A DNA stretch of 9,579 nucleotides from IMG/VR virus record IMGVR_UViG_2690316286_000014, one strand, 5' to 3'. This DNA is from a virus (Duplodnaviria > Heunggongvirae > Uroviricota > Caudoviricetes). How positions within the stretch are numbered: position 1 is the stretch's first letter; each line of letters starts with the position of its first letter. The position numbers and the translations under genes are program-made. Of this stretch, positions 1 through 9,579 are shown piece by piece. The notes beneath the pieces are model-generated. The model had not been told where the DNA came from. It searched no databases and was given only the letters and a program-made list of their open reading frames with translations.

Positions 1-502
1 ATTTATAAACCTGCTGAAACTCGGTTTCGTCCATGTTCGCAAATGCGATAGATTTTGCCCTGCGCCCACGACTACCATCAGGATAAATATGCTCGGTGTA
101 AAATCCGGCCTGAATGGTTACCCACTCGCGGAAAGCCTCAAACGACTTTAGCAATGCTGTATCCCGGGTTCTGCGTGTCGCAACGGTATTCAGATATTGC
201 TCTGCGGCTTCGCTCAGAGCTGGCGTATGTTCCCGACCTACTGATTCGCGCAGGTACTCAACGAAGCCTGAAACCAGTTTTTGTTCGCTAGGCGTGATCG
301 CCCCTCCGACCGGAGTCCAGTAATCGAACCCCAGTTGCAGGAGTTTGAAAAAACGCTTGTGGAATGCGTAGTTACGAACGCGCTTAAAATCAGCGTGTAT
401 CCACTCACCTGTTTTGATTTGATGCAGAAAATCGCAACTCTCCGGCGTCGCCGGGAGAAGTAAACCAGAAGAAGTTTGTTTGACTAACTGTAAATGCACC
501 AC
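1..502 (-). CDS. Phage-associated hypothetical protein, N-terminal part only (gene continues past left edge)
   Basis: Minus-strand frame is open for about 179 codons from a stop at 539-541 to position 2; it is missing from the ORF track only because it has no stop inside the window. GTG starts at 502/499 are preceded by GAGGG. Translation begins VHLQLVKQTSSGLLLPATPESCDFLHQIKTGEWIHADFKRVRNYAFHKRFFKLLQLGFDYWTP... The + strand track ORFs 55..291, 114..323 and 281..463 lie antisense to it. Family not recognised with certainty; position relative to hok resembles ydfU in Qin, from memory. Confidence 0.6.
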   Translation of the reverse strand, partial: MVHLQLVKQTSSGLLLPATPESCDFLHQIKTGEWIHADFKRVRNYAFHKRFFKLLQLGFDYWTPVGGAITPSEQKLVSGFVEYLRESVGREHTPALSEAAEQYLNTVATRRTRDTALLKSFEAFREWVTIQAGFYTEHIYPDGSRGRRAKSIAFANMDETEFQQVYK

Positions 503-562
503 TACTACCCTCGTAATGGTGCGACAGGTACCAGGTGTTCAGACTGGCGTTGCCAGTATAAT

Positions 563-757
563 TTAGTCTTCTTTAATACAGAAGTGGCTTACAGAATCTG
601 CGTGCGATTCTTTGCTGATTAGAATTGCATCAGGAGGTAATGGCGTTACGATAAACTCCCCATTTTCGAGCGTTATCACTTCGTAGTGACCTGGTAAAGA
701 AAGCACAACAATCAATTCTTTAACGTTCATAACAAAAAGCCTGTGAACTTTTAACAC
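563..757 (-). CDS. Small hypothetical protein (64 aa from GTG at 757, or 55 aa from ATG at 730)
   Basis: Track ORF; stop TAA at 563-565. Internal ATG at 730 gives MNVKELIVVLSLPGHYEVITLENGEFIVTPLPPDAILISKESHADSVSHFCIKED. Only weak Shine-Dalgarno candidates at either start; no recognisable motif. Confidence 0.4.
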   Translation of the reverse strand: MLKVHRLFVMNVKELIVVLSLPGHYEVITLENGEFIVTPLPPDAILISKESHADSVSHFCIKED

Positions 758-858
758 TTCCCCTTAAGGGGTCCATCCCTCTTCTCCCTGCGCGCTACTT
801 AAGTGTTTTTGATTCTATTCCTGCGCATTCTGAAAGTTCAAACGCGTTGAAAATCGCA

Positions 859-882
859 ACAAAAAACCCGCCGAAGCGGGTT
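859..882 (-). terminator. Rho-independent terminator at the 3' end of the mok/hok transcript
   Basis: On the minus strand, a 7-bp stem AACCCGC/GCGGGTT (865-871 with 876-882) with loop TTCG is followed by TTTTTTG (forward A-run 861-866), about 70 nt after the hok stop codon. Confidence 0.6.
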
Positions 883-952
883 AAGTGCGGGTGCGTTGAG
901 GATGCCTGACACATCAGAGGTGGCGAGGGATTTCTCCCTCGCCTGGTCACTC

Positions 953-1108
953 TTACTCTCTAGATTCGTAGTCTACGAAGACAGCGACCTCCGTCTGGCC
1001 GGTTCGGATTCGTACCTCACAGAGGTCTTTCCTCGTTACCAGTGCCGTCGCTATGACGGTTAAACAGATGACGATCAGGGCGATTAACATCGCCTTTTGC
1101 TGCTTCAT
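953..1108 (-). CDS. hok: Hok/Gef-family membrane toxin (type I toxin, 51 aa)
   Basis: Translation MKQQKAMLIALIVICLTVIATALVTRKDLCEVRIRTGQTEVAVFVDYESRE has the Hok/Gef hallmarks: a single hydrophobic helix, the conserved TRKDLCEV and RTGQTEVAVF segments, and an acidic C-terminus. ATG at 1108 is preceded by AGGAG at a workable spacing. Confidence 0.85.
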   Translation of the reverse strand: MKQQKAMLIALIVICLTVIATALVTRKDLCEVRIRTGQTEVAVFVDYESRE

Positions 1109-1165
1109 AGCCTGCTTCTCCTTGCCTTTCGGCACGTAAGAGGCTAACCTACATGTGTTCAGCAT
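953..1165 (-). CDS. mok: Mok-like in-frame N-terminally extended reading frame enclosing hok (70 aa)
   Basis: ATG at 1165 is in frame with hok with no intervening stop (MLNTCRLASYVPKGKEKQA then the Hok sequence). This matches the in-frame MokC/HokC arrangement recalled for chromosomal hok loci. Confidence 0.5.
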   Translation of the reverse strand: MLNTCRLASYVPKGKEKQAMKQQKAMLIALIVICLTVIATALVTRKDLCEVRIRTGQTEVAVFVDYESRE

Positions 1166-1284
1166 GGATTGAGCCTCAGCTTAATGTTAAGCGTCTTGCA
1201 GGACGCGTAATGTTAACTGGGGCTTTTCTCTATCTGCCTTTTGGTGTTCATGCCTGAGGCAGATAGCCTCAAGCACCCATTATG

Positions 1285-1313
1285 ATTTTAACCAAAGTCT
1301 TTATATCTATAAA
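1285..1313 (-). promoter_or_regulatory. Putative sigma70 promoter for the mok/hok mRNA
   Basis: On the minus strand, -35 TTTATA (1313-1308) and -10 TAAAAT (1290-1285) are separated by 17 nt. The -10 overlaps the stop codon of the upstream peptidase gene; the predicted start near 1278 gives a leader of about 110 nt before the mok ATG. Confidence 0.3.
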
Positions 1314-2191
1314 GAGGCACAATATTACTCGATATATCATCATGTGTGCGCCTTATTCCAAACATTTTGGAAACAAAGCGTTCCCTCACTCCCGACATAT
1401 CCAGTATCTGCTTCCAAGAAGATATATCCAGCAATTCAACTGCACAGGAAAGTAAGCGAGGTTTTTCCTCAGGGATTAACTCATCCCCCATCTCTCCTTT
1501 AATCGTCCCTCTTTTATTTAGATGGATAAATCCCGTTCTCATTTGTTGTGGCGTAATCAGCCCCAAAACCGTAGCACGATAAATACACATGCGAAGACTG
1601 ATTTTCCATCGTTCTTTGAAATTAATTAGTGCATTCCAGTCAAGATGCGATCCTCGCATTTTAGGAAATTCATTAACGAACGAAACTCTAGGTACAAGGA
1701 ATGCGCTCGAAAAATAATCCGCATGATGTTCTGTAATTTTATCCCCTGTTATAATCCCTTCATGCAAAACAAGATGCCCCAGTTCATGACCGAGATCTGA
1801 GCGAAATCGACACACACTCTTTTTCGCGGAATTTCTAATTATCAATGGGCGTTTACTATTAATAGTAAACGCATCAATACGATCATCCACGCCAGATACA
1901 TGAGCAACAACAACCCCAATACTTTCCACGAAATTAACCATTGAAGATATCGGTCCCAGCCCCAACCCCCAATACCTTCTACAGGCCTCGGCAATTCTTT
2001 CAATATCTTCATCGGAGTTCAAAGGTAATCCGGACGTATCAGGAAAGTTCAATTCTGGAAGAACTATTTCTGTTTCCAAACACTTTACAAACTGCTCCAA
2101 AATTTCAGCTCGAGCCAGAATACTATTAGTTAAGGACTGCGTCCTTGATCTCTTGCTTCTGAAATGGCAGTTCTCGCTGTCTAATGGTGAT
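1288..2191 (-). CDS. ImmA/IrrE-family (Peptidase_M78 / COG2856-like) zinc metallopeptidase domain protein; C-terminal 301 codons visible, 5' part hidden by N-run
   Basis: 301 codons are open down to TAA at 1288-1290 in sequence of about 40 percent GC. HELGH sits at 1774-1788 (minus), followed by EHHADYFSSAFLVP, which fits the HEXXH...E..A..FA..LL.P pattern of ImmA/IrrE peptidases. The preceding DIERIAEACRRYWGLGLGPISSMVNFVESIGVVV also looks typical of that domain. About 130 residues C-terminal to the domain have no recognisable motif. Confidence 0.8.
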
Positions 2192-2687
2192 NNNNNNNNN
2201 NNNNNNNNNNNNNNNNNNNNNNNNNNNNNNNNNNNNNNNNNNNNNNNNNNNNNNNNNNNNNNNNNNNNNNNNNNNNNNNNNNNNNNNNNNNNNNNNNNNN
2301 NNNNNNNNNNNNNNNNNNNNNNNNNNNNNNNNNNNNNNNNNNNNNNNNNNNNNNNNNNNNNNNNNNNNNNNNNNNNNNNNNNNNNNNNNNNNNNNNNNNN
2401 NNNNNNNNNNNNNNNNNNNNNNNNNNNNNNNNNNNNNNNNNNNNNNNNNNNNNNNNNNNNNNNNNNNNNNNNNNNNNNNNNNNNNNNNNNNNNNNNNNNN
2501 NNNNNNNNNNNNNNNNNNNNNNNNNNNNNNNNNNNNNNNNNNNNNNNNNNNNNNNNNNNNNNNNNNNNNNNNNNNNNNNNNNNNNNNNNNNNNNNNNNNN
2601 NNNNNNNNNNNNNNNNNNNNNNNNNNNNNNNNNNNNNNNNNNNNNNNNNNNNNNNNNNNNNNNNNNNNNNNNNNNNNNNNNNNNNNN
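2192..2687. other. N-run (496 nt): gap or masked sequence inside the peptidase locus
   Basis: Uninterrupted n characters; length is not a multiple of 3. Confidence 1.
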
Positions 2688-3165
2688 CAAAACCTATCAG
2701 GGCTAAAAGCCACGTTGGAGGTTCGATATCTTCATCTTTTTTATTTGCAGATGGTAATTTTTCAGCCAGAACACGCCATGTAACATCATGTTCAAAATTA
2801 ACATCATCTTCAAAAAGAGATAACTGACGACACTCAACATCATTTTTACATAAGCGATGTTTCTTTTTTGGTGAATCCAGTTTATCGGTCACAAACTGTA
2901 ACGGCACCCTGTTCAGGGTAAACACAAAATTCAGAGGTGTTGAAAGAATCGCCACTCCTTTGAGTTTTTTATGATTTTTTACAAGAAAGTTTTTTATCCA
3001 TCCATAGGCCCTACATCCATTAATCCAGTTATCATCATACTCATGGCGATGGAACCATAATTCGCCAAGTACGTTAGCAAATTGCTGAAGAAGATTGATA
3101 ACAGATTTTTCATCCAAACAAGGATTGATTTCAAAACACGGTTGGAGATTCTGTTCAGACGGCAT
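2688..3165 (-). CDS. AT-rich hypothetical protein, N-terminal 159 codons visible; either the N-terminus of the peptidase protein or a separate upstream gene
   Basis: Open frame of 159 codons in sequence of roughly 30-35 percent GC, where random stops would be frequent. ATG at 3165 is preceded by GAGGG about 7 nt upstream. Translation MPSEQNLQPCFEINPCLDEKSVINLLQQFANVLGELWFHRHEYDDNWINGCRAYGW... has no HTH or other motif I can recognise. It shares a coordinate frame with 1288..2191 (the track's 639-aa ORF), but the N-run makes that uninformative. Confidence 0.6.
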
Positions 3166-3319
3166 AAGGTATCCCTCTCTCTTAAAACTCCGCTCATCTT
3201 TACGCAAAATTTTATTTTTGTAAACCTAATCTTTGGGGTATTTCACGAATTCGTCAACCAGTTGAACGAACTTTAACCACAATACATATTTATCTACATT
3301 GATATGAGTATCGCTAACA

Positions 3320-3550
3320 CTATTGTGGGCATTCAGCTAGTATTACCAAGCCTTCAGGTGCGCGAAGTTGTTCCACACAGTGCAGCAGCGCATCAGTCGC
3401 TTCCTTAAGCGTCACAGTGTCGCCATCACCCAGTCCTGCAATTTTTGCGTGCCTGACAAACGCCGCGCAAAGGTCGTTAAACGCCCCTGCCCGCACATCC
3501 GCCAGGAAAGCATTAGCAGCAGCCAATTCCTGGTAGTCAATCCTGCTCAC
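3320..3550 (-). CDS. Hypothetical protein (76 aa), translationally coupled to the upstream gene
   Basis: GTG at 3550-3548 overlaps the TGA stop of the upstream gene (GTGA) and is preceded by AGGAGG. Translation VSRIDYQELAAANAFLADVRAGAFNDLCAAFVRHAKIAGLGDGDTVTLKEATDALLHCVEQLRAPEGLVILAECPQ. It is the 3' part of track ORF 3320..3619. Confidence 0.55.
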   Translation of the reverse strand: MSRIDYQELAAANAFLADVRAGAFNDLCAAFVRHAKIAGLGDGDTVTLKEATDALLHCVEQLRAPEGLVILAECPQ

Positions 3551-3972
3551 TGCGCCGCCTCCTGAAAATTCCCCTGATAGAAAGCCAGTACACACTGCAT
3601 AACTTCGCTCTTCCTGCACTCGCGACAGATTATGTTCTGTCGTCTGTTGTAACGACGTATTTCGCCGTCTGGTAACGACCAGATAAGGTCCGGATCAACC
3701 ACAGATGTTTTTTTCTTCAGTTTTGCCCTTGATAGTTTTTTGCGGGCGTTTTGCCAGTCCTTACGAGCCTGTTCAGACGGGAATAACCCGTAGCCAGAGT
3801 TGTATACATCCCCACTGGCAACCAGCTCTCTGGCGAGAACGCTTATTAAATATCTTGTCGCCCCGGTTTTAGCTTCCAGTTGTCGTAACGTCTCGCGCCC
3901 ACTCTGGCGTACGAGTTCAACAACCTGCCCCTTAATTTTTTCCCGCTCTTCCTGTGTAAATACTTTTGCCAT
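3547..3972 (-). CDS. Small phage protein with a winged-helix-like N-terminal domain (141 aa); paralog of the gene at 5634..5889
   Basis: ATG at 3972 (MAKVFTQEEREKIKG...). The first 85 residues align with the MAKPFTPEQREELKT... protein at 5889, sharing ELVASGDVYNSGYG.FPSEQA.KDWQNARKKLSR. Codon usage is E. coli-like. Confidence 0.75.
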   Translation of the reverse strand: MAKVFTQEEREKIKGQVVELVRQSGRETLRQLEAKTGATRYLISVLARELVASGDVYNSGYGLFPSEQARKDWQNARKKLSRAKLKKKTSVVDPDLIWSLPDGEIRRYNRRQNIICRECRKSEVMQCVLAFYQGNFQEAAQ

Positions 3973-3987
3973 AAGCGCCCCCGGCAA

Positions 3988-4713
3988 TCACTTTTCCGAC
4001 ACAATACGACCGGAGGAATCGACAATCTGTCGAACAATATCCCGGTGCTTGTTCAGCTCCCGCAACGCGGCGCAGACACGCTCCCACTTCTGGACATGAC
4101 TTTTCGCCCGACGCAGTTCGCGGTTTGCCATATGCAGCGATGGTAAAACCAGGTCATCCGCTTGCGTTTCGGTGAACGATGGCAACGACTGCACAATGTC
4201 CGCCACAGTTTCTGTTTTAATTTCTTCCTGTGTTGCAGCTTCCTGTACCGGTAACGCAACACCTGCTGGCTGAGGAAAGACTTTACCATCCGTTTCCGCT
4301 ATGGATGCGGCTTTCGGCTCTGCCGGTAAATCAGCGCCCGGTATGCAGTACCGAAATTTACCGCCCTGATTCACGCGAATCAGACGCCCTTTGCTGATTG
4401 CCATGGCCAGCGATGAATTCGCCCGGCGGGAGGTAATCCCGAACATCAGTGCCAGCTCATCCGCCGTTTGTGGGCCATGTTGTTCAATCGCCTCAGTCAG
4501 CATTTGCGCTGTCACTTTCGGTACCGGTGACACTGGTTCACTTTCACCAGCCTGAATCAGCCACCACATCGAACCCTTGTTATCCGCTTCACCACGGCGC
4601 TTCAGTTTCCACAGTTCGTTGACCGCATCTTCACGGCTGATTCCAAGGCGGGACGCCACCACATGTGAAGAGGCTCTTTTCAGTGCTTTCAGTGCGTCAA
4701 ATACAGTTTCCAT
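3988..4713 (-). CDS. Phage protein with two winged-helix-like segments (241 aa), function unknown
   Basis: ATG at 4713 ([12 protein letters not shown]...) is preceded by GGAGG 7 nt upstream; the track ORF starts 6 codons earlier at a TTG. Stop at 3988-3990. Confidence 0.75.
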
Positions 4714-4734
4714 TAAAACATCCTCCAACAAAAA

Positions 4735-5350
4735 TTACTTCACAACTCCCGGAAAGCTGACATTTGAACGCCAGCTATCCCAGTTAAACGTCACCCACCG
4801 ACAACCGTTCATGGTCATGCGGTCCATAATNNNNNNNNNNNNNNNNNNNNNNNNNNNNNNNNNNNNNNNNNNNNNNNNNNNNNNNNNNNNNNNNNNNNNN
4901 NNNNNNNNNNNNNNNNNNNNNNNNNNNNNNNNNNNNNNNNNNNNNNNNNNNNNNNNNNNNNNNNNNNNNNNNNNNNNNNNNNNNNNNNNNNNNNNNNNNN
5001 NNNNNNNNNNNNNNNNNNNNNNNNNNNNNNNNNNNNNNNNNNNNNNNNNNNNNNNNNNNNNNNNNNNNNNNNNNNNNNNNNNNNNNNNNNNNNNNNNNNN
5101 NNNNNNNNNNNNNNNNNNNNNNNNNNNNNNNNNNNNNNNNNNNNNNNNNNNNNNNNNNNNNNNNNNNNNNNNNNNNNNNNNNNNNNNNNNNNNNNNNNNN
5201 NNNNNNNNNNNNNNNNNNNNNNNNNNNNNNNNNNNNNNNNNNNNNNNNNNNNNNNNNNNNNNNNNNNNNNNNNNNNNNNNNGGATTTGGCCTGGCTCAGC
5301 GCGTATTTTTGCCCGTCGTTCTGCACCTGATAATTCGCAAACGAGCATTT
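4735..5350 (-). CDS. Second, diverged DnaC-like helicase-loader copy (C-terminal 31 codons and a 23-codon internal island visible; remainder is N)
   Basis: 4735-4830 translates to IMDRMTMNGCRWVTFNWDSWRSNVSFPGVVK then stop, against VMDRMVMNGGRWVNFNWESWRPNVSHSRVVK at the end of the 5904..6650 protein. The island 5282-5350 translates to KCSFANYQVQNDGQKYALSQAKS against KCSFANYRAQNDGQRHALSQAKS. The two visible parts are not in the same coordinate frame across the 451-nt N-run, so the gene may be disrupted or the N-run length may not be exact. Confidence 0.5.
4831..5281. other. N-run (451 nt): gap or masked sequence
   Basis: Uninterrupted n characters. Confidence 1.
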
Positions 5351-5633
5351 NNNNNNNNNNNNNNNNNNNNNNNNNNNNNNNNNNNNNNNNNNNNNNNNNN
5401 NNNNNNNNNNNNNNNNNNNNNNNNNNNNNNNNNNNNNNNNNNNNNNNNNNNNNNNNNNNNNNNNNNNNNNNNNNNNNNNNNNNNNNNNNNNNNNNNNNNN
5501 NNNNNNNNNNNNNNNNNNNNNNNNNNNNNNNNNNNNNNNNNNNNNNNNNNNNNNNNNNNNNNNNNNNNNNNNNNNNNNNNNNNNNNNNNNNNNNNNNNNN
5601 NNNNNNNNNNNNNNNNNNNNNNNNNNNNNNNNN
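5351..5633. other. N-run (283 nt): gap or masked sequence
   Basis: Uninterrupted n characters. Confidence 1.
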
Positions 5634-5889
5634 TCACCTTTACCCTCGATAGCTTTTTGCGGGCGTTTTGCCAGTCTTTATGAGCCTGTTCAGAGGGAAA
5701 TACCCCGTAGCCAGAATTATATACATCACCACTTGCGACCAGTTCCATGCATAAGCGACCGACAGACGCACGACTGATACCTGTTTCATCTGACAACTGC
5801 CGAATCGTGACCCGACCGTCCTGATGCACGAGTTCCACAATTCGCGTCTTCAGTTCTTCCCGCTGTTCGGGAGTAAAAGGTTTCGCCAT
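5634..5889 (-). CDS. Small phage protein with a winged-helix-like domain; N-terminal 85 codons visible, 3' end in N-run
   Basis: ATG at 5889 is preceded by AGGAGG. Translation MAKPFTPEQREELKTRIVELVHQDGRVTIRQLSDETGISRASVGRLCMELVASGDVYNSGYGVFPSEQAHKDWQNARKKLSRVKV is paralogous to the 3547..3972 product. Confidence 0.7.
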
Positions 5890-5903
5890 AAATCCTCCTG
5901 AAA

Positions 5904-6650
5904 CTACTTAACAACCCTCGAATGGCTAACATTCGGACGCCAGCTCTCCCAGTTAAAATTCACCCAGCGCCCGCCGTTCATGACCATGCGATCCATCACC
6001 CGCTCGCCGAGAAGTGTATTCATCGCTGCATGGTTAATATTTGTCAGCATCCCCACACCGCGTAACGATGCCGTCCGGCGATCAACAATCTGGTTCAGTA
6101 CCACCTGCTCGTTTTTCGTATCCCGCTGCATGCCAATTTCATCCAGGACCAGCAGGTCAACACCACAAAGCTCCTGTAAAAATTTTTCACCGGATTTGCC
6201 GTTGTCGTAGCTCTCATGCAACACGCTCATGACATCGGACACGGTGACGATAATCACGCTACGCCCCTTCGCCATCAGCCGGTTGCCAATCGCGTCTGCA
6301 AGATGATTTTTTCCGGTGCCGGGCTTACCGCTGAACACAAAATTCGTACAGCCTGTCATCAGTTCGTCAGCTATGGATTTCGCCTGACTCAGTGCATGTC
6401 GCTGACCGTCGTTCTGCGCCCGGTAATTCGCAAACGAACACTTCCGGTGCAACGGCTGGATGCCGGAGCGGTTCAGGATTTTTTCCACCCGCAACTGACG
6501 ATTCAGGCGGTTGATCTCCTCGCAACGTTTCTGGCCTTCAGCAAGTTGCCACTCGCGCCACTCCGCTACCGTTCTGAATGGGGCGGTTACATGTGGCGGG
6601 GTCAGTCGGCGGATGCGTTCCAGAACGCCTCCTGTCGCAATATTTTTCAT
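5904..6650 (-). CDS. DnaC/IstB-like AAA+ helicase loader (prophage replication protein, 248 aa)
   Basis: Walker A GKPGTGKNHLA and Walker B LLVLDEIG are present. The protein is close to chromosomal DnaC along its whole length as I recall it (NRSGI.PLH..CSF.NYR, LTNSN-like segment, GERVMDRM). ATG at 6650. Confidence 0.9.
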   Translation of the reverse strand: MKNIATGGVLERIRRLTPPHVTAPFRTVAEWREWQLAEGQKRCEEINRLNRQLRVEKILNRSGIQPLHRKCSFANYRAQNDGQRHALSQAKSIADELMTGCTNFVFSGKPGTGKNHLADAIGNRLMAKGRSVIIVTVSDVMSVLHESYDNGKSGEKFLQELCGVDLLVLDEIGMQRDTKNEQVVLNQIVDRRTASLRGVGMLTNINHAAMNTLLGERVMDRMVMNGGRWVNFNWESWRPNVSHSRVVK

Positions 6651-6656
6651 GGTCTG

Positions 6657-7856
6657 TTACCCCCTGAAGCCTGGCGGGATCGCACTGTCCGGCAACGAGA
6701 CGGTGTTAACCTGTCGGAGCAACGTCTCAGGCCGAACACCTTTCGGCGCGAACAGACCCTGGTATTCATTGGCGATGCTGTGTCGAATCACCTGCTCAGG
6801 TGTAAAACCCTGCTGACGGAATTTTTCCAGTTCCCGTATCGCCCCGTTAGCGCCCTGCTCCGTTCGAATCGGTTTTCGCAATGCCTGCCTGAACTGGACC
6901 CACTCATGCCAGAGTGTTTCTGGCAACCAGTCGGGCAGATCAACTGACAACGGGTCAAATTTTTTCTGGCGAACAGCCCCACCGATAACCAGAATTCCCT
7001 GCTCGGTGTGCCTTGCGATATCACTGCGCCGCAAGACACATATCCCGGTTTCAACAGCACCGATTTTGAGCAGTGATTTCTGTCGCGGAGAATTTCGGTC
7101 AAGCTCGCTCCCACACCGGACACCGTTCCTGTCAGTCACGACGATATCAATCCGCCCTCCGCAACCGTCACCACGCTCTGGCACCGGATACTCACGACAG
7201 ACATCCAGGCCAGCAGCCTGCAACGCAACCACCGCAGAATTACAAAATTCCGCTGCAGTACCGCCAGATAATCTCCCCTCAAGCACTCCAGCCACAAAAT
7301 CCCGAAACTCCCTTCCGGAAGGGAAGGGTTTGGGATGGGTTAGATCTGTTTTTAGATCTTTATCTGTATCTTTATTAGTTGCCTTTGTGTTGGCATCATG
7401 TTCGAACATCACTCCAACATCTGTTTGAACACCTGTTAAATTTCTCTCTTGTTTTGTTTGAACATCTGCTTCCTTTCTGCTTCTTCTGGCCTGAACAGAT
7501 GCTTTTCCTGCGGCTGATTTTTTGGTTAATTTTTCTCTGACAGATGCCAGATCTTCCTCAATCCGAAGATGCATCCATTCGTCGCCGTTATCACAAAAAA
7601 ACTCCCGCAAGGATGGTTCAACATCAACCCATCGCTCGTTAGTCAGACGGGCAATTTTTGCCAACCTGTTTTTGGGTATTGGCTTTCCTGTTTGCCAGTA
7701 ATTGAACATCAGCAACAAATACGCGCCGTGCTCCTCTGCTGACAAATGCATGGTGTCAGCCAGGTAATCAGCTATGTACAGTTGCATGTATGGTAATGCG
7801 GCCATAATTGCCCCGTATGATGCTGCCCGGTTGCTTAGAATAAGCACAAACAGCAT
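6657..7856 (-). CDS. Phage replication initiation protein: DUF1376-like N-terminal domain plus DnaT-like C-terminal domain (YdaU-like, 399 aa; true start may be the internal ATG near 7805)
   Basis: N-terminus MAALPYMQLYIADYLADTMHLSAEEHGAYLLLMFNYWQTG is DUF1376-like. C-terminus ...VNTVSLPDSAIPPGFRG matches the DnaT C-terminus as recalled. A low-complexity K/T/D-rich linker lies between them. The stop is 4 nt upstream of the DnaC-like start, a dnaT-dnaC-like pairing. Confidence 0.85.
   Translation of the reverse strand: MLFVLILSNRAASYGAIMAALPYMQLYIADYLADTMHLSAEEHGAYLLLMFNYWQTGKPIPKNRLAKIARLTNERWVDVEPSLREFFCDNGDEWMHLRIEEDLASVREKLTKKSAAGKASVQARRSRKEADVQTKQERNLTGVQTDVGVMFEHDANTKATNKDTDKDLKTDLTHPKPFPSGREFRDFVAGVLEGRLSGGTAAEFCNSAVVALQAAGLDVCREYPVPERGDGCGGRIDIVVTDRNGVRCGSELDRNSPRQKSLLKIGAVETGICVLRRSDIARHTEQGILVIGGAVRQKKFDPLSVDLPDWLPETLWHEWVQFRQALRKPIRTEQGANGAIRELEKFRQQGFTPEQVIRHSIANEYQGLFAPKGVRPETLLRQVNTVSLPDSAIPPGFRG
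7340..7505. repeat. Iteron-like direct and inverted repeats with an adjacent AT-rich segment: candidate replication origin inside the initiator gene
   Basis: Near-identical 14-mers TGTTTGAACACCTG (7422-7435) and TGTTTGAACATCTG (7455-7468); related copies TGTTCGAACATC (7399-7410) and AACATCTGTT (7416-7425); inverted copy CCTGAACAGATGC (7489-7501). An AT-rich block at 7340-7378 contains TTAGATCT twice. Confidence 0.4.
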
Positions 7857-7868
7857 GGAAACTTTTGC

Positions 7869-8290
7869 TTAATGAACAATGACAGAATCGTCGGAAGACC
7901 CGCCGCCGCTGAAATGCGCTTTCCGGTAAACGGCCTGGACTGCATCATCATGCGCATCAATTGCCGTACTCAACGCTTCCTGCGCCGCCAGTAATGCACG
8001 GCGTTCCAGGGTATCGAAGATGCAGAGTCGGTGACGCAGCTCGCGCGGAAGAATTGCCAGAACCGCAGGGATCAGTTTCTGAATTTTTTCCCTTTGCGCT
8101 TTCGTTTCACCTTTCAACCAACGGTGATAGATATTCTGCTGATTGTTCCAGTCCTTGCCTGGTACAAGGGGCAATTCGCCGCCCCCCTGGCGCAGATATT
8201 CTTCAGTAATTGCGTTAGCGACCCACGCCTGCCCTTTTTCGGCTGCCAGGGCAACAGCACTGATTCGATGTGCTCATGCCTGATTTTCAT
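7869..8290 (-). CDS. YdaT/CII-like prophage regulator with an apparent frameshift near 8252-8256 (possible pseudogene or sequencing error)
   Basis: ATG at 8290-8288 overlaps the Cro-like stop (ATGA) and reads MKIRHEHIESVLL before drifting into rare codons and a stop. The coding-like frame with E. coli codon usage (...ALAAEKGQAWVANAITEEYLRQGGGELPLVPGKDWNNQQ...SDDSVIVH) is offset by one and has no standard start before the TTG at 8174 (track ORF 7869..8174). One extra base in the + strand run GCAACAG would join the two into about 140 aa, the size I recall for YdaT. Confidence 0.6.
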
Positions 8291-8529
8291 GAATCAACCG
8301 CTCCTATGCTGTTTTCGCTATGCTTACCGTCTGGGGGGAATACATCGTCAAGTCCACAATGAGCGCCAAGCCGATTAAGGGTAGAAACAATTTTTCTGCA
8401 CTCCTCTAGTCCAGGGGTACGAAAATTTGCTTCGTAATTTGCCAGTCGGCTTTGTATCCACCCTAACTGAACAGCAAGTTGTCTTTGAGACAGCCCAAGC
8501 TGTTTTCGATATGTTGAAATTTTGTTCAT
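8287..8529 (-). CDS. Cro-like XRE-family helix-turn-helix regulator (80 aa)
   Basis: ATG at 8529 with GGAGG 5 nt upstream. HTH segment LGLSQRQLAVQLGWIQSRLANYE. Divergent from the repressor gene. Confidence 0.85.
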   Translation of the reverse strand: MNKISTYRKQLGLSQRQLAVQLGWIQSRLANYEANFRTPGLEECRKIVSTLNRLGAHCGLDDVFPPDGKHSENSIGAVDS

Positions 8530-8625
8530 TGAAAACCTCCGATGACAATTTTAAACACACCTTGTGTTATATAGCCAAGCTGTTTTGTGTTTTATGTAAA
8601 TCACGATTCGTGATACAAGGATGCA
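8530..8625. promoter_or_regulatory. Divergent promoter/operator region of the immunity switch
   Basis: 96-bp intergenic region between divergent HTH genes. Contains the 7-1-7 inverted repeat ATCACGAtTCGTGAT (8600-8614), AACAC-N5-GTGTT (8554-8568) and TTGTGTT twice (8562-8568, 8585-8591). A minus-strand promoter candidate is -35 TTGGCT (8578-8573) with -10 TAAAAT (8553-8548). Confidence 0.55.
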
Positions 8626-9045
8626 ATGGAAAAAGAAAACGAAAAAATTGCCGCTAGTAGGCTCAATGACAAAATTGCAATGCGTCTTAAAGAGCGCAGG
8701 CAGAAGCTTGGTTTATCTCAAGGAAAACTTGCTGAAATCTGCGGATGGACGCAATCGCGTATAGGTAACTATGAGGCGGGCAGCAGAAATGTTGGAGTAC
8801 ATGACGCTGTCGTATTGGGAAAGGCACTTGGCATATCTCCTCCTGAGCTCCTCTTTGGAGAACAGGAATCTTCTGAATTGTGGTTAAATGAATCCCAACG
8901 AAAACTTCTTGAGTTGTTTAACCAGCTACCGGGCTCAGAACAACAACGAATGATTGAGCTATTTGAAGTCCGGCTAAAAGAAATCGATGAGTATGTAGAA
9001 AAATATTTGAGAGGCAGGATTAAAGATAATCCCCCACCGGAATAA
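8626..9045 (+). CDS. CI/DicA-like XRE-family HTH prophage repressor (139 aa), no LexA-like autocleavage domain
   Basis: HTH segment LGLSQGKLAEICGWTQSRIGNYEAG. The C-terminal LLELFNQLPGSEQQ resembles the DicA C-terminus as recalled. ATG at 8626 with AAGGA upstream; stop TAA at 9043-9045. Confidence 0.9.
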   Translation: MEKENEKIAASRLNDKIAMRLKERRQKLGLSQGKLAEICGWTQSRIGNYEAGSRNVGVHDAVVLGKALGISPPELLFGEQESSELWLNESQRKLLELFNQLPGSEQQRMIELFEVRLKEIDEYVEKYLRGRIKDNPPPE

Positions 9046-9075
9046 TGATCTTGCTATCACAGTAATATGCCAATC

Positions 9076-9099
9076 AGCCCGCTATCAGCGGGCTTTTTT
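9076..9099 (+). terminator. Rho-independent terminator downstream of the repressor gene
   Basis: 8-bp stem AGCCCGCT/AGCGGGCT (9076-9083 with 9087-9094), loop ATC, followed by TTTTT (9095-9099). Confidence 0.7.
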
Positions 9100-9141
9100 G
9101 TAGCATCATCATATGACACTCACCATAAAACACATTGCGTG

Positions 9142-9170
9142 TTGACACAAGAAAACAAATTGTGTTTAAT
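9142..9170 (+). promoter_or_regulatory. Sigma70 promoter (PL-like) for the rightward small-gene operon
   Basis: -35 TTGACA (9142-9147), 17-nt spacer, -10 TTTAAT (9165-9170). The spacer carries ACAA...TTGT / TTGTGTT elements resembling those in the 8530-8625 operator region. Confidence 0.55.
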
Positions 9171-9350
9171 AAGCATATCCAAACAACGCCCCACCAGAGA
9201 ACGGCAGGACAATACCTCGAGTTATCCAGTCACTGAACAGGGCTAAGTAGCCAGCCTGAGGCATACGAACATGACGGCAGTTGTTGATTGATACAAAGCG
9301 CAGTAGATAAAACGTTCCGCCACCCGGCGTTAAGGGGAAATGGGGTCAAC

Positions 9351-9506
9351 ATGAATACTATCGATCTTGGCAACAACGAATCTCTGGTATGTGGCGTGTT
9401 TCCCAATCAAGACGGCACATTCACCGCCATGACGTATACCAAAAGCAAAACGTTTAAAACCGAAGCTGGCGCACGTCGTTGGTTGGGAAGACATTCAGGT
9501 GAGTAA
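9351..9506 (+). CDS. Small phage protein (51 aa), first gene downstream of the PL-like promoter
   Basis: ATG at 9351 (MNTIDLGNNESLVCGVFPNQDGTFTAMTYTKSKTFKTEAGARRWLGRHSGE); internal start within track ORF 9288..9506. Its position after the repressor resembles the small ydaF/ydaG-type genes of Rac-like prophages. No motif recognised. Confidence 0.45.
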   Translation: MNTIDLGNNESLVCGVFPNQDGTFTAMTYTKSKTFKTEAGARRWLGRHSGE

Positions 9507-9579
9507 AATGAACGAGACAGAATTAAAACACGTTATCGCTCTACTCCTAAATAGCTGCGCGGAATAGTAGATCACTTTG

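What the first reader, a model, noticed from the sequence alone, without database searches (positions are those of the whole stretch)
1..3207. Neighbourhood resembles the Qin ydfU-rem-hokD-relEB arrangement, with relBE replaced by the peptidase gene
As I recall it, in the E. coli K-12 Qin prophage hokD (relF) is the last gene of the relB-relE-hokD operon and is followed by rem and ydfU. Here the order on the same strand is large phage ORF, small ORF, hok, but the gene upstream of hok is the AT-rich ImmA/IrrE-domain gene rather than relBE, and hok has its own mok frame and promoter. That looks like a module swap at a conserved prophage hotspot, the kind of position where defence or addiction cargo tends to accumulate.
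Basis: partly seen in the sequence, partly recalled or inferred. Interest (0 to 1): 0.55.

Follow-up and report, generated by a model that had tools for sequence, protein, structure and literature searches.

The report
RosmerTA defence cassette beside prophage hok/sok
The stretch is an ordinary variable region of a lambda-like E. coli prophage in which a catalogued two-gene anti-phage toxin-antitoxin system (RosmerTA) sits directly upstream of an intact hok/sok killer locus; it is not a Qin ydfU-rem backbone with relBE swapped out.

Summary
The gene order is real: a DUF1367 gene cut by the contig end, a 55-aa ORF, hok/mok/sok, then an AT-rich ImmA/IrrE gene, all on the minus strand. The recalled Qin order ydfT-ydfU-rem-hokD-relE-relB is also correct.

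The Qin analogy fails in detail. Only hokD is shared. The flanking genes are not YdfU or Rem homologs.

The "peptidase gene" is RmrA, an HTH + M78 peptidase antitoxin. Together they form RosmerTA, a known anti-phage system. Their visible parts are 100% identical to RefSeq proteins found in 31 of 5,426 complete E. coli genomes.

The hok locus here is complete. The K-12 relBE-hokD state is the derived, truncated one.

The "variable cargo hotspot" idea holds. In about 90 related prophage loci, the positions on both sides of hok carry interchangeable cargo, including Kiwa, CBASS, AbiL, a kinase/phosphatase pair, other Rosmer pairs, Rem and YgiW-family genes. The window's RosmerTA is a rare occupant.

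All components are already known, so interest is low to moderate.

The parts
1..502 (-). 5' part (167 codons) of a DUF1367-family phage gene, cut by the contig end. It is the positional counterpart of ydfU but not its homolog.
   Evidence: Pfam DUF1367 at 5.2e-78. 92% nt identity to the annotated DUF1367 CDS in L001. No tblastn hit to K-12 YdfU.
563..730 (-). Small hypothetical ORF of 55 aa from its ATG (64 aa from the GTG at 757). It is not Rem.
   Evidence: No Pfam or PADLOC hit. Called as a 55-aa gene in the public record. Kept intact at 75% aa identity downstream of hok in L068, L070, L071 and L072. No similarity to K-12 Rem.
865..882 (-). Intrinsic-terminator-like hairpin followed by a T run. 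This is the probable 3' end of the hok mRNA and the left edge of the conserved hok module.
   Evidence: Homology to other hok loci begins at about 855-887 in most loci and at 759 in the Rem-type ones.
953..1165 (-). mok reading frame (70 codons) containing hok (953-1108, 51 aa), a HokD-type membrane toxin.
   Evidence: Pfam HOK_GEF at 1.5e-22. 92% aa identity to K-12 HokD.
1103..1278 (-). hok mRNA 5' leader with the sok antisense target (Rfam 'sok'). This is the right edge of the conserved hok module.
   Evidence: RF01794, 120.4 bits against a gathering score of 59, full model length. In every other hok locus the homology to the window stops at window 1278.
1285..1313 (-). Promoter-like site TTTATA-17-TAAAAT for hok. 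It lies in the last codons of rmrA, and the rmrA stop codon TAA is inside the -10 hexamer. It replaces the GTTTGC-17-TAGAAT promoter seen in most of the other loci compared.
   Evidence: Function is inferred, not shown.
1288..2191 (-). Visible 3' part of rmrA (residues 74-373 of 373): the M78/ImmA-IrrE Zn-peptidase domain with HELGH. The HTH N-terminus lies in the assembly gap.
   Evidence: 100% identical over 300 aa to WP_000418464.1. For that protein: Pfam HTH_3 5.8e-13 and Peptidase_M78 5.6e-13; PADLOC RmrA 5.7e-107.
2192..2687 (.). Run of 496 N. This is an assembly gap in the public contig. It hides the rmrT 3' end, the 14-nt rmrT/rmrA overlap and the rmrA HTH region.
   Evidence: Complete genomes have about 377 nt here, so the gap length is only an estimate.
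2688..3165 (-). Visible 5' part of rmrT (residues 1-159 of 216), the toxin partner of RosmerTA.
   Evidence: 100% identical over 159 aa to WP_001138877.1. PADLOC RmrT PDLC03929 at 1.4e-18. No Pfam domain.
3208..3319 (-). Intergenic stretch of 30% GC upstream of rmrT. Presumed promoter/operator region of the cassette, and its right edge.
   Evidence: Composition. No site passed the consensus scan, so the assignment is inference.
3320..3972 (-). Phage backbone to the right of the cassette: a small ORF/remnant (3320-3619) and a DUF977 gene (3547-3972). Homology to cassette-free prophages resumes at 3546.

Best explanation
Window 1-3972 is the segment between the replication genes and the Q antiterminator in the early-right region of a Rac/lambda-like E. 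coli prophage. It holds two independent accessory killer modules side by side.

**1. RosmerTA operon.** It consists of rmrT (216-aa toxin, no known domain) overlapping rmrA (373-aa antitoxin: XRE helix-turn-helix fused to an M78 ImmA/IrrE zinc peptidase). By analogy with tested RosmerTA systems, RmrA keeps RmrT in check in the lysogen, and infection by another phage releases the toxin to abort that infection.

**2. Complete hok/mok/sok type I toxin-antitoxin unit.** The short-lived Sok antisense RNA blocks mok/hok translation. Loss of transcription lets the Hok membrane toxin be made.

**Mosaic structure.** The RosmerTA cassette (39% GC, about 2 kb) abuts the hok transcription unit exactly at the first base of the hok mRNA. 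The usual hok promoter is therefore replaced by a look-alike formed by the end of rmrA. Both sides of hok are positions where lambdoid prophages carry interchangeable cargo, and this RosmerTA is one rare occupant.

**Shown:** gene identities, synteny, rarity, and the variability of the slot.
**Inferred:** anti-phage activity, toxin/antitoxin roles, and promoter use.
For: - **Identity of the pair.** PADLOC gives RmrA 5.7e-107 and RmrT 1.4e-18. Pfam gives HTH_3 plus Peptidase_M78. The visible parts are 100% identical to the RefSeq proteins.
- **Operon structure.** A two-gene operon with a 14-nt overlap is seen in complete E. coli genomes. The same overlap is kept in Proteus prophages, where RmrT is 43% identical, and in a non-phage metagenome contig next to PRTase-CE/NADAR genes.
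- **Published biology.** RosmerTA is a published defence system with a Zn-peptidase antitoxin and diverse toxins (10.1101/2022.05.11.491447; PMC10440598).
- **hok unit.** Pfam HOK_GEF, the mok frame, Rfam sok at 120 bits, and a terminator.
- **Prophage context.** Relatives show cI/cro/ydaT/ydaU/ydaV, then DUF1627, DUF977, RmrTA, hok, DUF1367, DUF1364, DUF1133 (Q), then lysis genes.
- **Rarity.** 31 of 5,426 genomes carry this rmrA, against 4,712 with the hok module. It is in 0 of 102 phage records and 0 of 80 IMG/VR loci.
- **Slot diversity upstream of hok.** Kiwa, CBASS cyclase + 2TM effector, AbiLi/ii, Ser/Thr kinase + PP2C, Hp1-3, sce7726/beta, QueH.
- **Slot diversity downstream of hok.** Rem, YgiW-family, other RmrTA pairs, Fic.
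- **Junction.** The break at hok +1 and the promoter replacement are shown.
Against: - The rmrT/rmrA junction and the rmrA HTH region of this particular genome lie in an assembly gap, so their intactness here is inferred from identical flanking sequence.
- No member of this RmrT subfamily (PDLC03929) was found to have been tested experimentally. No paper mentions these accessions.
- The hok promoter is only a 9-of-12 consensus match. The number of such matches in the region equals the shuffle expectation.
- The slot tabulation is a sample of about 90 loci with redundancy, not a census.
Confidence: 0.8

Rival explanations
1. One reading: a Qin-type ydfU-rem-hokD backbone in which the relBE operon upstream of hokD was exchanged for a single ImmA/IrrE peptidase gene.
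For: - The Qin order was recalled correctly.
- HokD is 92% identical, and 364 nt are shared at 91%.
- Both loci lie between the early genes and a Q-type antiterminator.
- ydfU-rem-hok arrangements with a full hok leader do exist in other prophages, for example L011 and L026-L028.
Against: - No YdfU, Rem, RelE or RelB similarity is found in the window.
- The left gene is DUF1367, which belongs to the alternative DUF1367-DUF1364 module. That module is in 25 of 72 sampled loci, against 47 with DUF968.
- K-12 lacks the hok leader that the window retains, so relBE-hokD is the derived state (PMC6379469).
- The 'gene' is a two-gene operon.
- In Proteus the same RmrTA pair sits directly upstream of DUF1367 with no hok.
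Confidence: 0.07
2. The HTH-peptidase protein is a prophage regulatory switch of the ImmR/ImmA or repressor/anti-repressor type that controls induction. On this view it is not a toxin-antitoxin defence module.
For: - ImmA/IrrE peptidases cleave HTH repressors in ICEBs1 and in some phages (summarised in PMC10440598).
- The protein carries both an HTH and an M78 domain.
Against: - The prophage already has a cI/cro-type immunity region 5-6 kb away, at 8287-9045.
- The gene matches the full length of RmrA models at 356 bits, not just the domains. It is always paired with an overlapping upstream RmrT gene.
- The pair also occurs outside phages, next to defence-type genes.
- It is present in under 1% of genomes that carry otherwise similar prophages. 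That frequency fits accessory cargo, not core regulation.
Confidence: 0.08
3. The juxtaposition is an assembly artefact. The contig is a scaffold with three N gaps and may join pieces of different prophages.
For: - The window is a whole 9,579-bp draft contig with gaps of 496, 451 and 283 N.
- Between the other two gaps there is an extra DUF977 copy and a second dnaC-like fragment. This suggests collapsed or chimeric scaffolding around 4735-5889.
Against: The arrangement DUF1367 - hok - rmrA - rmrT - DUF977 is colinear at 96-98% identity with complete, closed E. coli chromosomes. At least 30 records cover 75-79% of the 3,400-nt query, where about 85% is the maximum possible given the Ns.
Confidence: 0.03

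Closest known systems
RosmerTA (RmrT/RmrA) anti-phage toxin-antitoxin systems (Millman et al. 2022; Ernits et al. 2023)
   Same: - The antitoxin has an N-terminal XRE HTH and an ImmA/IrrE M78 Zn-peptidase with HExxH.
- An overlapping upstream gene encodes a toxin with no known domain.
- The gene order is toxin first.
- The system is carried by a prophage.
- There are strong PADLOC RmrA and RmrT matches.
   Different: - This RmrT subfamily (PDLC03929-like, only 5 clusters by word-based search) has no experimental test that I could find.
- It is soluble-looking, unlike the membrane-depolarising RmrT of Gordonia phage Kita (PMC10440598).
- Its mechanism is unknown.
hok/sok of plasmid R1 and chromosomal/prophage hokD (relF) of E. 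coli
   Same: - The Hok peptide, the overlapping mok frame, the leader/sok element and the terminator are all present.
- HokD is 92% identical to the K-12 protein.
   Different: - Unlike K-12 hokD, the leader is intact.
- Unlike most other prophage copies compared, the usual GTTTGC-17-TAGAAT promoter is replaced by sequence from the end of rmrA.
E. coli K-12 Qin relB-relE-hokD-rem-ydfU-ydfT segment
   Same: - It occupies the same map position in a lambdoid prophage, between the early/replication genes and Q.
- It has the same hokD lineage.
- In both, an unrelated TA-type module lies immediately upstream of hok on the same strand.
   Different: - The downstream genes are DUF1367 and a 55-aa ORF rather than DUF968/YdfU and Rem.
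- The upstream module is RosmerTA, not RelBE.
- In Qin the relBE insertion removed the hok leader, whereas here it is kept.
Defence hotspots of temperate phages and satellites (P2/P4 hotspots, Rousset et al. 2022; Vassallo et al. 2022) and lambdoid 'moron' loci
   Same: A fixed position between conserved phage genes holds mutually exclusive, AT-rich, horizontally exchanged defence cassettes.
   Different: - The anchors here are the hok transcription unit and the DUF977 and DUF1367/DUF968 genes of lambdoid prophages.
- I found no paper that describes this particular position. The library searched is incomplete.

Membership tests
RosmerTA | The antitoxin RmrA combines an XRE-type HTH with an M78 (ImmA/IrrE) Zn-peptidase domain carrying HExxH. 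| tested here: met
   Pfam HTH_3 5.8e-13 and Peptidase_M78 5.6e-13. PADLOC RmrA 5.7e-107 over residues 10-352. HELGH is visible in the window ORF. The window shows residues 74-373 only, at 100% identity, so the HTH part is inferred from the identical RefSeq protein.
RosmerTA | An adjacent, co-oriented partner gene encodes the toxin RmrT, and the two form one operon. | tested here: met
   The 216-aa gene overlaps rmrA by 14 nt in complete genomes. PADLOC RmrT at 1.4e-18. The pair and its overlap are conserved in Proteus and in a metagenome contig. In the window itself the junction is hidden by the N gap.
RosmerTA | RmrT is toxic, RmrA neutralises it, and the pair protects against phage. | not testable with these tools
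   This needs cloning, toxicity/neutralisation assays and phage challenge. No paper mentions these accessions.
hok/sok type I toxin-antitoxin | A Hok/Gef-family small membrane toxin. | tested here: met
   Pfam HOK_GEF at 1.5e-22. 92% identical to K-12 HokD.
hok/sok type I toxin-antitoxin | An overlapping mok frame and a structured 5' leader carrying the sok antisense region. | tested here: met
   70-codon ORF at 953-1165. Rfam RF01794 matched over its full length at 120.4 bits, against a gathering score of 59.
hok/sok type I toxin-antitoxin | Its own constitutive hok promoter and a sok promoter. | tested here: inconclusive
   The usual promoter is replaced. A 9-of-12 look-alike ends 7 nt before +1. 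No sok promoter passed the scan. There are no transcript data.
Qin-type ydfU-rem-hokD-relEB arrangement | YdfU (DUF968) and Rem homologs lie downstream of hokD. | tested here: not met
   tblastn best E-values are 0.36 for YdfU and 1.3 for Rem. The left gene is DUF1367. The small ORF has no Rem similarity.
Qin-type ydfU-rem-hokD-relEB arrangement | A hokD ortholog at the same prophage map position, between the replication genes and Q. | tested here: met
   364 nt at 91% identity. Synteny with the Q-type gene (DUF1133) is seen in relatives L001 and L002.
Prophage defence hotspot | Conserved flanks with mutually exclusive, diverse cargo that includes recognised defence systems. | tested here: met
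   Drawn from about 90 loci. Upstream of hok, 51 loci have small phage ORFs and 23 have larger cargo: Kiwa, CBASS, AbiL, STK+PP2C, Hp1-3, sce7726/beta and others. Downstream there are Rem, YgiW-family, RmrTA-like and others. Enrichment relative to other prophage positions was not tested.

The most novel reading that the evidence does not exclude
The hok transcription unit may be a fixed landmark of lambdoid prophages with a previously undescribed defence hotspot on each side. Two observations point that way. Homology breaks exactly at hok +1. The rmrA stop codon is embedded in a rebuilt hok -10 element. Together they could mean that hok expression is transcriptionally coupled to the neighbouring defence operon, by read-through or a shared promoter region. 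Hok would then serve as a second, membrane-targeting effector or back-up for RosmerTA and for the other cassettes that land there.
Probability: 0.1. Interest if true: 0.55.

Novelty: already known. Interest (0 to 1): 0.25.

Why it matters
- **Annotation.** An unannotated 'HTH domain protein + hypothetical protein' pair found in STEC and other E. coli prophages can now be read as a RosmerTA defence system beside hok/sok.
- **Correction of the tempting reading.** relBE is the late-comer in K-12, not the ancestral occupant of the slot.
- **A lead for defence-system discovery.** The positions flanking hok in lambdoid prophages are a convenient place to look for new defence cassettes. Several occupants seen here have no assigned system: an NA37 + TM pair, a TM + 310-aa pair, and a SMEK_N set.

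None of this changes current understanding of either system.

Tried and rejected
- **Contig look-up.** Looking up the DUF977 protein from its TTG start found nothing. The ATG-start version identified the contig.
- **Extra 119 nt in the gap.** I considered that the roughly 119 extra nt in the window's N run, relative to complete genomes, might be a real insertion. I rejected this because the Ns are an assembly gap in the public record.
- **rmrTA promoter.** None in 3208-3319 passed the consensus scan.
- **Literature.** Searches for a described hok-adjacent lambdoid defence hotspot, and for the two RefSeq accessions, found nothing specific.
- **Not done.** I did not run a full census of all ~10,700 hok places. 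Only about 90 loci were sampled.


Full report
**What is in the sequence**

The window is the whole 9,579-bp draft contig CXCS01000143.1 of assembly GCA_001260675.1. It has three runs of N (2192-2687, 4831-5281, 5351-5633). These are in the public record, so they are assembly gaps of estimated size.

All genes of the finding lie on the minus strand. From right to left:
- a DUF977 gene (3547-3972) and a small ORF/remnant (3320-3619);
- an intergenic stretch of 30% GC (3208-3319);
- an AT-rich block (1279-3207, 39% GC against 49-55% in the flanks);
- hok inside a 70-codon mok frame (953-1165);
- a terminator-like hairpin (865-882);
- a small ORF (563-730);
- the first 167 codons of a larger gene that runs off the contig end (1-502).

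**The 'peptidase gene' is half of a two-gene operon**

The ORF lister reports one 639-aa ORF at 1288-3207. That ORF only exists because it reads through the 496-N gap.

Complete E. coli chromosomes are colinear with window 1-3400 at 96-98% identity. In them the same stretch holds two genes that overlap by 14 nt:
- WP_001138877.1, 216 aa, annotated as hypothetical;
- WP_000418464.1, 373 aa, annotated as 'helix-turn-helix domain-containing'.

The parts visible in the window are 100% identical to these proteins: 159 aa of the first and 300 aa of the second.
- The 373-aa protein has Pfam HTH_3 (5.8e-13) and Peptidase_M78/IrrE (5.6e-13). It matches the PADLOC RmrA models over its full length (5.7e-107, 356 bits).
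- The 216-aa protein has no Pfam domain but matches a PADLOC RmrT model (1.4e-18).

The pair is therefore RosmerTA. This is a published anti-phage toxin-antitoxin system whose antitoxin carries a Zn-peptidase and whose toxins are diverse (10.1101/2022.05.11.491447; PMC10440598).

The pair is a real unit. It keeps the same 14-nt overlap in Proteus prophages, where RmrT is 43% identical, and in a non-phage metagenome contig, where it lies next to PRTase-CE and NADAR genes.

**The hok locus is complete**

- Hok matches Pfam HOK_GEF (1.5e-22) and is 92% identical to K-12 HokD.
- Rfam's 'sok' model covers the hok mRNA leader and the sok target. It matches 1103-1278 over its full length at 120 bits, against a gathering score of 59.
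- In every other hok locus compared, homology to the window stops at base 1278. That is the first base of the leader model, GGGUGCUUGAGG.
- In most of the other loci a promoter precedes that base: GTTTGC, 17 nt, TAGAAT, 6 nt.
- In the window and its close relatives this is replaced by TTTATA, 17 nt, TAAAAT, 6 nt. It lies at the same distance, is made of the last codons of rmrA, and has the rmrA stop codon inside the -10 hexamer.

For the promoter it is plausible but unproven.

**The Qin comparison**

Qin has ydfT-ydfU-rem-hokD-relE-relB on one strand. But when the six K-12 proteins are searched against the window, only HokD matches.
- The large left gene is DUF1367 (5e-78). YdfU is DUF968.
- The small ORF has no similarity to Rem. 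It is a different 55-aa gene that recurs downstream of hok in a few other prophages.
- DNA homology with Qin is confined to window 759-1122. It ends 14 nt upstream of the hok start codon. K-12 lacks the leader, and relE ends about 70 nt before hokD.

This matches the published view that relBE integrated into an ancestral 70-codon mok/hokD locus (PMC6379469). The K-12 state is therefore the derived one. 'relBE replaced by the peptidase gene' has the history backwards. The relBE-hokD junction is nevertheless common, in 1,166 of 5,426 genomes.

**Who occupies the slot**

Counts for the window's cassette against the hok module:

| Collection | hok module | window's rmrA / RmrTA |
|---|---|---|
| 5,426 complete E. 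coli genomes | 4,712 genomes, 10,762 places | 31 genomes, all ≥99% identical |
| GenBank phage records | 102 records | 0 |
| IMG/VR loci sampled (best 80 by Hok similarity) | 80 loci | 0 |

In at least 30 of the E. coli records the cassette is in the same arrangement as in the window.

I annotated eight E. coli loci and the 80 IMG/VR loci. They share a common map:

replication genes - DUF1627/DUF977 - small nin-like ORFs - [cargo] - hok - [cargo] - (DUF1367-DUF1364, or a small ORF-DUF968/YdfU-RusA) - Q antiterminator.

- **Downstream module.** DUF968 in 47 loci and DUF1367 in 25. The window is of the second type and Qin of the first.
- **Directly downstream of hok.** Rem (21), a YgiW-family gene (20), a 70-aa ORF (9), other RmrT/RmrA pairs (3, plus L007 and L008), a Fic gene, or nothing.
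- **Directly upstream of hok, small ORFs.** 51 loci have only small phage ORFs such as DUF551.
- **Directly upstream of hok, larger cargo.** 23 loci. PADLOC or Pfam identifies:
  - Kiwa KwaA/KwaB;
  - a CBASS cyclase with a 2TM effector;
  - AbiLi/AbiLii;
  - a Ser/Thr kinase with a PP2C phosphatase;
  - a three-gene Hp1-3 set;
  - sce7726 plus a beta-family protein;
  - an ImmA-only gene;
  - QueH (four loci);
  - several unassigned pairs.

The sample is redundant and is not a census.

In Proteus prophages the homologous RmrTA sits directly upstream of DUF1367 with no hok between them. The slot is therefore defined by the phage backbone rather than by hok alone.

**How it most likely works**

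*Shown:* the identity and arrangement of the parts.

*Inferred from the families:*
- In the lysogen, RmrA binds its own promoter through the HTH and neutralises RmrT.
- Infection by another phage upsets this balance, and RmrT stops the cell before the invader completes its cycle.
- hok/sok acts independently. When transcription is shut off, the unstable Sok decays and Hok depolarises the membrane. The R1 locus is known to exclude T4 (Pecota and Wood 1996, cited in PMC11364771).

**Rivals**

- The specific Qin-swap model fails its own test, as shown above.
- A regulatory ImmR/ImmA-type induction switch is unlikely for four reasons:
  - the prophage has its own cI/cro region at 8287-9045;
  - the protein matches RmrA over its full length and is always paired with RmrT;
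  - the pair also occurs outside phages;
  - it is present in under 1% of genomes.
- An assembly artefact is excluded for 1-3972 by colinearity with closed genomes. The region 4735-5889 of the same contig does look doubtful (see the notes).

**Verdict**

Every component is already catalogued. I score interest at 0.25.

The most novel reading still open is that the hok unit marks a two-sided lambdoid defence hotspot, with hok expression coupled to its neighbour. It rests only on the break at +1 and the rebuilt promoter, and I give it a probability of about 0.1.

Noticed in passing
window 4735-5889: Between and around the other two N gaps there is a second DUF977 copy (5634-5889, cut by a gap). 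There are also fragments of a second dnaC/ydaV-like gene: a 69-nt island at 5282-5350 and a 3' end at 4735-4830. The order becomes dnaC - DUF977 - dnaC' - DUF1627 - DUF977, where relatives have dnaC - DUF1627 - DUF977. This is either a tandem duplication or a scaffold that mixes two resident prophages.
   Followed up: partly
window 1278/1279; L004-L011: Homology between the window and other hok loci breaks exactly at the first base of the hok mRNA. The substitute -10 hexamer (TAAAAT) sits at the same distance as the usual TAGAAT and contains the rmrA stop codon.
   Followed up: partly
L007:2578-4334, L008:2601-4335, L045, L081, L083: Other RmrT/RmrA pairs sit on the opposite (downstream) side of hok, between hok and Rem/DUF968. 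The L008 RmrT falls in the same PADLOC RmrT family (PDLC03929, 4.6e-25) as the window's. Part of its rmrA is 71% identical in DNA to window 1507-1965.
   Followed up: partly
L093-L095 (Proteus prophages), 5001-7391: A homologous RmrT (43% identity)-RmrA pair lies directly upstream of DUF1367 with no hok. The RmrT protein is listed in 365 blocks of the collection, so it is common in Proteus.
   Followed up: no
L024, L025, L085, L089, L090 (upstream of hok): A QueH (epoxyqueuosine reductase, Pfam 1.1e-65) gene is carried in the slot upstream of hok in five phage loci. This is an unusual metabolic or tRNA-modification gene for this position.
   Followed up: no
L032:2844-5198; L019:4092-5574; L075:2683-5269: Unassigned cargo sets upstream of hok with no PADLOC system call. 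They are candidates for uncharacterised defence cassettes:
- L032: an NA37 nucleoid-associated-like protein plus a 410-aa membrane protein.
- L019: a 184-aa membrane protein plus a 310-aa protein.
- L075: a SMEK_N-domain protein plus a membrane protein plus a methyltransferase-like protein.
   Followed up: no
window 9310-9510: The DUF1391 gene (9351-9506, plus strand) and its surroundings are 87% identical to the ydfA region of K-12 Qin. This is the only other Qin-like DNA in the window. The immunity region (cI-like 8626-9045, cro-like 8287-8529, YdaT-like 7869-8174) is of the Rac/ydaS-ydaT type.
   Followed up: partly
GenBank PP818812.1 (H86): A record named Actinobacillus phage vB_Apl-pPE4 carries a hok module 95% identical to the E. 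coli one. This is an odd host attribution that may reflect an E. coli-derived phage or contamination.
   Followed up: no
L034, L035, L033, L090: Some IMG/VR loci depart from the usual hok layout. L034 has no recognisable hok leader. In L035 the leader lies about 1.1 kb from hok, which is probably an insertion. L033 and L090 have two leader copies.
   Followed up: no

Follow-up and report, generated by a model that had tools for sequence, protein, structure and literature searches.

The window, a 9,579-nucleotide stretch of DNA from a virus of the class Caudoviricetes, carries between positions 859 and 1313 a gene for a small toxin of the Hok family, a mok reading frame that extends it upstream in the same frame, a candidate promoter and a terminator on the minus strand and, on the opposite strand, a convergent promoter and the sequence of a putative Sok antisense RNA (Table 1). 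Every listed sequence part of the hok/mok/sok module was present and uninterrupted. No IS element or frameshift interrupting the hok locus was found, in contrast to K-12 hokC, in which IS186 lies 20 bp past the stop codon. The first-pass annotation, made from the letters alone, had described a complete-looking mok/hok type I toxin locus comprising a Hok/Gef ORF with an in-frame Mok-like extension, a promoter TTTATA-N17-TAAAAT, a 3′ terminator and a 9-bp stem-loop, and each of these features was recovered where it had been placed.

Table 1. Observed and predicted features of the hok/mok/sok region, in window coordinates
Feature	Position	Strand	Description and basis
hok/mok promoter	1285-1313	-	-35 TTTATA (1313-1308), N17, -10 TAAAAT (1290-1285); consensus scan, 9/12
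Full-length hok (mok-hok) mRNA, predicted	861-1278	-	~418 nt, from +1 G1278 to the T run past the terminator
tac element	1267-1278	-	5′ GGGUGCUUGAGG; pairs with fbi in the full-length mRNA fold
ucb (anti-SD box)	1219-1227	-	AAAAGCCCC; partner of the mok SD in the closed form and of tac in the open form; folds
mok Shine-Dalgarno	1174-1177	-	GAGG, 8 nt upstream of the mok AUG; read from sequence
mok reading frame	953-1165	-	70 aa, ATG at 1165, in frame with hok, common stop codon
hok toxin gene	953-1108	-	51 aa, MKQQKAMLIALIVICLTVIATALVTRKDLCEVRIRTGQTEVAVFVDYESRE; ORF list and Pfam HOK_GEF
3′ stem-loop	922-943	-	9 bp, GAAA loop; inverted repeat 922-930/935-943, 100% complementary
fbi element	889-901	-	CCUCAACGCACCC; complementary to tac; fold and duplex prediction
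Intrinsic terminator of hok mRNA	861-882	-	stem 882-865 and T run; terminator scan
Sok promoter	1122-1150	+	-35 TTGCCT (1122-1127), 17-nt spacer, -10 TAACCT (1145-1150); read from sequence
Sok antisense RNA, predicted	1157-1227	+	71 nt; transferred from annotated sokW and sokC
Sok terminator hairpin, predicted	1171-1225	+	repeats 1182-1190 and 1208-1216 form the middle arms, hairpin 1191-1206 the tip

Comparison of the Hok ORF with protein profiles confirmed its assignment to the Hok/Gef family, with a match to Pfam HOK_GEF (PF01848) that scores 80.6 bits (cutoff 22) and takes in the whole profile (positions 1-42 of 42). Two NCBIfam models remained below their cutoffs, NF007279 (Hok subfamily) with 50.7 bits against 73 and NF007290 (HokA equivalog) with 36.5 against 89; these models stand for other Hok subgroups, and membership in the Pfam and Rfam families is unaffected. 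The covariance-model search that had been proposed as a check of the locus gave a match of Rfam RF01794 to the hok strand (1278-1103) at 120.4 bits, with a gathering threshold of 59, over the full model (positions 1-157). At the protein level, Hok was identical to HokW at 48 of 51 positions, to the HokD proteins of E. coli prophages at 45-46 of 51 and to HokC at 38 of 50, the three changes relative to HokW being V20A, E50R and K51E. MokW of bacteriophage 933W has exactly the same 19-residue leader as Mok (19/19), and the annotated mokC/hokC and mokW/hokW pairs likewise end on one common stop codon. The Shine-Dalgarno sequence of mok in plasmid R1 is also GAGG (PMC9841398).

Scanned by itself, the hok promoter did not exceed chance, with 2 sites where shuffled sequence would yield 1.0. 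What speaks for it is that its -10 hexamer stops 7 nt short of G1278, the base corresponding to position 1 of the Rfam hok-leader model, and that the position of this hexamer is conserved in relatives, as TAGAAT in 933W and TATAAT in K-12 hokC. The stem-loop beyond the stop codon differs from that of 933W by one compensatory change, A939G with T926C. The protective 3′ stem-loop of R1 occupies a matching place (PMC9841398) and, by analogy, the stem-loop of the window may form the protective end of a 3′-processed, active mRNA. In a separate observation, the 3′ untranslated region (861-942, minus strand), which holds the stem-loop, fbi and the terminator, matched Rfam isrK over its full length, though with a score below threshold (31.2 bits against a gathering value of 50, E 0.001 for the whole window). 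A derivation of IsrK from a hok 3′ untranslated region was considered and rejected on context: isrK of Gifsy-1 lies directly downstream of the Q gene and overlaps the C4/a1b1 antisense families, no hok/sok locus was found near it in Gifsy-1, and the IsrK paper contains no mention of hok. The resemblance is probably that of two hairpins and a U tail, nothing more.

Folding of the full-length mRNA (1278-858) yielded a minimum free energy structure of -179 kcal/mol (z -8.5) in which the 5′ tac element is closed on the 3′ fbi element and the mok Shine-Dalgarno sequence is paired to the upstream ucb box. The tac/fbi duplex, evaluated with duplexfold, comprises 12 bp at -21.5 kcal/mol, and fbi keeps the same relative position, ~50 nt past the stop codon, in 7 related loci. 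The unconstrained fold of the 3′-truncated mRNA contained no tac/ucb pairing, showing instead a local 5′ hairpin with the mok Shine-Dalgarno sequence still on ucb; thermodynamics alone therefore does not reproduce the activation step, and a constrained comparison was used. When tac/ucb pairing was forced, it cost +13.0 kcal/mol in the full-length RNA and +1.9 kcal/mol in the 3′-truncated RNA, a change in the direction expected from the R1 model (PMC9841398). According to these computed energies, removal of the 3′ end would render the activating tac/ucb fold nearly isoenergetic. A weak match of RF01794 to the plus strand (1219-1378, 26.6 bits) probably reflects the near-palindromic 5′ hairpin and was set aside.

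The antisense RNA had been expected on the plus strand at roughly 1110-1230, with a promoter and an end that were thought impossible to place. The expected strand and interval are correct once the promoter is counted in the range, and the promoter, start and terminator could in fact be mapped unambiguously from sokW and sokC. A consensus scan returned no plus-strand promoter in 1100-1160 and no plus-strand terminator at 1171-1227, because TAACCT retains only 3 of 6 consensus positions (the whole Sok promoter has 7/12 matches to the sigma-70 consensus) and because the terminator helix contains bulges; Sok was instead mapped by homology. The 71-nt sokW annotation of 933W maps to 1157-1227 and the sokC annotation of K-12 to 1157-1233, both on the plus strand and both placing the 5′ end of Sok at G1157, 9 nt inside mok, with a discriminator of 6 nt between the -10 hexamer and the start. 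The promoter is identical to the corresponding region of sokW, and it keeps its position across 8 loci, among them hokC-type and R1-like ones. The published sokW primers YO-406, YO-422 and YO-597 match the window exactly, while the mutagenic primer YO-421 differs at T1145, A1147, T1150 and A1151, three of which lie in the -10 hexamer, and corresponds to the sokW 'pro-less' mutant. Such a -10 mutation abolished the antitoxin activity of sokW, and growth recovered in part when sokW was provided in trans (PMC8621323).

The predicted Sok RNA consists of a single-stranded 5′ tail of 14 nt, GUUCAGCAUGGAUU (1157-1170), a 24-bp hairpin and a terminal U tract, and folds at -30 kcal/mol (z -5.5). Its 5′ tail is antisense to the mok AUG and its long hairpin is complementary to the mok Shine-Dalgarno sequence; in this model the hairpin would also serve as the Sok terminator. 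Only two positions differ from sokW, 1180 in a bulge and 1200 in the apical loop. By homology, Sok thus appears delimitable, and neither missing nor visibly defective. The strand of the Rfam match calls for caution. The family RF01794, although named 'sok antitoxin', matches the sense strand of the hok mRNA and ends at the hok AUG, in the window (1103-1278, minus strand) as in two related loci (L003, 502-654; L004, 1501-1675), whereas the annotated sokC of K-12 and sokW of 933W lie on the opposite strand, inside the match. Automated annotation that trusts the strand of the match would assign Sok to the strand opposite its own, at roughly double its true length.

Mapping of Sok also accounts for a pair of 9-bp direct repeats that had been noted as flanking a small hairpin. 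Their coordinates were exact, but the folds indicate that they are the arms of the Sok hairpin, with the small hairpin as its tip, and not a separate element. The sequence TAATGTTAA occurs exactly twice in the window, compared with a mean of 0.07 in shuffles, of which 1 in 200 reaches two, and the repeat extends to 12 nt with one mismatch. As five to eight homologous loci retain the whole segment, chance does not account for it. As TAATGTTAA is close to its own reverse complement, positions 1181-1189 pair with 1208-1216 in Sok, the two central positions forming G·U pairs; on the hok strand these become C·A mismatches, and the same interval folds at -19.1 kcal/mol against -30 kcal/mol. Across 8 loci, 94.6% of cells in the Sok helix were paired, whereas slid partners reached 33-46%, and 2 pairs were compensatory, in what is a small sample with the structure taken from one of its members.

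The tip of this hairpin carries an 18-nt insertion, present in the window, 933W, phage Evi, E. coli prophage hokD loci, a Klebsiella plasmid and E. ruysiae, and absent from K-12 hokC, other hokC-type and R1-like loci and the Rfam consensus. Judging from these alignments, the insertion appears typical of hokW/hokD-type loci, common to all of them, and would give a Sok of ~71 nt. A search of GTDB representative genomes for the exact pattern of the Sok hairpin returned 11 loci. The exact hokW-type hairpin was also seen on very short contigs (L007, L010 and L011) labelled Xanthomonas pisi, a Haemophilus MAG and a Candidatus Scatousia MAG, as well as in PP818812.1 (H26), a record named Actinobacillus phage vB_Apl-pPE4. 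These odd-host records most likely reflect E. coli-type contamination or mislabelling and not a true host range.

The closest characterized relative of the locus is hokW-mokW-sokW of the Stx2 bacteriophages 933W and Sp5 (VT2-Sakai; AF125520, AP000422), with ~95% DNA identity from the mRNA 5′ end to fbi. Over this interval, 20 differences from 933W were counted in 386 aligned columns, two of them inside Sok, and the two loci share the 71-nt Sok, the 18-nt tip insertion, tac and fbi. Their hok promoter regions and terminators, however, are unrelated, homology starting near the -10 hexamer and ending just past fbi. The surroundings differ as well, since hokW of 933W adjoins L0139-L0141 near one end of the record whereas the copy in the window follows a Peptidase_M78 gene and precedes nin-like genes; the biological trigger may therefore differ. 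For hokW-sokW, it has been shown that HokW is toxic, that Sok neutralizes this toxicity, sokW protecting from its own promoter, and that RNase III cleaves the duplex; upon RecA-dependent prophage induction, sokW RNA vanishes and HokW appears (PMC8621323).

The same hok promoter and terminator are found in the E. coli prophage loci to which PGAP gives the name 'hokD' (including hokD/relF of the K-12 Qin prophage), with 94-96% DNA identity. In many E. coli O157 and other strains, these loci also show the same order, from the HTH/M78 gene through hok to DUF1367/DUF1364/DUF1133. The C-terminus reads VFVDYESRE in the Hok of the window compared with VFTAYEPEE in HokD, and the codons of the mok leader differ too. 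K-12 hokD, as Pedersen and Gerdes are said to have described in 1999, has no mok/sok leader, whereas the copy in the window has one. More broadly, the locus was matched in 4715 of 5426 complete E. coli genomes, the median number of places in a genome being 2. The best matches in E. coli reach 94-96% across the locus itself and as much as 98.7% in other parts of the window.

K-12 hokC (gef)/mokC/sokC displays the same architecture, with mok in frame and a common stop codon, the 5′ end of Sok at the equivalent base, the same tac sequence and a match to the same Rfam leader model. It differs by its more distant Hok, by a sokC of 59 nt that lacks the 18-nt tip insertion and by a 3′ untranslated region interrupted by IS186. 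The reference system, hok/sok (parB) of plasmid R1, contains the same elements, namely tac/fbi, the ucb anti-SD box, the GAGG mok Shine-Dalgarno sequence, the 3′ stem-loop and a convergent Sok (PMC9841398). It is nevertheless distant, as HokW, close as it is to the Hok of the window, is 44% identical to R1 Hok (PMC8621323). In an R1-like plasmid locus, hok and the ORF upstream of it do not share a reading frame, and RF01794 is unmatched at its gathering threshold; moreover, R1 hok/sok is plasmid-borne with a role in post-segregational killing, whereas the locus of the window is prophage-borne. As an aside, a Salmonella IncFIB plasmid (L020, 877-1024) has an R1-like hok with an extended C-terminus, and a group II intron domain (RF02012, 111.6 bits) follows it directly, a position which suggests an intron insertion into the hok 3′ region of this plasmid.

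Regarding the genomic context, the genes from a cro-like HTH gene (8529-8287) to hok are all on the minus strand and encode YdaT, DUF1376/YdaU, IstB-like/YdaV, DUF1627, DUF977 and HTH/Peptidase_M78 proteins, in the same order as in E. coli relatives. A divergent cI-like repressor gene (8626-9045, plus strand) is followed by a strong terminator-like hairpin at 9076-9094 on the same strand, and the interval 8287-9094 is the immunity region of a Rac-like (YdaS/T/U/V-type) prophage. Immediately upstream of hok, a protein with a Peptidase_M78 (ImmA/IrrE-like) domain is encoded at 1288-2190 (minus strand), and its stop codon (1290-1288) overlaps the hok -10 hexamer. No terminator was found between this gene and hok, which could thus also receive read-through from the prophage early operon; on the minus strand from the cro-like gene to hok, only weak terminator-like sites were detected, no more than in shuffles. 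Three runs of N (2192-2687, 4831-5281 and 5351-5633) mask 1230 bases in all. The first is spanned by an apparent '639-aa ORF' (1288-3207), at which E. coli relatives have two overlapping genes, for a 216-aa hypothetical protein and a 373-aa HTH/Peptidase_M78 protein. On the other side, a promoter-like sequence, TTGAAC-N18-TAGAAT (841-812, minus strand), lies just past the hok terminator. Next come a small ORF (757-563, or 55 aa when counted from the ATG at 730) and the first part of a DUF1367-like gene, which is cut off by the left end of the window.

Taken together, the region 859-1313 is very probably an intact hok/mok/sok type I toxin-antitoxin module of the hokW/hokD subtype, located in the early region of a Rac-like lambdoid prophage. 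This reading is supported by the Pfam and Rfam matches, by the ~95% DNA identity to the characterized hokW-sokW of 933W/Sp5 and by the predicted mRNA fold. To judge by its sequence, the module is an already known one, a near-twin of hokW-sokW from Shiga-toxin bacteriophages; its toxin function and RNA expression are predicted, with RNA ends carried over from annotated relatives.

Other explanations of the same features were weighed against this one. A locus that looks complete could be functionally dead, like most chromosomal hok loci of E. coli K-12, a point change blocking killing in what would be a decaying passenger of a cryptic prophage. The three residue differences between Hok and HokW and the 20 nucleotide differences from 933W across the mRNA would allow for this, as would a hok promoter that is not significant alone and masked bases that hide whether the prophage is intact. 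All known elements are present, however, and the differences either avoid paired positions or are compensatory; there is no insertion or truncation of the kind that affects K-12 hokC, the Pfam match is full length, and the Sok promoter and Mok leader are identical to those of the functional sokW/mokW. We therefore regard a dead locus as unlikely.

Far less probable is an absent or defective Sok, a worry raised by the first-pass annotation, which would leave the toxin checked only by mRNA folding or by some other factor. It draws on the failure of the consensus scan to report a promoter or a terminator for Sok, but the hexamers, spacer, start, hairpin and U tract are all present and identical, or nearly so, to those of the tested sokW, and the Sok strand folds with the stability given above; the worry was not borne out. 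That the two copies of TAATGTTAA might instead constitute a functional direct-repeat element of their own, a protein-binding site or a recombination scar unrelated to RNA structure, has in its favor that an exact 9-mer found twice, 26 nt apart, is rare by chance. In Sok, the copies nevertheless pair with each other at every base as part of one continuous helix of 24 bp, the hok strand folds far less well over the same interval, and relatives without the 18-nt tip insertion keep a hairpin at this place, with compensatory changes, all of which leaves this last explanation with hardly any credibility.

For the intact module, a mechanism can be proposed by extrapolation from R1 and hokW-sokW. The stable full-length hok mRNA would be translationally inert and would not bind Sok. 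Slow trimming of its 3′ end, to about the 943-922 stem-loop, would remove fbi, upon which the 5′ end would refold onto ucb and free both the mok Shine-Dalgarno sequence and the Sok target. Meanwhile, the convergent plus-strand promoter TTGCCT-N17-TAACCT would start Sok at G1157, and this abundant, short-lived RNA would pair with the trimmed mRNA and block translation of mok, hence the coupled translation of hok, the duplex being cut by RNase III. Once Sok transcription stops, Sok would decay and the reservoir of hok mRNA would be translated, the 51-aa Hok inserting into the inner membrane and causing growth stop or cell death. Prophage loss, a general shut-off of transcription or prophage induction, the last as reported for hokW-sokW, could each act as trigger.

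The position of hok raises a further and rather speculative idea, which we consider improbable although somewhat less so than a dead locus. Since hok is co-directional with the early-right operon, with the stop codon of the M78 gene over its -10 hexamer and only weak terminator-like sites before it, read-through during prophage induction could collide with the convergent Sok promoter and produce 5′-extended hok transcripts without the tac/fbi lock. The module would then serve the prophage as a built-in sensor of induction or an aid to lysis, and not for addiction. If true, such read-through would explain the RecA-dependent loss of Sok and appearance of Hok reported for hokW-sokW (PMC8621323).

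Beyond annotation, the locus matters little, being one more copy of a module found in most E. coli genomes. Its analysis is useful for the exact coordinates of Sok and its promoter, and for tracing the direct repeats to the Sok hairpin, whose arms they form by pairing with each other. A functional module would aid prophage retention or lysis timing, as shown for hokW-sokW.

Follow-up and report, generated by a model that had tools for sequence, protein, structure and literature searches.

In the window, which is the whole stretch of 9,579 nucleotides that was analysed, an open reading frame of 639 codons (1288-3207) runs along the minus strand through a block of masked bases, and the question that it raises is whether one gene or two are present and what they encode. 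A sequence-only reading had described a single large ImmA/IrrE-type metallopeptidase protein with an unrecognisable N-terminal region, while itself raising the one-versus-two-gene question, which the sequence of relatives answers in favour of two genes. The locus very probably constitutes a two-gene RosmerTA-type toxin-antitoxin/anti-phage module (rmrT and rmrA), carried as cargo in a Rac/Qin-like lambdoid E. coli prophage. RosmerTA is an already catalogued system, defined as a Zn-peptidase antitoxin with a toxin of no known function and reported to be defensive (10.1101/2022.05.11.491447), and current defence-system HMM libraries recognise the pair. The main value of the analysis lies in a correction, the apparent giant ImmA protein being an artefact that arises when masked bases are read through.

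The locus has been found in 31 complete E. coli genomes and three viral contigs, with visible flanks that are 99.5-99.8% identical. A 44-mer specific to the window had no exact match among the genome contigs searched and a single one among the viral contigs, L015, which shows just 94% identity and is not where the window comes from. Between the same flanks, 377 nt take the place of the masked bases; this stretch is identical in the four relatives in which it was read (L001 and three IMG/VR contigs), and the 31 complete E. coli genomes all share one record span at the locus. The frame at 1288-3207 stays open because the length of the N-run, 496, equals 1 modulo 3, and the 639-codon frame is a mechanical read-through of that run. 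As 377 equals 2 modulo 3, the two fragments lie in different frames in the relatives, as two genes. In close relatives rmrT and rmrA are annotated as adjacent, co-oriented genes overlapping by 14 nt, a layout presumed for the window, where the junction is masked. What had been taken for the N-terminal region of a big protein is thereby a separate protein, the toxin RmrT, and not part of the peptidase. Of the 589 codons of the two genes, 459 are visible in the window, all of them intact and identical to those of intact relatives; we infer the masked content of the window copy, including the HTH and the intactness of the genes, from the sequence of these relatives. The features of the locus are collected in Table 1.

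Table 1. Features of the rmrTA locus and its surroundings in the window.
Feature	Position	Strand	Basis or remark
hokD CDS, 51 aa	953..1108	-	Immediately downstream of rmrA; Pfam HOK_GEF 6.1e-23; annotation in L001 and K-12
Rfam 'sok' RF01794, hok leader and sok region	1103..1278	-	120.4 bits, gathering score 59
Variable cargo segment	1279..3546	.	Between hok/sok element and 3' end of DUF977 (lygF) gene
rmrA, visible 3' part, codons 74-373 and stop	1288..2191	-	Amino-acid identity to WP_000418464.1 residues 74-373
Peptidase_M78 domain, RmrA residues 162-279	1573..1926	-	Pfam PF06114
Downstream Glu E227 of TEHHADYFSSAFLVP segment	1729-1731	-	Within M78 domain
CHFR motif, RmrA residues 81-84	2158..2169	-	Linker just after HTH; RmrA partner alignment
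N-run	2192..2687	-	496 bases masked
377 nt of the relatives			rmrT codons 160-216, 14-nt rmrT/rmrA overlap, rmrA codons 1-73 (XRE HTH)
rmrT, visible 5' part, codons 1-159 of 216	2688..3165	-	Amino-acid identity to WP_001138877.1 residues 1-159 (L001)
Shine-Dalgarno GAGGGA	3172..3177	-	6 nt upstream of rmrT ATG; read from sequence
Candidate promoter/operator	3196..3259	-	Two direct 'GGTT[GT]AC' boxes and AAAGAT; read from sequence

The downstream gene encodes a protein of 373 residues made up of an XRE HTH, a linker, an M78 Zn-peptidase domain and a C-terminal region. The peptidase that had been recognised by eye was confirmed by profile search, the visible 300 residues matching Pfam Peptidase_M78 with an E-value of 9.3e-13 and 48.5 bits (cut-off 22) and the full-length RmrA of the relatives doing so at 5.6e-13. 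The HELGH motif lies exactly where it had been placed (1774-1788, minus strand). Both HE[LC]GH and the downstream Glu are kept in all seven aligned RmrA proteins and, as read from the sequence, the metal site HELGH...E is intact. A longer pattern, TE..A[DN].F[SA]SAF..P, is kept in six RmrA partners of the subclade, the experimentally verified RmrA of E. coli OLC-716 having AE at the position of TE, and the CHFR motif is conserved across the subclade, the verified protein having SFRA there. The XRE HTH partner that had seemed to be missing is the first ~70 residues of RmrA, under the mask; Pfam HTH_3 spans residues 15-67 (E 5.8e-13) and is seen only in the relatives. The full protein matches the PADLOC RmrA model at 5.7e-107 (residues 10-352), as against domain-level matches to capP (1e-11, weak, on the M78 domain) and capH (0.0016), and it matches PHROG 2439 at 3.2e-118. 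A comparison with PDB sequences matched HTH domains only. The NCBIfam equivalog NF052239 (spr1629 family repressor/antitoxin) scores 162.3 bits over the full length of RmrA, below its cut-off of 335.

The start of rmrT has been placed at the ATG at 3163-3165, where the alignment of the RmrT family begins; the TTG at 3207 was rejected, the ATG having both the GAGGGA Shine-Dalgarno and the start of the family alignment in its favour. The earlier observation that the 159 codons at 2688-3165 contain no HTH or known motif has stood, with no Pfam match, and the full 216-residue protein likewise has no Pfam domain and no NCBIfam match. RmrT does match the PADLOC RmrT model PDLC03929 at 1.4e-18 (model positions 9-197 of 198) and PHROG 5786 at 6.6e-72, and all 47 members of the family alignment match PDLC03929, the best at 4.8e-46. 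No similarity was detected to the verified RmrT of E. coli OLC-716 (BLASTP E 1.9; no match to the family profile), nothing meaningful was matched when the RmrT profile was compared with PDB sequences, and neither an experiment on the PDLC03929-type subfamily nor a mention of WP_001138877 or WP_000418464 was found in the literature. The protein is soluble, with no TM helix and no hydrophobic segment (19-residue Kyte-Doolittle mean, maximum 1.2), and on the latter ground a membrane toxin of the kind described for phage Kita was rejected. A first structure model, based on seven sequences (pLDDT 64) and giving weak, mixed fold matches, has been superseded by a 47-sequence model, and the prediction suggests a weak restriction-endonuclease-like fold. 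The conserved polar residues (H41, D44, R52, Y54, E111, Q114 and R131) lie in helices and loops of this model, and the strands at 81-84 and 87-93 carry no conserved acidic residue or Lys. Assignment to the PD-(D/E)XK nucleases was not adopted, as the catalytic D ... (D/E)xK is not conserved.

The two genes keep together well beyond the close relatives. In 11 of 11 contexts with a readable neighbour, both prophage and non-prophage, the gene directly upstream of the HTH-M78 gene belongs to the RmrT family. Ten contexts beyond the close relatives show the paired layout, usually with overlapping genes and with an HTH-M78 protein of 367-381 residues; they come from Proteus, Raoultella, an E. coli plasmid, P. 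aeruginosa, Mesorhizobium and environmental contigs. Non-prophage settings of the pair are a nif cluster, where it adjoins higB, a P. aeruginosa locus flanked by IS elements, and Mesorhizobium. Among complete E. coli genomes the module is rare (31 of 5426), and a search for related loci with a narrow RmrT alignment yielded only two species representatives. From Enterobacterales to Pseudomonas and Rhizobiales, a single RmrA subclade is the constant partner of this RmrT subfamily, which, with its soluble toxin, is a reasonable target for studies on the mode of action of Rosmer toxins and their peptidase antitoxins.

The surroundings of the pair are those of a variable cargo slot. The drop in GC content that had been noted over 1288-3207 is real, amounting to 39.5% (N excluded) against about 50% in the flanks (48.2% at 1-1287 and 51.8% at 3320-8300), with 40.6% at 1288-2191, 37.0% at 2688-3165 and 33.8% at 3166-3319. 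Similarity to GenBank phages breaks off at about 1278-1279 and is picked up again at about 3546-3560, and Rac-like phage homology also ends at about 1278-1279. The low GC content and the boundaries at 1278 and about 3546 agree with the separate acquisition that the sequence-only reading had proposed. The sok element, a neighbouring type I toxin-antitoxin, marks the boundary of the cargo. Equally well founded was the remark that relBE would be expected beside hok, relBE lying upstream of hokD in the Qin prophage of K-12, in the same position. Other phages and prophages have different genes in the slot, which holds relBE in K-12, rmrTA in the window and other genes in Rac-SA53; in Rac/Qin-like prophages, whole toxin-antitoxin cassettes are exchanged at the slot immediately upstream of hok/sok.

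Comparison of the loci has also brought out a two-box element upstream of rmrT. In the window the boxes are located at 3253-3259 and 3220-3226, 33 nt apart, each followed after 17 nt by AAAGAT (3229-3234 and 3196-3201). All 12 loci have one box or more upstream of rmrT and 10 of them have two, at a spacing of 33-34 nt in six loci and 19 nt in three; among random 150-nt segments, two boxes occur in 1.9% and two at 32-34 nt in 0.34%. The sequence pattern suggests a promoter/operator function, and the conserved two-box GGTTGACA element is a concrete candidate operator. A generic promoter scan upstream of rmrT returned nothing convincing. The palindrome TTGACGAATTCGTGAA (3242-3257) and an 8-bp inverted repeat (3277-3284/3321-3328) were rejected as operators, neither being conserved in other loci.

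Taken as a RosmerTA module, the locus would have its promoter at about 3196-3259 and be transcribed on the minus strand, with rmrT first and rmrA second, and translation of rmrA is probably coupled to that of rmrT because of the 14-nt overlap. Published work on other Rosmer systems suggests the further steps. Without RmrA, RmrT would be toxic, and RmrA would neutralise it; in the original description of RosmerTA, a delta-rmrA mutant proved impossible to transform (10.1101/2022.05.11.491447). RmrA would probably repress the operon through its HTH, as in other Rosmer systems, with the conserved GGTTGACA boxes as candidate sites, while phage infection or a loss of control by RmrA would free the toxin and stop growth. 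ClpX/ClpP may help to hold the toxin in check, a dependence on clpP or clpX having been described for such systems (10.1101/2020.05.25.114553; 10.1101/2025.09.02.673660; 10.64898/2025.12.09.693261). The suggestion that the peptidase could be a sensor or regulator of a defence or abortive-infection module thus came close as regards the kind of module, but the peptidase itself appears to be the antitoxin of a two-gene RosmerTA, with a fused HTH.

Whether the pair acts chiefly against phages is a separate matter. A mainly non-defensive role, either in prophage stabilisation (addiction) like that of hok/sok and relBE or in a ClpXP-mediated host-stress response like that of RipAB, is a possibility, if a somewhat doubtful one, and the alternative that survives best. 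It draws on the position of the pair, which adjoins hok/sok and replaces relBE, on the essentiality of Rosmer antitoxins, and of clpX or clpP in the presence of such systems, without any phage, and on a tblastn search of 50,697 GenBank phage genomes, in which no homologue was found among these sequenced free phages. Nevertheless, the two Rosmer systems tested with phage, from E. coli OLC-716 and Gordonia phage Kita, both protected their hosts, and several pair members lie near other defence-like or toxin-antitoxin genes. An anti-phage role of the window module may be proposed by analogy with these systems, and the defensive and non-defensive roles are not mutually exclusive.

A more specific version of the RosmerTA reading, rather unlikely as a whole, is a protease-relay subtype that would jointly comprise a new toxin mode, proteolytic control by RmrA and a GGTTGACA autoregulatory operator. 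According to this proposal, which leans on the predicted structure, RmrT of the PDLC03929 type may combine a degenerate restriction-endonuclease-like fold with a conserved, disordered, basic C-terminal tail, and the M78 site may clip either this tail or the CHFR linker of RmrA, the product being passed to ClpXP. If true, a widespread Rosmer subtype would be a protease-relay toxin-antitoxin system.

The length of the mask has a bearing on two further alternatives. The N-run of the window exceeds the 377 bases of every relative by 119 bases, and the window copy could be a decayed remnant, for instance through a 119-bp insertion under the mask, just as the neighbouring prophage genes appear to be; a ydaT homologue close by has lost 1 nt, and there is rearrangement in the replication block. 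This is improbable, however, given the intact visible codons shared with intact relatives and a mask length that looks unreliable elsewhere in the window as well. The conserved ydaV gene contains another N-run, and its length, too, deviates, by 76 bases (not divisible by 3); the N-run lengths in the window may therefore be unfaithful.

Far less credit still can be given to one fusion of ~639 residues, in which the M78 peptidase would carry a novel N-terminal domain, as a single-chain toxin-antitoxin or as a fused variant confined to the window. The N-run taken literally does leave both fragments in frame, and with 119 extra bases the window copy could differ from its relatives. Against this, each of the 34 relatives examined shows 377 bases and two frames, the members of the RmrT family are stand-alone proteins of ~200 residues, and no RmrA homologue exceeds 388 residues among the 120 clusters listed of the 170 with E <= 1e-30. 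The mismatch of the second N-run with a conserved gene (+76 bases) likewise speaks for unreliable N-run lengths. That the window copy has its two genes fused or altered by a 119-bp difference is less likely than the protease-relay reading.

Known ImmA genes are small and are encoded beside their substrate, which counts against the second hypothesis of the sequence-only reading. It is highly implausible that the M78 peptidase is an ImmA-like anti-repressor that cleaves the non-autocleaving DicA-like repressor at 8626-9045 and triggers induction: ImmA, IrrE and CapP peptidases do cleave XRE-type repressors (PMC10440598), the 139-residue repressor has HTH_3 and no S24 domain, and the weak capP match falls on the M78 domain, but this peptidase has its own HTH, the pair belongs to another transcription unit and a swappable slot, 5.4 kb from the repressor, K-12 Qin, with DicA itself, has relBE in that slot and no M78 gene, and the strict pairing with RmrT, which persists outside prophages and in prophages of Proteus that encode a repressor with an S24 autocleavage domain, argues against such a role.

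The RosmerTA module can be compared with several known systems. It shares with relBE-hokD of K-12 Qin the slot and the orientation directly upstream of hokD, as well as the form of a two-gene toxin-antitoxin cassette, but there is no homology, and relBE has its antitoxin first, a small RHH protein, and an mRNA interferase as its toxin. In ImmR/ImmA (ICEBs1), IrrE/DdrO and CapH/CapP, as here, an M78 peptidase with HEXXH is associated with an XRE HTH partner. In these three systems, protease and HTH are separate proteins, and cleavage of the repressor switches on an element or a defence operon. In the present locus, by contrast, the HTH is fused to M78 in one antitoxin that is paired with a toxin gene. 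In place of the stand-alone protease beside an HTH repressor that characterises ImmA/ImmR-type switches, the window has a fused HTH, in a cargo slot 5.4 kb away from the repressor; in place of separate capH and capP genes beside a defence operon, it shows domain-level matches only, with no CBASS-like genes in the window and no CBASS or integrase module alongside rmrTA.

Closer likenesses are found among Rosmer systems and related toxin-antitoxin pairs. The RmrTA of Gordonia phage Kita is also a phage-borne Rosmer pair with an ImmA-type antitoxin; it provides narrow-spectrum defence through a toxin that localises to the membrane and depolarises it (PMC10440598), unlike the RmrT of the window with its lack of a hydrophobic segment. 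In the same work, the ImmA-type antitoxin is regarded as a hub paired with many different toxins (PMC10440598). RipAB of Streptococcus pneumoniae (Spr1630/Spr1629) has the same antitoxin architecture, although the score of RmrA below the NF052239 cut-off makes this a related architecture and not an equivalog. RipAB is a Rosmer system in which control of the toxin depends on ClpX and in which RipA targets the sliding clamp DnaN (10.1101/2025.09.02.673660). By description, vmi480/vmi470 of Vibrio mimicus and E101_02645/02644 of E. coli E101 are toxin-first operons as well, each with a toxin of ~200 residues without a known domain and an antitoxin of ~362-370 residues with HTH and Zn-peptidase. 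Their accession numbers differ from those of the window proteins, the comparison being one of description and not of sequence, and the accessions of Vmi480 and E101_02645 were not seen among the members of the RmrT cluster. The former pair is a validated toxin-antitoxin system, toxicity and neutralisation having been shown (PMC4671572); the same has been shown for the E101 pair, which is prophage-borne and makes clpP essential (10.1101/2020.05.25.114553). RosmerTA of E. coli OLC-716 (Millman et al., 2022; 10.1101/2022.05.11.491447) has a toxin unrelated in sequence to that of the window, which belongs to another RmrT cluster (PDLC03929), but the two systems agree in having two co-oriented genes with the toxin first and an antitoxin of ~370 residues with an XRE HTH, an M78 domain bearing HELGH and a C-terminal region, to which RmrA is 30% identical (E 2e-36), and the OLC-716 system protected against phage (10.1101/2022.05.11.491447).

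The low-GC segment at 1288-3207 (39.5% with N excluded, vs 48% leftward and ~52% across the replication genes) is part of a Rac/Qin-like lambdoid prophage of E. coli, of which the window covers the early region, including hokD, DUF977, DUF1627, a DnaC-like ydaV, a DUF1376 replication protein, homologues of ydaT and ydaS, and a DicA-like repressor. A sequence-only reading had described it as encoding a large M78-type peptidase, in one gene or possibly two, with an N-terminal region devoid of an HTH or any known motif. The composition, the position of the HELGH codons (1774-1788, minus strand), the peptidase assignment (Pfam Peptidase_M78, E 9.3e-13, on the visible C-terminal 300 residues) and the lack of any Pfam match for the 159 codons at 2688-3165 have all been borne out. 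Megablast located the locus in just 31 of 5,426 complete E. coli genomes, O157:H7 and O103:H2 strains among them, with 99.5-99.8% identity over the visible flanks and an equal record span in all. In an annotated relative (L001, NZ_CP066753.1) it comprises two genes overlapping by 14 nt, rmrT and rmrA, and at the protein level the window's visible codons are identical to residues 1-159 of RmrT and 74-373 of RmrA.

Both products belong to families of RosmerTA, a toxin-antitoxin and anti-phage pair. In PADLOC, the 373-aa protein is classed as the antitoxin RmrA (5.7e-107 over residues 10-352) and its 216-aa partner as the toxin RmrT (model PDLC03929, 1.4e-18, full length), and since existing defence-system models recognise both, the pair is a known, already catalogued kind of system. 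PHROGs 2439 and 5786 also match the pair, while the NCBIfam spr1629 antitoxin model scores RmrA at 162 bits where its cut-off is 335. When the complete 373-aa protein of the relatives was searched, both HTH_3 (residues 15-67) and Peptidase_M78 (residues 162-279) were found; the XRE partner missing from the sequence-only reading is therefore fused to the peptidase and would lie inside the masked stretch. No literature naming WP_001138877 or WP_000418464 was found.

Features of the rmrTA locus and its surroundings (window coordinates unless stated)
Feature	Position	Strand	Description
rmrT		minus in L001	annotated; 216-aa hypothetical protein WP_001138877.1
rmrA		minus in L001	annotated; 373-aa "helix-turn-helix domain-containing protein" WP_000418464.1
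GGTT[GT]AC direct boxes	3253-3259 and 3220-3226	minus	upstream of rmrT, 33 nt apart
Shine-Dalgarno GAGGGA		minus	precedes rmrT ATG 3165
sok-family match	1103-1278	minus	Rfam 'sok', full-length, 120 bits
hokD CDS	953-1108	minus	Pfam HOK_GEF 6e-23
Terminator-like hairpin	865-882		after hokD
DUF977, two copies	3547-3987 and 5634-5889
DnaC-like ydaV, two copies	~4740-5350+ and 5904-6650		each ~88% identical to L001 ydaV

The two families are strictly co-inherited. Wherever the neighbour could be read, an RmrT-family gene comes immediately before, and usually overlaps, an HTH-M78 gene of 367-381 aa; this label is applied to the Mesorhizobium and P. aeruginosa proteins with no HTH Pfam result on record for those proteins themselves, and clusters of Mesorhizobium RmrA homologues carry HTH_31. 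Starting from the toxin, the pair was located in an environmental methanotroph-like contig, adjoining higB inside a nif cluster, in Proteus prophages in the same slot, with the replication genes on one side and DUF1367/Q on the other, in two metagenomic contigs, and beside hokD in an E. coli plasmid whose genes include lambdoid prophage types (hokD, DUF977, RusA, antiterminator). Starting from the antitoxin, it was located in a Raoultella prophage, in P. aeruginosa between IS elements and in Mesorhizobium; in these three, the genes lying upstream score 1e-28 to 1e-60 against the RmrT profile. A second E. coli variant of rmrTA, on plasmid pMY504-2 (NZ_AP026904.1, 3677-5732), has an RmrT 41% identical to that of the window and again adjoins hokD amid genes of lambdoid prophage type, though on its other side. 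Of the 529 members in an RmrA cluster 58% identical to the RmrA described here, most come from E. coli, and this variant appears to be much commoner than that of the window.

Divergence has been slower in RmrA than in RmrT (57-64% vs 40% identity in Enterobacterales; 40% vs 20-23% in environmental members). The metal site is intact: all seven RmrA proteins in the alignment keep HE[LC]GH, and the six of this subclade share the third-ligand segment TE..A[DN].F[SA]SAF..P; the experimentally verified RmrA of E. coli OLC-716 has AE at this point and keeps the Glu. In the same six, the HTH is directly followed by a CHFR motif (window 2158-2169, RmrA residues 81-84), where the verified protein has SFRA. 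As ImmA-type proteases cleave HTH repressors, this motif might be a self-cleavage or docking site.

A profile search for RmrT among 1.84 billion representatives returned 124 clusters at E <= 0.001; most are stand-alone proteins some 200 aa long. A second, word-indexed search gave 51 clusters, all lacking a Pfam domain. All 47 aligned members match PDLC03929 (best 4.8e-46), without a convincing Pfam match among them, and thus represent an already catalogued Rosmer subtype. Their hosts are E. coli, Salmonella, Proteus, Aeromonas, Vibrio, Photobacterium, Pseudomonas and environmental Gammaproteobacteria, with no detectable homologue in GenBank phage genomes. RmrT residues ~172-216 (masked; L001 8700-8834) form a C-terminal tail that is disordered and includes a conserved basic stretch, with a conserved end, ...LQRRVK.DKK.DS.KNGT[VI] in enterobacterial members, and the rmrA start codon falls within its coding stretch. 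This tail is possibly an RmrA-binding site or a ClpX-recognition element.

By analogy with other Rosmer systems, RmrT would be toxic without RmrA: a delta-rmrA mutant could not be transformed (10.1101/2022.05.11.491447), vmi470 of Vibrio mimicus was not deletable alone (PMC4671572), ripB of Streptococcus pneumoniae is essential only with ripA present (10.1101/2025.09.02.673660) and rmrA is essential in Pectobacteriaceae (10.64898/2025.12.09.693261). RmrA would neutralise RmrT and probably autoregulate, with ClpX/ClpP likely helping to restrain the toxin (10.1101/2020.05.25.114553; 10.64898/2025.12.09.693261; 10.1101/2025.09.02.673660), and infection or loss of control would release RmrT, resulting in growth arrest (10.1101/2022.05.11.491447; PMC10440598). 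Instead of defence, the pair might serve chiefly for addiction or stress response, a plausible though less likely role that would be compatible with defence.

The N-run of the window exceeds the relatives' stretch by 119 bases. Decay of the window copy, such as by an insertion under the masked centre, is improbable; the N-run lengths are suspected not to be faithful, as the conserved ydaV gene contains another N-run that is off by 76 bases. A single fusion gene is very improbable, N-run length being its sole support: the 639-codon ORF at 1288-3207 is a mechanical read-through across 496 N bases (1 mod 3), whereas the flanks are separated by 377 identical bases (2 mod 3) in L001 and in three IMG/VR contigs carrying the same DNA, which sets the fragments in different frames. 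The earlier model of one large protein is not confirmed. Among the 120 RmrA homologue clusters listed, out of 170 with E <= 1e-30, the longest is at most 388 aa.

The pair occupies a swappable cargo slot. Rac-like phage homology stops at ~1278-1279, within a few bases of the rmrA stop codon, and restarts at ~3546, where the DUF977/lygF gene ends; these sharp boundaries and the low GC support separate acquisition, as had been proposed. In K-12 Qin, the slot upstream of hokD holds relB-relE, with hokD immediately (72 nt) downstream of relE, and phage Rac-SA53 has unrelated genes there. In the window, 9 nt separate the end of rmrA from the sok-family match downstream of it, and a complete hok/sok-type locus spans 953-1278 (minus strand). 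The proposal that RmrA is an anti-repressor protease for the DicA-like repressor is contradicted, and most improbable, given the HTH fused to the peptidase, the obligate pairing with RmrT, the occurrence of the pair beside S24-type repressors and outside prophages, and the presence of DicA in K-12 Qin without any such gene.

Other irregularities have been detected nearby. The GC-rich (~53%) stretch at 3320-3546 (minus-strand ORF 3320-3619), flanked by the DUF977 gene and the candidate promoter of rmrT, corresponds in L001 to a partial hypothetical gene with its N-terminus missing and without a Pfam match, and is probably a remnant of cassette exchange. The ydaT homologue (7869-8290, minus) has a 1-nt deletion at ~8253 (CCAGGGC-AACAGC vs CCAGGGCTAACAGC in L001), which splits this YdaT_toxin-family gene into ORFs 7869-8174 and 8114-8290, a probable pseudogene or sequencing error. 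The replication-region genes at 3547-6650 are partly duplicated, the copies being separated by N-runs (451, 283) of lengths unfit for the relatives' genes, and could be a product of mosaicism or recombination, or a masking artefact.

Upstream of rmrT, AAAGAT comes 17 nt after each GGTT[GT]AC box. Such a box precedes rmrT in 12 of 12 loci and two boxes in ten, spaced by 33-34 nt in six and by 19 nt in three, where random 150-nt segments have two boxes in 1.9% of cases and two at 32-34 nt in 0.34%. Because TTGACA is the sigma-70 -35 consensus, the repeats may simply be tandem promoters; alternatively, judging from sequence, they may be a candidate operator for the RmrA HTH. An imperfect palindrome, TTGACGAATTCGTGAA (3242-3257), overlaps the first GGTTGAC box, and a perfect 8-bp inverted repeat, CCACAATA/TATTGTGG, lies at 3277-3284/3321-3328 with its arms 36 nt apart; neither is conserved in the other rmrTA loci compared.

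The verified RmrA of OLC-716 is 30% identical to the RmrA described here (E 2e-36), whereas the two toxins are unrelated in sequence, a combination that fits the picture of one ImmA-type antitoxin pairing with many different toxins (PMC10440598).

Follow-up and report, generated by a model that had tools for sequence, protein, structure and literature searches.

Two ydaV genes in apparent tandem on a Shigella sonnei-type draft scaffold most likely come from separate prophages

The stretch of viral DNA analyzed here (IMGVR_UViG_2690316286_000014), referred to as the window in its full length of 9,579 nucleotides, appears to carry two diverged copies of a DnaC-like gene, ydaV, and two copies of a winged-helix gene. 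This arrangement raises the question of whether a single prophage holds a tandem pair of helicase-loader paralogs, as proposed in the initial annotation, or whether the pair was created when the sequence was assembled. All the genes relevant to this question are on the minus strand, and gene order is described here from high to low coordinates. The window is interrupted by three N-runs, at positions 2192-2687 (496 bases), 4831-5281 (451 bases), and 5351-5633 (283 bases). The evidence presented below makes it very probable that the apparent tandem consists of paralogous genes of separate prophages that were put in series by the assembler or the scaffolder. Most likely, it represents neither a duplication nor a disrupted gene, and on the present evidence, the genome itself does not contain such a tandem.

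Following gene order, a frame-shifted YdaT-like gene is located upstream of the gene encoding a YdaU-type replication initiator of 399 aa (6657-7856, minus strand; DUF1376, Pfam PF07120, E=7e-25). The exact 399-aa protein is present in S. sonnei 53G (HE616528.1) and in others, and its gene is always followed by ydaV and then by DUF977. In the window, the next gene is the intact copy 1 of ydaV (5904-6650, minus strand), which encodes a putative DnaC/IstB-like AAA+ protein of 248 aa (Pfam IstB_IS21, E=4e-18; Bac_DnaA, E=4e-7); exact-protein look-up located the same protein in complete S. sonnei chromosomes. It is followed by the first 85 codons of DUF977 copy 1 (5634-5889, minus strand; Pfam DUF977, E=2e-19; HTH_24, E=4e-7), a gene truncated by the scaffold gap, whose full-length counterpart has 138-140 aa in two of the fetched loci (L010 and L019). 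These genes belong to what we call module (i), and the 283 N at 5351-5633, an N-run found in the public record, are its sole link to the fragments of the second ydaV (ydaV'). The first of these fragments is a 69-nt island (5282-5350, minus strand) that corresponds to codons 70-92 of the allele of a different module, module (ii); the second, beyond the scaffold gap at 4831-5281, is the 3' end of the gene (4735-4830, minus strand), with codons 218-248 and the stop codon. Module (ii) continues with a YdaW-like DUF1627 gene of 241 aa (3988-4713, minus strand; Pfam PF07789, E=6e-93); the exact protein is present in S. sonnei Ss046 (CP000038.1) and in others, where a single ydaV always precedes its gene. 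DUF977 copy 2 (3547-3972, minus strand; 141 aa) is next, and after it come a 76-aa gene, two genes interrupted by the 496-base N-run, hok/sok, and DUF1367.

The likeness between ydaV and ydaV' is far above chance. Within the window, the alignment of 4736-4827 with 5905-5996 showed 73 identical positions out of 92 (79.3%), and that of 5282-5350 with 6375-6443 showed 55 out of 69 (79.7%), in agreement with the value of about 80% that had been estimated for the visible pieces. That this likeness is beyond chance follows from the full-length alleles, whose identity is 84.8% at the DNA level and 83% at the protein level, the latter over 248 residues without gaps. The observation that the winged-helix gene also occurs twice was confirmed, since 5634-5891 and 3717-3974 are identical at 182 of 259 positions (70%) and PF06163 matches both copies, with 70.5 bits for the fragment of copy 1 and 108.4 bits for copy 2. 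The fragment of copy 1 also retains an N-terminal winged-helix signal (HTH_24, 29.9 bits; cut-off 21.9). For the ydaV products, the PF01695 score was 66.1 bits for copy 1 and 69.9 bits for the full copy 2 allele, taken from the locus L002 (cut-off 24.1), and Bac_DnaA was above its own cut-off for both alleles. Both carry a Walker A motif, GKPGTGKN or GKTGTGKN, and the Walker B motif LLVLDEIG. In the YdaV Walker A motif, the lysine is followed by Asn, at a position where Ser or Thr is usual. Judging from these domain matches, both products are predicted to be ordinary DnaC/IstB-like AAA+ ATPases. The YdaV proteins are presumably helicase loaders, each acting with the YdaU-type initiator that the same prophage encodes; their homology and the position of ydaV beside the YdaU initiator-like gene suggest that they load the host DnaB at the phage origin.

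The window is the exact reverse complement of the whole contig CXCS01000143.1 (GCA_001260675.1; locus L020), with the N-runs included. The gene calls stored for this contig stop exactly at the edges of the N-runs, and they include an 85-aa DUF977 and a 23-aa 'gene' on the island; therefore, the public record itself contains the N-runs. Of the 39 loci that were fetched, N-runs (1 to 496 bases) occurred in draft assemblies only, with lengths that include 1, 7, 9, 11, 17, 69, 230, 377, and 484, and the loci from finished chromosomes had 0. The window is most likely a short-read draft scaffold from an S. sonnei-type genome, in which the N-runs mark gaps whose size was estimated. CXBN01, CXBR, and CXBV, which are neighbouring accession series, are attributed to isolates of S. 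sonnei from Holt et al. 2012, and CP000038.1 and HE616528.1 are S. sonnei Ss046 and S. sonnei 53G, respectively (PMC5447701). The Sanger pipeline, which uses Velvet, SSPACE, and GapFiller, was applied to 299 S. sonnei samples and gave a mean of 405 contigs; the joins made by this pipeline receive a gap 'of an unknown number of bases (N)', and greedy scaffolding tools 'can lead to false joins' (Page et al. 2016, PMC5320598). Judging from its accession series and the style of its N-gaps, the CXCS01 assembly was probably made by this pipeline.

Comparison with the fetched loci revealed three source prophages in this one scaffold, and the identities of the pieces were observed directly. Module (i), at 5634-9579, matches the Rac-like prophage of S. 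sonnei 53G (L010) at 99.8% identity, and the order there is cI-cro-YdaT-YdaU(399 aa)-ydaV-DUF977, with an IS3-family element next. Module (ii), which comprises 3734-4830 and the island at 5282-5350, has 0 mismatches to a Qin-like remnant of S. sonnei (L002), with the order DicB ... YdaT-YdaU(354 aa)-ydaV-DUF1627(241 aa)-DUF977(140 aa)-118 aa-methyltransferase-restriction enzyme. In this remnant, the island corresponds with 100% identity to 5440-5508, and the 3' end of ydaV' to 5884-5979, both in phase 0. The third source, phage (iii), contributes its right arm, which accounts for 1-2191 and 2688-3777, with 0 mismatches to a complete lambdoid prophage (L021, in the context of L021-L029). The replication module of this phage consists of an O-like HTH_36 protein and a DnaB-family helicase, with ydaV absent from L021-L029, and it is followed by DUF1627(253 aa)-DUF977(141 aa)-76 aa-216 aa-M78-hok-DUF1367. 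DUF977 copy 2 is a chimera, with its N-terminal part from module (ii) and its C-terminal part from phage (iii). According to the mismatch positions in a three-way alignment, the source switches inside this gene within a 44-nt stretch common to both (3734-3777, equivalent to 6937-6980 of L002). An exact-protein look-up across the whole collection found the chimeric 141-aa protein in only one contig on record, CXCS01000143.1 itself.

We then considered whether the two ydaV genes are neighbours in any other sequence. In the complete chromosome CP032523.1, ydaV' is located at 4,076,639-4,077,385 and ydaV copy 1 at 4,155,544-4,156,290, about 79 kb apart, so modules (i) and (ii), which flank the gap in the window, were directly seen to occupy non-adjacent loci. 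In all the finished S. sonnei loci that were fetched, each module has one ydaV. A megablast search with 3300-6700 against 5,426 complete E. coli genomes gave no match in which both ydaV copies are side by side; the best single place covered 61% of this region (one ydaV, DUF1627, and DUF977), compared with about 78% for a true tandem. Megablast searches with 5634-5960, 4560-4830, and 2688-4830 against complete E. coli genomes found the modules apart, and a search with 1-4830 against phages found separate modules; none of these searches returned a tandem. The exact-protein look-ups of five proteins from the window retrieved the source contig and the three parent prophages, and no second contig with the same joins. 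Within the window, no contiguous sequence runs from one ydaV copy to the other, and their sole connection crosses the N-runs 5351-5633 and 4831-5281. The proposal that two loader paralogs lie in tandem in one prophage, as a result of mosaicism or duplication, is thus not upheld, given the intact twin of ydaV' about 79 kb away in a finished chromosome. It is weakened further because the placement of ydaV' hangs on two N-gaps, in a scaffold that has another chimeric junction.

The sister drafts provided additional evidence, as they join the same modules in other ways. In the contig CXCR01000135.1 (L033), which has a neighbouring accession, there is an N-gap at every junction. This contig begins with module (ii) 4181-5239, N484, module (ii) 5669-6879, N9, module (i) 8970-10152, and N11. 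It continues with a 131-nt island, which matches a third ydaV allele (L017 type) with 100% identity, N69, module (i) 9714-11601, in which 9714-10152 is duplicated, N7, and module (ii) 6922-7616. The order is physically implausible, with module (i) nested in the module (ii) DUF977 gene. In another locus (L016), two replication modules are in series with a single N at the join, and in the sister drafts, N-runs of 1, 7, 9, 11, and 17 bases are found at junctions of unrelated loci. These tangles are direct observations; since L033 and L016 tangle the same modules differently, the pattern of a partial DUF977 copy 1, a gap, a paralogous ydaV island, and a gap recurs as a product of assembly.

The very probable origin of the apparent tandem in the assembly can be outlined as follows. 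The genome would bear several lambdoid prophages or remnants with paralogous ydaV, DUF1627, and DUF977 genes, and the assembler and the scaffolder would line up pieces of (i), (ii), and (iii) across gaps of estimated size. The second ydaV would then be the intact gene of the Qin-like remnant, sited elsewhere in the chromosome. Neither the junction of (i) with (ii) nor the change from (ii) to (iii) would reflect real recombination in the isolate; both would be false joins. The exact matches between the paralogs count against a scaffolding error, as do the layout of (i) and (ii) in CP032523.1 and the scaffold distance described below. The exact stretches shared by the ydaV alleles are 47, 26, and 26 nt, and those shared by the DUF977 genes are 21-26 nt; shared stretches of 47, 44, and 26 nt fall in or near the gaps. 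When exact repeats shared by the paralogs (k = 21-41) were considered as the cause of the contig ends, no exact coincidence with these ends was found. These short repeats do not account for the presumed false link from 5634, the end of DUF977 copy 1, to the island.

An alternative that we consider improbable, but that deserves to be weighed in full, is that this isolate truly has the order of the scaffold: a recent recombination event, or the IS-mediated loss of about 79 kb, would have fused (i) to (ii), and a second, homologous exchange in DUF977 would have added (iii). Lambdoid phages are well known as mosaic. In CP032523.1, (i) lies upstream of (ii) in the same orientation, about 79 kb away, and an IS element is located directly after DUF977 copy 1; therefore, a deletion of this kind could yield the order of the scaffold. 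Nevertheless, an IS left at the junction (about 1.2 kb) is too big for the 283-nt gap, and the junction between (i) and (ii) is inside an N-gap, where it is never visible. The distance in the scaffold across 4831-5633 is 803 nt, near the 818 nt for a head-to-tail tandem; however, the complete E. coli genomes (5,426) yielded zero tandem matches, and the orders in which the sister drafts join the same modules are not only different but impossible. As for the switch between (ii) and (iii), it is contiguous, and 44 nt of identity in a region that is about 95% identical would be a plausible substrate for homologous recombination. Yet the chimeric DUF977 is on a single contig, even though the collection indexes the DUF1627 protein of S. 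sonnei in 5,498 blocks. A real arrangement would also demand two independent rare events in one isolate, with 100% identity to the parent on both sides each time. If it were true, the isolate would carry one composite prophage in which a Rac-like YdaU-YdaV-DUF977 set is directly followed by a Qin-like YdaV with 83% identity, that is, with two helicase-loader paralogs. This would be a private rearrangement of common prophage remnants, of limited biological interest.

The lengths of the N-runs bear on the state of the second gene. The stretches 1-2191 and 2688-3777 are each 100% identical to L021, where the spacing between them is 377 bases, compared with 496 N in the window (2192-2687), an error of +119 that serves as a control for gap size. 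Similarly, the flanks of the gap in ydaV' (4831-5281) are 100% identical to L002, where 375 real bases of the gene occupy the place of the 451 N (error of +76). L009 is a draft of the same series in which the sequence on either side is collinear with a finished genome; this genome has 240 bases where the draft has 377 N (+137), and 242 bases at a second gap of 230 N (-12). The N-run lengths are therefore estimates, and they were wrong wherever they could be checked against identical flanks. In window coordinates, the island starts 547 nt on from the stop codon of ydaV' at 4735, whereas the equivalent distance in copy 1 is 471 nt, an excess of 76 nt; as 547 mod 3 = 1, the visible pieces of ydaV' differ in frame. 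The initial annotation was correct in describing both the different frames and a hidden stretch about 76 nt too long. Given that 496 N correspond to 377 bases and 451 N to 375, and that the gaps in L009 are also off, this inconsistency is an ordinary error in the estimation of gap size. When the true spacing, that of L002, is used, the two pieces fit an intact ORF of 248 aa in phase 0, with 100% identity. No frame-breaking change was found in the visible pieces when compared with this ORF, and the shift exists only in the arithmetic of the N-run. Read in this way, the second ydaV is predicted to be intact and not frame-shifted. Of the two possibilities that had been offered to explain the frames, the one in which the number of N differs from the number of bases replaced is supported by both gaps, and the one in which the second copy is disrupted is at odds with the complete identity of its pieces to the intact ORF. 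An insertion of 76 nt, the size of a tRNA, in ydaV' was also considered and is unsupported, the excess being of the same type of error as in the other gaps. The warning that the 639-aa ORF over the first N-run is not evidence of a single gene proved justified, since L021 has two overlapping genes in this place; the 216-aa protein has no Pfam match, and the 373-aa protein has HTH_3 and Peptidase_M78 domains.

These lengths also weigh on a reading that we regard as very unlikely, in which the N-runs are one-for-one masks and ydaV' is a pseudogene with a real frame-shifting insertion of 76 nt. In its favour, the excess of 76 nt does exist in window coordinates, and some stretches in one collection are masked; however, masking would need an insertion of 119 nt under the first N-run, with flanks 100% identical to L021, as well as changes of +137 and -12 nt under the N-runs of L009. 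In addition, the recorded gene calls already treat the N-runs as sequence ends, the short N-runs of the sister drafts (1, 7, 9, 11, and 17) join unrelated loci, and the visible bases of ydaV' are free of any mutation relative to the intact gene. Finally, we give almost no credence to the idea that a ydaV-DUF977 unit was duplicated in tandem long ago within one prophage and then diverged to about 80-85% identity. Two ydaV and two DUF977 genes that share an orientation and fit into 3 kb of scaffold would agree with it, but the present data already contradict it: the two copies match genes of two different prophages, at separate chromosomal loci, with 99.8-100% identity, the gene orders are unlike (ydaV-DUF977 versus ydaV-DUF1627-DUF977), and no relative among the genomes searched and the loci fetched shows the duplication, which relatives would share if it were old.

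We thus return to paralogous genes of separate prophages put in series during assembly as the preferred explanation of this locus. In draft bacterial assemblies, N-runs are estimated gaps, and frame arithmetic and ORFs that extend across them are meaningless. In IS-rich genomes such as that of S. sonnei, paralogous prophage modules are often serial in one scaffold. The features observed here are the same as those of the scaffold errors known from Velvet, SSPACE, and GapFiller (PMC5320598), namely, N-gaps of estimated size, small islands, joins between paralogs, and sister assemblies that are tangled in different ways. The locus also resembles the products of mosaic recombination among lambdoid phages, in that its three sources share interchangeable ydaV, DUF1627, DUF977, hok, and DUF1367 genes that are 70-95% identical. 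In contrast, real mosaics are contiguous and inherited by relatives, whereas of the two junctions here, one is hidden in an N-gap and the other occurs in a single draft contig only.

The closest known system is the ydaU-ydaV-ydaW module of the Rac prophage, followed by DUF977/LygF, in E. coli and Shigella, which has the same genes, order, and Pfam families as those found here. In Rac, YdaU is a DUF1376 initiator-like protein, YdaV a DnaC/IstB-like ATPase, and YdaW a DUF1627 protein. The RefSeq labels of the E. coli counterparts are 'phage replication initiator YdaU family protein', 'ydaV: ATP-binding protein', 'DUF1627 domain-containing protein', and 'DUF977 family protein', and phage records use the names ydaW and LygF. 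There is no substantive difference between the Rac module and those described here: finished genomes have one ydaV per module, and the second ydaV in the window is that of the other module of the same genome.

The DUF977 copy 2 gene (141 aa, winged helix; 3547-3972, minus strand) contains the point at which the contig changes source. Within it, a 44-nt stretch (3734-3777) is common to both sources, and there the contig passes from 100% identity with L002, the second, Qin-like prophage remnant of S. sonnei, to 100% identity with L021, a complete lambdoid prophage, so that each side matches a different prophage. The hybrid 141-aa protein encoded across this stretch is on record in a single contig, that of the window itself. 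This switch represents either a mis-join in the de Bruijn graph or a private recombination event.

Joins of related modules were also observed in other drafts. In the sister draft L033 (CXCR01000135.1), a 131-nt island flanked by an N-gap on each side (3958-4088) is 100% identical to a third allele of ydaV, the DnaC/IstB-like ATPase gene, of the type found in L017 and L016. Therefore, S. sonnei-type genomes carry at least three ydaV paralogs, which are interleaved by the draft scaffolds. In the draft L016 (FUDH01000158.1), one complete replication module, YdaU-ydaV-DUF977, is followed by a second complete one, YdaT-...-ydaV-DUF977. Since these modules meet at a single N (position 4215), this series is probably a scaffolding join too.

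In phage L021, whose sequence is identical, the 639-aa ORF on the minus strand at 1288-3207, which spans the N-run at 2192-2687, corresponds to two genes that overlap. One of them encodes a 216-aa protein without a Pfam match; the product of the other is 373 aa long and carries HTH_3 at its N-terminus as well as a Peptidase_M78 (ImmA/IrrE-like) domain. In other relatives, the slot held by this pair is occupied by QueH, or by a methyltransferase and a restriction enzyme. A hok/sok toxin-antitoxin locus is located at 953-1278 (minus strand), where a full-length Rfam match to sok (RF01794, 120 bits; 1103-1278) overlaps the beginning of an ORF of the Hok/Gef family (70 aa; 953-1165).

In the Rac-like module, two divergent HTH_3 repressor-like genes of 80 aa (8287-8529, minus strand) and 139 aa (8626-9045, plus strand), separated by a 96-nt spacer, constitute its cI/cro-type immunity switch; a terminator-like hairpin follows the pair at about 9073-9100. 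Compared with its counterpart in S. sonnei 53G, the YdaT-like gene (7869-8290, minus strand) lacks 1 nt and has an SNP close by, at about 8253-8257; these two changes break the 140-aa protein into ORFs of 58 and 101 aa. Because the same 101-aa form was also called in the drafts L014, L015 and L019, the split gene may mark a lineage instead of reflecting a sequencing error.

Both YdaV alleles (window 5904-6650; L002 5233-5979) have a canonical Walker B motif, LLVLDEIG, and a Walker A motif that reads G(K/T)xGTGKN. After the Walker A lysine both alleles have Asn, at a position where Ser or Thr is usually found in DnaC/IstB ATPases.

Follow-up and report, generated by a model that had tools for sequence, protein, structure and literature searches.

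Where does a lambdoid prophage of the Rac type start its own replication, and could the origin lie inside the gene of its own initiator protein? Genetic evidence for the Rac origin, oriJ, goes back to the late 1970s, and the origin was reportedly mapped by Diaz and Pritchard in 1978-79. Rac is reported to have an active origin (PMC3945230), oriJ plasmids exist and have been studied, to judge from the title of Potrykus et al. (2000) cited in PMC11014345, and the prophage has been called replication-defective (PMC11014345). Within the accessible papers on oriJ, ydaU and DUF1376, we found no fine map and no source placing oriJ at the nucleotides discussed below; in the RefSeq record of MG1655, no origin is annotated and YdaU is listed only as a DUF1376 protein.

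Here, we analyze a stretch of 9,579 nucleotides of viral DNA (the window), for which an earlier note had proposed a lambda-like candidate origin inside the initiator gene. This proposal is backed by several independent computational tests and contradicted by none. Based on these sequence comparisons, we consider it likely that the region of about 7340-7502 is the vegetative replication origin of a Rac-type lambdoid prophage, located inside its own initiator gene ydaU. The origin may perhaps reach an outlying site at 7615-7625, and it probably represents the fine structure of Rac oriJ.

A Rac-type replication region with a mosaic initiator gene

The window has the gene order of a Rac-type replication region, that is, racR-ydaS-ydaT-ydaU-ydaV, when compared with the layout of MG1655, and its DNA is 96-99.7% identical to Rac-type regions across 1553 E. 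coli genomes. The initiator ORF and ydaV are both open, while ydaT, which had been suspected to be damaged, is indeed frameshifted by a 1-nt deletion. Outside its middle segment, the ydaU gene shares 96-99.7% identity with Rac-type ydaU of E. coli, and its product is built as a mosaic composed of a DUF1376 N-domain, a long helix, a repeat-bearing linker, a nuclease-fold middle domain and a DnaT-like C-domain. The coordinates of the features are listed in Table 1.

The DUF1376 domain (PF07120) is matched at aa 22-104 with E=7e-25 and 87.6 bits (cut-off 30.1). It is predicted to fold as a winged helix, and the model resembles winged-helix initiator domains, including that of the plasmid initiator 4pta. 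In a PDB sequence search, the C-terminus aligns with the C-terminal domain of DnaT (2ru8, E=2e-4; 9zbt, E=8e-4). The protein also matches PHROG primosomal and O-like initiator families, although only the C-terminal ~80 aa match phrog_678 (‘replication initiation O-like’). YdaU does not belong to the lambda O family, Pfam giving DUF1376 only, and an NCBIfam search with the protein of the window returned no model match.

The repeats are separated from the DnaT-like domain by a folded domain of ~115 aa with a predicted nuclease-like fold. The earlier note had placed the repeats in the linker between the DUF1376-like and DnaT-like domains; this order is correct, but the linker does not extend to the DnaT-like domain, since the nuclease-fold domain intervenes. 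It was considered whether the extra 114 aa could be an in-frame insertion, and this was dropped because comparison with the M19-type gene shows a mosaic junction. The sequence downstream of the junction is common to another E. coli initiator type (strain M19) and absent from K-12 ydaU. The repeat region, on the other side, is ~98% identical to the canonical K-12-type allele (L002), and the ydaU linker of MG1655 is the same K-12-type sequence. Compared with K-12, whose allele reads GATGTTGAAGTGGTGTTTGAACATGATGTCAACA at the R3b-R5 array, the allele in the window shows a few base differences in R3b, R4 and R5, and its downstream module is also different.

Table 1. Features of the putative origin and its surroundings in the window (all on the minus strand, which is the coding strand of ydaU).
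Feature	Position	Strand	Sequence or basis
ydaU-type replication initiator gene	6657-7856	-	Open 399-aa ORF (ORF list, translation)
DUF1376 coding region, presumed origin-binding winged-helix domain	7545-7793	-	Pfam PF07120
Outlying motif copy in the DUF1376-coding part	7615-7625	-	Coding strand GATGTTGAACC; 1 mismatch
R1, weak copy	7490-7502	-	+ strand CCTGAACAGATGC; coding strand GCATCTGTTCAGG; 33 bp upstream of R2
R2	7455-7466	-	+ strand TGTTTGAACATC; coding strand GATGTTCAAACA
R3	7422-7433	-	+ strand TGTTTGAACACC; coding strand GGTGTTCAAACA
Tandem array of R3b, R4 and R5, period 11-13 bp	7388-7421	-	R3b and R5 degenerate
R3b, degenerate unit	7410-7421	-	Coding strand GATGTTGGAGTG
R4	7399-7410	-	+ strand TGTTCGAACATC; coding strand GATGTTCGAACA
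R5, degenerate unit	7388-7397	-	GATGCCAACA
AT-rich block, A-rich on the coding strand, 6-bp period	7340-7385	-	GATACA GATAAA GATCTA AAAACA GATCTA
Mosaic junction at microhomology GATCTAA	7336-7346	-	Alignment to canonical ydaU; L149 sequence
Middle domain (aa ~173-297), predicted restriction-endonuclease-like PD-(D/E)XK fold	6966-7339	-	K-12 YdaU is without this domain
DnaT-like C-terminal domain (aa 307-399)	6660-6938	-	Presumed ssDNA-binding or helicase-loader-recruiting part
ydaV, DnaC/IstB-like AAA+ helicase-loader gene	5904-6650	-	Pfam IstB_IS21 4e-18, Bac_DnaA 4e-7; directly 3' of ydaU

Phased repeats and an AT-rich block within ydaU

The repeats and the AT-rich block occupy codons 118-173 of 399, after the DUF1376 domain (aa 22-104) and before the DnaT-like domain (aa 307-399). 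The motif copies announced in the earlier note are all present within 7388-7502, next to a low-GC block at 7340-7385. That is, RTGTTCRAAC occurs in five to six copies on the coding strand (window 7388-7501), three of which are strong and three weaker. The TGTTCA element starts at 7497, 7464, 7431, 7419, 7408 and 7395 on this strand, with spacings of 33, 33, 12, 11 and 13 bp, which are all near multiples of 11. The motif had also been described as occurring in both orientations, which is not a feature of the array: with the flanks included, all linker copies point one way, and the appearance of two orientations is due to the near-palindromic core (TGTTCGAACA is a perfect palindrome). This perfect palindrome is found in R4, which is read in a different frame from R1-R3. 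R3b, R4 and R5 together form a 32-bp imperfect palindrome, whose arms (7388-7403 and 7404-7419) are 81% complementary.

The clustering of the repeats exceeds expectation. When the whole 9.6-kb window was searched for RTGTTYRAACA with no more than one mismatch, six strand-matches were found against 1.57 expected, and all of them fall within 7398-7465. For GATGTTSAAAC with no more than two mismatches, there were 15 matches against 5.6 expected, a number that none of 200 shuffles reached. In addition, synonymous codons were resampled with the protein of aa 118-173 kept; the repeat-pair score was 2.0 +/- 2.2 (maximum 13) in the resampled sequences and 21 in the observed one, which was attained in 0/2000 resamplings.

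Relatives have tight 11-bp arrays, whereas the copies in E. coli are looser and stand farther apart, with R1, R3b and R5 as weak units. R1 is conserved in E. coli alleles, and the core of R3 is invariant in 48 E. coli/Shigella haplotypes, while R2 is altered to GATATTCAAAAA in the record of phage Rac-SA53 and may therefore be dispensable. It should be noted that, among E. coli/Shigella alleles, the repeats show no clear excess conservation over the neighbouring codons. The outlying copy in the DUF1376-coding part corresponds to an upstream site pair of relatives, which have CCGTTGAAnnnTCGTTGAA here, with the near-invariant codons GTT, GAA, TCG and TTG; we assign this copy to the origin with low confidence.

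The AT-rich block has a GC content of 26-30%, the value for 7340-7385 being 26%, with T at 26/46 bases of the + strand. It contains TTAGATCT twice (7340-7347 and 7352-7359) and two GATC sites (7343 and 7355), and Tandem Repeats Finder reports a period of 6 bp at 7356-7375. The block is the GC minimum of the ydaU-ydaV region, but lies only in the lowest 14% of the window as a whole, which is AT-rich. It adjoins the repeats on their promoter-distal side, as in lambda, and is the local form of a family-wide (GATACA)n tract and the presumed DNA-unwinding region. The DnaA box TTWTNCACA is absent from the entire window, and a likeness of GATCTGTTTTTAG to the oriC 13-mer was rejected because such matches occur at chance frequency. 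Single-strand folding of 7330-7510 is marginal (z = -1.97), and an Rfam search of the region matched no family.

The same element in diverged initiator genes

Diverged homologues of the initiator gene carry phased iterons and, after them, a hexamer repeat at the corresponding place. In DUF1376 initiators from Citrobacter to alphaproteobacteria, 11-bp-phased GTTSAAC repeats and then (GATACA)n are found at the same position. Among 50 loci, the density of exact GTTSAAC is 4.6 per kb at +250 to +480 from the start codon versus 0.30 elsewhere (~15x), and the spacings between neighbours include 11 bp (eight times), 22 bp (seven times) and 33-34 bp (three times). A motif-blind measure agrees, with the peak of repeat density falling within this 11% of the locus in 30/57 loci. 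The codons are equally telling. In the TD runs of the homologues, Thr is encoded by ACA in 88/88 cases and Asp by GAT in 89/89, compared with 15% and 38% elsewhere in the same genes, and their RST motif uses CGT (23/25), TCA (32/32) and ACG (30/32). Such invariant codons indicate selection on the DNA. Depending on the locus, the hexamer is present in 2 to 8 copies.

The search was also run in reverse, that is, the bare DNA pattern GTTCAAC-N3-30-(GATACA)2GAT was searched against 2.9 million viral contigs. It returned 40 stretches, of which 34 are located just 3' of a DUF1376 domain encoded on that strand, in proteins with as little as 25% identity. Three more lie in another initiator-like gene, which gives 37 in initiator-type genes, while two have too little upstream sequence for a judgement and one is a chance match. 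Among plasmid records, only 14 have YdaU-like genes; they are mostly megaplasmids, with no small replicon among them.

The composite element changes with the DNA-binding part of the protein. For example, the M19-type E. coli initiator has another N-domain and carries TGTAACGC-N4-GCGTTACA palindromes, and in homologues from Acinetobacter and Vibrio phages this position holds repeats of other sequence. A subclade with an extra domain (L112-type) has CTACNGTAG repeats ahead of an unchanged GATACA block; a GIY-YIG/T5orf172-like appearance of the extra domain, noted by eye, was discarded, as Pfam reports no such domain at E<=0.001. Among E. coli/Shigella alleles, at least four different downstream continuations begin right after the block. 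Because these mosaic breakpoints come immediately after the block, the N-domain and the repeats are inherited together as one cassette.

Comparison with known origins and weighing of the alternatives

In lambda, lambdoid and Stx phages, the origin also lies in the middle of the initiator gene (gene O), with several dyad-symmetric repeats that bind the initiator, followed by an AT-rich, strand-asymmetric tract (PMC7466680). There too, N-domain and repeats act as a single specificity cassette, the C-domain is matched to the helicase loader of the next gene, and the element is within the rightward early operon (PMC7466680). However, YdaU is not of the O family, it ends in a DnaT-like domain, and its loader resembles DnaC/IstB instead of P. 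The ydaU units are ~11-12 bp and phased at multiples of 11 bp, in contrast to the four 19-bp iterons of lambda; the AT-rich tract of the ydaU family is a conserved hexamer repeat, (GATACA)n; and the allele in the window has the extra nuclease-fold domain. Since YdaU is outside the O family, the element would work like ori-lambda without being a member of the O/ori-lambda sequence family. Origins inside initiator genes are also known from Gram-positive phages, such as oriL in gene 38 of SPP1, and in iteron plasmids a winged-helix Rep binds direct repeats of 17-22 bp beside an AT-rich region. These systems resemble ydaU in combining repeats, a winged-helix initiator and an AT-rich region. Unlike them, ydaU has no DnaA boxes and units much shorter than 17-22 bp, and no sequence relationship was detected.

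A further counterpart is oriJ of K-12 Rac, which belongs to the same prophage family and the same gene. The ‘oriJ’ PCR primers of PMC3945230, the only oriJ-labelled primers that were located, map inside ydaV, ~0.9 kb from the repeats, and their placement may reflect a different belief on the position of oriJ. A search of ydaV for local repeats found none inside the gene. Therefore, we treat the primers as marking a nearby amplicon and not as a map.

Then, could the repeats be a by-product of a low-complexity protein linker (VQT/VQA and KD/TD repeats), with selection acting on the protein alone? The earlier note had itself named repetitive linker codons as what would refute an origin here. R1-R3 do share a frame, encoding SVQA, DVQT and GVQT, and the AT-rich block encodes DTDKDLKTDL. 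However, none of the 2000 synonymous redraws reproduced the DNA repeats, R4 sits in another frame, and in relatives the 11-bp periods rotate the frame, so that no amino-acid repeat results. The codons ACA, GAT, TCA, ACG and CGT are moreover invariant even in GC-rich hosts. Consequently, this explanation is hardly credible, and the repeats are real and maintained at the DNA level. It is also very unlikely that neutral slippage produced (GATACA)n and the short repeats, with chance and common descent keeping them in place. The variable hexamer copy number is what slippage would give, but the GATACA unit, its position and its frame are kept at 25-60% protein identity and in hosts from 41 to 67% GC, whereas neutral microsatellites would be expected to decay much faster.

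The sites could instead be genuine binding sites of YdaU, or of another protein, that serve regulation (autorepression, a transcriptional roadblock or copy-number handcuffing), with the origin located elsewhere. Initiators often autoregulate through their own iterons, an additional site lies further upstream in the gene, in the M19-type initiator gene one copy of the palindrome lies just 5' of the start codon, and the oriJ primers of PMC3945230 fall in ydaV. We nevertheless regard this as unlikely, because the sites lie 350-470 bp into the gene with an AT-rich or hexamer block always directly after them, as in lambda, and ydaV is without any other repeat cluster. In many loci the sole other repeat peak is ~0.8-0.9 kb upstream and probably represents the immunity operators. 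A role of the block mainly as a recombination hot spot, offering microhomology or a microsatellite for module exchange, or as a target of the nuclease-like domains, without a part in initiation, seems quite unlikely. Mosaic breakpoints do pile up after the block, the junction in the window uses the GATCTAA microhomology, and nuclease-fold or extra domains adjoin the block. But exchange of modules among lambdoid phages predicts breakpoints at the origin anyway, and a hot spot leaves unexplained why the repeats are phased at 11 bp, specific to the protein and covarying with its DNA-binding part, and why the hexamer unit is so strictly conserved across deeply diverged lineages.

In the origin reading that we prefer, the flanking protein domains have the folds that it predicts, while binding by YdaU, unwinding of the hexamer block, loading of the helicase and activity of the copy in the window are inferred. 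The N-terminal DUF1376 winged helix of YdaU would bind the RTGTTCRAAC repeats, whose spacing near multiples of 11 bp would bring the bound proteins to the same side of the helix and give a bent nucleoprotein complex comparable to the O-some of lambda. The strain could be relieved by opening of the adjoining AT-rich, strand-asymmetric, 6-bp-periodic block, after which the DnaT-like C-domain would hold the single strand and/or recruit the complex of YdaV (DnaC-like) with DnaB. Transcription from the cro-side promoter via ydaS-ydaT-ydaU would cross the site.

More tentatively, 11-bp-phased GTTSAAC with (GATACA)n might constitute an undescribed, deeply conserved origin type of DUF1376-family phage initiators across Proteobacteria, in which the hexamer is a sequence-specific signal; we think this possible but rather doubtful. 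Such a signal would account for the DNA element staying identical while the initiator N-domain diverges to ~25% identity, an observation that also allows for a reader other than DUF1376. A conserved partner might read the hexamer as single- or double-stranded DNA: the initiator itself, the DnaT-like domain or a host replication-restart factor.

Two initiator alleles annotated automatically as broken pseudogenes turn out to be open mosaic genes. In spite of the ydaT frameshift, the two replication genes and the cis element appear intact, and the prophage may therefore still replicate after excision. The analysis provides candidate coordinates for Rac oriJ at the nucleotide level and a concrete role for DUF1376, a domain of unknown function, as a candidate origin-binding winged helix, together with a simple DNA signature by which candidate origins can be found in related phages and prophages from many Proteobacteria.

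Replication genes of the prophage and the repeats in ydaU

The 9.6-kb window covers part of a lambdoid prophage of the Rac type from E. coli/Shigella, and the features considered here are listed in the table. Among 5426 complete E. coli genomes, 1553 have matches to window 6600-8000 at 90-99.7% identity, while only two match it over the full length. The canonical ydaU, as in L002 and in MG1655, has 285 codons. The window gene agrees with it through the region of repeats and AT-rich DNA (about 7340-7502) and again over the last ~100 codons, with ~125 codons in between that are unlike canonical ydaU. The initiator gene has an uninterrupted, though mosaic, reading frame that includes an extra nuclease-fold domain. 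The ~90 C-terminal residues of its product resemble the C-terminal domain of DnaT (2ru8, E=2e-4), which backs the label “DnaT-like” given in the earlier note. The C-termini of relatives carry the Pfam DnaT domain in some cases and are unrelated in others. ydaV is full length. Compared with a 99.6%-identical genome, ydaT lacks one nucleotide at about codon 12 (window ~8253), after which the frame shifts and a 101-codon ORF with a TTG start is left; a sequencing error may be behind this deletion.

Features of the window and of related initiator genes
Feature	Position	Strand	Description
cro/ydaS-like HTH gene	8287-8529	-	
ydaT	7869-8291	-	
ydaU-type gene	6657-7856	-	399 codons
ydaV	5904-6650	-	DnaC/IstB-like
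cI/racR-like HTH gene		+	
R1		coding	GCATCTGTTCAGG
R2		coding	GATGTTCAAACA
R3		coding	GGTGTTCAAACA
R3b		coding	GATGTTGGAGTG
R4		coding	GATGTTCGAACA
R5		coding	GATGCCAACA
Further good repeat copy	7615-7625		GATGTTGAACC; inside DUF1376-coding part
Extra domain, L112-type subclade	about +300 to +700 from start codon		motif GYVYF...IKIGYSKNPWARLSELR
M19-type palindromes	L149 2436-2459, 2643-2666, 2835-2858		one each upstream of start codon, in N-domain coding part and in linker

The motif copies and the AT-rich block named in the earlier note are all present in the window, and the copies are clustered beyond chance; their occurrence in “both orientations” is only a consequence of the nearly palindromic core. 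TGTTCA starts at 7497, 7464, 7431, 7419, 7408 and 7395, that is, with spacings of 33, 33, 12, 11 and 13 bp, each of them close to a whole number of helical turns, and R3b-R5 jointly form a 32-bp imperfect palindrome. Downstream of the repeats in the gene direction, 7340-7385 has 26% GC and a strongly A-rich coding strand, which reads GATACA GATAAA GATCTA AAAACA GATCTA, a 6-bp period also detected by Tandem Repeats Finder. Compared with K-12, the repeats and the AT block are preserved apart from a few substitutions in R3b-R5; the record of phage Rac-SA53 has an altered R2. Within E. coli, the repeats do not stand out in allele diversity, and no DnaA box and no significant 13-mer were found in the window.

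Two GATC (Dam) sites, 12 bp apart, lie at 7343-7358 in the hexamer block. The blocks of enterobacterial relatives (L093-L103) often contain several such sites, e.g., four in Serratia (L103), while Pseudomonas-type blocks are pure GATACA. These sites could point to SeqA/Dam control.

Two other loci of the prophage were also observed. Window 1103-1278 (- strand) scores 120 bits with the Rfam family of the sok antitoxin RNA (gathering score 59), a strong match that indicates a hok/sok-type toxin-antitoxin locus. In an AT-rich segment, a 639-codon ORF (1288-3207, - strand) combines matches to the two partners of the RosmerTA anti-phage system: aa 26-150 are RmrT-like, and aa 339-617 are RmrA-like and include an M78 peptidase domain. 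It could be a defence gene that arose by fusion or was joined wrongly.

A DNA signature shared by the relatives

YdaU-like genes were recovered from phages and genomes by tblastn and pattern scans, and were found in Citrobacter, Kluyvera, Enterobacter, Pantoea, Serratia, Rahnella and Pseudomonas, as well as in Propionivibrio, Methylococcaceae, Azotobacter, Marinobacterium, several alphaproteobacteria and others. Directly 3' of the conserved AGKAS helix, these relatives have 2-5 tandem units with the core GTTCAAC/GTTGAAC (for example, aacgaccGTTCAACgaccGTTCAAC...gaccGTTCAACgaatata in Rahnella), followed at once by (GATACA)2-8. The E. coli copies show this family pattern in a looser form. Exact GTTSAAC is ~15 times denser in the linker interval than in the rest of the loci (n=50), with neighbour spacings of 11, 22 or 33-34 bp in these 50 loci. 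In 30 of 57 loci, local repetition measured without reference to any motif is highest in the linker interval, although this interval makes up only about 11% of each locus. Many gammaproteobacterial members have a second pair, CCGTTGAAnnnTCGTTGAA, with near-invariant codons inside the DUF1376-coding part, of which the window retains the first unit only.

In the reverse test, the DNA pattern alone (GTTCAAC, 3-30 nt, GATACAGATACAGAT) was scanned over 2.9 million viral contigs. Among the 40 matching stretches, 34 follow shortly after a DUF1376 domain encoded on the same strand, in proteins with identity down to 25%; three are in another initiator-like gene, two have too little upstream sequence for an assignment and one is a chance match.

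As the earlier note recognized, an origin would be called into question if the repeats merely reflected repetitive linker codons. This explanation was rejected by three tests. When the amino-acid sequence was kept and synonymous codons were redrawn from the prophage's own usage (n=2000), the repeat score was 2.0 +/- 2.2 (maximum 13), and the observed score of 21 was reached in 0/2000. The reading frame of R4 differs from that of R1-R3, and in homologues the 11-bp period rotates the frame, so that no amino-acid repeat is produced. In addition, the TD runs of relatives use ACA for Thr in 88/88 and GAT for Asp in 89/89 cases, compared with 15% and 38% elsewhere in the same genes, and the repeat-encoded RST motif uses CGT for Arg (23/25), TCA for Ser (32/32) and ACG for Thr (30/32). 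Such codon choice shows that selection acts on the DNA.

The (GATACA)n following the iterons, with n from 2 to 8, always reads Asp-Thr (relative loci L093-L138, L005-L007 and L152-L191). The initiator proteins concerned are 25-70% identical, in hosts of 41 to 67% GC; the element stays nearly identical across proteins of only about 25% identity, and a factor other than DUF1376 may read it.

Movement of the element with the N-terminal domain

At least four different downstream sequences start directly after the GATACAGAT block in 48 E. coli/Shigella haplotypes, and the mosaic junction of the window lies at the microhomology GATCTAA. The repeats covary with the N-domain. In the extra-domain subclade (L112, L113, L116, L117 and L118), whose extra domain follows DUF1376 and has no Pfam name at E<=0.001, GTTSAAC is absent and CTACNGTAG palindromes stand immediately before the same GATACA block. 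In distant DUF1376 phage genes the architecture is kept, while the sequences can differ: Moraxella and Methylophilaceae phages have GTTCAAC units and then (TAACCA)-type repeats, and Acinetobacter and Vibrio phages have other short repeats. Since the breakpoints follow the block and the repeats covary, the N-domain, repeats and hexamer block move as one cassette, behind which C-terminal modules are swapped, as in the lambdoid rule for ori specificity.

The middle segment of the window is present in 40 E. coli genomes; in the two examined, strains M19 and E9, the annotation gives the N-terminal part as a protein other than YdaU. The M19-type initiator (L149) has a different N-domain without Pfam match, and its gene has three 20-24-nt palindromes, TGTAACGC-N4-GCGTTACA, about 200 bp apart, of which the linker copy is at the position equivalent to the ydaU repeat linker. 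They may serve this cassette as origin or as operator.

NCBI annotates the window-type (L001 3058-4257) and M19-type (L149 1692-2822) initiators as two partial pseudogene fragments each, with an unannotated gap between. Both ORFs are open end to end (399 and 376 codons), and they look like mosaic genes, not broken ones. We also found (TAACCA)-, (GAACCAA)- or (CCAACCC)-type repeats at the hexamer position in more distant DUF1376 phage genes. In Moraxella phage Mcat25 (L141 1501-2317), the initiator frame ends right after three CCGTTCAAC repeats, the AT-rich stretch taatatatatacacacac is intergenic and a second ORF follows, so that an origin-like block divides the gene in two.

A putative origin and its relation to oriJ

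The comparative evidence supports the earlier reading of an origin inside the initiator gene, and we consider it quite probable that the repeats and AT block constitute such an origin. The winged-helix domain of YdaU would bind the phased repeats and wrap or bend the DNA, the hexamer-repeat/AT-rich block would open, and DnaB would be brought in by the C-terminal domain together with YdaV. This parallels ori-lambda, in which gene O holds both iterons and an AT-rich tract in its central part (PMC7466680).

For Rac, an active origin called oriJ has been reported (PMC3945230); another paper terms the prophage replication-defective (PMC11014345). A nucleotide position of oriJ was not found in the accessible literature, nor such a feature in the MG1655 record. 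The only “oriJ” primers located (PMC3945230) give an amplicon at MG1655 1422240-1422394, inside ydaV, which corresponds to window ~6239-6393, some 0.9 kb away from the repeats; this segment shows neither repeats nor an AT-rich feature, and a repeat structure is absent from ydaV. The locus probably corresponds to oriJ, which is already known, and its organisation is of the known lambda kind; what would be new to specialists is the family-wide GTTSAAC/(GATACA)n signature, together with the role that it would give DUF1376.

What the first reader, a model, noticed from the sequence alone, without database searches (positions are those of the whole stretch)
7869..8290. Apparent frameshift in the YdaT/CII-like gene
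The reading frame that starts at the ATG overlapping the Cro-like stop (8290) and the downstream coding-like frame are offset by one base around 8252-8256; one extra A in the + strand run GCAACAG would restore a single ORF of about 140 aa. If real, the lysis/lysogeny regulator is inactivated or made by slippage, which could lock the prophage in a cryptic state. A G6 run on the coding strand (8187-8192 region) is a second place prone to indel errors. This could equally be an assembly error.
Basis: seen in the sequence. Interest (0 to 1): 0.45.

Follow-up and report, generated by a model that had tools for sequence, protein, structure and literature searches.

The report
Frameshifted ydaT pseudogene, Shigella sonnei prophage
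A real, inherited one-base deletion breaks the CII-like regulator gene ydaT in a decaying Rac-type prophage of Shigella sonnei: an ordinary prophage pseudogene, neither an assembly error nor a programmed frameshift.

Summary
On the minus strand, ydaT starts at ATG 8290, overlapping the stop of the Cro-position gene as ATGA. After codon 12 it changes frame because one base is missing between 8253 and 8252. That base is the A of Leu13 TTA in intact relatives (T on the plus strand). It is not in a homopolymer. The window is the whole scaffold CXCS01000143.1 of a Shigella sonnei assembly. The same deletion occurs in nine S. sonnei assemblies and one independent Logan assembly, so random assembly error is excluded. 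It is absent from 5,426 complete E. coli genomes, from GTDB species representatives and from JGI metagenomes. All more distant YdaT homologues are single ORFs of 136-146 aa, so the two-frame layout is not a family feature. Translation should stop after 58 codons, only 13 of them YdaT-like. Slippage rescue is unlikely: there is no slippery heptamer at the site, only an accidental A_AAG tetramer with no downstream structure. The G6 run is intact here, but G5 and G7 frameshift alleles exist elsewhere. One caveat: S. sonnei carries several near-identical ydaT modules and also an intact allele, so cells may still make YdaT. The idea that this locks the prophage cryptic is not supported.

The parts
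7869..8290 (-). ydaT pseudogene (422 nt; intact relatives 423 nt, 140 aa)
   Evidence: The repaired protein hits PF06254 at 2.4e-11 and PDB 3c4r/8bt1 over its full length.
8252..8253 (-). Site of the 1-nt deletion. Gene nt 39, the A of Leu13 TTA, is missing between these two bases. Context GTG CTG TT^G CCC, not a homopolymer.
8114..8290 (-). 58-codon ORF actually read from the ydaT ATG. Residues 1-13 (MKIRHEHIESVLL) match YdaT; the other 45 are out of frame. An AGGAG Shine-Dalgarno sequence ends 10 nt upstream of the ATG.
   Evidence: No Pfam hit. Exact protein seen only in S. sonnei.
7869..8174 (-). 101-codon ORF in the ancestral frame from internal TTG 8174 (YdaT residues 40-140). It keeps recognition helix residues H56 R57 W58 and tetramerisation helix residues L107 A110, but lacks residues 1-39, which include helix alpha1 and the segment before the recognition helix. 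Expression is not shown.
   Evidence: PF06254. Residue roles from PMC11879457.
8182..8187 (-). G6 run on the coding strand, intact here. It is an indel hotspot in relatives, and a possible SD-like element 7 nt upstream of TTG 8174.
   Evidence: G5 in L008. G7 in DEC5A, annotated frameshifted.
8234..8240 (-). G_AAA_AAG in the new zero frame (CCG AAA AAG). A -1 slip here would restore the frame, but this is an accidental tetramer motif without a stimulator.
   Evidence: codons. (downstream fold z = -0.35). (tetramers alone about 0.15% versus 0.11% background).
8280..8297 (-). YdaT-box inverted repeat TTGATTCATGAAAATCAG spanning the ydaT start codon. The cis site is retained although the gene is broken.
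   Evidence: 1 mismatch to TTGATT-N6-AATCAA. The Rac YdaT-box ATGATTCATGAAAATCAA overlaps the ydaT ATG (PMC11879457).
8287..8529 (-). Cro-position gene (80 aa, HTH_3); its stop overlaps the ydaT ATG as ATGA
8626..9045 (+). Divergent repressor gene (139 aa, HTH_3), in the CI/RacR position
6657..7856 (-). ydaU-position replication gene (399 aa, DUF1376), starting 12 nt after the ydaT stop with no obvious SD
5904..6650 (-). ydaV-like IstB/DnaC-type ATPase gene (248 aa)

Best explanation
This is a genuine, vertically inherited loss-of-function allele of ydaT in the immunity region of a Rac-type cryptic prophage remnant of Shigella sonnei. ydaT encodes the CII-like transcription factor. Shown: one base (A39, third position of Leu13) has been deleted. 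Ribosomes starting at the intact SD and ATG therefore leave the YdaT frame after 13 residues and stop at TGA 8116-8114. Inferred: the 58-aa product has no DNA-binding or tetramerisation domain and is inert. Inferred: this copy can no longer bind the retained YdaT-box to activate the repressor gene. It also cannot cause the filamentation and toxicity that YdaT causes when derepressed. Inferred: early termination 258 nt before ydaU may also reduce expression of the downstream replication genes, through loss of coupling or through polarity. The mutation is either neutral decay of a silent prophage gene or mild selection for losing a toxic regulator. Independent G5 and G7 frameshift alleles in other strains fit both readings.
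For: Position and nature of the deletion. Family membership and true start: (the alignment begins at residue 1). Source organism: (Shigella sonnei, GCA_001260675.1). The same deletion is in L003-L007 and L010-L013, from nine S. sonnei assemblies counting the window's own (L002/L009 are this contig again). Seven of those contigs are free of N, and two SNP haplotypes and two upstream contexts are represented. It is also in Logan ERR9940591 on a more divergent backbone. A de Bruijn assembler cannot create a deletion k-mer that is absent from the reads (established knowledge). The allele is absent from 5,426 complete E. coli genomes, GTDB species representatives and JGI metagenomes. Among the full-length entries of the 121 homologue clusters, lengths are 136-146 aa as single ORFs. 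Function of YdaT, its toxicity and the YdaT-box: PMC11879457, PMC8630535, PMC5700377, PMC9986795. Independent frameshifts elsewhere: L008 G5 and DEC5A G7, annotated frameshifted.
Against: No reads, expression data or protein data were available. S. sonnei also holds intact ydaT. Scaffold L007 joins, across a single N, a piece with this same cro gene and an undeleted ydaT nt 1-248. A third Rac-like copy has an intact 5' part. UniRef lists the exact repaired protein in 4 S. sonnei entries. So the cell may not be YdaT-null, and the allele's assignment to this particular prophage copy rests on short-read assemblies. The downstream frame is still completely open, so a functional truncated product is not excluded.
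Confidence: 0.8

Rival explanations
1. The deletion allele is real, but it belongs to a paralogous prophage copy (the one with a P22_Cro-type cro gene). Its junction to this HTH_3 cro gene would then be a short-read assembly path error or a recent gene conversion, and the prophage in the window would in truth carry an intact ydaT.
For: The window is a scaffold with three N runs. The two contexts become identical 6 nt before the ATG and stay so for more than 2.3 kb. L007 part A has this cro gene with T34/A39 intact, while part B has P22_Cro with the deletion. C34 and the deletion always travel together. The exact intact protein is reported from S. sonnei.
Against: Seven contigs from seven different assemblies, all free of N near the site, join the HTH_3 cro gene to the deletion. 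Only 45 nt separate the divergence point from the deletion, which is within one short read. ydaT lies 2.2 kb from the nearest gap in the window.
Confidence: 0.12
2. Sequencing or assembly error: the true sequence has the extra base and a single 140-aa ORF.
For: Draft short-read scaffold. No complete E. coli genome shares the deletion.
Against: Identical deletion in nine S. sonnei assemblies and in a Logan assembly made with a different pipeline. It sits on four sequence backgrounds. The site is not a homopolymer.
Confidence: 0.02
3. Recoding: full-length YdaT is still made, either by -1 ribosomal slippage on CCG AAA AAG (8240-8234) or by polymerase slippage at the G6 run.
For: The deletion puts A_AAG, the most shift-prone tetramer in E. 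coli, into the zero frame 12 nt downstream, and a -1 shift there restores the frame (PMC4066793).
Against: The motif is not an X_XXZ_ZZN heptamer. Tetramers without a stimulator give about 0.15% against 0.11% background. The downstream fold is no better than shuffles (z = -0.35). The same nucleotides are present, in another frame, in intact genes, so nothing has been selected for slippage. The product would carry six wrong residues in helix alpha1. Correction at the G run would scramble residues 14-35. No other family member has the two-frame layout.
Confidence: 0.02
4. The allele is kept because it makes a 101-aa N-terminally truncated YdaT from TTG 8174. That product would retain the tetramerisation helix and poison or modulate intact YdaT made by co-resident prophages.
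For: The ancestral frame is open in every deletion allele seen, on four backgrounds. The G-rich SD-like run lies 7 nt before the TTG. G-runs can drive weak initiation 7 nt downstream (PMC4066793). Helix alpha6 alone drives tetramerisation. Paralogous intact copies exist. YdaT proteins cross-act between prophages.
Against: No expression evidence. S. sonnei is a recently emerged clone (established knowledge) and the backgrounds look recombinant, so an open frame is expected without selection. TTG is a weak start codon, and it lies inside an ORF that is being translated.
Confidence: 0.04

Closest known systems
YdaT of the E. coli K-12 Rac prophage (UniProt P76064; Wons et al. 2025, PMC11879457)
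   Same: Same family (PF06254). Same position between the cro-like gene and ydaU/ydaV. Same YdaT-box over the start codon. Relatives of the window's element sit at the Rac site next to ttcA.
   Different: Here the gene is broken at codon 13. The upstream gene is an 80-aa HTH_3 protein rather than K-12 YdaS. Wons et al. stress that the K-12 locus 'remains unmutated'; this allele and the G5/G7 alleles are mutated counter-examples.
YdaT of cryptic prophage CP-933P, E. coli O157:H7 (PDB 8bt1; PMC9986795, PMC8630535)
   Same: Full-length sequence match of the repaired protein (E = 1.2e-5). Same operator consensus TTGATT-N6-AATCAA. Same CII-like role proposed.
   Different: Distant sequence: that paper reports about 30% identity between the CP-933P and Rac proteins. 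The CP-933P gene is intact and its protein is functional.
Phage lambda CII
   Same: Functional analogue: a tetrameric HTH activator encoded just after cro, which turns on the repressor gene from a promoter reading backwards through cro. It is toxic when overproduced.
   Different: Not shown here to be homologous in the family sense. Loss of cII affects establishment of lysogeny, not its maintenance.
Frameshifted ydaT pseudogenes annotated by PGAP (e.g. E. coli O55:H7 DEC5A, E3155_RS10970)
   Same: Same gene, with a single-base indel near the 5' end giving a two-frame pseudogene.
   Different: Different site and sign: +1 in the G6 run, against -1 at nt 39 here.

Membership tests
YdaT family (Pfam PF06254 YdaT_toxin; CII-like POU/HTH tetramer) | Significant match to the family profile | tested here: met
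   Repaired 140-aa protein: PF06254 E = 2.4e-11, 44.4 bits against a cut-off of 21. The 101-aa ORF carries PF06254 in precomputed hits.
YdaT family (Pfam PF06254 YdaT_toxin; CII-like POU/HTH tetramer) | Full-length similarity to solved YdaT structures, including the N-terminus | tested here: met
   3c4r_A aligned 1-140 (E = 1.6e-6) and 8bt1_A aligned 2-140 (E = 1.2e-5).
YdaT family (Pfam PF06254 YdaT_toxin; CII-like POU/HTH tetramer) | DNA-contact residues H56/R57 (and W58) and helix alpha6 residues L107/A110 | tested here: met
Their roles are from PMC11879457.
YdaT family (Pfam PF06254 YdaT_toxin; CII-like POU/HTH tetramer) | Synteny: divergent repressor, cro-like gene, ydaT, ydaU/ydaV replication genes; YdaT-box over the start codon | tested here: met
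YdaT family (Pfam PF06254 YdaT_toxin; CII-like POU/HTH tetramer) | Intact single ORF of about 136-146 aa encoding a functional protein | tested here: not met
   A 1-nt deletion at nt 39 splits the gene into 58-aa and 101-aa ORFs. It is therefore filed as a pseudogene of the family, not a functional member.
Programmed -1 ribosomal frameshift site | Slippery X_XXZ_ZZN heptamer in the zero frame within the frame overlap | tested here: not met
   Only G_AAA_AAG (a tetramer A_AAG) is present. The deletion site itself is CUG UUG CCC.
Programmed -1 ribosomal frameshift site | Downstream stimulatory structure or upstream SD-like stimulator | tested here: not met
   The 84 nt downstream fold at -28.1 kcal/mol against a shuffle mean of -27.0, z = -0.35.
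Programmed -1 ribosomal frameshift site | Two-frame organisation conserved among diverged homologues | tested here: not met
   Full-length homologues in E. coli, Salmonella, Klebsiella, Enterobacter, Raoultella and others are single ORFs. The layout occurs only in near-identical S. sonnei-type alleles.
Programmed -1 ribosomal frameshift site | Measured frameshift product | not testable with these tools
   Needs a reporter fusion or mass spectrometry.

The most novel reading that the evidence does not exclude
The nt-39 deletion allele persists on several prophage backgrounds because it is expressed. It would make a 101-aa YdaT(40-140) from the internal TTG behind the G-rich run. That product would form mixed tetramers with intact YdaT from co-resident Rac-like prophages, acting as a built-in dominant-negative that blunts YdaT toxicity and cross-prophage activation.
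Probability: 0.04. Interest if true: 0.45.

Novelty: already known. Interest (0 to 1): 0.1.

Why it matters
It matters little in itself. The finding is one more decayed prophage gene in Shigella, a lineage known for gene loss. Three points have modest value. [quoted passage not shown] At least three independent frameshift alleles exist: nt 39 deleted, G5 and G7. Second, the YdaT-box is kept while the protein is lost, and intact paralogues exist in the same species. Cross-regulation between co-resident prophage remnants is therefore plausible and testable. Third, it is a practical warning: short-read S. sonnei scaffolds collapse several near-identical ydaT-ydaU-ydaV modules, so allele-to-locus assignment needs long reads.

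Tried and rejected
1. Assembly error was rejected after the exact 58-aa and 101-aa products were found on contigs of nine S. sonnei assemblies.

2. Sharing with E. coli was rejected. The 422-nt and 69-nt queries gave no gap-free match in 5,426 complete genomes.

3. Exact 37-mer scans of GTDB species representatives and of JGI metagenomes found nothing. These negatives are of limited weight, because S. sonnei itself may not be represented there.

4. Ribosomal slippage was rejected: motif inspection, fold z-score and published tetramer efficiencies.

5. An indel at the G6 run in this window was rejected, since the run is identical to intact genes. G5 and G7 queries found no exact match in complete E. 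coli genomes, apart from DEC5A with G7 plus one SNP.

6. I looked for papers reporting ydaT frameshift or suppressor mutations. PMC11014345 had nothing and the 2026 bioRxiv preprint could not be fetched.

7. The phage collection gave only intact relatives: cII-annotated genes in Rac-SA53 and vB_EcoS phages.

8. dN/dS on the deletion alleles was considered and dropped. The backgrounds look recombinant and the S. sonnei clone is too young for the test to be informative.

Full report
**What is in the sequence**

On the minus strand, an ORF starts at ATG 8290-8288. It is preceded by an AGGAG Shine-Dalgarno sequence. It overlaps the TGA of the upstream 80-aa HTH_3 gene (8529-8287) as ATGA.

- This frame reads MKIRHEHIESVLL and then unrelated residues, stopping at TGA 8116-8114 after 58 codons.
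- A second frame is open from about 8273 to TAA 7871-7869. It reads ...ALAAEKGQAWVANAITEEYLRQGGGELPLVPGKDW... through to ...DDSVIVH.
- The list of ORFs shows this second frame as a 101-aa ORF from TTG 8174.

**Where the shift is**

The closest intact gene is in E. coli VL40 (423 nt, 140 aa). It differs from the window by a synonymous T34C change and by one extra base, nt 39, the A of Leu13 TTA. E. coli 2011C-4251 has C34 and A39, exactly one step from the window.

- The missing base falls between + strand C8252 and A8253, in the context GTG CTG TT^G CCC. This is not a homopolymer.

**What the gene is**

- The repaired 140-aa protein hits Pfam PF06254 (YdaT_toxin) at 2.4e-11.
- It aligns end to end with PDB 3c4r and with 8bt1, the CP-933P YdaT. 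ATG 8290 is therefore the true start.
- H56, R57 and W58 (recognition helix) and L107 and A110 (tetramerisation helix) are all present. Their roles were shown by mutation in PMC11879457.
- The neighbourhood is the Rac-type immunity and replication region: DUF1391, a divergent 139-aa HTH_3 repressor, the cro-position gene, ydaT, ydaU-like DUF1376, and a ydaV-like IstB/DnaC ATPase. In E. coli relatives this module sits in a Rac prophage next to ttcA.
- An 18-bp inverted repeat, TTGATTCATGAAAATCAG, spans the ydaT start codon at 8297-8280. It corresponds to the footprinted Rac 'YdaT-box' ATGATTCATGAAAATCAA and to the CP-933P operator TTGATT-N6-AATCAA.

**Is the frameshift real?**

The window is the whole of scaffold CXCS01000143.1 of Shigella sonnei assembly GCA_001260675.1.

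- It contains three runs of N: 2192-2687, 4831-5281 and 5351-5633. ydaT lies in the gap-free block 5634-9579.
- The exact 58-aa product occurs on contigs of four S. sonnei assemblies. The 101-aa product occurs on twelve contigs.
- In the contigs I could read, from nine S. sonnei assemblies including the window's own, the same base is missing. They carry two SNP haplotypes (C or T at nt 249 and 270) and two upstream contexts: HTH_3 cro, or P22_Cro in L013 and L007 part B.
- A Logan assembly of run ERR9940591 has the same deletion on a more divergent ydaT backbone.
- A de Bruijn assembler cannot emit a deletion whose k-mers are not in the reads. Random error is therefore excluded.

**Where the allele is absent**

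- No complete E. coli genome out of 5,426 shares the deletion. All best matches span one more base.
- An exact 37-mer across the site is absent from GTDB species representatives and from JGI metagenome contigs.
- Full-length homologues across Enterobacteriaceae are single ORFs of 136-146 aa.
- The two-frame layout is thus a lineage-specific mutation, not a property of the family.

**A complication: several copies**

S. sonnei has several near-identical ydaT-ydaU-ydaV modules.

- L007 is two contigs joined by a single N. Part A has the window's own upstream region (100% identical over 1,289 nt) followed by ydaT nt 1-248 with T34 and A39 intact. Part B has P22_Cro followed by the deleted allele.
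- L015 shows a third Rac-like copy, whose ydaT is intact for 273 nt and then runs into a scaffold gap.
- UniRef lists the exact repaired protein in four S. sonnei entries.
- The species therefore holds both intact and deleted alleles, either as paralogues in one genome or as a polymorphism.
- Seven N-free contigs join the HTH_3 cro gene to the deletion, across only 45 nt. I therefore think the window's arrangement is genuine. A path error or a gene conversion from the P22_Cro-linked copy keeps about 0.12 probability.

**Consequences**

- Shown: translation from the native start ends after 58 codons, only 13 of them YdaT-like. The product has no Pfam match.
- Inferred from published work: YdaT is a tetrameric HTH activator that binds the YdaT-box and turns on the repressor gene from a reverse promoter, as lambda CII does. 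It is toxic when derepressed, causing filamentation through rcsA. This copy has lost both activities.
- A CII-type factor acts at the establishment of lysogeny. Its loss does not 'lock' an existing prophage.
- The element is already a remnant. In L006 an IS element lies about 1 kb beyond the DUF1391 gene.
- Early termination 258 nt before ydaU, which has no evident SD and starts 12 nt after the ydaT stop, could lower expression of the replication genes. This is an inference.

**Slippage**

The deletion site (CUG UUG CCC) is not slippery.

- By accident, the new zero frame contains CCG AAA AAG, where a -1 slip would restore the frame.
- This is only an A_AAG tetramer. Without a stimulator, such motifs gave about 0.15% against a 0.11% background in E. 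coli (PMC4066793).
- The 84 nt downstream fold no better than shuffled sequence (z = -0.35).
- The same nucleotides occur in intact genes in another frame.
- Recoding is therefore very unlikely.

**Recurrence**

- L008 (Logan DRR704755) carries G5.
- E. coli O55:H7 DEC5A carries G7, and its ydaT is annotated 'frameshifted'.
- At least three independent frameshift alleles of ydaT therefore exist. This fits either neutral decay of a silent gene or selection against a toxic one. It also qualifies the published statement that the locus stays unmutated.

**Verdict**

This is an ordinary, real pseudogene of a well-characterised prophage regulator, in a species known for gene decay. Interest is low. 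The only non-trivial open reading is that the still-open 101-aa frame, with a G-rich SD-like run 7 nt before its TTG, yields a truncated YdaT that interferes with intact paralogues. I give that about 4%.

Noticed in passing
window 2192-2687, 4831-5281, 5351-5633: Three runs of N (496, 451 and 283 bases). The window is a scaffold, not a contig. ORFs that cross these runs, such as the 639-aa TTG ORF at 1288..3207 and the 368-aa ORF at 4577..5683, are artefacts. The DUF977 gene ending at 5889 is cut by the gap at 5633.
   Followed up: yes
window 8280-8297: A YdaT-box inverted repeat (TTGATTCATGAAAATCAG on the minus strand) overlaps the ydaT start codon. It is retained although the gene is broken. 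Intact YdaT from another prophage could still act here, since cross-binding has been shown between the Rac and CP-933P proteins.
   Followed up: partly
window 953-1278 (minus strand): A hok/sok type I toxin-antitoxin locus. The Rfam sok match is at 1103-1278 (120 bits), and a Hok/Gef ORF lies just downstream at about 953-1108.
   Followed up: partly
L007 (GCA_001258435.1, CXCX01000194.1) 1290-2415: A single N at 1538 joins two pieces. One has the HTH_3 cro gene plus an undeleted ydaT nt 1-248. The other has P22_Cro plus the deleted ydaT. This indicates at least two ydaT modules in S. sonnei, with different alleles.
   Followed up: partly
L015 (GCA_001257395.1, CWUF01000056.1) 4001-4534: A third Rac-like copy with recE, kilR and sieB alongside. 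Its K-12-like ydaT allele (MKIKHEHI...) is intact for 273 nt and then meets a 261-N scaffold gap. The repeated ydaT-ydaU-ydaV block breaks short-read assemblies.
   Followed up: partly
L008 (Logan DRR704755) 2298-2719; L020 (E. coli O55:H7 DEC5A) 330-753: Independent ydaT frameshifts at the G6 run: G5 in L008, and G7 in DEC5A, which RefSeq annotates as 'frameshifted'.
   Followed up: yes
L006 (GCA_001252175.1) 1-1090: An IS transposase (rve, HTH_Tnp_1) lies about 1 kb beyond the DUF1391 gene, where Rac relatives have rha, kilR and recET. The prophage's left arm seems to be cut off in S. sonnei.
   Followed up: no
window 4366-4383: A second, weaker YdaT-box-like inverted repeat, CTGATTCACGCGAATCAG (2 mismatches). 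Two matches at this stringency occur in 39 of 200 shuffles, so it may be chance.
   Followed up: no
phage record PP818812.1 (hit H66): A phage labelled Actinobacillus phage vB_Apl-pPE4 carries the cro-ydaT pair at 95% DNA identity to this Shigella/E. coli module. That is odd for a Pasteurellaceae phage and may reflect an E. coli prophage contaminant or mislabelling.
   Followed up: no

Follow-up and report, generated by a model that had tools for sequence, protein, structure and literature searches.

Putative repressor operators at the divergent immunity promoters and at the PL-like promoter of a lambdoid Escherichia coli prophage

Described immunity switches and the prophage locus

In phage lambda, a tripartite OR with a centre spacing of 23-24 bp lies at the divergent promoters PR and PRM, and its weak middle site, measured from the start of the repressor gene, is located at about -42. 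PL, which is transcribed in the direction of the repressor gene, carries a further operator set. According to the classical picture of lambda, 434 and P22, cI, cro and the operators co-vary.

Several lambdoid prophages carry switches that are built around shorter repressors. In the Qin prophage of strain K-12, a Cro-like gene and a divergent gene for a short HTH repressor are accompanied by a terminator and the repressed ydfA-ydfB promoter. Operator dyads are located between the divergent genes as well as on the downstream promoter (PMC10448788). DicA, the non-cleavable repressor of Qin, is counteracted by the antirepressor Rem (PMC10448788), and together with DicC and dicBp it provides an experimental precedent for the control of OR and OL by a short repressor (PMC10448788, PMC3441716). 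Short non-cleavable lambdoid repressors are also encoded by the Salmonella prophages Gifsy-1, -2 and -3, where GfoR, GtgR and GfhR are inactivated by small antirepressors; the family of the Gifsy repressors includes DicA and RacR (PMC3121763).

The prophage CP-933P combines a divergent repressor gene, whose product PaaR2 is reported to form higher-order oligomers, with an operon coding for YdaS (Cro) and YdaT (CII). Its OR sites lie over PRM and PR and a further set is located at PL, both PaaR2 and YdaS bind and footprint OR, and the PL promoter is regulated (PMC8630535). Leaderless repressor mRNAs have been shown for lambda cI and for paaR2 of CP-933P (PMC8630535). VT1-Sakai (Stx1) and mEp213 carry the operator word nnCAC-N5-GTGnn at OR, and the GenBank record of VT1-Sakai already annotates the putative OR operators ACACACAATTTGTGATT, AACCTCAATTCGTGTAC and AATCACGTTGCGTGTTA. 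OR and OL of mEp213 comprise three dyads each, which have a spacing of 22-24 bp. The CI proteins of these two phages comprise about 213 aa, and that of mEp213 is described in RefSeq as a member of the LexA family.

Here, we analysed a stretch of 9,579 nucleotides (IMGVR_UViG_2690316286_000014), referred to as the window, which is part of a lambdoid E. coli prophage that lies only partly inside it. A preliminary description had proposed a layout in which one repressor controls both an OR-like and an OL-like operator set. At the level of sequence, this layout is supported by the recurring dyad, its register with the promoters, the footprint among close relatives, the sites of more distant phages and the exchange of a cassette in pPE4.

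For the bases 8200-9579, matches that cover at least 80% of the length, with identities of up to 99.6%, are present in at least 153 complete E. coli genomes; strains of O121 and O55:H7 are among the listed matches. Two divergent HTH_3 genes, coding for the repressor and a Cro-like protein, are separated by a gap of 96 bp (Table 1). The repressor consists of an N-terminal HTH_3 domain and, at its C-terminus, a short helical domain of the DicA/Gifsy type. Only HTH families were matched in Pfam by its 139 aa, and an S24/LexA-type peptidase domain is absent. BLASTP revealed 29% identity to K-12 DicA over residues 14-135 (E=2e-15), a range that includes the C-terminal domain, and the matches of a PDB sequence search were generic HTH relatives only. 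With its Xre-type N-terminal HTH, a length within the range of about 130-160 aa and no autopeptidase domain, the protein shows the features of the DicA/Gifsy/RacR family and can, by analogy, be placed with DicA and the Gifsy repressors. The Cro-like protein is homologous to Cro of mEp213 and VT1-Sakai (52-57% identity) and is encoded by the first gene of a rightward-type operon, followed by a YdaT-family gene, a DUF1376 replication-type gene and a DnaC-like gene. Compared to a 99.6%-identical E. coli O121 locus, a T-run near 8253 lacks 1 nt and ydaT is split as a result; either the gene is a pseudogene or the homopolymer was misread in sequencing.

Table 1 Features of the immunity region of the window, including predicted promoters and putative operators
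Feature	Position	Strand	Characteristics
ydaT (CII position), after cro	7869-8290	-	Pfam YdaT_toxin
Cro-like HTH protein (YdaS/DicC position), 80 aa	8287-8529	-	Pfam HTH_3 6.7e-10
PR-like promoter of cro, ydaT and replication genes	8550-8578	-	TTGGCT (8578-8573), N17, TTTAAA (8555-8550)
OR1	8554-8568		AACACaccttGTGTT; exact dyad in spacer and -10 edge of the Cro-side promoter
OR2	8577-8591		AAGCTgttttGTGTT; half-conserved dyad, 2-bp overlap with Cro-side -35
OR3	8600-8614		ATCACgattcGTGAT; exact dyad (7-1-7 palindrome of the preliminary description) in spacer and extended -10 of the repressor promoter
Predicted extended -10 of the PRM-like promoter, TGaTACAAG	8611-8619	+	OR3 half GTGAT followed by ACAAG
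Prophage repressor, 139 aa	8626-9045	+	Pfam HTH_3 4.6e-13
Intrinsic terminator of the repressor transcript	9076-9100	+	8-bp stem, 6 GC pairs, T-run
OL2	9129-9143		AACACattgcGTGTT; exact dyad, last TT opens -35 TTGACA
PL-like (dicBp-like) promoter, predicted	9142-9170	+	TTGACA-N17-TTTAAT; drives ydfA-like early-left operon
OL1	9152-9166		AAAACaaattGTGTT; one mismatch, last TT opens -10 TTTAAT
DUF1391/YdfA homologue, first gene of the PL-like operon	9351-9506	+	Pfam DUF1391 5.8e-29

The order of these elements is identical to that in Qin: the YdfA-like gene occupies the position of ydfA downstream of dicA, and the PL-like promoter corresponds in position to dicBp. The operators themselves differ, as those of Qin are of the TTAGTnAnnnCTAA type and those of the window of the type AWCAC-N5-GTGWT, and there is no detectable similarity between DicC and the 80-aa Cro-like protein. 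The gene order also corresponds to that of ydaS, paaR2 and PL in CP-933P, which provides a further experimental precedent for such control (PMC8630535), and the presence of a YdaT-family gene after cro is shared with this prophage as well. However, CP-933P has four 18-bp repeats with the half-site GTTTAGTAA, compared to three 15-bp OR dyads in the window, and it carries a toxin-antitoxin pair behind the repressor gene, whereas none follows the repressor gene of the window, where ydaT is moreover frameshifted. With lambda, the locus shares the tripartite OR and its spacing, the divergent promoters, the weak middle site and the second operator set on a promoter that points in the direction of the repressor gene. 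Lambda differs in its 17-bp sites of unrelated sequence, its RecA-cleavable CI, its three OL sites and its distance of 2.4 kb between OR and OL, which is about 0.6 kb in the window. VT1-Sakai and mEp213 have the same operator word at OR, but the window has two OL dyads instead of the three of mEp213, and its repressor has the short DicA-type C-terminal domain instead of a long CI. With HTH domains that are 49-58% identical (53-58% for mEp213 CI and 49-51% for VT1-Sakai CI) and with different outer operator bases, the same immunity cannot be assumed for the window and these two phages.

Dyads at the divergent and the PL-like promoters

The preliminary description had listed the words TTGTGTT and ACAA...TTGT as elements common to both regulatory regions. 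TTGTGTT is present twice in the intergenic region (8562-8568 and 8585-8591) and once more at 9160-9166, but the element that is really shared is a 15-bp dyad, AWCAC-N5-GTGWT. More exactly, this unit reads AWCACR-N3-YGTGWT and is a 6-3-6 arrangement, since relatives have a purine after CAC and a pyrimidine before GTG. TTGTGTT consists of the right half-site and two spacer bases; with three further copies elsewhere and a weak enrichment in the window (6 copies compared to 1.8 expected), it was rejected as an operator unit. The ACAA...TTGT words are not meaningful either, as ACAA at 8545-8548 falls into a segment (8541-8546) that varies freely among relatives.

Exact copies of the dyad occur three times in the 9.6-kb window, compared to 0.03 expected, and none of 200 shuffles reached this number. 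All three (OR1, OR3 and OL2) fall into the two regulatory regions. If up to one mismatch is allowed, the window contains five dyads (0.97 expected), of which four are regulatory; the remaining one, at 3135-3149 within a Peptidase_M78 open reading frame, has one mismatch and was taken as a chance occurrence, about one such match being expected. The core CAC-N5-GTG alone is found five times (1.8 expected). The centres of the sites at 8561, 8584 and 8607 (OR) and at 9136 and 9159 (OL) follow each other in steps of 23 bp in both regions. OR2 has only one good half-site, and its centre lies at -42 relative to the repressor ATG. OR3 is a perfect copy of the dyad with T at position 2. It comprises the 7-1-7 palindrome ATCACGATTCGTGAT that had been reported at the repressor ribosome-binding site; the repeat is indeed present there, with distances of 3 nt from its end to AAGGA (8618-8622) and of 11 nt to the ATG at 8626, but it is a member of the dyad series and not a separate element.

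All five sites are aligned with predicted promoters. The AACAC-N5-GTGTT dyad OR1 fills the spacer of the Cro-side promoter, as had been proposed, and overlaps its -10 by 2 nt. The register of OR2 and OR1 on this minus-strand promoter is exactly that of OL2 and OL1 on the PL-like promoter. The assignment of the Cro-side -35 hexamer, TTGGCT in the window, is supported by most close relatives, in which this position reads TTGACC. In Chris1 and mEp213 the promoter reads TTGACT-N17-TTTAAT in identical register. The TTGACA-N17-TTTAAT promoter that had been predicted on the plus strand was confirmed as a sequence match, with its hexamers at 9142-9147 and 9165-9170. While the preliminary description had recognised the OL region, it had overlooked the best OL site, OL2, on the -35. 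No match was found at 9106-9120, where a third OL site would lie one 23-bp step upstream of OL2, and unpaired single half-sites are located at 9056-9060 and 9115-9119. The terminator of the repressor transcript lies upstream of the PL-like promoter and is found in the same place in all relatives.

A consensus promoter scan of the window called neither early promoter and returned two unrelated weak matches on the minus strand only. This is explained by the -10 hexamers TTTAAT and TTTAAA, which do not have the usually essential A at position 2. The missing A in both early promoters counts against the reading of the locus as a lambda-like switch, as do the half-site weakness of OR2 and the presence of two OL sites instead of three.

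The predicted extended -10 of the repressor promoter, TGaTACAAG, lies 6 nt before the ATG, which suggests that the repressor mRNA is probably leaderless and would place OR3 at -19. The pattern TGnTAnnnn followed by 6-7 nt and ATG recurs in the IMG/VR locus L072, Chris1, pPE4, VT1-Sakai and Photorhabdus. The Shine-Dalgarno sequence AAGGA before the ATG, on the other hand, argues that at least some repressor transcripts have a leader. An alternative repressor promoter, ATGACA(8542)-N17-TGTTAT, was rejected, as its -35 is not conserved. Between the predicted -10 and the actual start codon, an out-of-frame ATG 5 nt upstream of that codon opens a 47-aa reading frame (8621-8764, plus strand) that overlaps the repressor gene and is probably meaningless.

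Conservation among relatives and the pPE4 cassette

A scan of genome contigs for relatives of the locus yielded five loci only, and variants for the footprint were taken from viral contigs instead. The scan of IMG/VR viral contigs revealed 80 loci with repressors that are 83-100% identical. Among the 36 unique OR variants of these loci, none of the 25 positions of the five well-formed OR half-sites varied, whereas variation was found at 36 of the remaining 71 positions of the intergenic region (Fisher p=7e-7). At the centres of the OR dyads, the bases vary freely. Of the two halves of OR2, only the left one is variable; the right one, GTGTT, is the same in all variants. A corresponding pattern was observed at OL (51 variants), where the two halves of OL2, the GTGTT of OL1 and the promoter hexamers TTGACA and TTTAAT hardly ever change, in contrast to the dyad centres and the inter-site bases, which are variable. 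The left half of OL1, AAAAC, is nearly invariant, and GTG-TTTAAT, which is also seen as -10 in relatives, is invariant. In the class of 84% identical repressors, the DNA-binding domain is nearly unchanged and the C-terminal domain has diverged; the operators are kept. About 520-545 bp past the repressor start, the loci L072-L094 (IMG/VR, 83-84% class) have a hypervariable OL1 left half next to a conserved CGTGTTTAAT; their -35 and -10 are 18 bp apart and OL1 is a half-site there.

More distant phages extend this pattern. The repressors of Citrobacter phage Chris1, pPE4, Aeromonas phage pAEv1818 and Photorhabdus prophages are 63-65%, 61-62.5%, 58-60% and 45% identical to that of the window, respectively. 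Together with mEp213 and VT1-Sakai, all of them have nnCAC-N5-GTGnn dyads at OR, with two to three exact-core sites that are roughly 23-25 bp apart or multiples thereof. The OR2 position is occupied by a full or a half site, and in every relative a site equivalent to OR3 adjoins the start of the repressor gene. PL was examined in five relatives; in each, TTGAC[AT] and the -10 are separated by 17 bp and both are joined to dyads. The fusion with the -35 reads GTGTT/GAC in four of the five and GAGTT/GAC in pPE4. The stretches examined for VT1-Sakai and Photorhabdus contained no PL-side dyads. Each phage uses one dialect of outer bases at OR and OL, such as CTCAC/GTGAG in pPE4 and GACAC/GTGTC in pAEv1818. 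In phages with repressors of 36-46% identity (SEN34, Kp4865-4), the dyad motif is absent and other sequences are located at these positions.

The comparison with pPE4 is particularly informative. This phage is about 100% identical to the window left of 8531, including cro and ydaT, and again right of approximately 9190, while only about 55-60% of the bases between 8532 and 9175 are identical. This indicates that OR, the repressor gene, the terminator and OL/PL were exchanged as one block, which is expected if the repressor owns both operator sets. One end of the exchangeable cassette lies directly after the start codon of cro, the other at the start of PL. As the Cro proteins of pPE4 and the window are 100% identical, one Cro accompanies two cassettes whose outer operator bases differ (AACAC/GTGTT and CTCAC/GTGAG), and it is therefore uncertain whether Cro reads these exact sites. 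In a comparison with window positions 7860-9350, the joints of the mosaic coincide exactly with the start codon of cro and the start of PL. The pPE4 record (PP818812, 'Actinobacillus phage vB_Apl-pPE4'; locus L004) has E. coli prophage flanks, which is odd for an assignment to Actinobacillus.

The identical Cro next to two different repressor/operator cassettes is a mildly unusual point of the locus. It may be speculated, with considerable doubt, that cro lies outside the immunity determinant in this phage group and that the shared Cro reads only the invariant CAC-N5-GTG core, which a whole super-family of hetero-immune repressors would have in common, while each repressor also reads the outer bases. 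If true, this would represent a 'universal' lytic repressor (Cro) that is paired with many specific lysogenic repressors, unlike the situation in lambda, 434 and P22.

Proposed mechanism and alternative explanations

Divergent HTH genes, operators on predicted divergent promoters and a second set on a PL-like promoter are the features of a lambdoid CI/Cro switch. We infer that the locus is very probably an E. coli immunity switch of the Qin/Rac/CP-933P-like lambdoid type, in which the five dyads are putative operators of the 139-aa repressor and act by a lambda-like mechanism. The repressor and the Cro-like protein both carry the motif GLSQ..LA...GW.QSR[IL].NYE and are thus both expected to read the CAC/GTG core. 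By this shared recognition helix, the five dyads are probably operators of the 80-aa protein as well.

In the lysogen, repressor dimers on OR1 and OR2 and on OL2 and OL1 would exclude RNA polymerase from both early promoters, with the weak OR2 probably being filled cooperatively. Repressor bound to OR2 may stimulate its own promoter, which is probably leaderless. Binding to OR3 would lead to negative autoregulation of the repressor, and the same site is a likely first target of Cro. Since the repressor does not have an autocleavage domain, induction is expected to proceed via an antirepressor, similar to DicA and the Gifsy repressors. In a further difference from Qin, a Rem homologue was not seen in the window, and Gifsy-type antirepressors were not recognised there either. 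The open reading frame 563-757 was considered as a Rem-like candidate and rejected, as it shows no similarity to Rem and no Pfam match.

Other explanations for the repeats were weighed against this model. The AACAC-N5-GTGTT dyads could be the repressor sites while the palindrome ATCACGAtTCGTGAT constitutes a distinct site, by which another protein (Cro-like or YdaT/CII-like) controls repressor synthesis. This would account for the T at half-site position 2 of OR3, which distinguishes it from OR1, OL2 and OL1 and is kept in 36 of 36 variants, and for the fact that ATCAC-type halves are missing from the OL set of the window. We nevertheless regard a second operator class as unlikely: OR3 agrees with the other sites in its CAC-N5-GTG core and its length and is in exact 23-bp phase with OR1 and OR2, and relatives mix A and T at position 2 within one set, also on PL, where mEp213 has the OL2 ATCAC..GTGTT and pAEv1818 the OL2 ATCAC..GTGAT on its -35. 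The YdaT site of CP-933P is moreover quite different (TTGATT-N6-AATCAA; PMC9986795). Should Cro prefer OR3 in quantitative terms, this would be compatible with the main model and would not make OR3 a separate class.

It is very unlikely that the palindrome acts as an RNA hairpin in the 5' leader of the repressor mRNA and modulates the access of ribosomes to AAGGA and the ATG. The predicted fold is weak (-5.8 kcal/mol, z = -0.96, with 34 of 200 shuffles being as good), and the arms consist of the same conserved half-site words as OR1 and OL2, which cannot be part of the repressor RNA. The position 3 nt upstream of the Shine-Dalgarno-like AAGGA would suit such a hairpin, and any upstream (PRE-like) promoter would transcribe the palindrome; a leaderless PRM transcript, however, would exclude it. 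The modest enrichment of TTGTGTT, with its copies outside the region, and that of the CAC-N5-GTG core would also fit repeats that arose by chance or from the composition of AT-rich intergenic DNA and have no function. Given the excess of the full dyad, the significance of the OR footprint and the conservation of the sites across genera in a fixed register with promoters, we consider such a chance origin extremely unlikely.

As a putative set of repressor operators, the dyads provide a precise map of five sites, three promoters and a predicted leaderless start for an immunity type that is present in at least 153 complete E. coli genomes. The CAC-N5-GTG specificity is common to LexA-type CI proteins (mEp213, VT1-Sakai) and to short DicA-type repressors, which points to domain shuffling. 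The locus represents an ordinary, well-understood switch design with a slightly different site sequence and adds nothing conceptually new to the lambda paradigm.

Some further observations concern the remainder of the window. A Hok/Gef-family toxin gene is located at 953-1165 (minus strand), comparable to Qin near rem/hokD. The C-terminal half of a 639-aa open reading frame at 1288-3207 (minus strand), which is N-masked in its middle, is a Peptidase_M78/IrrE-type HExxH metalloprotease domain. Two paralogous DUF977 genes (3547-3987 and 5296-5889, minus strand) and a DUF1627 gene (3988-4731) are separated by N-masked blocks, and it looks as if the region that follows the replication genes had been partly duplicated.
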